Shown one piece after another: positions 1 through 64,000 of a stretch of 64,000 nucleotides of DNA. The position numbers and the translations under genes were made by a program. Under the pieces are notes generated by a model. That model was not told where the DNA came from. It saw only the letters and a program-made list of their open reading frames with translations, and did not search any database. The stretch lies in NCBI GenBank assembly GCA_964016885.1, contig OZ024746.1, positions 84,382,001 to 84,446,000 on the forward strand. Reading direction: 5' to 3'. The first letter of the stretch is position 1; each line of letters starts with the position of its first letter. This DNA is from Eledone cirrhosa. Taxonomy: Eukaryota.

Positions 1-1971
1 AAAAAACAATGGTTTTGTCTTAAATAACAATAGTCCCATTATAACAGCCAGACAGCCTCGTTTTGAAAGTATACAAAATGAGAATATCATCATCATCATC
101 ATTTAATGCCTGTGCTCTCCGCTAGCAAGGGTCGGATGGATCGTTACAGACCAAATTGGTACACAAGCAGGCATCTGCATCTCGCATACATACATGCCTG
201 CACCCTACCAAGTGCTCAAATGGGCAGGGGGCCTGCATCTTGCTTACATATATTTCTGCACTCTACTGAGAGCATCTGATCATGTCACCAGCACTACTGA
301 GGTTAACATGTCTTAGACACAGCTAAACTAAAAAGTCCTCACAACACTTTGTTTGGTAGGTTTTTTTATGGCTGGATACCCTTCCTATCATCAACCTATT
401 TACAGAGCATACTAGGTGCATTTATATCTGAAGAAAATCTGAAATTCCACAATCAGTTCATTATTTGTGCCATACTGCTGAGAGCTTGAAAGTCTACCAA
501 CTGAGTTATATTCTAAGCTAAATTTGTTTTAAATATAATATATGGGTGCAGGCATGATTGTGGGGTTTAAGATATTTGTTCAGGAAGCATGTGCTCACAT
601 GTCTGATCTCATTGTGACACCTTAAGCAAGTATCATCTACCATAACCTTGAGTTGACTAATGTCTTGCAAATGAAATTTGATAGATGGAAATTTAGTAAA
701 ATCCTGTAATATATATGCATGCGTGTGTACTTGTGAGTGGGGGGAGGGGAAACATATCAGTGAAAATCAGTATATCAAACAAAAATATTTGATTGAGCTT
801 ATATGCCTTTATACCAACGGCTGAGGTATTTTATCAATCTTTATCAAATACTCTGTTGATATAATTAACTAACGTCATTGAAAGTGGTGTCTACCATTTT
901 ACAGTCTCTACAATTGAAGTTGGTGTTGAAAACATATCAAACCCTTAGTAAATCTTGTTTTAAGACTTCTTACTTGTGTTTGTGTCAATTCACTCAAGAT
1001 CAGTTGAGCTGTCTGCAGCCAGTGAATCCACAGCAGGGTGAACAGAGGCTGCCCATACATGATGATGCCAGATGTTTGGTGGTCCAGTTATTGTCAGCCA
1101 GTCATGATTTCAGCAGTGGGCACTATATATGCAAGGACCAGATATTAGCTTAAGATCCAACCTAATCATACCAATCAGGGCTCTGATGTAACTTCATCAC
1201 AAATGAGTTCAATTTGTGACCAGTGGAGTGTGTGACCAAACCAACAGAGGTGTCTTTTGAGAAGTAATTGCTACAAAGAATCAACCCAGCAGCAACAATG
1301 AATTTTGAAGTTGGACACAAAATCCAATGCACAAACATATAGGATTTGGCAAAGGCAAAAGTGGTCAAATACTTCCAGGTTGCAGATGATAAACTACAAC
1401 AGATTGATTTTACATTACCTACCCTCCTCTAAACCTAAGCAAACCATAGTCATTGCTGTAGTTGTTTAACTCCAGGTTAATCCTGGCACAATAAACAAAT
1501 CTAAGAATAAAGAAAGGTATCTACAGTCATGACCATCCCATATATTATTCAAGCATAGTATATCTAGGACTCATCATCAGCGTTTAACATCCACTTTCCC
1601 ATACTAGCATGGGTTAGACTAGATTATCTAATGTGTTCTTTATTTTAGGATAGTAGCAAGCAGTTTGATGGCAATATTGCTGCTATAGCTAGCATATCAA
1701 GCACATAAGAAAGAGACTCTTCCTTATGTTATGTAATATGAAATGGTTAAAAATCTTTACAATTTATATTATATTACATTTATTCTGGAATTGTCTCAGT
1801 CAGCAAGGAAGTACCAAGTGTTAGACTAAGCTGTGTTTGACAGCCTTCTACTGGCAGTTAAGTGGCTGCTTCCTTACCAGTGAATGTTGTGCAATACAAC
1901 TGGAGGTAAACAATTGCGGTTTGTCAACATAGACATTTGAATCAGCTAAATTTGACATTGAAAAATTGCCA

Positions 1972-2044
1972 GGTCACCTTAGTGTAGTGGTCGACAGTTG
2001 TCCAGTATTCAACAGATATGCAGTTTGATTCTTGCAAGCAGTTC
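1972..2044 (+). mobile_element. Degenerate tRNA-derived SINE head
   Basis: A-box-like TAGTGTAGTGG and B-box-like GTTTGATTC at tRNA spacing; a related copy lies on the minus strand at about 19281-19357; cloverleaf not intact. Confidence 0.4.
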
Positions 2045-2286
2045 TGACACTTTTTTCCATCAGATTCCATGTGTGAAAATATATTAATTAAGATTAAAAA
2101 CTTAACCAGTTATATATATATATATATATATATATATAGATTTTGAGTTTATGTTGGTTGTATACCAACACCTCAGTATGCAGGCTGGAGCACTCGACGA
2201 AGTGCGCAGGTTGGTTTGGTTACTCCGGAGTAGTGTAAAATAAAGTTAAATAAAAGTCAAATGATTAAAATTTAGCTTCGTTTATT

Positions 2287-2341
2287 ACTGCTATATATAT
2301 TTCAGTGACAGCCATCTTTGGCTGTGACCTCTTCAGGCAGT
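2287..2341 (-). ncRNA. Minimal type I hammerhead ribozyme (mirror copy)
   Basis: Exact reverse complement of 2539-2593; lies on the fem-1 pre-mRNA strand. Confidence 0.75.
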
Positions 2342-2538
2342 TTGAATTAGTATGGTATAGACAAGTACATATGTTGTTTAGGTGTATAATATTGTCAATA
2401 CTCTGATATGCCCAGTTCCTTGTTGGGTTGTTAATTCACAGTGAATTAACAACCCAACAAGGAACTGGGCATATCAGAGTATTGACAATATTATACACCT
2501 AAACAACATATGTACTTGTCTATACCATACTAATTCAA

Positions 2539-2593
2539 ACTGCCTGAAGAGGTCACAGCCAAAGATGGCTGTCACTGAAATATATATAGCAGT
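2539..2593 (+). ncRNA. Minimal type I hammerhead ribozyme (Penelope-like element type)
   Basis: Stem I ACTGC/GCAGT, core CTGAAGA (2544-2550), stem II GGTCACAGCCA-AAGA-TGGCTGTCACT, GAAA (2577-2580), short palindromic stem III ATATATAT, AUA cleavage triplet ending at 2588. Confidence 0.75.
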
Positions 2594-3368
2594 AATAAAC
2601 GAAGCTAAATTTTAACCATTTGACTTTTATTTAACTTTATTTTATATATATATATATATATATATAGATATATATGAGACCCACAAATGCAGAAGAAAAT
2701 TAAGTAAATTATCCTTAGAGACAGACAAAATGGATAGAGGTGCCAATATATATATATGTATATGTATGTGTGTCATGTTAGTGCATGAACATTGGAACAC
2801 AAGTGAGCTGAGAGAAAAGCTGAGTATATGAGGAATCATATGTAGTGTACATGAAAGACAATTGTGCTGGTACAGATATGTGATGCAGAAGGAAAGCGAC
2901 AGCTGTATAGAAGTAGGAACCTGTGAAAGCGGGAGACTATGAAAGACATGGGGCCAAAGATATGAAGAATGACCTCTAGAAACTGAACCTCATGATGGAG
3001 ATGACACAGAATTATATTGACAGGCAATTTGCGATGCTAGAAAAGACCTGCCCACTAGTAAAAGCACTACTAAGTTAAAAGTAAATTGCAGTGAGAGAAC
3101 GGAGACTTCATTCTTAACCTTGCAGTGAACTAAACTACCTCTCTAGTATTAGTGTCTCAATAAATTGCATGCAGTACACTCTGTAAAACTGGTAAAATGT
3201 ATCTTGTACCTGCTGTAAAGCGGTTGATGCTAGGAAAGATATCCAGTCGTAGAAGCCATGCAAAAATATGGAACATATCAGAAAGATGTGTTTCTCCAAA
3301 CCACTTAGTCTTACACTGTAACAATCCATCCAACCCAACCCAGTATGGAAGGCAGGTGTAAAATAATG

Positions 3369-3399
<31 letters not shown>

Positions 3400-4814
3400 T
3401 AATACCTCATTTATATCTTATTCAAAAGGAGGGTCTGACTCATGTGCTATGCAAAACTTCCGAGACTGGTGTGATCAATGAAATTTCTATTGAGTTTGAA
3501 TCTCTATAAGCCAATGTCTTCAGGAAGTGCATTGGCAGTGAAGGAATCCTAGGATGGAAACATTGGGTATAATGCTTAATACAAAGGTCAGGTAGTGAGA
3601 CATAACAGGGATAAATAGAAGAGAGGGGAGAAGTGTGTCTGATAGGCTATACATTTAGATAGTTTAATTGTACAGAAGCTGTTGTAGTTGTGGTAGAAAA
3701 TTCAGAAAGGAAGGACAGGGCATCTGTGGCCAAGAAATAAATGATTCTTTGTTGGTAAACATATGTGTACATTGTGGTGTGAATGTTAGAAATGAAAGAG
3801 GATGTATTTTGAGTGTGCAATGTGGTGTTGGAAACAAAGCAAGCAGAAAATATCAATGTTTTCTCCTTGAAAATACTGCTTACAGAATCATTTTAATTGA
3901 AGAGTTGTGGCTTAGAAAATTCTGCAAAATTAGTTGAGATCCTCTAGGCAAGAGACCAGAGGACTGATCACAGTTTGATAGACAAGACTTTGCAAGTTGT
4001 GCAATGAATATAGGTATCTTCAGATATGTAGATACTCATCTTGTAGGAATTAAGTAAGCAGGTAAAAACCACCCAGTTAGTGGAGGTGGAGGATTTTATT
4101 TTTCCAGATATTGTATGCAGCATGTTTCACATATACTGCAAAGGTCTTTAGGTTATGGATTTTTGTTGTTATATATAGGAACGAGCCTAAGAAGTTGGTC
4201 TTGGCACTTACTAAGTTGTCTCAGGTAGGTTAAGAATAAAGCAGATTCATTGCCAGTGATAGTATAAGATTTCATTAACAAATGACTACCCTTCTCTAAC
4301 TCCCACAGTGATACTATATATATATAGCCACCATTATTAAGAGCTTTAATTAATTGGATATACAATTAAGACTAAAATTGGTTCAGCTAATTCCTTATTT
4401 TCTGTCCACAGTGAAATTGTATTAAAAAAACAATCATATACAACAATCCAGTGTATTTAATAAGATTTTATTAATTTACACACACAATGTTGTCTAAAAT
4501 CTATGGGTTTATTCTGTAGTTTATATTATGGCACGTATATTAAATACAATAAGCATTTTAAGACCACTTTCCTTGCTAAAGTAATCATCACCGTTTGTCT
4601 ATTTTCCATGCTTGCATGGGTTAGAAGGGTTGTCACATACTGAGGTGACCATGTCTTACTCATACACTTTGTTTTGGGTTTGGTTTCTATGGCTGGATAC
4701 TCTTCCTAACACCAACCAATTTACAGCATGTATTGGGAGCATTTTATCATAACTGACACTAACACCTTACAGAGTGGACTGGGTGCTTTTTGCCATGGCA
4801 CCAATAATACCACC

Positions 4815-5150
4815 CTGAGAGGGTCGCGGGGGAAGAGTCTTCAAACACTCCTTCCAGCAGGTCCTGTCAGAAGCAACCATCTCCAACTGATTCAGCTGGA
4901 TCCCCAAGCAAGATAAGCCAAGCTCATGGATGCTATCCAACCATCTAGCTTGGGGTCTACCCCTGCGTTTCCTGCTGGTTGGTTTTGTCCATAAAATCTG
5001 TCCAGTGATTCTTTCCTGAGACATGCTAACCACATGCCCAAAGTATCAGAGCTGTGATCTCTCAATTCGTAGAAGTAGCGGCTCTACCTAGAGTGCCTCT
5101 CTGATCTCCGAGCTATGCACCCTATCGAGTTACGTTATTCCAAAGAGCCA
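4815..5150 (-). mobile_element. RTE-clade (Expander/Rex3-like) LINE 3' fragment
   Basis: Minus-strand translation with stops: VEPLLLRIERSQL*YFGHVVSM...RRGRPQARWLD...LPPRP, typical RTE ORF C-terminus. Confidence 0.85.
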
Positions 5151-5285
5151 GTGTCAAAAAAGTTACTACAGGGATAACTAGCTTGTGGCAACCAAGCATT
5201 CGGAGTGACATTGCTTTTTGATCCTTTGATTTTGGCTCTTCTTATCATTACAAAGCAGAATTCGCAAAGCGTTGGATTGTTCACC
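5151..5285 (+). pseudogene. Decayed 28S (LSU) rRNA fragment, domain V / peptidyl-transferase region
   Basis: Colinear with the conserved eukaryotic LSU sequence GTGTCAGAAAAGTTACCACAGGGATAACTGGCTTGTGGC...TTTTTGATCCTTCGATGTCGGCTCTTCCTATCATT...AAGCGTTGGATTGTTCACC, with many C>T and G>A changes. Confidence 0.92.
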
Positions 5286-6358
5286 TTCTGAAGTTAATAA
5301 AATAAATACCAGTCATAAAATTATACCTCTTCCTTGCCAATATATCTAGTCTTGTACCTATGTTGGAAATTATCTACAATATTATTCTGCAGTGAGCAAA
5401 ATTGGCTTTTTTTTAAATATATGTATACATATATAGATATACTATGTGTACCTAGTTTTTAAAATAGGTACAGCATATCCCTTTGTGTTGTAAGAAGTGA
5501 CTAAAAGGGTTGGCATCAAGAAAAATGATCCGGGTGTAAAATATTGTCTTAAAACATCTCATCCAATTCATGCCAGCAAGGAAAAGTGGATTAAAACACT
5601 GATGATAATATATCTAACATGGAAAATGCACATTAAATAATTGATAAGGCCAGCAATTATCTCAGTGTATTACTGGTACTTTATTTAATCGACCCCGTAA
5701 GGATGAAAGGCAAAGTTAAGATAATGATTATATATTCTTCAACAACATATGAAAACATTGCAAGCGCAATAAGGTGCCACAATTTTCAACCAGTTCAAAT
5801 CTTGAATAAAATCAACAAAATACATCAAATTAAACTATTTGGAATGTATTATTTTGGAATGTTCAATAAATAAACACATCAACATTTCAAGAGCAAAACA
5901 CTCGAATATTTCAAATATAAACTTAAGCAAATACATTTTTTTAAAGATACAGTAGTTCACCTCATATATTAGCATATTCTTGGGAGGGGTTGGTGAAAAA
6001 GTCTCCCTAACAATACCTATTGCAATTAAATGGAGCCCTAGAGGAAATTAATATCCAAAGACCTAGCACTTGCTAGACTAGTCTGGGTGAGCATCTAAGG
6101 GCTATATGCATGGATGGAGCCTGTTTGTCTGGGAAGATATCCAAGTACAGCACTTTCAAGTCTTAAAGGGCAGCTTTTTCCTTAGATTAAAAACATTTTT
6201 CCACAATAGATATAAAATGTTGGGGGTAGAATGAATACCTTGGTGTCTGGTAGAAAATCTTGGTCTGCGATCTCAATGACTGGACAGGTCACAACAGCAT
6301 GACCTTTCTTCTATGCATGATGGAGAATAGAAAGCTGTGGGAACAGCTGACTGCAATG

Positions 6359-7411
6359 TCTAGAGTGGCACCTCAATGACTGGCTGCACCAGTTGCATGT
6401 CAAGAGTGGCACCTCAATGACTGGCTGCACCAGTTGCACATCTAGAGTGGCACCTTAATGACTGGATGCACCAGTTGCATGTCTAGAGTGGTACCTCAAT
6501 GACTGGCTGCACCAGTTGCATGTCAAGAGTGGCACCTTAATGACTGGATGCACCAGTTGCATGTCTAGAGTGGCACCTCAATGACTGGCTGCACCAGTTG
6601 CACATCTAGAGTGGCACCTTAATGACTGGATGCACCAGTTGCATGTCTAGAGTGGTACCTCAATGACTGGCTGCACCAGTTGCATGTCAAGAGTGGCACC
6701 TTAATGACTGGATGCACCAGTTGCATGTCTAGAGTGGTACCTCAATGACTGGCTGCACCATTCAACATCTAGAGTGGCACCTCAATGACTGACTGCACCA
6801 GTTGCATGTCTAGAGTGGTACCTCAATGACTGGATGCACCAGTTGCATGTCAAGAGTGGCACCTTAATGACTGGATGCACCAGTTGCATGTCTAGAGTGG
6901 TACCTCAATGACTGGCTGCACCAGTTGCATGTCAAGAGTGGCACCTTAATGACTGGATGCACCAGTTGCATGTCTAGAGTGGTACCTCAATGACTGGATG
7001 CACCAGTTGCATGTCAAGAGTGGCACCTTAATGACTGGATGCACCAGTTGCATGTCTAGAGTGGTACCTCAATGACTGGCTGCACCATTCAACATCTAGA
7101 GTGGCACCTCAATGACTGACTGCACCAGTTGCATGTCTAGAGTGGTACCTCAATGACTGGATGCACCAGTTGCATGTCAAGAGTGGCACCTTAATGACTG
7201 GATGCACCAGTTGCATGTCAAGAGTGGTACCTCAATGACTGGCTGCACCATTCAACATCTAGAGTGGCACCTCAATGACTGGCTACACCAGTTACATGTC
7301 AACAGTGGCACCTCAATGACTGGTTGCACCAGTTGCAGGTCAACAGTGGCACCTCAATGACTGGCTACACCAGTTGCATGTTTAGAGTGGCACCTCAACG
7401 ACTGGTTCCAC
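6359..7411. repeat. 41-bp minisatellite, about 25 units
   Basis: Unit TC(T/A)AGAGTGG(C/T)ACCT(C/T)AATGACTGG(C/A)TGCACCAGTTGCATG; AGAGTGG recurs at 6362, 6403 and onward; no unique spacers. Confidence 0.97.
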
Positions 7412-8309
7412 CTGTCACAGGAACTTGGTAGTTGATGAGAAAGAGTACAATTCAATTACAGGTCATAGAAGTTTGGGACATTTACTAATGGAATTGGTTA
7501 TATTTTATTTTCCTTGAATGCAATTTGACAGACTGTTTATTGTTGTTTAGCCCTAGGTCATTTTTAATCAAATTGACCTATGATTGATTGATTTAAGATA
7601 TTCCAAGACAATACCATTTTCCTTGGGATCAAAACCATTTTTTCTATAAGGGTGAATTCAATTTAACTGTATGATTGGTTGAGCCCATTTCTTTTCCAGA
7701 CAAAATGTATTTAGAATTATCTTAGCGAATGTGAACTCCTTTTTTAAGACAGTTGGTGTGACTAAAGTAAATGGTTTACAGTACTGTAAACTTCATAGAA
7801 TTAGATAATGAAGTTGATAAATCTAGGAATCATCTTCATCATCATTTAATGTCCTTTTCCACAGCTAGCAAGAGTTGTGTATATGATTATTTTCTACTTT
7901 GCTATTGAATTACTATCCAGTATATACCACTACGATAGCAATGTAGAAATTTTTCATTTAACTGATTATTTAAATAGGTGTGCTAATTCAGTTATCAGGA
8001 AAAAACAACATCCCCTATTAAACTGGATCAGTAACTGCTCACTCACACTAAAAGGCTATTCAGGCTCTACAAAAGATCTTCCAATCTCATTGGTGCAGTT
8101 TTAGGTCATGAGAAAATGGGTTTTCCAAGGAACACTTGGAAAACTTACTAATGTAAGAGTTGCAGCGGTTGTGATAGCAGTGGGTAAACAAACAAATAGC
8201 AAACCAATTCAGTTTCTATATAGAATAGCTTTGTTTGGATTCTAGTGGTTGGATCCAAACAGTAGAATGTGGTGAGATACTTTTGGATGCTAGAGACTAT
8301 TTAATATTG

Positions 8310-8495
8310 CTATTGCTTAGCCCCATGTCAGCCATGATTGAGCATATATATAAATAAATGCATTCCAGCCATGACTGTCACGTCATTTTGCATATCCAAG
8401 ACTACTTTATCCAATGTACCCTTTTTAAAGTCGATATATTGTGATCTGAGAGATTTGGCTGTTGTTTCTAGCAGGTTAAGCGACCACATAGAAAT
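8310..8495 (+). mobile_element. Dispersed SINE-like repeat family (…GATTTGGCTGCTATTTCTAGC…), representative copy
   Basis: Related copies near 1460-1700, 16870-17040, 21560-21730, 21940-22100, 38175-38350, 40525-40745, 43725-43860. Confidence 0.6.
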
Positions 8496-9814
8496 TCATA
8501 TAAACTAGAAGCTATTAAGGTTGAAATCAAAACTTGAAATTAGAAGAAAGGGGGAAATAATGGAGAAGGTGGTCTCATCAACATAGTAGTATACAGGATA
8601 TGAGGGTATGTTAATGATGGAGTTGTAGGAAGAGGGTCGTATGTGGTGAAGAGGAGGGTGACAAGTCTTTGTGGAGAATCGAGTCAATGAGGTAATTGGA
8701 GCCTTCTTACATAGGCTGTTTTGGAGCAAACTACCAAATTCAATTATTCCACTCATTGTGTAGTACATGACCTGAGATTTTAGACAAATTTGATTCGAAG
8801 CTTGGCTGGTGTTTAGAGTAATGAGTGGTGTTTTCAAGCAAGTCACCATTAGTGTGTAATGTAGTAGATTACTCATGGACCTGGCTCTTGGTATAGTTGC
8901 CGTTGTTGACGAGTGACTGAGATTGGAGGTGTTTTAAGATCGTCATCTCCAAGACATTTGATACATGTGTGTTTGTGTATTGTTGTTGTTTTTGTCCAAC
9001 CCTAGTTCTTCATCGATCATCCCGTCTTTTTGTATACCAATATCATATCACCAAATAAAACTAGCGAGTAAAATGAATACACAAAGTTACAACTAAAAAG
9101 CTCACAATTTGGGGTGAGTAATTCCATCTGGACCAGACATTTTAATGTGCTGATAGTGAAGAATTTGTCTCATTTTGCGATTATAGATATGACTAAAAGA
9201 GAGTATGTTTATCGGGAGAGAGGTAGCGTTGAAGCTGGGGATATGACAACCATGCTGGCTTTTGCAGCAGGGGCATTGTTAACAGAGCCATCTAGGTTAA
9301 AGAGAGTAGGCTGAGGAGGTGACTCACCAAAATTGGTGAAGCTGCACTTGGGGAAAAAAACAGAATGCATGGCTGCAATTGGAGGAATAACTTGTTGATC
9401 GTGTATTTGGACAAAGGAATTTCATTTTCTTTTTTGTTCTCTTGGAAATATATACTTTTTTAAAGGCAGTTTATAACAACAAAAAAATATTTAGTATACA
9501 TACATATATATTATACATATAATGCTCTTATCATTCTTCACTTCCGACTAGTCACAAAAAGAAAAAATATATATCTAAAATGTAGCTTTCTGAAATTAAT
9601 AATAATTAGAACGGAAAGAGAAATTTAACTGCGTCATCTTAGTAACAATTAGGTAAACATTTACAAAATCAATACATAATAAAAGTTGCTAACTATAATA
9701 ATAATTGTTTCTAAAAACATTCAGCAAGAAATATCAACACTAGCACGATATCTGTTGCAACATTGAACGAGTAAAAATGTTTTGAATGTGATATGACGAG
9801 TGTGTGTATGTGAG

Positions 9815-9879
<65 letters not shown>

Positions 9880-9931
9880 CCTAGGCGAGTTGGGCTACAT
9901 GAAATAAGTCAATGCGGATAAACAAACATAC

Positions 9932-10472
9932 CTTTTAAACTCTTTCTATTAACATCAGCTCCTAATTTCAGTAAATATTCGGCAATATCTTTATGGCCTT
10001 TATAGCATGAGATCATGAGACAGGTATGGCCATGGCGATTAGCTATTTCTATATCGGCTTTATTGGCAACAAGATATTTCACAATTTCACTATGTCCATC
10101 GAAACAAGCTGCACGAAGAGGTGTGGAATTGGTAAAAGTTGTTTGATTTACTCCTGCACCTTTCTGAATGAGATACTGAACGATATCCAAGTGTCCAGCA
10201 GCCGCTGCACACCATAAAGGAGGAGCTCCTTCTATGGTCTCCCCATCGAAAATAACAGATCCGACTTGTTCCATGTCGGCATTGCATTCGCCAATTAGGT
10301 ATTTGACGACATCCAAGTGTCCATTACGGCAGGCCACGATCAAGGGAGTAGCCCCATTTGTTTTGGCCTTGACAAGTTTACATCGTTCCTCCATAGTCTT
10401 GGGATCCAAATGGGATTTTAGACGGGACAGTCTCCCGTCACGGGCTGCGTTATAGATACTCTTGGTCTCCAT
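9932..10472 (-). CDS. fem-1: Protein fem-1 homolog (FEM1A/C-like ankyrin-repeat CUL2 substrate receptor), first coding exon; remaining exons lie left of the window
   Basis: METKSIYNAARDG...FDGETIEGAPPLWCAAAAGHL...NSTPLRAACFDGH...NRHGHTCLMISCYKGH...NRKSLKG; phase-1 donor AAAG|GTATGT at 9931, the same position as the vertebrate FEM1C intron; 5'UTR acceptor TTTTTTTCCCCAG at 10566. Confidence 0.95.
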
Positions 10473-11988
10473 ACCTCCCGACCCGAGATTTCTGAGCAGG
10501 TGTCATTGATTGTTTGTATTCATCGAAGATATGGTGAAGGTGATGGTGAAGCTGAATGTATACAGCTGGGGAAAAAAAGAGTATTTTTTTTTTTTTTAAT
10601 GGAAAGTCCTTATTTTTACCTCCTACACGACCAACTTAGGAAGTACTCAAACGGTGTCTTAGTTGTAGTGACAACAGAGTTGGTGCCTGCCTAGCGATCG
10701 AGGATCGATTACGATCTATGACAACGTCATTTAGGAACTGGAGTAAGGGCTTTTGATGTCAGGCTATCCTTTAGGGATTATCAAGCAAATTGTAGCGAGC
10801 AGCAGCCGATACAGAAAGACGATAACGATGGATAAATGGATGATAAGAGGGGAGCCACAATCGAAATAAATATGGCGTGCAGTTTACATCCGCTAGATGA
10901 GATCCAAACGGAGGCTGCTGCTGCTACTGTTGTTGTTGCTGCTGATGTTGCTACTGCTGGTGTTCATGTTGTTATTGTTGCTGACATTCGTGTTGTTGTT
11001 GTGGTTGTAAACACTGTTATTGAATAATGGTAACTGGAATGTTGGGGCGTGAAAACCTTGAGATGTTTTAATGTTGATTTCTGTTTTTTTTTTTTTGTTT
11101 TTGTTTTGCTTTCTATTGATTTTTTTGTGTAGCAGTTTAGTCCATGTCAGACCCTATCAAGCAGACACCTGTACTGAAAGGCGTTCTAGCTATCTTTTTT
11201 ATATATTTAGAGACCATACCATCCAATGCATGAGCGTCGGATAAAATGTCTACGTGATATATTTGTGGCTCTTTACATTCTGAGTTCAAATCCTGCAGAG
11301 GTCAACTTTAATTTTCATTAATCCAGGGTCGATAAACTATATTATTTGTCAAGTACTGTTCGATTTTTATTCTTGTAATGCATCCTAGGGTGTAATTATA
11401 GAAATATTTGGTTTCGTTGTTATTTTCGTAGAGAAATAAAGTATAGTAAATGGAGTAATGTTTGCTCTGAAAGTGGTTCAATATTTCTATACCCCAAGTG
11501 GATGAGAGCTTTCTTATGCATCCAAGTTCACAAATTATTACATTCCATTATTTTCATATTAACTATTTCATTTGTTCTTTTCGTAGAAGTTCGAATTCTT
11601 CCTTCTAGTACTGCCCGAAAATAAAAACATTACTAGACTTGTCTCTTGTTTTTCCCCAGACAATTTTGATCGAACAAATTTAGGAAGTGGGGGAGGAAAC
11701 TAATGTCATTACCTTATTTAAGACCATCATACATGATTTCAGGAAAATTTAGTTGCTATTTCTAGTAAATATGTCTGTTGCTATTATAATAAGTCGTTAG
11801 AGCTCAGAAGTTCCTCTCTACTAATTAAGGCTTTTATAATAAGCTGATTCAACAGCCGAATTTCGCCCTCCTACTCTTATCTTTTTAATAAAATTTTTTT
11901 TTTTTTTTTACCATTCTTTTCTCCCTTTGAAAGTATAGAACCAGTTTTAAACTATGATAGAGTACTCTATACTTGGGATAGTCGACTC

Positions 11989-12053
<65 letters not shown>

Positions 12054-12070
12054 AAAGTATGTCCATAGAA

Positions 12071-12144
12071 ACATTTGATAAAATATATACATAATTTCCT
12101 ATATATATATATATAGGAAATTATGTATATATTTTATCAAATGT
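12071..12144. repeat. 74-bp perfect palindrome centred on (AT)n
   Basis: ACATTTGATAAAATATATACATAATTTCC-(TA)n-GGAAATTATGTATATATTTTATCAAATGT. Confidence 0.9.
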
Positions 12145-14879
12145 ATATATATATATATATTAAACCAGTATGTAAAAATTTAGACACACTTCTAGGTGTT
12201 GTAGAAGCGTGCGTAGGGAAGAGCTCTTAGACTTCGCATTATATATGAAAATATAAATATCTATTTAAGACAAGTTCTCTTATGTTATGTAATTTTCAGA
12301 GTACACCATTACTCCTTGTTATATGTAATTGAGAGTACACGTGCCTTCTCTTTTTGTTTTGTTTTTTGCACATGTTTTATAATTGTCCATTTATTTTAAT
12401 AATTTGCCATTAAAAAATAACATATTTAAGCCCATATAAAAAAAAAAAATTTTATATTTTCATCGAGGAATACTAATCAAAAAGAGAAATATAGACTAAT
12501 TATGTGTCGTAAGGGAAGCGATACTTTTAAACCGTGAACACGGAAATAAATATACAGAAACCAGAATAACTATAGAATACAAACATGAACTTCACTAACT
12601 GTTCTAATTAAATTGACAATAACATTTCGGATATGTTTATTTAATCAAGTTTTTTGTTTTTATTATAAAATATGAAGTCGCATAAAATGTATATTATATT
12701 TAACAAAGATTGTTTGGCCTAATACTGTAATAATGATACAAGAAATCCTAGTCGAAATAATACCTGTAATTATTAAATATATCTTTTGTACATTAAAAAA
12801 ACATTAAATATACATATTTAAAACATAAATTTTTATTTTTTAGAAAATTAAATCACGTTCGTGTTTTCATTGTATTCATTTATTTTGGTTTCTGTTTACG
12901 GCCGTAATATGAAAGATCACTATTACTTACTAAACAAGAACCACACCCTGATATAATCAAAAGATAAATATTTGTTTATTTTATTTCAATTATTTATTTT
13001 GATTAATTAACTTTTTTTTGGTCTCTTGTTTTGAAACTAATGTTATTTTGCCTAACACCGGTACACGGTGAACATCAAATAATTTGTCTATTGATTTTAC
13101 ATGCCAACCAAATGGGGCTAAACACCATATTCAACACTTCTTCCTTTCCCGCCACAACTGTAATTCTCTGGAACTCAATCCTATCCCAATTATTTCCAAC
13201 GACCGTAGAAGATAAAGTTAAACTTCTGCAGTTGATGTTCGATATAAAGGAAACTTCATTACTCATCAGTAGACAGGCCTGTAAAAACTAAAAAAGCTTG
13301 ATGTAAAAGAACTCTCTATCAGAGTGGATGGAACTTGAGAAATATATTCCTGTTGCATCACACGATACACATTATCCAAATATATTTATTCATTTAATTC
13401 AACTAGACTGGAAAATTGAGTTTAAATTGATCTTTTATAAAGTTAAAACGCCTCGAATTAACAGAGTGAGCTGTAATAGTACTTTTTAATGTACATGCTT
13501 GTATTGATGGCTTTAATAATCTAGTTGAAATAATGGTTTCTATTTTTGGCACAAGGTCAGCAATTATCTCAGTACATTACTGGTACTTTATTTTATCGAC
13601 CCCGTAAGGATGAAAGGCAAAGTTAACCTCGGCAGGATTTGAACTCAGGCCGTAAAGGGACGTAACTATATGCTACAAAGCATGGCGTCTGAGACTGCAG
13701 CAGAGAATTGAAACTGAGTTGTGGTTACAGTTCAGTGGGTATTTGAAAACTGGAATTTCCCGTATATGTTAAGTGTTGACTCGTTACAATACTTAGAGAA
13801 CAGGTCGAATCTAGCTGATACTATAACTGTCTATGTTATTGACAGCGTCCAGAAATAATAGGTAAGGAAAATACAGTAAAAAAGCTCTAACTACTACAAT
13901 GTGAAATTATTCTAATGACTACTACGTCTTTAGCGCCGAACAGGAATCTCTTATCATTTCAAACGCTGAAGGGATCGGTGGGACTACCCATTGAGTCAGT
14001 TGAACTTTGAGCTCAAAACGACATTTGTGTAAGAAATGAAAATACATAAAACAATACAATAAAATACAACTTTCTGATACATAGTCTTTATTGTCATTTT
14101 ATTTTATCTGTATACTAATTTATTTATTTACTTTTTTTACATGCCTGGGGTTAATGAAGTGTCAAGGATTCCATGAAGGGGTCTCAGGTCTAAAAAGTTT
14201 GGGGGTTTTTGCACAATGTCGTCGTTTGATCTGTTAAAAATAACAGTCGAATCACGCCCTTTTATAAAAGTACACATTGTATAGTGTAGTCAGGGGTACA
14301 CAAGGACTGAAGAAAGATAGGATGGTTACTGCCTTTGACCATAGTTCGCTTTGTTCAAGGTTGACCTGAAATTGTTTCGTTTTTATTAGGCATAGGACGA
14401 GAAACGAGATGTCAACAATGAAAATCAAAGTAACAGCCAAATTAAATTACTATAGCTGTCATTTGCAATCGGGTTTACCTTGGTAGCATGTACCATGCTT
14501 TTGTTGAAGTTTTTAGGTGTATACATGCAGACAGGCATTCACATCTGAACATTCAGGATATGGTAGCTGGAAGGAAAGAGCTCTACACCAGTACTGTACT
14601 GGTAATTTTTTGTCGACCCCAAAAGGATGAAAAGAAAAATGAATCTCAGCGGAATTTGAATTCGGTAACGCAGACATGGAATAAATGTCCAACGCTCTAA
14701 CGACTCTCCCAAATAGAAGTGGACTGAGATATGCAATTATATAACGTTTATAGAATTGGTACAATCAATTTCAAGAATTAATCCAAAAGCAGTTTTCTTT
14801 TCTTAAAGCACAGTAAAATGTTTGGCAAGAATGGAGTGATTTTAGTGTATCACTGGTACTAATTTATCGAGGTCGGAAG

Positions 14880-14927
14880 GACGAAGGGCATTTCGACAAC
14901 CGGTGTAACAAGGGTCATTTAGCCAAG
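14880..14927 (+). other. Probable non-coding first exon of NDUFAF6 (5' end uncertain)
   Basis: Strong donor CAAG|GTGAGT at 14928; pyrimidine tract plus AG acceptor at 15104-15105, one base before the ATG. Confidence 0.5.
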
Positions 14928-15106
14928 GTGAGTTATCTCCCATGAACTGATGTGTTTGATGGCAAGGTTAAATGTAACAAAAATTTGAAGTGGGAAAATG
15001 ATTTTCTATATGGCTAAACAAAACCTGGCATCTTTCAGCTGATTAATACTAACTTATATACGAATAATTTTATCATTCTTTTAATTTATACATTTCTTTT
15101 ATTAGT

Positions 15107-15252
15107 ATGACACAGTATCGCAATTTTTTATGTAACCGGCATTTGTTGTATTACAAACGACAGTTACTCTTATGGAAAACGATGAACTTCAACAAAAGTA
15201 CGAAAACTGGATCACCACAGAACCCCGTAAAATTATGCATGGATATGGTTAG
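15107..15252 (+). CDS. NDUFAF6: NDUFAF6 coding exon 1 (transit-peptide-like N-terminus)
   Basis: [14 protein letters not shown]...KLCMDMVR; phase-2 donor AG|GTGGGT. Confidence 0.8.
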
Positions 15253-18200
15253 GTGGGTGAAACTTATCACTATTAAGCTTGATTCTAATGAGATTCTTTT
15301 TGTTTATTTCCTACACTCTTTTTCTTCTTAGTCCTTCAGCTCCCTGAATACTATCGGCTATCAACACGTACTTTCTATCCCGTGAAATTCCTTCTTGTCT
15401 TGAAAGTTGGTGAGATGATTCATTGTTGATCCTGGTAGTTCCCACATATTTGGAGTCTACTGTGAATTCTCAGGTCAGAAAACATTGTTTCATTTTTACT
15501 CCCACGCTCAAGATATGTGAACCTGTTTTGCTTTCTTCCAGCATAGTTACGTCCCTTTACGGTCTGAGTTCAAATCCCGCCGAGGTTAACTTTGCCTTTC
15601 ATCCTTATGGGGTCGATAAAATAAAGTACCAGTAATGTACTGATTAATTGATGGCCTTGTGCCAAAAGTAGAAAATTATATATTTTTTTACATTGCAAGG
15701 CTTACGCGTAACCCTCAACTTGGAGGATTCTTTTTAGATTATTATTTTGCCACTAAAACTATCACAACACCGTATGTTTGGATTTGCTTGACGATCCCTG
15801 CAATAATTGGATTGTCTTTAGATGTTAACAATAACAACTGAGTAAAACTTTTCGGGCTTTTCTTTTTGTTGGCTTTTGGAATCTGCTCCGAGGTATTGTT
15901 TGTTTTTCGGCGAATGCCCTTAAGTTCATTTGTGTCGTTATAATACATGGCATATGTTTGTTTGTCAATATAACCGTCATCATAATATTACAAATAAAAA
16001 GAGAAAAAGAAAGAAAAGGGAAAGGAAAAAGAAAAAAATAACACACACAACTAGTACCACATACAACAAAAGGCAGGCGAAAAGGGTGGACAAACGAAGT
16101 GCGCGGAGCACTGAAAACCCTCTCTGATAATTTTTGAAGCAAGCCAGCACGCTCGCAGCGTTACCTCGGGTGATTGGCGAGGCTGATGCACTGGAATAGC
16201 CAAGCGCCTTCACGAGCATCTTGGCATATTGAATTCTTTATTACTCTATCCTGGTTACATGTAATTCTTCCATACTATTTAGTTTACTTTGCACACATAT
16301 GGAAACGGTAGAGCAGAAGATGCGGTGATATCAGGAAAGCTCTGGAGGAGAAAAGTAACGTTCTGTAGCAAATGGGATTGCATTGTCGATATTACACCCC
16401 CTGTACCTGCCACTGCTCTATTATTCTATTTCTTTAATTTCTCATTCTATTTCCTTATAAAGGACTAGCGGCTGAAATGTTAAGGCTCTTTTCCTACTAT
16501 ATCAAGCGTAAAACTAATATATATCTTCGTTGTATTGTGTCATTTGCTTTGTTATTTCTGTTCACCTTTTGCATGCATACATATATATAGCTTGGGGGGG
16601 GGGGGGGGTTGCAGCTGAATACCCTTCCTAACACCAACCACGTTTACAGTGTGGGGCTGGATGGTCTCGTTGTGAGGAGGTTCTGGCCAGTTGGCTGCAC
16701 CATACCCTGCATGTAACAGGACTGTTTAGGCTGGGTTTTTATGGCTGCTGGATGATGTAAAAGGTGTGTTCTTTGTAGGTTGAGAAGAGGTTGGGGCCCC
16801 AGGCAGGATTAGCATAATCTACACAGATTATTTGAAATAAACACAAAATCATTTTTTAATTTCTTATGAGAGACATGTATGATCAAAGGCATTCCAGCTA
16901 TGACCATCGTATCTTTTTTGTGGAATCTAGATGTATATTATCTAATATCTCCTTCCCTTCCCTTTTAAAGGTGTGATTTGAGGGAGAGTGTGCTGCTATT
17001 TCTTGTAAGTCTAGTGACCATATAGAGGCTCCCTTGTTGGCTTGTAATATATTGTTGGAATACTAGTGTTGATACCAAACCACATGAAACAGCTTCTTCT
17101 TGTATGATACAAAGTTGTTTATTTTAAAGGGTTTATATTTATCTAAAATCCTTCTATCATAATTTTATTTAAGAACCTTTCTGTTCCAAACACCAAATAA
17201 ATAACGAGACAGTTATATTGCTAAATCCCCCCAAATTCTTAATTTTCTAAAAAGATATTTGAAAATCACAGGCAGTGTTTTTATTAGAAATATAATAATT
17301 GTTTCTACTTTTGGCACAAGGCCAGCAATTACTCAGTAGATTACTGGTACTTTATTTTATCGACCCCATAAGGATGAAAGGCAAAGTTAACCTCGGCGGG
17401 ATTTGAACTCAGAATGGCAAGGGCCGTAACTCTATACGTCAAAGCATGGCGTCCGACCCTCTACCGATACTGCCAATTCTAGAAATATAATAATGAAAAG
17501 GTTAACTGTTCAAAGACATGCAACCAAGCGTTTACCCTCCATCAGGCATCTACCATACTCTGAATGCCTTGCTTCTTTGGGCATGGATACATTAAAGCTC
17601 CAACATCTGGCAACTAACTTGGTAAACACCCACAAAATTATTAACCATCTTGCCAACAACAACCCTGAGCACCTTTTTGAATTCCATGTCTAACACTCAT
17701 GGGCATACTTACAAAGTCAGAAAACAGCACAGCTCCCATGACTTTCAGAAACATATTTTCATGCTCAGTGTTGCTGAAGCATGGGATAAACTACCTGCAC
17801 CAGTTGTTAGTTGTCGAGATACTGCATCTCTTAAAACCTCATCCTTCCTGAAATTCGTCAACACTACACCTGACATTCCCCCTCCATACACACGCACGCA
17901 TGTATTTGTGTATATATCATGACTCATACATTGTTCACATTCGTGACATTTGTATATTATTCTCTGTACTATACATGCACTTTTGATGAGTTGTAGTGCA
18001 TCTGAGCACTGTACACAATCATTTTCATTATTATTATTTAATATAAAATCAACCAAAAATACTTTGTCATATTTTTCAGAAAAACGGATTTTGAAAACTA
18101 TTTGTGCACACTTTTGTATCCAAACGCAATAAGGACTTCAGCTTTTGGACTAAGGGCATTCAATGTTGAAATTGCCCAGGTGAATATCTAAAATAATTCT

Positions 18201-21200
18201 ACAAAATCTTCAAAGACATTTGATATGTATGTACAATGTACATTGTATATTTATTGTGTATATCATTATACATCCACATATATATCCTCATCATCATTTT
18301 ATATCAGCTTTCCATGCTAGCATAGGTCAAATAGGTTGTCATGGTTTGAGACTGAGTGTGTTGGAGAACCTCATTTCACTTGTATGTTCCTATTTTCGCA
18401 TGGTTTCTACAACTAGATACCTTTCCTAACATCAAACACTTTATAGAGTGTACTGACTGCTTTTTATTGTGACACAGCACTACCACATTAGAGAGTGGAC
18501 TAGATACTAGATAGTTTTGACAAATATAAAAAATTACATAAAATCTCTGAAATTCTACAGGTTCTGGACTTTAATTAGAGGCAACTTCAATGGTGGGACA
18601 GGAATGGTATCTGACTTTAAACACTCTCTCAAGAAGTAACTCCCACCTATGCCAGCATGGAGAAGTGGATGTAAAAATGATTATATAGATATAAGTAACG
18701 TCTAGTTGATTAGGATACTGATATATATAAATATTTGTCTCCTTGAACTTTATATATATATATATATACGCACAGAAGCACGTGCACCCACATTGCACTT
18801 GTTAAACAAGTGATTAGATCTGAGACCATAGAAGTAGGAATATAATTATAGAGTTATATTACTAATTTAAATTACATGATATTTCATATGCCGTTATATT
18901 CATTTAAAATTTACTAAATATTATACTGGTATCATAATTCCCTTTTTCTTGCTGGCAAACCAAGAAATCCTTATTATTAGGATTTATATATCAATAGTAA
19001 ATTCTTTGTTTCATTCTTGTTTAGAGATATCATCCTGATAAAATATATTCTCTCCAGATTAATCAAAATTAATATGTATCAAGTATTCATTAAAACTTGG
19101 TTTTCTTTGTTTTTCAACTAAGAAAATTAAAATATGTATGTGAAGCACTAGAAGAGTTTGAAATTTGAAAATGTGAGTGTCCCAATGGCCAAAAGAAATA
19201 ACTGTGATAACAGTCTATCACTATAATTAATAGTTGAGAAAATCAAGTAAAATACTCTTAGAGATAGAAAAAAGTGGATAGAAGTACCTGTGAGGAATCA
19301 AACCCTGTATCTCTTGAATACAATGCAAGCCTGTTAATCACTATGTTAAGTGGCAACTGACTAGAATATAAACAAATTTATTATAATTTATGGAGCACTT
19401 AGACAATTTAAAAATGTGAGTGTCCCAAATGCAGAAAACGACTACCTTAGGAACATGTAGTCAAGTAGTTTGCTTTGCAACTATAAAGTCTAGGTTTCAA
19501 TCCCACTGCACAGCGCCTTAAGTGTTTTCTCTTATAACCTAGGACTGCTGAAAACCTTGTGAGTGAAACTATGTAGATGGAAACTGTATGGAAGCTCATA
19601 AGATGAATTCCATCTGTAATTTTAAAAGCCAGCCTGTATGCTGGTTATTTATGTTAAAGGTACAAATATCTGTGTAATACTTCAGTCATGTAGCAAAGAG
19701 CAATAGAGAATTGAAGGCATTCCAGAATTTAGTTTCAGATGTGGGCTACCACCCAAACCCACCCCAGTTGTCTGACAAAATATTACCATTGTATTCAAAC
19801 ACTGGTTCTAACCACAGTTTTATAATAAAGTGAGTGCTAGCACACTTGATATAGTACGCCAATATTTTTCTTTATTTAAGGGTTGTCTCCCGTATCAGAA
19901 TTAGTGATTTAAATGATAATTGTTCTCATCACTTGATACCAACCCAGCTGAAGGTGCACAAGATTTATTATATACAATTGCTCATTTTAGAATGTTTATA
20001 CTTATATATATTATCTTTTCATTATAACTATATTTTAATGTGTTTAAATAATGTTCTAAACAGCAGCTAATTAATGACAAACTTACTTTATTAAATTCCT
20101 CCAAATATTTTGATATTTTCAAAATTAAATGAACACACAGGCAGTGATTTTCAGTAGAAATATGTTAATGGAAGAATTAAAGGTGTAATTTTAATTGATT
20201 AAAAAATTTTTGTTTTACTACATCAAGTATGCTCTCTCCTATGATACTATTAAGTTTTTATACAGCATCCATCTCTGGGTATGTTTCACCATGAACGTTT
20301 GTAATAAATATATGGTTTTGTTTTTGTAAAATTTCAGATAAAAGATTTAGTTACGGATCCTAGAATTGGTGAAATCAGACTAAAATACTGGCAGGATGTT
20401 ATTGATGAAATATATCAGGTAATATATTTATAATGTGATAAAATATTTATAGTTCTTACAATTTGATTATTTTTATGATATGGGGTGCGGGGGTTACTTT
20501 ATTTTGAGAAATTCATATTGTTTTGAAATTATAGTTATGGATATCACTTTTCATGGTCATGATAAAAAAGCACTCAGTCCACCTTATCACAAAATGCTTC
20601 CAGTACATACTCTCAAGTGGTTAACATTAGGAAGGGCATCCAGCTGTAAAAACCATGCAAAAAATGGAATGTATGAGCTAAACATGGTACCGGGCTGGTT
20701 TAGCCTCAGAACATGACAAGCTATCTAACCCATGTAAGCATTAGAAATAGGCATTACCCAGAGGTGATAATGATGTGTTGTATAATATATTTGAAACTAA
20801 ATTTGTATTAGACAGTGCCACATTCTGAAAAATATTGTACAATTTATTCTCTATTATTTACAGGGGAAATTGCCTTATTTTCCTGTTGGACAAGAACTTG
20901 CAAGAGTGAGTAAATTTGTAGCTGCCTTTGTTTTTTTTTTAATTTTATTTCATTTCTAGCACTGGTTAGGCAATGAAAACAACCAGAGTATTATAGATTG
21001 CTTGTCTTATAAACATTGTACTTTTCCCATATCATAATCAAGCAATTTGAAACATAAAGTATAGCAACCTAGCTATAAAACTAGCTCCATTTCATTGAGT
21101 CAACAATAGAACCTTTATATAGCTGATAAACCTTCTAGAAATAGTAGCTTAATCTCCCTTAAGTCACTATACTAAGATGGTTAGCATATTCTAGTATGAC

Positions 21201-24200
21201 CTAGTGCTAAGCAACAATAATAGCTACCTCTCTCATACAAACAAATTCTCTTTGTGCTTGTTCAAAATAATCTATATTTTATCCCAGTCACCTTTACACT
21301 TGGCATTAAATCTCACAGTAGCTGATTGAATTACTGTTTGATGAACCAAAGAGGGAGCTTCTGAACTTGTTAGTATTAATACAAGAATGGACACATTTTA
21401 TGATGTATTCAGGGCTGACCTGAAGCTAAACCACAACAATAACATTACAGTTTGTTGCAGCCATCAATTATTCAGAACTTTCTAACCATATTTATTTAAA
21501 TATAAAGCCTCTAGCTTTGCACACATATACAATCTCACATGCACAGTAAAAGATGTTATGTTGTTGTTTAACCCAGGTCAGCTATAATAAAAATAATTAA
21601 AAAAATTAAAAAACTGCAGTTGTGACCATTCTGTATTTTTATTTATCTAAAGTGTTCCAATTTTCACAAGGGTGTGGTTTGGGGGAATTTGGCTGGTATT
21701 TCTAGCATGGTGGGCAACCTCATAAAGTCTTCCTTATATGGGGTTATGAAGTTCTTGGTTGTAGCTATTTCACTTCATTTGCAATTCTAAAACAATTGAT
21801 GTGTCAATAGTGAGAATCATAATTTCTGGTTTAGCTCATTTTCTGAAATCAAGCAAGCTAATAAATCCTAATTGTAACACAGCTCATATGATAAATTCTC
21901 TAGTCAACAAGGCAGCTTAATGTCATAGTTTTACGTGCTAAAAATAGCAGCCAAATCTCTTATATACACCCTGCCATCTTAAAAAGAGAATTCACACTAT
22001 ATGACATAGTCCTAAATACATTATGAATGAAAAAACATTAGCCAGAATGTCTTTAATCATATGTCTACTGAGTTGGTGTTGACTTGGGGTTAACAATAAT
22101 AGCCACGTAAATAAACATTTATGTAGTTAAATGTTGGGCCTAGGCAGCGAATATATTTTTGCCATTACCATCAACAATTACAAGCTGGAGGTAATCCATG
22201 AATTCACTTATCTTCACCTCACCATCATGGACAGATATAATCAGAAGAGCAACCTGAATACTAGCCAGGATGATAAAGAGAGTCAGAGAGGATTGCAAAC
22301 AAATATGCTCTTATATTAGTGCGATATTTAACCCTTTTAATACAAACCTCCCTTCATTTTATGGTACAAACCTGCTCATTTTAAAATGTTCATATTTAAA
22401 TTAATCATAATTAACTGTGAGAACCTTTTGTTAAGTAATATTCCAAAGATGAAAAAGTGACATTGTTACTCAATCCTTCTAAATTCACCTGATTCCCCCT
22501 CCATACACATGCATGCATTTATCTGTGTGTATATCATGACTTATACACTGTTCACTTTCCTGACATTTGTACATTATTTTATGTATTATACATGCACCTG
22601 TGATGAGTTGTAGTGCACCTGAGCACTGTACACAATCATTTTCATTATTATTCAAATCCCGCCAAGGTTAACTTTACCTTTCATCCTTACAGGGTTGATA
22701 AAATAAAGCACCAGTAATGCACTGGGATAATTGCTGGCCTTGTGCCAAAAGTAGAAACAATTATCATTATTAAATTCTACATAATTTTCAAAATAAGTTG
22801 AAATACATAGATGAATTATTTCATTAAAAATATTACCTTAAGCCTAAAAAGAAAACAAATGCCTAATTTATAACAAAACAAATATGTTTGACTTGTCTTT
22901 CTTCATCTTTCTATTATTTTAGGCTGTTCATCAACACAAGTTGTCCAAGCACTGGCTATTACGACTCATTGATGCACGGGTAATTATTTTATTCTTTTAC
23001 TTATTTCAATCATTGAGTAGCACTTCTAAATGATCTAGTGCCTGTTCTCAACAGCTAGATAGCAGAAGTACATAGAATAAAGTGCATTGCTCAAATATGA
23101 TGCAAGCATAGCTTTGAGGTTAAGAAGATTGCTACATAAATGTGGTTCCACTCCTGACCCCATCAAATACTTCCACACTTGGCAATATCCCACTCCTGTC
23201 CATACAGTAGAGAAGGTTGTTCAGTTGAGTCTGTGACAACAGCCATTCTATTGATGGTCTCAGGACTGATACACCCAGTACACCCTGCTAAGCTGTTGAC
23301 AGTAGGAAGCCCCCACTCTCCTGCTGTAGAAACCATGCCAAAAGAGTCAAAGGAGCTTTTTAGTTGTGTCAGGGGCACAATAACCTTCTTAGTGTTGGTA
23401 ATCTACATGATAAATAACCACCCAGTACACTTCAGTTGTGTCAAGGATATGACAATCTCCTTAATGTTGGTGATCTACACAATAAAAGCACCTAGCACAT
23501 ACTGGGGATATGAAGAGCATCTAGCCATAGAAAATTTGTCAAACAAAGGATTGGGAAAACTTTTCAGCTATGCCAAAGACATGTAGCAGTGGCCTCCCTT
23601 GTTGTGACTCACAACCCCAGGAGATTAACAACATCTAGACGAGAAGTAGAACCCTTTCTGTAACTTCCGGTCAGAACCCTATAAAACTAACAACTTTAAG
23701 TTCTCTGCCTCTCATTTGCCCTTCCGGCGCCTGGCCTTCGCCAGGCGTCTCGCGTTTGCCTGGCAATCAAAACGGTAACTACTAACTTTGCTTCATTCTT
23801 TCATCTATTTCATTGACATGTCAACTATACTGTTAGATTGTTAATTAAATATTATACACACAAACCATGTCTCCTTGCTACATTCATACAACCCAGTATC
23901 TTCGCTATAGACATGACAACTTTTCTTGTGTTGGTGTCACAATAAAATGCACTCAGTAGAGCACAAGATTGTATATTGGGCCTCTGGCTCACCAGGAGGT
24001 CAGAAAGGGCTCCGCTTAAATAGTGACCAATCTGTGATGATAATCTTGACCTTTGCTAGCAGGAAACACATGTTAAATGATGATGATGATGATGAAATAT
24101 TTCTTGCTATAACCTTAGATTGACCAGTATCTTGTAAGTAGAATTTGGTAGGCAGAAACTTTAGAAGGTTGTTGTACACACGCGCACGCACAGACACACA

Positions 24201-27200
24201 CATGTAAAATCCTGGCCGCTTGGTGTCGCAGTTGGGATTTGACATATCTCTATACCCACTCTACATCTCCTCATGCATTGAGTTCTCCCATGATTAGTGG
24301 TCTCCTTGGTCTCAGCACTGTAGACTTTACATCATCATCATCGTTTAACGTCCATCTTCCACGAGAATTTTCCCACTTGAGGCAAGATTGGTTGTCTTGC
24401 TCGTATAGGACTGTCTGGCGGATTTTCTACGGCTGGATGCCCTTCCTAACACCAACCACGTTTACAGTGTGGACTGGGAGGTTTTTACCGTGTTACCTAC
24501 ACGGCCACATTACAGCGTGGACTATGTGTTTTTTTGTCGTGACAGCTAGACGACCTGATTTATTTCGGACTGGATGTTGTGGTACCAACATAACTTTACA
24601 TCGAAAGGGGTGATGTGGATGGGGTGGCGGTAGTGGGACGGGTGTGTATTTTTTTTTTTTGTTTTTTTGTTAAGAGGTGCCTACTGACTGTAGGTTTCGC
24701 TTTGTACTTAGGCAAGGCGGGTCTTCTGTATTACTGTGTAGCGCCAAAGATCTCGGTCCAGTGACATTGTCTTGGAGAGGTGTAAGTGTGTGAGGTCGGA
24801 ATTTATCAAGTTGTCCCAGGTTTTTCTGGGTCTGCCTAAATATATATATATTATGTAGCTTTGTATGCTAATATTTTTATTTCACATTGCTCAGTTCACT
24901 CAGCCAGAAAAATTGAATTGTACCTGTAATTCAAAGGGCCAGCCTTATGGGCCACCCTGTGTCATGTTGAATCTTCATGAGAACACACGTCTGTATAATG
25001 CCCAGCCATTTGTACATTAATTTCACAACCAGGTTGTTCTATTGATTGAATCAACTGGAACACTCATTGTCGAAACTGACAGATTTAACAATACAGTTAA
25101 GATATGTAGTTTCAAACACTTTTGTCCTTCATCCTCCTTTGTGTCATGTTTTTTCTGCTTCAGTTCATCAGCCTGAGGGAGAGTCCATTTACAAGTATCA
25201 AGGATATGGAGGACTATGCTGAAAAAACTGTTTCTACCATAAACTATTTACTTCTAGAATGTTTAGGTGAGTAAATTGTTTATTTACTCATTTTGGCCTT
25301 CAATATTTTTTTTAATTTTTAGTCAGAGGAGGATAGTGCTCATGGTCTTTGCCAACAATGTCTAACACTTTCATGATCCTATTTCTAATTAACTATACTG
25401 TATTTCAGTACTAGATCTGGAAGGGGATGGGCTCCACCAGGTTTTAAATGCCCTAGAAATGCCATATGCCACTATACCCTCCACCCCACTTCTCCGACTC
25501 CATCAGGAGTTACAGGACCAGGCATGTATTTCATTACTAGGATAGTAACTTAACATATGGTTCTTAAATGAAATTATCTTGAAAGATATTAATTCAAATA
25601 AGAACCCATTAAAATGGATGGTTTTCATAAAACCGGAGGTGGTTTTGGGTGGGTTTGTATCAAAAGGATTAATGCTGATTTCATGTTATAGTTAGTCTTT
25701 CCTGGATACCATTTCTAACTGATTTGATACCTTTTCTCTACAGCTAGGTAGCAGAGGTGTGTAGAATAAAATGTGTTGCCCAAATATGGTGCAGCCATGG
25801 CTTAGTAGTTAAAATGTTTGGTACATATGACTCTGAATTGTCAGTAGAATTTGGTAGGCAGAAACTGTGTGGAAGATTGCCATACATATGTATATGATAT
25901 ATCTAGGTATGCTAATAACTTTCATCAGTATCAGTAATGTATATGTATATATATATTATATATATGTGTGTGTGTGTAATATATATATGTGTGTGATCAT
26001 CATCATTTTTACGTTCGTTTTTTCACACTTGCAATGGCTGAACACATCTTTTCTCCCTCTGCATCTCTCCACTTGTTACATTCTTTCATTATTTCCTTTG
26101 TGAATCTCAGCAATTTGAGATCAGCTCTCACCACCTCTAGTCAAGTCTTCCTTGGTCTACCTAAACTGCGTCTTCCTTCTACTGCAACTTCCTGGCACTT
26201 CTTCACCCAGTGATCATCATTCATTCACATCATGTCTGTACCAATGCAGTCTTCTCTCTTGTGTACCACTTCGGATTCCACTTTAGCCCAGTTTCTCCTT
26301 CAATTCATCTAAACTCTGCCTTTTTCTCACATTTCCATTGCACATCCAACGAAGCATGGTTGCTGTATATTTTCTGTTAACATTGTATTTTATAGGAATC
26401 AAAAATGTACATGCTGACCATGTAAGCAGTCATATTGGCAAAGCATATGGAATCATCACTCAACTACGGGCAGTACCTTATCATGCTTCAAAGCGAAAAG
26501 TGTATCTACCCTTAGATGTTCTAATCAAAGTATGTCATCATTAGTGGATTTTGTTTGTTTGTTTTTATTTTATTTGGTTTTGTTGTTAATATTTTTTTTT
26601 GGTTTTTTGTTTTGGTCTGAAGGAATGTGTTGTGCCAGCATTGGTGAGGTTGATGTGGTTAGTATTTCATTTGAATAGTTAAAAGTTGATGACTACAGGA
26701 AAAAGAGTCACTGAAAGGGAATTCCAAAGGGCCAAAATTCTGAAGTAGAATAATTGGAAATAGGGAATAGAGAATAATTTCTAATGAAGTCACAAGGCTA
26801 GATTTAAGTTGGGATGGTAGGGAGCGAGCAAGGTTTGGTTGATAAAATCAACTCCAGTGGTACTTTATTTTGTCTAATCTGGAAGAATGAGCAACAGAAT
26901 TGATCTCGGCTGCATTTGAACTCAGAAAGTTAAGAGCTGAGACAAATACTTTAAGGTTTTATTGACATCAACAAGCTAAAGAGGGAGGCTCTAAATAGCC
27001 ACTCAACTATCTAGAAATGGCAGTGAAATCTCACTTGGGAGGAGCATATTGGATAATGTAATCCTACATACATGTATGTGAGAATCCTTAACTCCAGACG
27101 GACTCATAGGCCGTTTTAAACATGTCAGAGCCCACCTCTTTCCAGGTCGGAACACAACCAATTTCTTCCGGAGGAGAGGGAGGAAGTGATAGATATATAT

Positions 27201-30200
27201 AGAGGAAGACTTGACCTCAGTACTGGACTGGTACTTTATTTAACCTTGAAAGGATGGGTTTGACCTCAGAGCTCAGAGAGCTGGAATAAATACTGCAAAG
27301 CATTCCATCTGGTGTTCAAATGAGCTAATTTGCTGCCTTTCTGCAGACATGATGTCATAATAAAAAAAAAATGGTTGATCATGGCTGGAACGTTTTCCAT
27401 AATAGATTTTCTAGGGTCGCACAACAACTTCAAAATAAAGAGAAATATAATTTTCCTTATTGCTTCATGTTATTTACATGATTTATTTATTTCTTCATCA
27501 GCATCAAGTGTCAGAAGAAGCTATAGTACGAGGAAGCAATAACCAAAGTGTAAAAGATGCTATCTATGATATTGCTTGTGCTGCTCATCAACATCTTGAT
27601 TTGGTAAATATATTCTTTTACTGGCTTTACTAATTAGACTTTGGCCATGCTGGGGCATCACATTGAAAGAATTTTTAGTCAATTATATCAACTCCAGTGC
27701 TTATTTTTCAAGTCTGGTACTTATTTTATTGACTGCCATGTTATGGGATATAAACAGTAATCATAAACACAGACTTGTACACACACACACACACACATAT
27801 GCATACATCTCTTAAACCCTGACTCCACTCTTCAGATACACTTTTGCTTAACACTCACATACAAGGATGAAACCTGGACATGCTCTACTTCTGATCTCCC
27901 ACAATGCTATTGCCATGACAAAAGAACACTAAGTCTGTATGCTGAAATACCCTATCAACCCTGCAATGCGGTTGGTGTCAGGAAGGGCATCCAACAATAG
28001 AAACCAAGCCAAAATACAGATCCATATGAGAGTAAGATGTCACCTAACCTGACTTATCACATAACATGACAACCTGTGTTGTTATTGTTAAAACTGAGAA
28101 CTCTTGAATTTTGTGTATAACATTTATCAAACTCAACTATTATGCACAACACTCAAGGTACCGTAGTAACTTCTGATCTGTTTTCACCTTCAAAATTAAA
28201 ATACATATTATACTCTACACAGTGTATTGAATGATTTTTTTTTTCTCATGTTTATAAACCCAAACATACTCATTTATATATACTAGCAGAAAAACCACCC
28301 TACGGGTGGTTTTCTGCTAGCATGTGTAGTGTGTATATTGATATTATACACAAATATATATACATGTAAATATGATACATCAAATAAAATCGTAATTGAC
28401 AATATACACAGAAATTGAACAAAGCCTATGTTACACTGTCTTCTGTAATCAGTAATCCATGATATATTTAAAAAAAACGACATTATTAGGAGAAACTTAG
28501 TGACGAAAATATATGCGATTATAAGTGTTATAATATAACGGCCGCTAACCGGAAGTGTTGACGTTTGATAATTTTAAAGATTAAGCTATAAAATATATTT
28601 AATCAACAGCCATGAAATTTAGCACATAAATTATGTAATATTCATTATTTATTCAAAGTAATCAACTTATTTTACAAACTGGGTAAAAAAAATATATTCT
28701 GGACGCAATCCCGCAGACCTTCCTTTATTATAGTTAAGATATATATATATATATATATATATGACTGAGGTGGGAGATAGGTAAAGAGATAGATGTTTGG
28801 TGAAGGGGAAATACAATGACAGAGACAATATTAATGAGGTAAGAGTGATGGTGGAGAGCTCATTCTTTGAAATTGGAATGAAGACCAACTCTAAACTTGA
28901 AGAGTCATTTACATTTTTTATTCCTGAATAATTGTTATTCAAATTTTTAAAACTGTTTTTCAGGCCCGGAATTTAAAACACCACATCACTAAGGAAATGT
29001 TGCCAGTCTTTTTATCAACTGTAAGGGGTTTTCTTTAAATTTGTTTCTTCTCTCTACCTCCATAATAGTAATAATAATAATGATGATAATAATAATTGTT
29101 TCTACTTTAGGCACAAGGCCAGCAATTACCCAGTGCATTACTGGTACTTTATTCTATCGACCTCATAAGGATGAAAGGCAAAGTCAACCTCGGCGGGATA
29201 TAATAATAATAATAATGTACCTTCTTTGAGAAAACTGAATTCAGAGATCCACAGACATGGAACTGGTTGAAAAGAGGAGACCTTAAAAAGGCTACAGAAG
29301 GAATGCTAATGGCTACGCAAGAGCAGGCCCTCAAAACGAAGTGGCTGAAACACCATATTTACAAGGAGGAGGCTATCCCACTGTGCAGGATCTGTGGTGA
29401 GAGAGAGGAGACTGTGGCTCACATTGTATCCGAGTGTAAACTTCTAGCCCAGACTCACTATAAAGGCTGGAGACATGATGGAGACATCTATGCAAAGTAA
29501 ACAATTTACAACATTCTGAGAAGTGGTATGAGCATAAGCCAGAGTCGGTGATAGAAAACGATCAGGTGAAGGTGCTGTGGGATTTTAGGATACAGATGGA
29601 CAAGAAACTGAAACACAATAGACCTGACCTGGTGGTTTTGGACAAGGAAAAAAGATCGTGCCTAATTGTGGATGTGGCCTGCCCATTCGACATGAGAGTG
29701 CAGAAACTGGCTAAGAAATGGCAAGAAAAGCCTCTGTATGGAAAATACCCCAAAAGAGCTAACAATCCTGATGTTGACAAAACTTTAACCCATCAGTGGT
29801 TGGCATCCTCTGGACTGAAGGACTGATTATATCAGCACAAGATCAGTGTCTGCCAACAAAAAACTATCAAGCCAACATAATAAAAAATGGATGCAACCCA
29901 TTATGCTGTGTATGTAAAATACAACCAGAGACCATTGATCATATAATTTCAATGTGCAGTCCTATAGCTCCAACCGAATACCTAAACAGGCACGACAGAG
30001 CTGCACAATACATACATTGGATAATGTGTAAGCATTTTGACCTGCCCCATCAAAAGAATTGGTGGGAGCATCAACCACCTCCCGTACTTGAAAAAGATCA
30101 CATTTCAATCTTGTGGAACTTTAGCACCCAAACAGACCGAAAAATAGATGCAAATAGACCTGATATAATACTGAAGGGCTTTAAAAAGAGGGTATGCCTG

Positions 30201-30781
30201 CTAATTGATATGTCCGTTCCAATAGACAAGAATGTATCTATAAAAACATTTGAAAAATTGAGCAAGAAATTGAGATAGAAATTGGAAAAATGTGGAAGTT
30301 GAGAACTAAAACAATACCAGTGGTTGTAGGCACTCTAGGAATGATACCTAAGAGGTCTAATGATTACTTATCACAAATCCCAGGAAACCCGCATGTAGGA
30401 GAAATACAAAAGATAGTACTAATGGGAACTGCCCATATACTAAGGAAGATTCTGTCAATATAAGTACATCACAAGTCTAAACACCTAAAGATGCATGTGT
30501 GTGTATGTATGTTCTTTCTTGAACATTGTTATAAAGCAGGATAAATGCAACTGTAATAATAATAATCTATGAGATTCATATGTGTTTTATATGAACAATA
30601 CCCATTTCCTTTTGTTGTATGGTATTTTAATATATTCTTCATTGTATTTCAGGTTATATGTGAACAGTATCTCAACAAACTCCAGAAAGTTGACTTTCAT
30701 GTATTTCACCCTCACCTACAACGGAGAGATAATTTATTGCCAATAAGGTTATGGCTACGAACTAAAAAGTCTAAATATTGA
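15107..30781 (+). CDS. NDUFAF6: NADH dehydrogenase (complex I) assembly factor 6, squalene/phytoene-synthase-like; 10 coding exons, 951 nt, 316 aa
   Basis: Exons 15107-15252, 18080-18179, 20338-20418, 20864-20905, 22923-22979, 25164-25266, 26396-26529, 27502-27603, 28964-29020, 30653-30781; all GT-AG and phase-compatible; hallmark motifs [37 protein letters not shown]. Confidence 0.95.
16130..16260 (-). mobile_element. CRE-like non-LTR retrotransposon C-terminal relic
   Basis: Minus-strand [12 protein letters not shown]...[10 protein letters not shown] (with a frameshift), resembling the QRGNA motif that follows restriction-like endonuclease domains. Confidence 0.5.
17300..17478 (-). mobile_element. 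tRNA-derived Nin/Deu-domain SINE, near full length
   Basis: Core GCCTTTCATCCTT..GGGGTCGATAAAATAAAGTACCAG; 15-bp target-site duplication TAGAAATATAATAAT; other copies near 5645, 13531, 15535, 22653, 29092, 41531, 48620, 61070. Confidence 0.85.
17495..18040 (+). mobile_element. CR1/L2-like LINE 3' end with (ATT)n tail
   Basis: [23 protein letters not shown]...HKII...NTHGHTYKV...[10 protein letters not shown]; the same 3'UTR recurs at about 22485-22652. Confidence 0.75.
18080..18179 (+). CDS. NDUFAF6: NDUFAF6 coding exon 2
   Basis: [33 protein letters not shown]; TTTCAG acceptor and GTGAAT donor. Confidence 0.95.
20338..20418 (+). CDS. NDUFAF6: NDUFAF6 coding exon 3
   Basis: [27 protein letters not shown]; AG/GT boundaries. 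Confidence 0.93.
20864..20905 (+). CDS. NDUFAF6: NDUFAF6 coding exon 4 (42 nt)
   Basis: [14 protein letters not shown]; TTACAG acceptor and GTGAGT donor. Confidence 0.88.
22923..22979 (+). CDS. NDUFAF6: NDUFAF6 coding exon 5
   Basis: [19 protein letters not shown]. Confidence 0.93.
23582..23909 (+). mobile_element. Solo LTR (Gypsy-like), 328 bp
   Basis: TGTAGC...GCTATA termini, 4-bp TSD GACA on both sides, TATAAAA near 23679, ATTAAA near 23844. Confidence 0.75.
25164..25266 (+). CDS. NDUFAF6: NDUFAF6 coding exon 6
   Basis: [34 protein letters not shown](G); GTGAGT donor. Confidence 0.93.
26396..26529 (+). CDS. NDUFAF6: NDUFAF6 coding exon 7
   Basis: [44 protein letters not shown]. Confidence 0.95.
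27502..27603 (+). CDS. NDUFAF6: NDUFAF6 coding exon 8
   Basis: [34 protein letters not shown]. Confidence 0.93.
28964..29020 (+). CDS. NDUFAF6: NDUFAF6 coding exon 9
   Basis: [19 protein letters not shown]; TTTCAG acceptor and GTAAGG donor. Confidence 0.9.
29216..30566 (+). mobile_element. R4/Dong-clade non-LTR retrotransposon 3' fragments (two fused pieces) in (TAA)n
   Basis: CCHC knuckle ([18 protein letters not shown]; [18 protein letters not shown]), RHD motif and restriction-like endonuclease NRPD...D occur twice; ends [12 protein letters not shown]; (TAA)n on both flanks. Confidence 0.85.
30653..30781 (+). CDS. NDUFAF6: NDUFAF6 last coding exon
   Basis: [42 protein letters not shown]. 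Confidence 0.93.
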   Translation, partial: VICEQYLNKLQKVDFHVFHPHLQRRDNLLPIRLWLRTKKSKY

Positions 30782-31779
30782 ACTATATAAACCGATATTT
30801 TATGGAAAATACAGAGTTGTGTCCTATTTTCATTAATACATATTCTGTAATCTATTTGTGTATGTGCCATCTCATCATTATCATTTTATGTCCATTTTCC
30901 ATGCATGGGTTGTCATGGTCCTGCTCTTATGTTCCATTTTTTGGCATGGTTTCTTCATTTGGAACCCCTTCCTAACACTGTTTACAATTGTATGAGTGTA
31001 TTTACTGTTGGATACCATTTTCAGCCATGTATAAGAAAACGATGATATATATATATTTTTTTTTTTTTTCACCTCCATTTTCCATCCTGGAACACTCATA
31101 TGTACTATTTTGGGCATAATTTTTACAGTTAAAGGCTCTTACTAACATCAAACACTTTACAGAGTGTACTTGGAGAATTTTATGATGACATCAGCATGGC
31201 TATAGTCTTCTTTTATTTATGATGTCTGTTCTTTCAAGGGAGTGAATAGAAGAGAGTAATGTCCAAGATCAGAGATGGAGTGTATGAGTATGAGCGTAAT
31301 GGAGTGAAACTAATAAAAGTGAGATGATGGTAGGGAGGGAATAATGAAAGAGATACAGTAATAGTTACATGCTAGTTGTTACTAAAGAGATTGAATAAGG
31401 GAGGGCATGATGGGTAATGGTAAGGGAAAGCAAGTGATAATAGGGTACAGTAGCATTGCAGATAGTAAATGATGGATAGCTATAGAGGTGTGTGATAGTG
31501 AGAGAGGTAGAGTGGTAGAAAGATTATGATAGAAAAGAGATAGAGTAATAGAAGGTTCATGACAGAAAAGAAGTATAGTGATAAAAGGTGATCATGGAGG
31601 GATGGAATACAATCATATCAAATGCTATCCCTTTTTCAAGCATGATAATACAGTGGATGGAAAGATAGAAGAGAGGATAATGAAAAGTATACTTAACAAG
31701 AATACGATAGGCCTAATGTAGATATATTATACATTCCCACCTCCATTTTAACAACCATTTTTCTTCGCTTGCATCAGTA

Positions 31780-33190
31780 GGTGGGTCTTCTCCTGCATTG
31801 CATGTTGCCACTTGTCATCTCCTTCAAGAATGTCGGCTCTTTGAATTCATTCTTCACTACTTGGCCCATGTCTTCTAAGGTCTGAGTCTCCCCCTTCCAC
31901 AGGTTCCAACCAGTTCAAGTATCTGGCCCTTCTTTATACAACTGACATCCTCCATATGCACCACATGCCCATACCACTGCAGCCTTCCTTCTTCCAAATT
32001 ACACCTGACTCTTATATTTAGCTTAGTTTTGCTTTGTCATACTAACATTACTTATCCTGCTGAACATGGTCACTTCATTTTTTTCTAGCCATCACAATTC
32101 TCCTTCATTTAAGCCCCATGACATACTACCAAACATAATACAATCTGCCTTTTATTTGAAGAAACTCTGTTACCAGCAGAAGTAACAGTTCATTGAACAT
32201 TTTCCTTCCCATTTTTACTCAGGCTTTCAGAACACCTACTTCCACAATTTATGAGGTCACCCAGATAAAAAAAAAGCTATTAACTACTTCTAGAGAACCT
32301 TCCAAGCAATTGAAAGAATCTATTCTATATGTATTCTTACTGCTCCAGTACATCAGCCATATATGAAGTCTACCTTCTCTGCCAGCCTGTCTGTAATCCC
32401 ACCATACTTATTGTACATCCACAGTTTTTTACTTGTTACACTATATAGAATTTTTATCTACTCCTTTTCTACTTATCAAGCAGATGTTACCTTAATGGTA
32501 GAAGGGGCATGTTTTCATTCCTACTTACTAAGACTTCTTTGAAGCCTCCTTATTCCAGATTTTGTTTCCTTATCTGGATTTCTTCTCTAAGTCTTCTACA
32601 GATTTTGCTGTAAGAACTCGGTCATCAGCATACAAGAGTTTCCAGTAAATTATAGAACATGGAATCTTGTCAAAGGCATTCTCCACCTTGATGAATGCTA
32701 AGTTTAGAAACTTATTCCAAGCTAAGTATTTCTGCAGTTATCAGACTAAGAAGATGGCATCAGTAATGCCTCTTCCTGACACAAGGCCAAACTACGTCTT
32801 ATCTAGGCTAATTCTCTTCCTAATCAAATGTGTTGTCACTCTTTAAGTAACCTTCATAACGTGATCCAACAATTTTATATCTGTATTTGCCTGTCTCTGA
32901 TGCATTTACTTTTCCCGAATAACAGTTAATTATGATACTGCTATATCATTGAGTATGACATCACCCTTTACTAGCTGGTTGACTCTGCAAATGACTAGCA
33001 TATGCTGTACTTCACCAGATATTTTAAACATCTCAGTTGCTTTCCCTGCCTGCATAACCTTACTTATGCTTGTGACTTTACTGTTGTCAACTTTAATAAC
33101 TGGTCCCTCTTTTGGGTCTAAGTGGGGTTATACCTTATCTGTCTCATGCATTCTCTTCATTCAACAACCTTTCTTTTTGACATCATTAAG
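31780..33190 (-). mobile_element. Decayed RTE-like LINE (reverse transcriptase region)
   Basis: Minus-strand remnants FGLVSGRGITDAIF, ENAFDK, ELLYADD, WYGHVVHM. Confidence 0.7.
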
Positions 33191-34837
33191 TGCAAGAGTG
33201 CCATATATATATATATATACACACACACAATAGGCACAATTATATATATACACAATTCCTAGTTACTAAATGTCACTCACAAGGTATTGGTTAATCTGTG
33301 GCTATAGAAGATAAAAGGTGATAAAAGATGGGTTTGAACCTAGAACCAGGTAGTTGCAAGGTGAACTCCTTAATTACACAACCATGTCTTGAATTTGTAT
33401 TTTTAATTTATCCAAAATGTAATTCACATATCTAGTTTATAATACTATGTGAATCTTGTAACTGGAAAAGAAAATTGTTTAATTATGATAATGAAGATGA
33501 CAAATATATAACAAACAATATTTTTTGAAAAATTTATTTTATATATATATATATATATATACATACATACATATATATATGTACAACATAAACAATATCA
33601 TATAACAAAATTGTTATATTTTCAACAATGTTTTTTTTTTTCTCAAAACAGAAATATTCAGTAAATGATAACTATTATTATATGTCTTCCTCACAGGATG
33701 GAAAATTATATATAATTAAAGTCATCACTATTTTGGCTAGGCCACGTCAAACATTATACTTAAAATTCAGCATTAAATAACTCATTTATTTCTAACTAAA
33801 ATGATTTGTAATCTAAATTAATAGATGTGATACTAATTAAGTAAAAAATATTACATTATTATATTTATTTTATACTATTTAAAATCTGACATTATTTCAT
33901 TGACCTAAATGTAACTAATCTATTCAAAATAATTAAAACTCAAAGACTTTTATGATGGAAAACAAAGATAAATCAGGTAGTCGATGTTTCCATTTTAAAT
34001 ATGTAAACAATTTTTTTTGTTATTGTTTTTTTTTTATTATTTACAAAAGTTCTCCAAAAAACGGAGAAAATATTTAATAGAGATTTTTTTTTTCTTTGGA
34101 TGGAATCATTAACTTTATCTTTTCAAACCAAAGAAATATTTGTTGCCTTAATTACTCAATGTATATACAGTTTTTAATCAATAAATATAGGTTTTAGTTC
34201 AGATAACTGACATCACTTATTTGGAATGTCTTCTCTGGTAGAAAATATAATTAAAAAAACAACAAAAAACCTTTATATCTAAAATGCAGTTTAAAAAAGG
34301 GTACTTCCAAAAACTGGAAGGAATTAACAGATATACATTGATTATTGAGAATACAGTACAAGTTCCAAGTTTTCCTGGACTTTGGAGATGCACCAGAGCT
34401 ACTAAAAAGTCAATTAAATGAACTTAATAAAGAAGGAATTAAATTAATAAATTAAAATTTATTTGTAATCCCCCTAATTTTAAAGATTAAAATTTTAATA
34501 AAGTAGGTTTTTAATAGATATGTCTCATGTGTATGGTAAAATTGATTCAACAATCAAAAACATTATAAAAATGGCACCAGCAAAGAACTTGATACTAATG
34601 TTACTGCTAAAATAGATGTTCTTAGCAAACATACATCTAAAATGAAGACATAGTATAACATAAACCAGTGCTTGCTACCAATTTTATAAGGTGAGACAAT
34701 TTATTCATTATTTCTTATAAAGGGGGAGAGGACGTTTAAGTAAAAAAAACAAAAAAAACAAGCTGAAGCTCAAAAGATAAACAGTTTAACAGTCAGCAGT
34801 AAAAATCCATAACTAATATTCCATTATTGATCTTTAA

Positions 34838-35004
34838 CCCTTTGGCGTTTACCTTACATATACTATTGTATTTTCACAGTAAAAGCTTTATCTCACATAA
34901 TATTGAATCTATGAGATTTTGATATTTATTTTATGAATGGCCAGTTTGAATAGAGAGAGGTGAGAGAATTCTGGCTGCATACAGCCCATTTAAATGCTAT
35001 AGGG
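34838..35004. mobile_element. piggyBac-type MITE in the probable bZIP 3'UTR
   Basis: TTAA|CCCTTTGGCGTTTA ... TAAATGCTATAGGG|TTAA; same family as 58911-59130. Confidence 0.7.
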
Positions 35005-35767
35005 TTAAACTAATAGCTACAATGATAACATATCTAGATGTTCCATTTTTTCTTAAAATTCTCACAAGTTGTTAATAATATTTTTTATACACCCTTCTAA
35101 ACAATTATATCAGACTACATTTATAATTTTCAATATATATTTCTAATTGTATTGTTCTTCAAATATAAGGTCTTATTGCTAGATCGTATTTTATGTTGAA
35201 ATCAAAATAATAATGTTAAAACTTAGTGAAATAAATAATAACGTTTTCATCAACTATATAACTTTATAGGTCTATATAACAATAAAAGATACAATTATTC
35301 AAATTTTCCAGTCAATTATATAAATCTATATTTAAACCATTTAATACCATCTTTATTTTCTGCTTAAATTTTAGATTAATCATAATTTCTTAAAAATATG
35401 GTTACATTATTTACTAGAGTTAATATATATTTAAAGTTGATATAAAGCAAAAATGTTAAAAACAGAATTAAAAATAGATATAAAACTGATGTTACATGTA
35501 AACTATTTCAAGTAACACAAAAAATATTCAGATTTCATTCTTTGATGGTTTCAATTTTAGTATAATCACTAATATGTAATTATTAATAATATCAAAATAT
35601 GGAATTCTTACATAGCTATATGAAAGAAATAGTAACTTGTGATGTTTAATGTTTTCCTAAATAATGCATAATAACAATCAACAAGTTAGGTAATATTTCT
35701 AAAACAATCAAGTGTTTTAGTAGGCAAAATTTTTCGTCAATATTTTTTCCCATGTCCTTCCAGATGT

Positions 35768-36745
35768 TTACACCAATGCTTGCACTAATTCAGCTTTTGT
35801 CTTTTCTAAACAATTCTCAAGATCTTTGACTTTCAGCTTCAACGTTTCATTTCTTATACCAAGTTCTTCAAGTTCCATCAAATCGATTTGATTCTTTTTC
35901 TTGCGGTTCTCTCTTGACTTGCGTGATGCTATATTATTTCGCCTTCTCCTTTCATTATATTTCTCAATAGCAGAAATTTCCCCAGTTGTGAGAGATGAGA
36001 TCGTCATTTGTCTATTACCTGTAGATGTCTGGGCTGTACTAGAGATTTCAACTGCTACACGGAGCTTTTTATTAGTAGTATGATCATCAGTACAGTTCTG
36101 GCTTTCAATACTTGCTGATGATGATTCATCTATGTTATTGTCACCAGGTAACAGTACAGAAGGCAGAGTGTAAGTCTGGTTGATAAAGTCAACTTTACTC
36201 TCAGACATCCGTTTTAGATATGCGTTTTGTGACATTTGATGGGTTGAGGTAATTACCTCCTTACTATGTTCAGGTAAACATCCCAGAACTTTGCTTGTCT
36301 GGGGATAAATATTTAAATTCTGATCTACCATAGGATAAGTCTTTATTTTCTCATCTAGACCTGTATAAAGACTTTGCTTCTCATCTACTGTTGGGTAAAT
36401 TTCCAGCTTTTCCTCTGCATCAGAATAGATAATATGACCACCATTTGCGTCAGAGCAGACATCTTCTATGAGGTGATCAATTTTGGACTCATCTTTTAGT
36501 TTCTGGTCTGTCAGCAGTAAATTATCCAACTTCTGATCTGTCTCCTGGTAAAACTCCAGCTTTTGATCTGTTTTTGGCCAAACTTCTAGCATCTTACTTA
36601 CCTCAGAATAATACTCATACTGTGGCTCTGATTCCAAGGCAGAGTTTTGTGAATCAAATTTGTGTTGGAGATTTGAATCAAAAGAAGTTGCTGTAGAAAT
36701 TACATCTTGTGTAATATCGTCATCCAAATACTTTTGGGAAGAGTC
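35768..36745 (-). CDS. bZIP factor terminal coding exon
   Basis: Acceptor TTTCATAG|GAC at 36746; 325 codons ending in the bZIP domain. Confidence 0.92.
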   Translation of the reverse strand, partial: DSSQKYLDDDITQDVISTATSFDSNLQHKFDSQNSALESEPQYEYYSEVSKMLEVWPKTDQKLEFYQETDQKLDNLLLTDQKLKDESKIDHLIEDVCSDANGGHIIYSDAEEKLEIYPTVDEKQSLYTGLDEKIKTYPMVDQNLNIYPQTSKVLGCLPEHSKEVITSTHQMSQNAYLKRMSESKVDFINQTYTLPSVLLPGDNNIDESSSASIESQNCTDDHTTNKKLRVAVEISSTAQTSTGNRQMTISSLTTGEISAIEKYNERRRRNNIASRKSRENRKKKNQIDLMELEELGIRNETLKLKVKDLENCLEKTKAELVQALV

Positions 36746-39700
36746 CTATGAAATAACATTAAAAAAATTCATATTAGAAGATGAAAACGAATATAACAAA
36801 ATATTAAATAAACAAAATAAGCAAGGTGATTTTCATTATTTATTGAATCCCACAAAAAATAGAATCTCCAAACAAGACTTGGATTCAAGATTCTGCATTG
36901 CAGAATACCAGTCTAAAAAGGCAGTGTAGAGAGGACTCTTTAGTATCACCACATGAGACAACAACCTCTTTAGTTGCATTAGCATGATAAAATATACACA
37001 GTACATGCTGTAAGGTGGTTGGTTATATGAAGGTTTATGGCCTCCAAAATCGTAACAAAAAATAAGACCTACAAATGAGTTGAGTACTAGCAAGCTGCAT
37101 GACAGGCTGCCCATCTACAAGGGCATTAACTCTGATACAGAATTGGTGCAGAGTATAAAATACATTTTATTCTAGCTGCAGACACTCTTTCAATCCACAC
37201 TGAATCAACAAAGTTGTCCAGTACCTTTAATACTGTGCGTGGTAGTATGACATGGACTATGATGAGTGATGAGATGCTGTAAAACTCAACCAACAAATGC
37301 CAGCATGGAAAAATTGCCCATATGATGATAATGACAACCTATAACAGACACTTATAAAATGGAAATAGTGCCAGTGGAAGTATTGAGCATTTTTTACTTA
37401 GTGAAACCACCTGTAAAGTATTAAATATATGTGTGTGTGTGTGTATATATATATACACACAGATATATACATTAGGAAGGGCATCCAGCTGTAAAAATCA
37501 TAACATAACTGGAACATAAATGTAATGGAAACAAGATACAACCCCACCCTATCTAGGAGGACAGTAGCTCAGCTAATTAGGGGGTTTGTCTGTAACAACT
37601 CATCTAACTTATGCCAGCATGGAAAAATGGACATAAAATGCTGATGATGATTGATGATAATGATAATATATTACATACAATGTTATATAACAAACAAACA
37701 TAATAATGAACAGGTCTTTTTCTCTTTCAACAATCAAATTCAAAGCTCTTTCCTCATGTCTATTTATAACCTATTGAATGAAATTAGGTCACGAAGAAAA
37801 AAAAACTGAACTGAAGACATAAAAAATTTGTTTGTTTTGTTTTTCTGATGTCATAATTGAATATTTCTATCATTGCCACCAAGCCACCTATTTTAGTGGG
37901 AGAAAAGAGATTATTAAACTAGCTTACCAGTCCTTGACTTATTTTATCAAGTTTAAAATTATGAAAGCAAGATAGTCAAAGGTAAGATATGAACTCAGAA
38001 TTTCAGGATGTTATGTTAATACCCATCCTGCAAGCTATCTGTTCGTCTACCAAATCTGCCACCCAATGCCCTATTAACAGGGTAGTTATATCCTACACAA
38101 CAAATTTGATTGTGTATTTTTTCAGGAGGAAAAAAAATTAGTAAAATAGAAATTTAGGCTAATAACTTTTTAGCTTTGTTGCTTAGCCACAGGTCAGCCT
38201 TGGTTAAATAAACCAACAATTAAAGGTATTTCCAGTATGACCATCCATCCTTTCTCCTAAACATAGTAAACTCAAGACCACATTATCTAATGTCTTTTTC
38301 TTCTTTTGTGCTATTTTTAGCAGATCAAATTAATGTAGAGGTTCACTTTTTGGCTCAAATGTTTTTTTTTCCAATGTGTTTCACTACTTTTTATTTAAAG
38401 ACAGTAGATTATAATTTAAAGGATATTTGTCTGCTATTTTAATAACCCTAATTATGTTGATGATGACTTCTATTTTACTGAAGTAGATGAAACATTTTTT
38501 TCAGACACTAATGAAGAACAGATGTATAATGTTATACTTTTAGAGGATTGTGCTACCAATAAAAACACATGCACCAATCGAGTTTCACTTCAATTTATTA
38601 TTAGTTGAGTAACTAATCCATTTATTGGTTAGTCCATTTATTGGTTAGTTTAGTAACAATGACTACTCTTGTTACTCTGTCTCTCCTCTATGTTCTATTT
38701 TTCTCCATCTTGTGTTTTTGATGTGTGTGTGTTTCTGGTCTGTGCATGTATGTTTAAATGTGTGTTCAAATGTCTGTGTGTATGTATCCATGTGTGGCTA
38801 CTTCTACAAGCTATGTAATCTTCCTACAGTTATGAAAAATTCTATGATAATCTCCAAATGATTGACTATCATTGTTTTTTAACATCCCCTCATACATAAT
38901 GGCATGGGTTGAATAGGACTTTTAAAGGGAGTGTTTGGGGCTGGATACCTTTCCTGATAGTAACCCTTTTAGCTGCCTGTTGCAACATGTAGGGATATCT
39001 TTGAATAACTAATGTAGATTAAATCAATCACTAACCTCTAAACATATAAATTTTGAATAATTCTTTTTTACTTACAGCATCCAGTGGTAAAAGATTGGAA
39101 ATATCATTTGAAAGTAATAAGCTGTTCAGATCTGTAGGGAACAGATCTTCAACATCAAAGGATCCGAGTTGTGAATTTGGGCTTGAACCTGGTAGAGAGT
39201 AAAAATATATATTTTTTTAATAAATAGATAATAGATGCAGGTATGATTGCATAATTAAGAAATTTGCTTTGAACCACAGGGTTCAGGGTTTGATCTCTCT
39301 GTGAGGACAATCCTGAACCTTTGGCAAGTGTCTTCTATTATAACATAGAGTTGAGTGGAATTTACTAGGCAGAAACTGTACAGAAGCTTGTTACACACAC
39401 ACACACACATATATATATGCATGTATCAGTGTCTGTGTTAGTGTTTACACTAGTCTAAAAATCAGCATTGCTTCTGTCATGTTCCTTTATTTCCTGAAAG
39501 TTAGTGGTTCAATCAATAACATAAATACAAACTGAAATAAGTACTTGAGATGATCAGTCGATATGATTGGCTAAACCCTTGAGGAATGAGCTCCAACATG
39601 GCCACAGTCCAATGAGTAAAACCAGTAAAAGAAATAGCATATGAATTGTACCCTAATATTAGGTATCTGCATTTATTTCTCTCTTTCACACACACCCTCT

Positions 39701-39804
39701 CTTTTTCTAGAATATTAAAATGAAATTATGAGTGAGAGGAGTCAATCATCTCAAGCAAACTATAAAATTCATTTCCACTTACCACTGTTAAATAGGCCAT
39801 TCAT
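35768..39804 (-). CDS. C/EBP/PAR-related bZIP transcription factor (Xrp1/CHOP-like architecture), 3 coding exons, 370 aa
   Basis: Exons 39783-39804 (MNGLFNSG), 39076-39188 (SSPNSQLGSFDVEDLFP...PLDA) and 35768-36745; GTAAGT donors, phases match; basic region EKYNERRRRNNIASRKSRENRK followed by leucine heptads. Confidence 0.85.
39076..39188 (-). CDS. bZIP factor internal exon (acidic/hydrophobic, activation-domain-like)
   Basis: CTACCAG acceptor, GTAAGT donor, 113 nt, open in the required phase 1 to phase 0. Confidence 0.8.
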
Positions 39805-39961
39805 CTTCAATACCAAACGTGGTTAAATAAGATGTGTCAGTCACTGGTGTTTTAACTGTATGGGGAACATCAAAAATCTGGAATATATCCTCAACAACAT
39901 CCATTTGAAGATATGTGGACTGGTCTTGACATCCAGGGTGAGTGGTATCTTGTGATTGCAT
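39788..39961 (-). promoter_or_regulatory. 57-codon upstream ORF overlapping the bZIP start codon out of frame
   Basis: MQSQDTTHPGCQDQSTYLQMDVVEDIFQIFDVPHTVKTPVTDTSYLTTFGIEDEWPI*; stop at 39790-39788 lies downstream of the main ATG at 39804; host exon 39783-40198. Confidence 0.7.
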
Positions 39962-41461
39962 GATTAAGTTGTTAATTAAGTGAGTGTCTTCAATAGCAAA
40001 AATGTTTACTGGCAGTAACTGTCTTACTTGCTTTCTTTCCGTTTCACCTTTTTTCCTTTCTTTCTGAAGGGAGTTGATCAGACTGTTGTATATGTTGATT
40101 AACTGAAATTAGTTAAACTGATCTAGAAAGACAGCCTTCTGTTGCCTTCAATGAGGCTTGACACAAGTGCCCAGCACAACACTTGTACTCCCCCAGCCCT
40201 ATGAAAAAAAATAAAGAAAAATTAATAAAATAGGTAAAGAAAATATTACAATAATGTTTAAATGATTGATTCTTAAACATTTTTTTTTTATTTTGGCAAG
40301 GCTCATAAGAAACTGTTATACATTAGTGCATGGAACTGTGTCAGTGACCAAGTTGTAGAGAGTGCAACAGAAATTTTGGCACTAGGAAATAAATGTTATT
40401 AAAGTTAACAGTTTTCGTCCAGTACTTGCTTTAGTTTGACACATGATTTTAGATCAAGTCATTCTCCAAGCAAGCATGACTCTGAAACTTTAATATACAT
40501 TCGTAAATAACCATCAATTTGTTATTATTTAGCCTCAGACCAGCTCATGATCGAGCCAACCTATGATCAAATGTGTTCAGGGTGCCATCATCTAGTCATT
40601 TTTATTTTTAGACATAGTATATTTAAGACTATATCATCTTGGATACATATGTCTCCTTTTTAAAACGGTTGGCTATGATATGAAGAAGATATGACTGCTA
40701 TTTCATCAAGTTGAATGATCCAAAATAGGCTTCTTTCTTTGCTCATAATAATCTATTTCTTTTGACTATGTACAATGGTCTTACGATTAACGGAATGAGG
40801 ATTAAAATTTAACCCTAAACTCAATGATGAAAACTGGTTCTAGGAACTAAGTGTACATTATGTCAGTGAAGCTGAAGTTAGAAAGGATGTATAGACGCTA
40901 CATGTCCCCTTCCTCCAGAAGAAACTAAAATGTAAAGGAATGCTGTCCTCCTTGGGTACTTCCCCCTATTTCCACCCCAAGCCCGTCACCAGGTTTGGGT
41001 GTTCAGTCGGACTTTAGAGCATTCTGGGTAGGCAGGTGGGCACTCTAATTTACAGTAATTCTAAGGCGGATTCTTGGAATAAACATATCACTGTCACTTT
41101 TTCTAAATCTGAGGGTACACCATTTAAAAGTGTGTGTGTGGGGGGGGGGGGGGGGAGCGTAATCGATTTCCCCACATCACTTCCATCACATGCCTCACCC
41201 CGGCGACGGCCCCGCCTAATCGAATCCTTAACCAATAATAGATATCATAATTTATGTTAAATATTACTGCTTGTGTAAAATCCCAAATTATTTATTTTGA
41301 AAAAAATTGTTTCAAATTGTCAAATCCGAGATTCCCCATAGATCTGTTTAAATCAAATTGGGGGATAAACATAAATGCCTTGCAACTTGATGTTCTAGAA
41401 ATAACAACGAAATTACTAACATTGTTGATTTCTTAGAAATACAGTATAAGATATGGTAAAT

Positions 41462-42155
41462 TTATAGAAAGACACCTCCACCGATTTCAGTGAGAAATAA
41501 TTTTATTATTATTATTATTATTTTTCCGTATTAACTTTGCCTTTCGTCCTTACGGGGTCGATAAAATGAAGTACCAGTAATGTACTGGGATAATTGCTGG
41601 CTTTGTGCCAAATGTAGAAACAATTATTATTTTTCCGTATTTTTTTACCTCATAATATGATACAACAGACTTTTGCCCCAAAAAAGAGAGGACCCTCGAA
41701 CTTTTCAGAACACTCGCCTCCGAGTTTTTTTCCCCTCCGTTTTCCCGTGTGCTACCAACTAATGTGAATTCCGAACGTGATGCAAAGGACTTTTTCCCCA
41801 GAAAACGGAGGGGCGGAGGAGAGCCTCGGACCTCCCCCACCCACCACCGGAGTTTTCTTTACCCCCAGTTTTCTAACTCCTGGGGAGGGGTGCGTGAAAA
41901 TGCCAAGGGTCTCTCTCCCTCCGTTTACAAAAGAAAAAGTCCTTTGCAGCATGTTCGGAGGGAAGATTAGCTAGTAGCACACAAAAAAAAAAAAAAAATA
42001 AATAATAGTAAAGAAAACTCGAGAGGACGAGGGTGAAAAGTCCAGGGTCCCCCCTCCCTTTTTCTTAGAATCATATTATGAGGTAAGTTTAATTGGTAGC
42101 ACAAAAAAAAAAAATTATTTTCCCACAGAAAATCGGTGGAGGTGTCTTTCTATAA
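41462..42155. mobile_element. Fold-back/MITE-like DNA element with nested SINE
   Basis: Perfect 26-bp TIR TTATAGAAAGACACCTCCACCGATTT; internal inverted blocks TTACCTCATAATATGAT and GTGCTACCAA; SINE piece at about 41531-41628. Confidence 0.7.
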
Positions 42156-42211
42156 TAATACAAAAGATTTATTGGAGTAGTTAAGTTGTAACATTAATGC
42201 GTTGTAGCATT

Positions 42212-43598
42212 ATTACGTCAAATAGCTCTAGTCAAAATTCGAAATCAGAAACCGGGTTGTCAACACATGCGGTACGTTGATAGTGTATTCCTTTCGTAAT
42301 CTACAAACCACGCTGCTTTCTGAAGTGACGTAATAAAAAAAAGTAGGGCAGCGTAGTTGGTACAAAAGCACTAATAAATAGACCAGACTAGATATGTTAT
42401 GCTGTCTAATTCGATAATTCAGAGTTGGAATTCAAGTGTGCTTGACTTCGTCGAACATCCATAGGGCAGCGATAGTAGTAAATATCAGAAATATCAACAA
42501 AATTCATTCCCCGAACTAAACACATTCTCTCCCTCTCTCTATATGAACATCGGCATTATTATGACGAAACGAGCAAATTGTTGCATGAGAATGTATGTAT
42601 GATCGATATAATCGATATCAGAAGTACGTATTTATCGATGAAAGGCCAACTCGACCCTGGTGGAATATGAACCCAAAATATAACAGAAGTAGAGAAGGAG
42701 AGATATTTTATAGAACATTATTAAATAAATATTGATATGTAGTATCTACGTTAAAATGAATTAGAAAAAAAAAATTCTCATGCAAAGTAGATTACAAGGT
42801 GTGCGTGGATATAGACTCACACATATACATATATAGATATATAGAGAGAGATAATATATATATATATATATATATGGGGTTTGTAATGTGTACCTCCCAA
42901 ACATAATGCTAAACAGTCATTATAAATATTATTATGATCATCTGTGTTGGACGCACACATTTCAAAATTTCCCAATGCTTCCTAAGTCTACCGCTTCGTT
43001 TATATATATATATATGAAAATTAACAGAAGACAAGACAACGAACAAGGCAAAACGAATATCCCACTACTAAAATATGCACTTGAACTTGTCATTCAGAAA
43101 TGACAATTTAGAATTATTTTTTCAAGCAGGTAGGAGGGAAGGGCGAGGTGGCATTTTTTTTTTTCTCTCTTTGATTACTGAGATTCCTAGCAATAATTAA
43201 TTGTATTATTTGTGTTTATATTTTCATTCTGAAAGAATTATAAACAATTTGTAACGTTATTCATACAACTGTGAATAAAATATATAGATGACGTTTTAAA
43301 AAAAATTAATACAGATGACAGTCATGCTAACAAAAAAAGAGAAGAAAATACAAATTAAATAACAGAATTTTTTTTTTTTTCTTCATGTTAAGAGTTTAGG
43401 GACGTGTCATTGATAAATATTGCCAAAAATACTAATAGAATTTGATCGAAAGCCAAAAATAATAAAGAAAATTATGAAAAGCGTGGGGGAGAAATTATAA
43501 CATGTGTTACCTCTTGTCAGTCCTTATACGTCACTGGCTATATAACAACACCAACACGGATATGGTGCAATCAAAAGTTATTTTTAGTTTTGACGTCA
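42212..43598. promoter_or_regulatory. Cluster of CRE / C/EBP-ATF-like sites upstream of the bZIP gene
   Basis: ATTACGTCA 42212, TTTCGTAAT 42292, TGACGTAAT 42326, TACGTCA near 43527, TGGTGCAAT 43563, TGACGTCA 43591. Confidence 0.4.
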
Positions 43599-43938
43599 AT
43601 TATATCCAATAAAATACAACTCTCCATCAACTTTCTCACTATCTCTCTAAATCTTCCCTCTCTCTCATCTCTGTCTCTCTCTCTTTTTTCTCTTTATCTT
43701 CCCTCTCTCTCTCTTCATTTAGCCACATGACCCGCTAGAAATAGCAGCCAAATATTTCCCTAACTTTAGAAAATAAATAAATAAACACACTGTATGATGA
43801 AATCTGAGGTACAACTATTTATTATAAAAAAGAAAAAAGATGGCTTGGTCATGGGTTGAAAACCTTTCATCATACATAAGTTCGATCATATCTACCTAAA
43901 GGTAAAAACTTCAAAATTATATCGTATTGTATTGTAAG

Positions 43939-43978
<40 letters not shown>

Positions 43979-44540
43979 TACTTTGAACGTTGTCAATAAA
44001 AACACACGCACCAGTTCATGTTTCACTTCGGTTTCAATGGCAACATGACACCCCCAAAATGTAATTTCAGTTTCAATACGATTTCACATCAATAATCTTG
44101 CCAAAACAAATACAAAAACGAAGTGTGTGTGTGTCATACACACCCACAAGAGGCTATTTGTTTAAAGTTCAATTATTGCTGAGGTCAACTACGCCTTTCA
44201 TCTTTCTGTAATCAATATAAGTACCAACTATCGAAGTTGATTTGTAGTAAGCTAAAATCTATAGATTTAATCGATTAAACCCCATACTAAAAAAATGTGC
44301 AGACTCGTGTATATTTTAGAAATTAGTGTATATATATATATATATATATATATGGGAAAAAGTTTAACTCTGAAATAGTCCAGAAATAGCCGTCGAAACG
44401 GCTTGAGCTCTGCCGTTGGGGTTAAACTTTTTCCTATTACCCACTCTACTACCCTAAGTATTGAGTACTCTTGTGCGTTATGGTCCATCTGGTTCCTTAC
44501 CACACCTCCTTCGTTATATATATATATATATATATACATA

Positions 44541-44628
44541 CAGGGTGTTCCAAAAAGTGTAAACACACCTAATAAATATTGCCTGTACAGGTAATCAAAG
44601 TGTGAATATATGTTTTTAGGAGACCCTG
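44541..44628. mobile_element. Tc1/mariner-type mini MITE
   Basis: TA|CAGGGTGTTCCAAAAA ... TTTTTAGGAGACCCTG|TA. Confidence 0.6.
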
Positions 44629-44758
44629 TATATAAAACCGATGGCGTTTTATTCAATATGTATACATATACATATATATACACGCACGTATGCAATCGTT
44701 TATGTATATCACCGTGTTCAATAGGTACAGTTTATTCTTTTTATTTTACTGTATTTGA

Positions 44759-44806
<48 letters not shown>

Positions 44807-44879
44807 CGCGCGTTGATGTTCTCTCTCTTTCACTCACTACCCCCGTCTCTCTCGCTCTCCCCATCTCTCACTATTATGT

Positions 44880-45195
44880 GCAACTGGGAGTCCAGGCGCC
44901 GGCGGGTCACGGTCACGGTGGACAGAATAGAGAAGGCGTTTCCCTGGAGGTTGGTGAGGGAGACGCATTGGAAGAACCATTCCAACTCGCGAAGCTCACA
45001 CCTGTGGGTCGCCAGCTCCGTGCTGATGGTAGTGTGTAGGGAGGTGGTCCTATGCCAAGAACACCAGAAGTCTCAACTGACATGGGCTCGATCGCAAACC
45101 TGTCAGAGAGCAACTGATATTTGGAGAGTTTAAACTCATCGGCCCGAAGTACAGCAGAGCCTGGATTAGCCACAGACTGCACAGGTTGCCACTGG
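44880..45195 (-). mobile_element. CRE-like non-LTR retrotransposon endonuclease/C-terminal fragment between microsatellites
   Basis: [36 protein letters not shown] and WFFQCVSL..QGNAFSIL, matching the K..KY...P...ET.G and QRGNA motifs. Confidence 0.7.
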
Positions 45196-45206
45196 AGAAA
45201 TATATA

Positions 45207-45285
<79 letters not shown>

Positions 45286-45382
45286 GAGATAAAATCTCGA
45301 CCGCAACACCAAGTGGGTTCAACTTGTGTTCAGCAAACATATACGAGGGTTATACAAACATTACATACACCCCACACACATG

Positions 45383-45500
<118 letters not shown>

Positions 45501-45845
45501 AAGAGAGAGAGAGAGAGATTACATACACCATACACACATGCATATATATTAGAAAATTTAAAATATATTTAATGTATATTTTTTTTTTAATTAGAAGCCT
45601 TTAATGAAAAAATGAAGTGTAAACACTTATCTATTTCCTTTAATAGAGAAAATCATAAGGAATTATATTTATGCATTTCAAAGAAATTTGTCTGCTCATC
45701 TGAAGATAACTTTATTTATAGCATCAATTTGTCATGTATATATATATACATATATATAGTAATAATAATAAATTTGAAGACTAAAATCCAAAGAGGGCTC
45801 GATAAGGATGAATATATATCAAATATATAAGAACCGTCGAGCAAA

Positions 45846-46107
45846 TATTTATTAAAATAACAGGATTAAAGTTTAAGCAAAGAATCGCTGCTTTCACCCT
45901 TAACGGGATCTTCTGAAACTAACAAAGTCAATCTGTAAACGCAGAAGTGGATATTTAAAAAAACGTTGCAACCGGAGGAAGACAGGAAGACGATACTTTG
46001 GTTCCTTAAATAAATACATACACGCAAACAAATACGTACATACACAAGCATTAAGGGTGAAAGCAGCGATTCTTTGCTTAAACTTTAATCTGTTATTTTA
46101 ATAAATA
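45846..46107. repeat. Inverted repeat, about 57-bp arms (45846-45903 / 46051-46107)
   Basis: Arms identical except for a 1-nt indel; right arm runs into (TA)n. Confidence 0.9.
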
Positions 46108-46114
46108 TATATAC

Positions 46115-46178
<64 letters not shown>

Positions 46179-46373
46179 AGAGAGAGAGAGAGAGAAAGAG
46201 AGATTGCGGTGGGCAGAGAATTGGCAGAGTCATTAGCACATTGGTTAGAATACTTTGCAGGATTCATTTTGGTTCTCTGTGCTCTGTGTTCCTGACATGC
46301 TGTATGTCACTCTATCAGGAGCGGTCTATAATATAAAAGTAAGATTGATTTTTTTAATATCCCACATAGGTAA

Positions 46374-46651
46374 AAATATAGGAAAAAGAAGTTGAAAATG
46401 CAATAGAAGTCTTTAAAAAGATTTATTTACAATCATTTTACTGGTTTCACAGTTGCATGATTTTCAAAAGTTAATTGAGATTTAGAGAGATGTGTGGTAA
46501 TGCCATAATAATGTTTCATTATGGCATTGCCACACATCTCTCCATCTCAATTAATTTTTGAAAATCATCCAGCTGTGAAACCAATAGAGCGATTGTAAAT
46601 AAATCTTCTTAAAGACTTCAATTGCATTTTTAACTTCTTTTTCCTATATTT
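46374..46651. repeat. Imperfect ~280-bp palindrome, probable old Penelope-like terminal repeat
   Basis: AAATATAGGAAAAAGAAGTT...GCCATAAT / ATTATGGC...AACTTCTTTTTCCTATATTT; decayed hammerhead-like TTGAAAA-TCA..TGT-GAAACC in both arms. Confidence 0.8.
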
Positions 46652-47499
46652 ATATAAAATAGAAATAGAAGCTTTCACCGTGTTTTTGACTAAGGACATT
46701 TTAGCCTGATAGTGGGGCTTAGAACCCTCTAAGGAATGGAAAAGGAGGAGTATTGATGTACATATATATACATACATATATATATATATATATATATTCA
46801 TGTCCCAATACATTGACCAAACCTCACATATAATGGGGCCCACCCAGTTTCACACTGTAAATGTGATTGGTGTTAGGAAGGGCATCCAGCTGTAAAACAA
46901 CCCAGCTAAAATAGTTCTGTTTGAGCAAGGTATGTTGTGGCCAATTGGCACATAACAAGACCACCCAGTTTCACACTGTAAATCTGGTTGGTGTTAAGAA
47001 GGACATCCAGCTGTAAAAAACCCCAGCCAAAATAGAGTTCTGTTAGAGCAAAGTACGGTGCGACCAACGGGCCAGACTCATCTCATAACATGGATGACCC
47101 AATTAACCCATGAAAGCATGGAAAATAAAACGTTAAACGGTGATGATCATATATAAATATACACATAAACATGCAATTTGTTATATATGTATATTTTATA
47201 TACATATGCTCATCATCAAACATATATTTATTATTTCATTTAAAGAGGTTGAGTAAAAAGCAAGAGAAGCAGTGAGAAAGGAGGAGAGATCTCTGGAAGT
47301 AAGCAATCCTGTGTAGGTCATCAGAGAGTAATCAATAAGAAATTATAGATAACTTCAACAAACACATGAAACAAAACACAAACTTTGTTGTCAGAAACAA
47401 CAATGTATGTTGCTTTGGTTACACCATGCATGTAAATATTTATGCATGTTAGATATGTGTTTATGTGTATTTTATAAATTACACACACACATATATACA

Positions 47500-49006
47500 T
47501 AAGAGGGTGGGCTGAAAAGTTCAAAGGCTGACTATGAAAGAGTGATGTGAAATCTTACATACATTAATTTCAATTCTTCTTATTAATAACTGCATTATTT
47601 CTTTCCAGATAAACTGCCATCTGAATGTTTAAAGACTTCTAAAGTAACTTGTAGCTACTTCTCTTGAAAAATGGATAAAATTTGGTTTTGTGAAGCACCT
47701 GCAGAAAAAGGGTTTAGCCCTCCCAGGACATTCATGTTGACATGGTTGTGACATTAGGGGATGATGCTCCAGCTTTATCAACAGTGGTCAGCTGAAATAG
47801 GGGAAGGGAGAGTCTTGAAGATGACTCAAGGTCTGGACGTACTGCAACTGCCACTACTGAGAAAAAACATTGATTGTGTTCATCACATGGTGATGGATGA
47901 CTATAAATCAAATAGCCAATGCTATTAGCATATCCTGAGAGAGTTGAGAATATTCTGCACATTGAACTTGGTATGGTGAAGGTTTCTGCTTGATAGGTGC
48001 CACGTCTTCTGACATCTGATCAAAAGCACACCAGGCTGATCACATCACTCGAAAATCTGACATTGTTTGAGGCAGATCCAGCTGGTTTTCTTGAACATTT
48101 CTTAACTCAGGATGAGAGTTGGGTTCATCATTTTGAGCCAGAGACAAAGAGACAATCCATGCAGTGAAAACATGCCTCCTCACCTGCTCCAAAAAAGGCC
48201 AAGATTGTTTCATCTGCAGGGAAGGTAATGGTCTCAGTTTTTTGGGATGCAAAAGGCATTGTGTTTCTTGACTATCTTCAAAAGGGCCACACCATCAATG
48301 GAGAGTACTATGCCAACTTACTGAGGTAGTTATGAAAAGCTATCAAGACCAAACACCAAGGTTTATAAAGGGCATTCAGTAGTTGTAAAAACCCAGCCAA
48401 AACACAGTTCCGCGGGGAACAAGGTACAGCACGAAAGGGTCTTGTTTCATCAGAACAATGCTCTAGCACACAAGTTCTTGGTTTCAACGACTGCTGTGTA
48501 TGACTGTGGCTTTGAACTGGTTGAACACCCTCCCTATTCTCCTGCTTTGGCCCCATCCAACTATCATCTGTTCCCCAACATGAAAAACACTTGGCTGAGA
48601 ACTAGCATCGCAGTAATAATTGTTTCTACTTTTGGCACAAGGCCAGCAATTAGCCAGTACATTACTGGTACTTTATTTTATCGACCCCGTAAGGATGAAA
48701 GGCAAAGTTAACTTCGGCGGGATTTGAACTCAGACTGTAAAGGGACGTAACTATGCTAGAAAGCATGGCGTCCGACCCTCTACCGATACTGCCAATCCAT
48801 CACCCTAATAATGACATCATATCTTCTGTTAATGACTTTTTTTTATCAACAAGAAGAAAGCTTCTTCCTCAATGAGATCTAAGCACTGCAATACCAATGG
48901 AAGAAGTGTGTGGACTGCAAGAGGGACTATGTTGAAAAAAAAACTCATTTGGTCACATTCCATGAGAATATCTTGTAAAGCCTATGAACTTTTCAGCCGA
49001 CCCTTA
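47500..49006 (+). mobile_element. mariner (irritans/Hsmar2-like) DNA transposon, full length but pseudogenised
   Basis: TIRs AGGGTGGGCTGAAAAGTTC / GAACTTTTCAGCCGACCCT; transposase remnants VPRLLT, DESWVHHFEPETKRQSMQ, HPPYSPALAPSNYHLF; nested SINE 48620-48806. Confidence 0.92.
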
Positions 49007-49680
49007 TGTATATACATATATGTGTATATATATATATACACATATATGTATATACATAAGGGTCGGCTGAAAAGTTCATATATACACATATATGTATATA
49101 CATAAGGGTCGGCTGAAAAGTTCATAGGCTGACCAAGATATTCTCATGGAATGTGACCAAATGAGTTTTTTTTTCAACATAGTCCCTCTTGCAGTTCACA
49201 TATATGTGTGTGTGTATGTATCAGCATGTGAGTGTGTGTATGTGTTAATTTATAATGTGTATACACACACCATGCCTAACCAAAAAAAATCTTTTTCCAC
49301 CACCTCCACCCCCACCTTAAACTCTTCCTCACCTCTCTTCTCCCCACCCTTGCTACCTTTAACTTGCACTTCAACTTTGATACCTCATTTTCACTAAAAC
49401 CCTGCATTCTAGTCACGTCAATTTCCTCAGCTGCTTCCTTTAACTCCATTTCATACACACCTGGACTCTCTTCCATGGCCTCCACTCCCTAATGCTGGAC
49501 CATTCTCCTACCACCTCCAACCTTCTTAAAATCTTGTTTCCAAACTCTGAGGTTCCAACCTGTTCTCTCTACCTCCAAATTCCCCCTTTTATGAAGAAGA
49601 ACTTATGTCTAAAGTACAGAACCCTCCTCAACTTCCTCCTAACAAAGCGTGATACTAATATGTTTGGGATGTCATTTCTT

Positions 49681-49762
<82 letters not shown>

Positions 49763-50458
49763 ACATAATTCAGTAATCTTATATGTAAATATATAAATTA
49801 TGTATTACATGTCTCAGTAGTTAAGTTGTACTAAATCTATGAAATATGATTTGGCTGATAACTTATTGAGTAAGAACACTCACTCCCAATACACACATGC
49901 ATTTAAGCAAATACACACACTGTAGAATATGATTAAGTTCTGTTTTGATCTTTTAAAAAGCTCTCAGGTGAAATGCATGTCTGGAGTCAAAGATTTATGG
50001 GCAAAATGCCATTCAATATTCAGTTTTTATAAGGTCAGTGGACTTGCAAAATCGTTAGAGCATCAGACAAAATGCTTTGTAGCATTTAGTTAGTCTTTTA
50101 TGTTCTGAATTCAAATTTTACTGAAGTCACCTTTGCCTTTCATCTTTCTAGGAGTGAGAAAATCCTTAATTTCTTCTGTATGTGTACATGCCAGAGAAAT
50201 GAATTGTGAAGCAAATATCTTAACCACTCTGTCAGACATTGTAAGTCAGTAAAATTAAGAAATAAGCATGTAGACATAAAAAACTGTGTTCAAAATTTTA
50301 TTTCTTTTTAGTACAACAAAATATATAAAAAAATATTCAGACTTGTTTAAAACAAAAATGAACAGTTATATTTTATTTTACATATGAATAAATGACTAAA
50401 TCCACTTTTTCTCATTTTTTTCCACACATATACACAGTTATTTACACTTAACAATTAT

Positions 50459-50811
50459 TCACGATACATTCTGATGACATTGTTTAATGTGTTCATAAAT
50501 AGAATGAAGGTCATTGCTCTTCATTGCACATATGGGACAAGGTATATCATTAGATTTTGCATGCTGTCGAGCCAAATGGAGATATAAGTGATCCTTCCGG
50601 TGGAAAGCTCTCTTACAGATAATGCACCGATGTCTTTTCTCTCTATGAAGCCACTTATGTCGTGACAAAGAGGAGAGACATCTGAAAACTTTTCCACATG
50701 TCTGGCATACAAACTTTCCTCTTGGATTATTACTATTTGAATTATTGGAAACTTTGCTTGAACTAAGAACAGCAGGAACAGACTTTTTATTGCGTCCAGT
50801 GGTGGATGTCA
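50459..50811 (-). CDS. C2H2 zinc-finger gene, alternative terminal exon B (3 fingers)
   Basis: TTTTCAG|TG phase-1 acceptor; [65 protein letters not shown]; AATAAA near 50298-50303. Confidence 0.85.
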
Positions 50812-52067
50812 CTGAAAATAATAAAAAAGAATTATACATATATATGAATATATATATATATATATATATACATATATATATACACACACACACACATACA
50901 TACATACATATATATATATATACACGTGTGTATATATATATATATACGCGTGTATATATATATATACACACGTGTATATGTATCTACACGTGTGTGTGTT
51001 TGAGTGTTTGCATGGATGTATGTACATATATTCAACACAAGAAATGTTTCCTATGCAAATGATTCAATTGTCTCTTCTACATGTAACTATGATATCTCTT
51101 CTTCTTATCCATTTAACAACAAATGCATTTTAAAAGCTATGCTAAAGTCTTTCCAGTTGCCAATACTGGTTCAAAATCCTACATTAGACTTACTGAATAA
51201 TCCTTTAAAACCAAGTATTACCAACACATTCGTGTCTTCACCTTAAAGAAGACATATCACTTCAGTATCCAAGTATACTTGGAGCTCAAAGGACATAAAG
51301 ACCACTGCTTTAAAATACAGTTGACAATTCTTGGCTATGCTTCTCTATCTATCTACTCATGGTATGTACCATTCAAATTTCCAATGGCCCTTTATTTCAT
51401 TTTATTGCAGGATTCTAAGGGTTTATACAAGAAGTTTGACAGTAGTTTTTCTTAAAAAATGTTTTCTATATATGTCAATCATTAATTATCTATCTATTTA
51501 CTTACACTAGTTGTATTTCAAAAAATGAATTTGTTCGTTTACTTATCAGTTTCAGTCACGTTCATAATGTCATTTCATAAAAAGATATGTATATTTTAAA
51601 AATACATTTTTCTGTTAATGCCATCTGTCATGACAAAAAGCACCCATCCCACACTGTAAATGTGGTTGGCATTAGAAAAGGAATCCAGCTGTAGAAATCT
51701 AGCCAGAAACAGGTCTATATGAGCAAGACACGGTCACCTGACCTGACTTGCCTCAAATGGGATAAACGGTCTAACCCATGCTAGCATGGAAAATGGACAT
51801 TAAACAATAATGATGATGATGATGATGATGTTTTGTCAGTCAATGAGAAAAATTTTGTTTATTCAAAAATTTTGCATTTCTATTCATGTATTTTGTGTTT
51901 ATGTTTCATTTTTCAATTATCATCCAAATATTGGCAACAAAAATCTAGGACAAACAATTTGACAAGTTTCAGCTTCATATAAAGTATAAACTCTACTTCT
52001 TGTAATGAGTACTTTCTTCCTCCAACTATTTACACTCGCATCTATTTATCAACATATGTATGAATAA

Positions 52068-52098
<31 letters not shown>

Positions 52099-53531
52099 TG
52101 TACATACATACATATGTAAATGTATGTTTGTGTATGTACATACATATGTATGTATATTCACCTGCACAACCTGATACTTGCTCTCCCACTGGAGAATGAC
52201 CCTTCCCCAGGCAAATATCATGTAGTCTCCCAACCCTCGTTCTCATTACTGTTTTCCTTAGCATGACAGAGGACATGAGTGTCCTAGTGTTGTATTAGAG
52301 TAATACTAATATCATGATAAAATACACCCAGCCCACTCTGTCAAGTGGTAGTGCTGGTGCTATGATTAGAAACACCCTGTCTGCCCTGGAAGTTGATAAG
52401 ATAATGATAAAATAATCCTGGTTCACACTGTAAAGTGGTTGACATTAGAAAAAGCATACAGCGCTAGAAACAAAGCCCAAAACAGAATGTATGAGCAAGA
52501 TGTCACCTGAATAGTCTAGCCTATGAATGTGACAACCTGTCTAACACATGCAAGAATAGCAAATAGATGTCAAATGGTGATGTTGATGATACACACAAAA
52601 CTCACATACATATATATATATTTGAAGAAATGGATCCCCTATTGGTTTTGATGATGAGTATTCTAGTTGTTTGATGAACTGAACCACATCCCCACTGCAC
52701 TAGAATATAAGTGGTTAAGTATTCCATAGACATGTGTACCTTTAACATAATCCTAAGATAGCTCCTTGAATTATAGGTGCAATCAATATAACAAGCTTCC
52801 AAACAGTTTCTATCTATCCAATTTCACTCACAAGGTTTGAGTCAGTCCAAGTCTATAGTATAAGACACATGCCATGTAATGGGATCAAACCTGAGACCTC
52901 ATGATTGAGAAGCAAACCTCTTAACTCCTCAGCCATGACTGCACTCATATACCTGGTATTGATTAAATCTGGAGATGCTCTGTAATTGGGTGGTTTCTAA
53001 GAAATGTGTGTAAATAAATGACAGGTGAGAGCAATGGAAGTCATTTACAGAGGTGTTGTTGTAAGTAAGGTGGGAGTTAACGAGTTTAGTAGAGAATTTA
53101 GTGTGCAGGTAAGTATCCACCAGAGTAAGATTCTCGGTCCTCTCCAGTTTATTAAAGTTTTTTCTGAACACTTTTTAAACTTATAGTAATGATGGATTGA
53201 TAAGGTTTTTGTAATTATGATGGCAGGTGAAGCAGCTGGACCATCAGGGATAGTTACTGAAGCATTGCAAATATGTTACAAAGCATGACATAATCTAGTC
53301 ACTGACATAGTTCATCAGATTATAAATCCTACCTGACTGACTATGTTTTACCATCATCAACTGCTACAACATCAAAGGAGATATTCTATAAAGAAATAAC
53401 TGTAGAGGCATCAAATTGATGAAAGTAACTGAAAAGGATATGCCACAGCTAATTAGACCTAGCATTGCCCACAACAGGACAACTTGTCTAACCCATGCTA
53501 GCATGGAAGAATGGGCATAAAACAGTGATGA

Positions 53532-53564
<33 letters not shown>

Positions 53565-54733
53565 ACTAATGAGGATTGAACCTTTCATTTCTGGCTTTAT
53601 GATAAACATGATAACCATATCACCAGAAGTGATTTATCACTCTTGCTCTCCCTATTGAATCTAACTTGCAAATGGTTTAGGTACACTATCTCAAAACAGA
53701 TATTACATTTCATTTGGAATTACCTTTGGCATGTCTGGTGAAGTAGCACTGCCTTCACAGTTCCATCATCAATACAATTCCTATACCCTTTATTTATTTG
53801 AGTATTTTTATATGTACTTCATATATTATATTTTCCCCTTATATCCTTATGTGGATAAAGTAACAAGTAGTACAGTGAAGAACAAAAAAATGAAAATAGA
53901 TTTGGGCAGAGTCCATTTATATAGTTTGGTATAAATGACAATAACAAAGATAGCCAATAAACAGGCTTCCACACATATTCCATCTATTCGGTTTTACACA
54001 TAAAGCTTGGATTGGTCTGAAGCTATAGTGAAAGACATTTGTCCAAGGTGCACGCAGTGATATAGATCCTTGAACCACATACTTACAAACTGAATTACTA
54101 ACCACTTAGCTGCATCACCATCATTTGGTGACCCCAAACTCCTCCTCAGAGCTCACAATCCTTCACTTTATAACCCAAATATCTGGCAATGATATCTGGA
54201 CAGGAAAGCTTTTGATGTTTCCCACCAGCTGGCTTAAATTTCCAAAGAACATATGCTATAAAGTTGTACTCAGTAAATTGAACTCTATGTTGCCTCCCTG
54301 TTTGTAAGATGAGTGGTAAAGACCCATAAATTTATTTTAGTGTTGAATGAGTTTTCCATGAAAGACGTTTGTATGCTCAATTGATGGTAACAACTATCTT
54401 GTAGTTTTTGGAGCCTTACAGGAAGTGGTAATGTCTCTGAATTACACAAGAGAATTGGCTCAATGAGCGCGCTTGGCTGCACTTGCACCTAATGAACACA
54501 CACTGAGTCAATGAAAACAAAACAAAAAAAAAAGTATATAGGCTTTAAATACTGCATTCATAATTTAATTTTTTCTTCTACAATAAAATATATAAAAAAA
54601 AATATTCGGACTTGTTTGAAATTAAAACAAGCAATTATGTATTATTTTACATATCAATAACGAATAAATATAAATTCTGTCTCTTTTCTTCCACACATAC
54701 ACAGAATTATTTACACTTAACAACTTGAACTAT

Positions 54734-55080
54734 TCACAAAATATTCTGATGACACTGTCTAATATGTTCTTCAATGTCATTGAGGGTAGTGCCTTTCATT
54801 GCACATATGGGACAGGTGATTTCATTAGATTTTGCATGTCGCTTCAAATGAAGAAATAAGTGTTCTTTGCGGTGGAAAGCTTTCTTACAGACAAAACAGC
54901 GATGTCGTTTTTCTCTATGAAGCCACTTATGTCGTGACAAAGAAGAGCGACATCTGAAAAATTTTCCACATATCTGGCATACAAGCTTTGCTCTGATATT
55001 ACTATTTGAATTATTGGAGAGTTTGCTTGAACTAAGAACAGCAGGAACAGACTTTTTATTGCGTCCAGTGGTGGATGTCA
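54734..55080 (-). CDS. C2H2 zinc-finger gene, alternative terminal exon A (3 fingers)
   Basis: Same acceptor as exon B; [64 protein letters not shown]; ATTAAA near 54564. Confidence 0.88.
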
Positions 55081-55180
55081 CTGAAAATAATAAAAAAGAA
55101 TTATATATATATACATACATATATATATATATATACACATACATGCACACACACACACACACATATATATATACGTGTAG

Positions 55181-55214
<34 letters not shown>

Positions 55215-55274
55215 GGTATATACATATGTATATATATACACACATATATATATATATACATATATACACATACT

Positions 55275-55306
<32 letters not shown>

Positions 55307-55726
55307 CACATATATATACATCTATATATACATATATATACATATACATATATATATACATATACATATATATATATACATATATGCATATATATATATA
55401 TATATATACATATATATAAACACACACACACTCATATATATATATATATATATACATATATATAACATATACAATCTTTTTTTTTCTGTTACGAGTTTCA
55501 GTAAATTGATTGCAGCCATATTAGTTTATAGTTGATCATATATTGATCCCCACGGTGTATTTCCTTGATTTCTATTTATCGAATAACTTGTCAACTTGTA
55601 TGTCGATGTTAAAAGGCAACTTAGCCTTTGGATATAGACATGTAAGTTGACACACCATTTTACACCAGCATACGCAAATATAGATACACATACATATATA
55701 TGAATTATGTATCTCTATCTATCTAT

Positions 55727-55765
<39 letters not shown>

Positions 55766-56463
55766 TCATAGAACCAACAACAAATTCGTCCATCCCCTTA
55801 TCGCTAGTCTGTATTACATTAAGATGCTGCCTGGTGAAGTTGCGTTGGTGGTTGCGTGATGACAGCATTACATAATTATTAACAGAAACATTATGAATAA
55901 AAGGAGTTGTGAATATTTACATCTGACAATTATCATTATTGTGTGCGTGTATATATATATATATATCTATATATATACATACACATACACATAACACACA
56001 CACATATATATATGTTTGTGGGTGTATATATATATATATATATACACATACACATAACACACATATATATATGTTTGTGTGTGTATATATATATATATGT
56101 GTTTGTGTGTATATATATCTATATATATCTATATATATACATACACATACACATAACACACACACATATATATATGTTTGTGGGTGTATATATATATATA
56201 TATATATACACATACACATAACACACACACATATATATATGTGTTTGTGTGTGTATATATATATATATATATGTGTGTTTGTGTGTATATATATATATAT
56301 ACACATAACACATACACATATATATATATGTGTTTGTGTGTGTATATATATATATATCATTATCATAGCTATTTAACATCTATTTTCCATATGCATAAAA
56401 TCCATGTGAACTGACCCTAAAAATGTAGATATACAAGAATATTTTTTTTGTTTTAAACCTTAC

Positions 56464-56579
56464 CTTTTCTTACATTACAATTCTGCAGATTGATAACTGG
56501 TACCTGGTGTAGAAACATTCTTCCTGTAAGTGACTCTACCGGTGGCAAAACGGTTGACTGCTGCTGATGTTGTTGCTGA

Positions 56580-56615
<36 letters not shown>

Positions 56616-57435
56616 ATCATTTGGTGTTGTTGCTCTTCTAGTTGTGGTTTTTGAGTCATTATCATGTTATCAGTTTCATCGTCAAGAATTTTACCATTCA
56701 GATCAATTGTTATTGTTCCTTTAGCATCAGGGAGTGTGCTTTCACAACTAATGACCGAATTCACAACATCGTTTTGGTTTATTTTTGTTACCGATGCCAG
56801 CATGTCATACTGTGATGCACAGTTATTCTGTAGATCAACTTCTTCTTCATTAAAAGATGAAAATGGTTCAGCTTTTATCTCAACATCATAGTTTAAATTC
56901 ATTTCTTCCTCCAAATTCATGCAGTCTTTTTCCATATTTGCCTTCTGAAAATTATTCACTGATGATGAATTCAGACTGTCAGTGGAATGAATTTCAATCC
57001 TGTCAATTGTCCTTTGTGGATTTTCTTCGGTTGTTATTGCATGATGTAGAGGAATTGTCATGTTAGGAGAAATTTCATTTGCATTTCTATAACTGTCTTG
57101 TCTTTTGGGTAAGCTGAGAAGAGATGAAGAAACTGAAGGAGATGTTGATGGAAATTCTTGAATTTGGATATCAGGTGATGATAAGCATGATGCCAAAGAT
57201 GAGGTTTTTCTACTAAAATTGTTATTAATTGGATTGGGCAAAAAATTTATCTGGGGTTGGTTATTATGTTGTTTTGAAGAGATTTCACTAGAGAACAGAG
57301 CCGATTGATTCAAAGCCTGAAAAGCATTATCTTCATCCTTATTTTCATTGCTCACATGAGTCAGTTTTGGTATTCTTGTAGTTTGAGAGCAAATATTATC
57401 TGAGAGCCATCGTGGAGAAGAGATGCCAGTCTGAT
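56464..57435 (-). CDS. C2H2 zinc-finger gene, common internal exon (324 codons, S/N-rich, IKAE SUMO-type motif, polyQ)
   Basis: 972 nt open; acceptor TTTTATTTTAG at 57436; phase-1 donor AAAG|GTAAGG at 56463 fits both zinc-finger exons; N-terminal exons not identified in the window. Confidence 0.85.
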
Positions 57436-57665
57436 CTAAAATAAAATAGACACACATCATCAGCATCATCATCATCATCATCACACACACACACGCACAT
57501 ATATATATGGAGAGAGAGAGAGAGAGAGAGATAATCCTGATGTGACATCAAGCAGTTTTGGCTAGTGTGTTTTTGCTGTCACAGTCTAGATTATACCCAC
57601 TCTGCATCTCCCAATGCATTGAGTACTCACATGATTTGTGGTCTCTTCTGTCTCAGCACCACAGA

Positions 57666-57723
<58 letters not shown>

Positions 57724-58910
57724 ACATACACACATATAATAAATCAACTCTAGTGGGTACTGTTTTCTTGTTTGTAACTTGAAAATTTCTCTCAACTCTT
57801 TATTTGGCATGGTTTCTATGGCTAGGTGCCCGTCTTTCCTAATGCATATGTTTAAACCCTTTGATCTTGAATTGCCTGAAACCACCCCTGGTTCTGCAAT
57901 TTGAAACAACCACCACCACTACCACCATCACCTTCACCACCGTTTAAAGTCTATTTTCCATACTTGCATAGGTTAGACAACTGGCACATACTGAGGTCTG
58001 ACCAGTCAGGTGACTAGGTCCTGCTTGTACGTTTTGTTTTTGTTTGGTTTCAATGGCTGGATGCCTTTCTTAATGCCAATAAACTTTATAGCATGTACTG
58101 GGAACATGTTTTCTATGGCTGGATGCCTTTCCTAGCACCAATCAATTTACAGTGTGTACTGGCAGCATTTTAACATGACACCGGCATTACCACTTTTATA
58201 GGTTGAACTGGGTGCTTTTAGTCATGGCATCATCACTACCACATTACAGTATGGACTCAGTATTTTTGTCATAGAACCAGCAATATCTCAGCAAGCATTA
58301 GTGGGAGTAGGGGCTGTGGAACAGGTGTTGCACTGCAGGAGGCAGAGGGTCATGGTGTTGGCCTTGAAGCAAGTGGATGGTGTCTGACATATTGTAGGGT
58401 GTGCCTGGTTTGCCTTAATGGCCTAAAAGGAGTCATTATATTTGGCTTAGAGCAAGTGGATGGGTGATGTCTGTCATTTTGAGGCATGCCAGACTTTCCT
58501 GGGTTGGGAAAGTATTGGGGAGTGCAAGGGTTCAGCAGGGGAGGGGAATCAGATAATGTTTATATTTATCTAAAATCCTTCAATCATAATATTATGTAAG
58601 AACCTTTGTTAAGTTATGTTCTGGATACCAGCTTAATAATGAGTAAGTTATATTACTAAATTGCTCAAAATTCTTGATTATTTGAAAACTTGCTAAGGAA
58701 AGAGTTAAAAAAATGTTTTATATGCAGATGGAGATACTGGAGATAAATCAATAAAGTTAGAGAAAACCAGCTATTGATATCCTGCTTCTGGTACTGTGTT
58801 GTGTCCATTGACAAGGGTTATCTCAAATTTTCCTATCTACATGATAACAAGAATTTATTAAGTATTAATAATAATGATTTCTAAATTAGAAATAAGGCCA
58901 GCAAATTTAA

Positions 58911-59130
58911 CCCTTTAGCATTTAAACCAGCCATATCCGGCCAGAATTCTCTCACCTTTTTCTATTCAAATCAGCTGTAACTGGCCTCTCATACCGACAT
59001 TAAAGTATTCTCAAAATAAATAATATCAAAATCTCATAGATTCGATATTATATGAGATAACTATGTGAGGTAAAACCTTTACTGTGTAAATATAATAGTA
59101 TATATATAGAGTAATGTAAATGCTAAAGGG
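58911..59130. mobile_element. piggyBac-type MITE inserted in a SINE
   Basis: Perfect 14-bp TIR CCCTTTAGCATTTA with TTAA target-site duplication. Confidence 0.85.
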
Positions 59131-60359
59131 TTAAGGGAAAGATTAAATCAACACCAGTACTTGACTGATACTTTATTTTATCGACCACAGAAGGATGAAA
59201 GGCAATGTTGGTCTTGGCAGGATTTAAAAGCAGAAAGTAAAGAGCCAGAACAATGACATTTTATCTGAAACTCTACCAATTCTGCTAATCTTATAATATT
59301 GAAAAAGTGCCTATTATCTTGTAGCACAAGTTCAACGCCTCCTGAGGCCAACTGATGTGGGACCATTTACATGGTTGTTTGACCTGCTAGAAGTAGCAAC
59401 CGAATCACTCTCAAATTGTATCCGACAATCTTAAATATGGCAATAAGATATTAGGTAATGTTTTCCTGCAGAGCCCTAAAACAATTGTCCTAGATTGTAT
59501 GCATGAGTGTGTGTGTGCGCGCGTGCATGTATGTGTGCGTGCGTGCATGTATGTGTGTGTGTGTGTGTGCACGTATGTGTGTTTGCATGCATGTATGTAT
59601 GTATGGATACATCACGCCTGATGAAGTTGTAGGAGCACCATAGTTACATATAGCATTTTATAGACATTTTAAACTTGGCAAAGCCCATCCCTCTCCAGAT
59701 TGGTACACAACTGCTTTCTTCTAGAGAGGAGATATAGAGGAAAAATGGACCCCAGTACTGGACTTGTACATTTTTTATCGATCTCGAATGGATGTAAGGC
59801 AAAGTTAACCTTGTTGTGATTTGAACTGAGTTAGAATGAATACTGCAAAGTATTCTATCTGACATTCTCATGACTGTGCTAATTTGCCACCTTCCTAGAT
59901 ATTATTAGAAGGCAAAGTTCTTAGTGCTGCTCTATAAATCAATAGATAGTGGAATTCAACATATAGACAGTTGGTAGTATAAAGTAGGTCATTTCATAGT
60001 GATAAATAAAAGTGGTTACTAAACAGAGTCTTAAAAGTTTTGAACAGAATGACTTGCAGCTTTTATTCCAACTCTTTACTTTCTAAGTTCAAACCCTGTT
60101 ATGGTCAACCCTGTTTCCTATTTATTCAGGATCAATAAAATAAAGTACTAGTCAAGTGTTAGGTGCAACCCTCTATCCCTCAAGCTATCACATCTTCGAT
60201 GTTCTGTTGGAGCAAGAGTGAGAAGGTGTCTGAGATTCATCTGACTATTTCTATAGAATTTTTTGAAATTGTCTGCAATAGATGCTACAAGATATTGATT
60301 TCTAATTTAGGTACAATCCCAACAAATTTTTAGGGAAGGGCAAAGTTCATCATCATCAT

Positions 60360-60625
60360 CCAGTTTTTGATTATGCAAGACACAATTAATCCCTAAGTAG
60401 GGATAGGTCCTGCTTGACAGCGCTTCTTAGCATCCCGCTCCATGTGTTTCTGTCCGTCAGTCTAACTTGGACCAGGCCAAGCCTAGCTTCATCCTGACAG
60501 ACATCCTCCATCCAAGTCCGTTTTGGTCTTCCTGGGCCTCTACTGCCTCTTGTATCGACAGTCATCACTTTGTTGATTCAGCCCTCACTGTGCTCGACAT
60601 GGCTGTACCAGCACATGCATCTCGT
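60360..60625 (-). mobile_element. RTE LINE 3' fragment with (ATG)n tail
   Basis: WYSHVE...GSRGPGRPKRTWMEDV...DRNTW. Confidence 0.7.
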
Positions 60626-61069
60626 AAAGTTGAATAAATCAATCTCTGTACTTGACTGGTACTTTATTCTATCGGCCCCGGTAGGATGAAAAGCAAAGTT
60701 GAACTTGGCAGGATTTGACCTTAGAATGTAAAGAGCCAGAACCAATACAACAATGGCATTTTATTCAATGGCCAACAAATTCTGCAAATTCCATTATTGT
60801 TACTCCTATTACTTTCTCTTCAGTGATGTCCCCATTCCTTCACTCGATATAAACTACACCCTGTTATTTTCTTTTGCCCTTGTATCAACTTCAATGCCTT
60901 GTACTGTTATGGCCACACTAACCAAGAGTCCACTATCGAAATAACGAAATAACGTTTCTTTAAAGCATTTGTATCACTTTGAAATAAATGTTTCTTTAAC
61001 TACTACTCAACAACAATATATCCAGTTATGAATGATTATTATTATTATTATTATTATTTTCTTAATCAT

Positions 61070-61251
61070 TGGTGGATTGGCAGTATCGGTAGAGGGTCGG
61101 ACGCCATGCTTTCCAGCATAGTTACGTCCCGTTACGATCTGAGTTCAAATCCCACCGAGGTTGACTTTGCCTTTCATCCTTACGGGGTCGATAAAATAAA
61201 GTACCAGTAATGCACTGGGTATTTGCTGGCCTTGTGCCTAAAGTAAAAACA
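61070..61251 (+). mobile_element. Young full-length tRNA-derived Nin/Deu-domain SINE
   Basis: A box TGGCAGTATCGG, B box GAGTTCAAATCC, Nin/Deu core, about 17-bp TSD ATTATTTTCTTAATCAT. Confidence 0.88.
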
Positions 61252-61726
61252 ATTATTTTCTTAATCATACAATGTATTTCTCTATTTTAAACATTCTTAG
61301 AAACGTACTTTTGTCTTTGTACACAAAGCAGTCACTTTCTAGCACTCAGTAAACTTGATAAATTGCCAGTTTCTTGGCACTTTGAATCAAATTATTTGTA
61401 GTGGAAGTCGCTTATTGTGATCACTTTGAGATGAAGTGTTTTCGATAACAATAGCTGGTTGATAACGTTAAACAAATAAAATGTTTGGGACCCACTGTTT
61501 TTCATAATAATAGCTGGTTGACAACATTATCCATGATAATAATTGTTTCTACTTTAGGCATAAGGCCAGCAATTTCTTTCCCAACGACATATTGTAAAAA
61601 AACTGTTTTAACTTAATAATCTATGACAGTGATTCAGCCATCTTGGATTTTTTTAGATGTGCTGACTAATCAGCATGACCTAGGAAAAATTCTTCAATAG
61701 TATCTAGTTTATCTGATAGAGTGCAC

Positions 61727-61759
<33 letters not shown>

Positions 61760-61829
61760 CGTCTACATACTTATATTTAAGTAACAGCCGTACTAAGAGT
61801 GGGAAATGAAATTTCGTTTCATTTTTTCC

Positions 61830-61877
<48 letters not shown>

Positions 61878-63569
61878 TATATATATATATATTTTATATA
61901 TATATATATATAATATATATATATATATTATATATATATATATAAAATGTTGATACCAGTTAAGTCTTTTAAATCAGAAAGATTAGATAGATTATTTTGT
62001 TATCAAGTTTTCTTGAAAGTTTTTCTTTTGTTTTATATTTGCAAAGTAGCAAATTGGCAGAGGCATTGGATTAAATACCTAGGTATTTGTTTTGTTTCAC
62101 AGTGCTCTGAGTTCAAATCCTGTCAAGGTGAACTTTGCCTTTCATCCTTTTGAAGTAAAAAAAAAAAAAAATACAAGTTCAAGTGTGGTGGATTAGCAAA
62201 TTGTTAAAGAATCAGATGGGAGGCTTTTGCAATATCTGATCAGGCTCTGCACATTCTGGGTTCAAATCTTACCTACTTCTGTCAAGACTTGCAACTGATC
62301 AATAGAAATATAGTTTCCTTGGTCCAATCTGATGATTGGCTCCTTTTAAATGCTTCCAATAACATGTTTTCTACTTGTTACTGCATTTCTTAAGTGTTGT
62401 GGTTCGTTTTTACAATTTACTGACAAATAATAATTTTATCTGATTTTGGCAAGTATGGAAAGCTTTGTCCAATAATATCAATCATTTTCAGACCTGTCAC
62501 CAGGTTTTGGGAGCAGTGGGTGGAGCGTATACTAGTTTCATAGGCATTAAGCAACTGAAAGTGCACTGGATGAGGTTCCAGGCTGTCAGAGAGCTAACTC
62601 CCAACTGCTGCAGGCACAAATTTTCAGCTGAGTGAACTAGAGCAACGTGAAATGAAATGCCTTGCTCAAGGACACAACATATTACCTGGTCTGTGAGTCG
62701 AATACACAACCTTATGATCATGAATCCAACACCTTAAAGAGTACATTTCACAATGGAATATTGTTCTCATACACAAGATGGTGCTGCTATCACTACACAG
62801 ACAGATATTCTAATCTGCAGGCCAAAAAAACTTCTATCCAACTGATTGGCATCAAGTCTCCAATACCTTCCAGCTTCTGACCCACAGATATGTTGTTTCC
62901 TTTCTCTGCTTTTTCTACCATTACTACAGTGGCCTCTACTCTTTAAAGGTGGCTAGTTTCCTGCTCTCCAAACCTACTTATCTCTTCTCTTCTCATTGTC
63001 CACATTGTGTCTATGCCCTCCCCTTTGAAATGCCTCATTAACTACTATGCCCAATCCTACTTCCTCAGAATGTCCACCCTCTTGAATTCCCTACAGTTAC
63101 CAGAGTATAGTCGTTCAAGAAGACCATCAACACCATTGCTCTCACTAGTTTTGGAGGATCTGGAAAGGCCTCGAGTTCAGCCTCATTCCTCCAGATCAAA
63201 CTATTTTTAAAATGCCAAGAAAATAAAAAATTAAAAAATAGTATAAAAATTTTAACTAAATATTAGATGCACAATGCTTGCTTCTTTTGAAGTATGGCAA
63301 ATCGCCTGTCAACTTGATCCCAAATCATTTACTTTGTGAGGTTCAGCTTCATAAGGTCAGCGTTTGCCATGTTGTTCCATATAATCTACTATGAGAGCAA
63401 TGTTAAAAATTGGTGAAGGCCATATTCATTGAAAACATATTCAAAACGAAATATGAATTTCCCGCCAAAAGCAAAACTGGTGTAATATTCATCTCCAAAG
63501 TGAAAATATTTTAGCACCTCATTTATGTAAAATTTTAAAATTGGTGAAAATTGGCAAAATATTGACCTC

Positions 63570-63650
63570 AAATATAAGTCGACACTCCCATTTTACCATC
63601 GATTTTTTTTTTGCACATAGTTCTAGACTTATATACGAATAAATACGATA
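63570..63650. mobile_element. pogo/Tigger-like terminal repeat relic
   Basis: TATAAGTCGAC ... GACTTATATACGAATAAATACG resembles pogo-family ends. Confidence 0.4.
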
Positions 63651-64000
63651 ATATATTTATTTGTAAAAACTTATGTTAACAAGCATTTATAAATTTTTGG
63701 ATACCCAGAAAACATCACCATTTACACCATAATACACTAGATTGAAAGAGTCGTTAGAACATCGGATATAATGCTTTATAGTATTCGTTCCAACTCTCTG
63801 CTCCCTGAGTTTAAATCCCGCCAAGGTTAACTTTGCCTTTCATCCTTTTGAGGTCGATAAAAACGTACCAGTCTAGTACTGGGGTTGATACTTTCTCTAT
63901 ATCTCTTTCTCATTTCCTCTCTCTCACTTTCTATCTTTCTCTGAAAGAAATCTACTGTACTCAGGCCTGGAGAGGGATCAGCTCTGCCAGGCTTAAAATA

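What the first reader, a model, noticed from the sequence alone, without database searches (positions are those of the whole stretch)
39783..40198. bZIP factor whose start codon is buried in an overlapping out-of-frame uORF: candidate integrated-stress-response switch or bicistronic microprotein
Seen: the leader exon (acceptor 40199, GTAAGT donor 39782) contains a 57-codon ATG ORF (39961-39788) that stops just downstream of the only ATG (39804) that splices in frame to the bZIP exons. The main frame has a TAA seven codons upstream, so 39804 cannot be extended. The uORF frame is open for 106 codons (40108-39791, with an in-frame CTG at 40081 and a possible TTTCAG acceptor at 40103), which is long for AT-rich UTR, and the peptide looks protein-like. 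Further short uORFs are nested in it. Known: ATF4 and Drosophila Xrp1 use overlapping uORFs, and DDIT3/CHOP an inhibitory uORF, so that the bZIP is made when eIF2alpha is phosphorylated. Inference: this is a mollusc Xrp1/CHOP-like stress effector and/or a transcript encoding a second small protein.
Basis: partly seen in the sequence, partly recalled or inferred. Interest (0 to 1): 0.75.

Follow-up and report, generated by a model that had tools for sequence, protein, structure and literature searches.

The report
Conserved overlapping uORF on octopus bZIP
An octopus transcription-factor gene has a short out-of-frame reading frame running across its start codon; that frame is also present in two related species and likely works as a brake that keeps the protein off until stress releases it.

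Summary
A 57-codon ATG ORF (39961-39788, minus strand) overlaps the bZIP start (39804) by 17 nt. A spliced contig from a second sample has both introns and matches without a gap, so this is not an assembly frameshift. The ORF is conserved. A relative's DNA keeps both ATGs, the frame and the stop (4 synonymous, 4 non-synonymous changes). A third sequence set holds an 80-aa homologue with the same last seven residues (42 of 57 identical), probably on the contig of the bZIP orthologue. Four full-length orthologues begin with the same six residues.

Not supported: the 106-codon/CTG extension, the 40103 acceptor, and membership of Xrp1 (no AT-hook), CHOP or ATF4 (a separate ATF4-like gene exists). 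The 40199 acceptor was not seen used; the one transcript contig runs through it to 41056.

Best reading: a repressive overlapping uORF of the ATF4/Xrp1/zip-2 type on an octopod C/EBP-PAR-like orphan bZIP, probably relieved by eIF2alpha phosphorylation. Translation and stress response were not tested. Rivals are a leader-isoform switch, a zip-2-type +1 frameshift in an 11-codon window, and neutral carry-over.

The parts
39788..39961 (-). Overlapping out-of-frame uORF, 57 codons plus TAA; uATG has A at -3; main frame is +1 relative to it
   Evidence: kept in organism B; homologue P0008, 42 of 57 identical
39783..39804 (-). First coding piece of the bZIP (main ATG 39804, 17-nt overlap with the uORF, donor at 39782)
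   Evidence: joint in X4; same first six residues in 4 of 4 full-length orthologues
39076..39188 (-). Second coding exon (113 nt)
   Evidence: both joints in the X4 contig; aligns to orthologues
35768..36745 (-). Last coding exon with the C-terminal bZIP domain
   Evidence: Pfam bZIP_2 32.5 bits over cut-off 22.3; best solved relatives C/EBP beta, alpha, NFIL3
39791..39822 (-). 11-codon window in which both the uORF frame and the main frame are open; the only place where a +1 shift would give a fusion protein; lies in the best-conserved end of the uORF
   Evidence: 18 of the last 20 residues identical to P0008
39841..39932 (-). Nested short uORFs (ATG 39932, 13 codons; 39900, 19; 39870, 9), weak contexts; in-frame second Met at 39904 is Thr in P0008
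39962..40198 (-). ATG-free leader segment below the candidate acceptor 40199; includes the open but non-conserved extension of the uORF frame (40108-39962)
   Evidence: 0 ATG in 237 nt; pN/pS 1.23; indels against P0008
40199..41056 (-). Segment read through by the one transcript contig: retained intron or long leader, with 21 ATGs
42054..42466 (.). Candidate promoter block: kept in organism B, low-depth X4 contig, the window's only two TTACGTCA sites (inferred role)

Best explanation
The gene encodes an octopod bZIP transcription factor whose start codon lies inside a conserved out-of-frame uORF, which likely captures scanning ribosomes and keeps the bZIP off until stress, probably eIF2alpha phosphorylation, lets ribosomes bypass it. 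Shown: the geometry (uATG 157 nt upstream, stop 14 nt past the main ATG, main frame +1), both introns, absence of an indel, and retention in organism B and in P0008. Inferred step 1: ribosomes starting at 39961 (A at -3) finish beyond 39804 and cannot start the bZIP. Inferred step 2: the stop lies 118 nt before the last exon junction, so the resting mRNA would also be an NMD target. Inferred step 3: when ternary complex is low, ribosomes pass 39961 (after a short uORF further upstream, or by leaky scanning) and start at 39804. Inferred step 4: the conserved C-terminal 20 residues may strengthen the block by slowing elongation or termination.
For: Frame, both ATGs and stop kept in organism B with no indel; 8 changes in 174 nt (4.6%) against 163 in 1619 (10.1%) in six other non-coding pieces, p=0.02; 4 synonymous and 4 non-synonymous, pN/pS 0.27, p=0.07. 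P0008 is the only hit among 1.84 billion representatives (E 7e-24), ends in the same seven residues, and sits on a 1705-nt contig like orthologue P0001. Simulated neutral survival of the frame is 0.17 to 0.0001 at tree lengths 0.2-0.3. Residues 2-6 of the bZIP, which carry the uORF's end and stop, are invariant in 5 of 5 sequences against 66 of 293 columns in the rest outside the bZIP. The main Met is at the same place in 4 of 4 full-length orthologues, so initiation there looks selected. The leader around the uATG is otherwise free of ATG. Overlapping uORFs repress Xrp1 (PMC13268129; bioRxiv 10.64898/2026.10.09.757274) and zip-2 (PMC11831180).
Against: No ribosome profiling, reporter or stress data. 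Only a small fraction of uORFs mediate ISR induction (PMC10998230). No short reinitiation uORF1 is present in 40198-39962, and the 5' end is unknown. pN/pS is not significant. The 15 codons upstream of the uATG are nearly as similar to P0008 (10 of 15) as the uORF, and the 147 nt upstream are as conserved in organism B (6 changes), so general leader constraint could explain part of the retention. All compared species are close octopods. That P0008 and P0001 share a contig is inferred from equal contig length. The one transcript contig carries 21 more ATGs upstream, which complicates a simple scanning model.
Confidence: 0.55

Rival explanations
1. The uORF represses, but relief comes from a change of mRNA isoform (intron retention at 40199, another first exon or start site), not from eIF2alpha.
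For: A strong-looking acceptor with an ATG-free segment below it is read through in the only transcript contig, which suggests two leader forms. Xrp1 is also switched by isoform choice (PMC13268129 Discussion; bioRxiv 10.64898/2026.10.09.757274 abstract).
Against: No second isoform was seen among the 4 X4 records laid. Splicing at 40199 leaves the uORF in place. No acceptor use between 39961 and 39804 was seen.
Confidence: 0.15
2. Ribosomes translating the uORF shift +1 into the bZIP frame when elongation is slowed, as proposed for C. elegans zip-2, giving a uORF-bZIP fusion of about 420 aa.
For: The main frame is +1 to the uORF, as in zip-2 (PMC11831180). The 11-codon window where both frames are open lies in the best-conserved part, and organism B's two changes there leave both frames open.
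Against: The window is 11 codons against 121 in zip-2, and a main-frame stop closes it just upstream. The main ATG is kept in every orthologue, whereas in zip-2 it is dispensable and poorly conserved. No fused orthologue among the 5 homologues of 178-569 aa or the representatives. The zip-2 model itself lacks detected fusion peptides. Octopus ribosomes are reported to be unusually accurate (PMC13321053, passages; frameshifting not mentioned).
Confidence: 0.1
3. The uORF has no role; it survives because the species are close and the leader exon is constrained for other reasons.
For: pN/pS p=0.07 only. uORF identity to P0008 is not above the bZIP's variable middle (p=0.28). Neutral survival is 0.04-0.40 at the A-B distance alone. 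uORF coding regions are mostly neutral genome-wide (PMC7889888, section 12).
Against: Overlapping uORFs are the more strongly purged class (PMC7889888, passages), yet this one persists in a good context inside an otherwise ATG-free stretch. Long uORFs are rarely kept. The bZIP N-terminus that encodes the uORF stop is invariant out to Argonauta.
Confidence: 0.12
4. The transcript is bicistronic: the 57-residue peptide has its own function in trans.
For: Peptide kept without gaps in three species; pN/pS 0.27.
Against: No Pfam family, no Atlas hit, no fold (pLDDT 55.7). 13 of the first 37 residues differ from P0008 and its N-terminus differs in length; constraint is confined to the end near the main start.
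Confidence: 0.08

Closest known systems
ATF4 (and ATF5) leader: short uORF1 plus overlapping inhibitory uORF2
   Same: bZIP gene; uORF of similar scale overlapping the main start out of frame (arrangement as described in PMC13268129 Discussion).
   Different: Not an ATF4: the genome has a separate gene whose only PDB match is ATF-4, and this domain matches C/EBP and NFIL3. Overlap only 17 nt. No uORF1 found in the ATG-free leader.
Drosophila Xrp1
   Same: Fast-evolving, lineage-restricted C/EBP-class bZIP with an inhibitory overlapping uORF whose peptide is conserved (PMC8514241, PMC6946401, passages).
   Different: No AT-hook. Xrp1 orthologues are reported only in Diptera. Xrp1 uORF2 is 288 aa and is part of the main ORF in other flies; no fused form was found here.
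C. elegans zip-2 oORF/mORF
   Same: bZIP behind a conserved overlapping ORF, main frame +1, uORF stop upstream of an exon junction (PMC11831180, parts 1-5 of 7).
   Different: Overlap 17 nt against 121 codons; main ATG conserved here, dispensable there.
DDIT3/CHOP inhibitory uORF
   Same: C/EBP-like bZIP with an inhibitory uORF in the leader (PMC10998230, passages).
   Different: The CHOP uORF is shorter and its basic region is broken by Pro/Gly (both recalled); here the basic region is canonical and the protein is 370 aa.
Conserved-peptide uORFs with stalling C-termini
   Same: Constraint concentrated in the last 20 residues (18 of 20 identical); C-terminal conservation is typical of regulatory CPuORFs (PMC7530721, passages).
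   Different: Conservation shown only among close octopods; sequence dependence untested.

Membership tests
Overlapping inhibitory uORF on a bZIP mRNA (ATF4/Xrp1/zip-2 type) | uATG upstream, out of frame, stop downstream of the main ATG, on the mRNA | tested here: met
Overlapping inhibitory uORF on a bZIP mRNA (ATF4/Xrp1/zip-2 type) | Arrangement conserved in relatives | tested here: met
   organism B; P0008 with P0001, same contig inferred
Overlapping inhibitory uORF on a bZIP mRNA (ATF4/Xrp1/zip-2 type) | uORF is translated and represses the main ORF | not testable with these tools
   needs ribosome profiling or a reporter
ATF4-type ISR switch | Short uORF1 upstream that allows delayed reinitiation | tested here: inconclusive
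   none in 40198-39962; 21 ATGs in 41056-40199 if that part is leader; 5' end unknown
ATF4-type ISR switch | Induction by eIF2alpha phosphorylation | not testable with these tools
   no stress data
ATF4 orthologue | bZIP domain closest to ATF4 | tested here: not met
   no ATF-4 among the 14 PDB matches; locus L018 matches ATF-4 instead
Xrp1 | AT-hook next to the bZIP (PMC6946401) | tested here: not met
   no GRP core (motif recalled) in the protein or in the 7 stored homologues
Xrp1 | N-terminal Xrp1-homology domain; orthology by tree | not testable with these tools
   no Xrp1 sequence was returned by any search
DDIT3/CHOP | Pro/Gly substitutions in the basic region (recalled) | tested here: not met
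   basic region has no Pro or Gly and aligns without gaps to C/EBP beta
C/EBP proper or PAR/NFIL3 | Supported grouping with the genome's C/EBP-like (L004, L006) or PAR-like (L002, L003, L005) domains | tested here: inconclusive
   tree of 17 rows has 0 of 14 strongly supported branches; C/EBP beta score 26.6 bits against 37.5 and 34.2 for L006 and L004
Conserved-peptide uORF | Ka/Ks significantly below 1 | tested here: inconclusive
   pN/pS 0.27, p=0.07, one species pair
zip-2-type +1 frameshift sensor | Long shared open overlap; main ATG dispensable | tested here: inconclusive
   +1 geometry met, but window of 11 codons and conserved main ATG; dispensability not testable

The most novel reading that the evidence does not exclude
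Octopods independently evolved a translation-stress sensor on an orphan bZIP: the conserved last residues of the uORF stall the ribosome over an 11-codon dual-open window, and the stalled ribosome either shifts +1 to make a uORF-bZIP fusion or restarts 14 nt back at the buried ATG. This would be the first zip-2-like switch outside nematodes in the papers found, in an animal reported to have unusually accurate ribosomes.
Probability: 0.12. Interest if true: 0.85.

Novelty: new member of a known kind. Interest (0 to 1): 0.52.

Why it matters
Vertebrates (CHOP, ATF5), flies (Xrp1) and nematodes (zip-2) each have a bZIP besides ATF4 that is held down by an inhibitory uORF, and whether these are equivalents is open (PMC8514241 Discussion). 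An octopod orphan bZIP with the same architecture would add a mollusc case and suggest repeated convergence on this switch. Its very short overlap and conserved uORF end make leaky scanning, delayed reinitiation, stalling and +1 frameshifting separable with a few reporter mutants. No paper on this gene or on a mollusc bZIP uORF turned up in searches.

Tried and rejected
Assembly frameshift: rejected; contigs of X1, X2 (one sample, possibly the assembly's source) and X4 (second sample, same study) match with 0 gaps, and organism B keeps the frame. Fused orthologue: none among 5 homologues of 178-569 aa or among representatives of any length; a 'longer' word search was not run. CTG/106-codon extension and acceptor 40103: not supported. 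The idea that P0008's first Met matches the in-frame ACG at 40042 held in only 1 of 4 gap settings, and a first attempt with a cost-only score gave uninformative alignments; it is left as a weak lead. Word-index search with the 57-aa peptide found no candidate; Atlas gave no usable hit for it and only generic bZIP clusters for the domain. Single-sequence fold was uninformative. The leader exon folds no better than shuffles (z 0.02). No paralogue of the uORF or of the domain in the own genome (1 match each). No RNA holder was listed by record; X4 is taken as RNA from its precise intron joints. X4 has no cover at 41140-41340, which proves nothing about the start site. RAD runs X6 and X7 did not cover the uORF core. 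A-to-I editing of the uATG or stop: no differences in the X4 contig, but contigs drop rare variants. The bZIP tree did not resolve the family. Earlier scan notes: 0 fits in 2 look-ups. The CHOP uORF paper PMC3064149 was not held, so CHOP details are recalled.

Full report
Observation. On the minus strand, 40198-39783 holds 7 ATGs. The one at 39961 opens 57 codons ending at TAA 39790-39788. The one at 39804 is the only one that splices into the bZIP, giving 370 aa. The overlap is 17 nt and the main frame is +1 to the uORF. A main-frame TAA at 39825 blocks extension and leaves 11 uORF codons (39822-39791) in which both frames are open. The last exon scores 32.5 bits on Pfam bZIP_2; the uORF frame matches no family. 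In 5000 dinucleotide shuffles of the leader, 36% had some overlapping ATG uORF, 1.8% one starting 52 or more codons upstream, and 0.3% a frame open for 101 codons. The arrangement is uncommon but, from one sequence, not decisive: the window holds 27 stop-free frames of 106 or more codons and 103 ATG ORFs of 57 or more.

Transcript and assembly. Eight runs were listed, none recorded as RNA; 6 were laid in two calls. One contig of X4 (second sample, same study) joins 39783/39188 and 39076/36745 with intron ends CT..AC, which X1, X2 and X5 do not. I take X4 as RNA for that reason. It has 0 differences and 0 gaps over the uORF, as do the X1 and X2 contigs, so the uORF is not a mis-assembled N-terminus. 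Read at face value the leader is at least 1252 nt with 26 upstream ATGs. The 858 nt above 40199 have intron-like ATG density (21, against 61 in 2924 nt of the two introns) while the 237 nt below have none (p=0.012). So 40199 is probably a real acceptor seen here in a retained form; a short first exon can be clipped by assemblers (recalled). The 5' end is unresolved.

Conservation, organism B. A DNA contig of X5 covers 39719-40210 with 27 differences, of which 26 are listed and 22 fall in the exon, and one 6-nt gap at 40181, outside the uORF frame. Both ATGs, the stop and all nested ATGs are kept. The uORF has 8 changes, 4 synonymous and 4 non-synonymous (pN/pS 0.27, p=0.07); the three changes in its last 15 codons are all synonymous. 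Its 4.6% divergence is below the 10.1% of six other non-coding pieces (p=0.02), but those include transposon-derived DNA, and the 147 nt just upstream are as conserved (6 changes) with pN/pS 1.23.

Conservation, third sequence set. A full HMMER scan with the 106-codon frame found 1 protein among 1.84 billion representatives: P0008, 80 aa, E 7e-24. It keeps the Met at 39961, aligns without gaps over 72 residues and ends in the same seven residues; 42 of 57 are identical. It comes from one 1705-nt contig, the same length as the contig of the bZIP orthologue P0001, so they are probably one transcript; this is inferred. Differences cluster at the front: 13 of the first 37 against 2 of the last 20 (p=0.059; against the bZIP's middle p=0.026, both post hoc). 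Overall the uORF is not better conserved than the bZIP's middle (15 of 57 against 81 of 237, p=0.28), and the 15 codons before the ATG differ at 5. P0008's first 8 residues match window DNA (score 9, 0 of 60 random heads as high) but through indels that shift the frame in 3 of 4 gap settings, so the upstream extension is not a conserved peptide. Simulated neutral survival of start and frame is 0.40-0.04 at tree length 0.1 and 0.17-0.0001 at 0.2-0.3, depending on the indel rate assumed.

The bZIP. Five homologues were found, three named from Octopus vulgaris/sinensis, O. bimaculoides and Argonauta hians, all uncharacterized, and two unnamed. Four are full length and begin with the same six residues; none carries uORF sequence. 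Residues 2-6, which encode the uORF's end and stop in the other frame, are invariant in 5 of 5 sequences, against 66 of 293 columns between them and the bZIP, where 1 of 289 five-column windows is invariant. This hints that the overlap reaches Argonauta, but no DNA was available. Solved relatives are C/EBP beta, alpha and NFIL3 (14 matches, best 26.6 bits). The genome holds 17 bZIP_2 matches, among them an ATF4-like gene, two closer C/EBP-like genes and PAR/NFIL3-like genes. The tree is unresolved (0 of 14 strong branches). There is no AT-hook core. The gene is best called an octopod C/EBP-PAR-like orphan.

Mechanism. Most likely the uATG, with A at -3 and no ATG for 237 nt before it, takes most scanning ribosomes past 39804. 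Termination 118 nt before the last junction would also expose the mRNA to NMD (50-55 nt rule, recalled). Relief through low ternary complex is inferred by analogy. In Xrp1 the overlapping uORF represses, and relief follows eIF2alpha phosphorylation or isoform change (PMC13268129 abstract and Discussion; PMC8514241 passages; bioRxiv 10.64898/2026.10.09.757274 abstract and section 9). In zip-2 a +1 frameshift under slow elongation is proposed, without detected fusion peptides (PMC11831180, parts 1-5 of 7). Here the kept main ATG and the short window favour initiation at 39804 over frameshifting. Only a small share of uORFs are ISR switches (PMC10998230 passages), and fewer than 1% encode conserved peptides (PMC7889888 section 12 and passages), so the ISR step and the peptide role stay uncertain. 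I put a conserved repressive uORF at about 0.8 and the full ISR reading at 0.55.

Novelty. The architecture is known; its presence on this gene was not found in print. Searches: gene and protein accessions, 0 papers; uORF with mollusc, bZIP and ATF4, 0; uORF with cephalopod, 7 papers, 6 listed, none on this by title or abstract start; a looser search, 15 of 1527 listed, none on this. These were read as listings only, except PMC7889888 and PMC13321053 (passages). PMC6946401 and PMC7530721 were read as passages. No supplements were read; the uORF table of PMC7889888 covers cephalopods and may list this uORF without comment. Verdict: real, conserved, new member of a known kind; interest 0.52.

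Noticed in passing
window 41462-42155: Perfect 26-nt terminal inverted repeats 642 nt apart with nested inner inverted repeats; the inner part has 96 further matches at 66-88% in the own genome, a lower bound that includes multiple pieces per copy. Looks like an old MITE just upstream of the gene, also present here in organism B.
   Followed up: partly
window 42213, 42333 and 43591: The window's only two TTACGTCA sites and its only TGACGTCA palindrome (bZIP-type sites, names recalled) lie upstream of the gene, the first two in a block kept in organism B. Possible ATF/CREB control or autoregulation; post hoc.
   Followed up: partly
L020/L021, G000:C1 exon starting at 361349033, minus: The ATF4-like gene has a frame open for 49 codons from the acceptor across its candidate start codons, main frame +1, plus a 13-codon uORF ending just before an ATG: probably the octopod ATF4 uORF2. 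Upstream exon not found.
   Followed up: partly
L003 and L011, G000:C21:3846008-3847675: One 692-aa open frame carries two bZIP domains about 500 residues apart, unusual for an NFIL3/PAR-like factor.
   Followed up: no
window 9912-10502, minus: Exon with four ankyrin repeats, a neighbouring gene.
   Followed up: no
window 56456-57547, minus: 364-codon stop-free frame with no Pfam match, among other long frames at 55400-57900.
   Followed up: no
window 34000-35767, minus: Long AT-rich 3' region covered by X4 contigs at depth about 230-240, with 9 ATTTA and 5 AATAAA motifs; may be an unstable 3' UTR, not tested against chance.
   Followed up: no
L021, G000:C1:361361090-361365107: Gag- and pol-like frames of an LTR retrotransposon (recognised by eye) about 12 kb upstream of the ATF4-like exon.
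   Followed up: no
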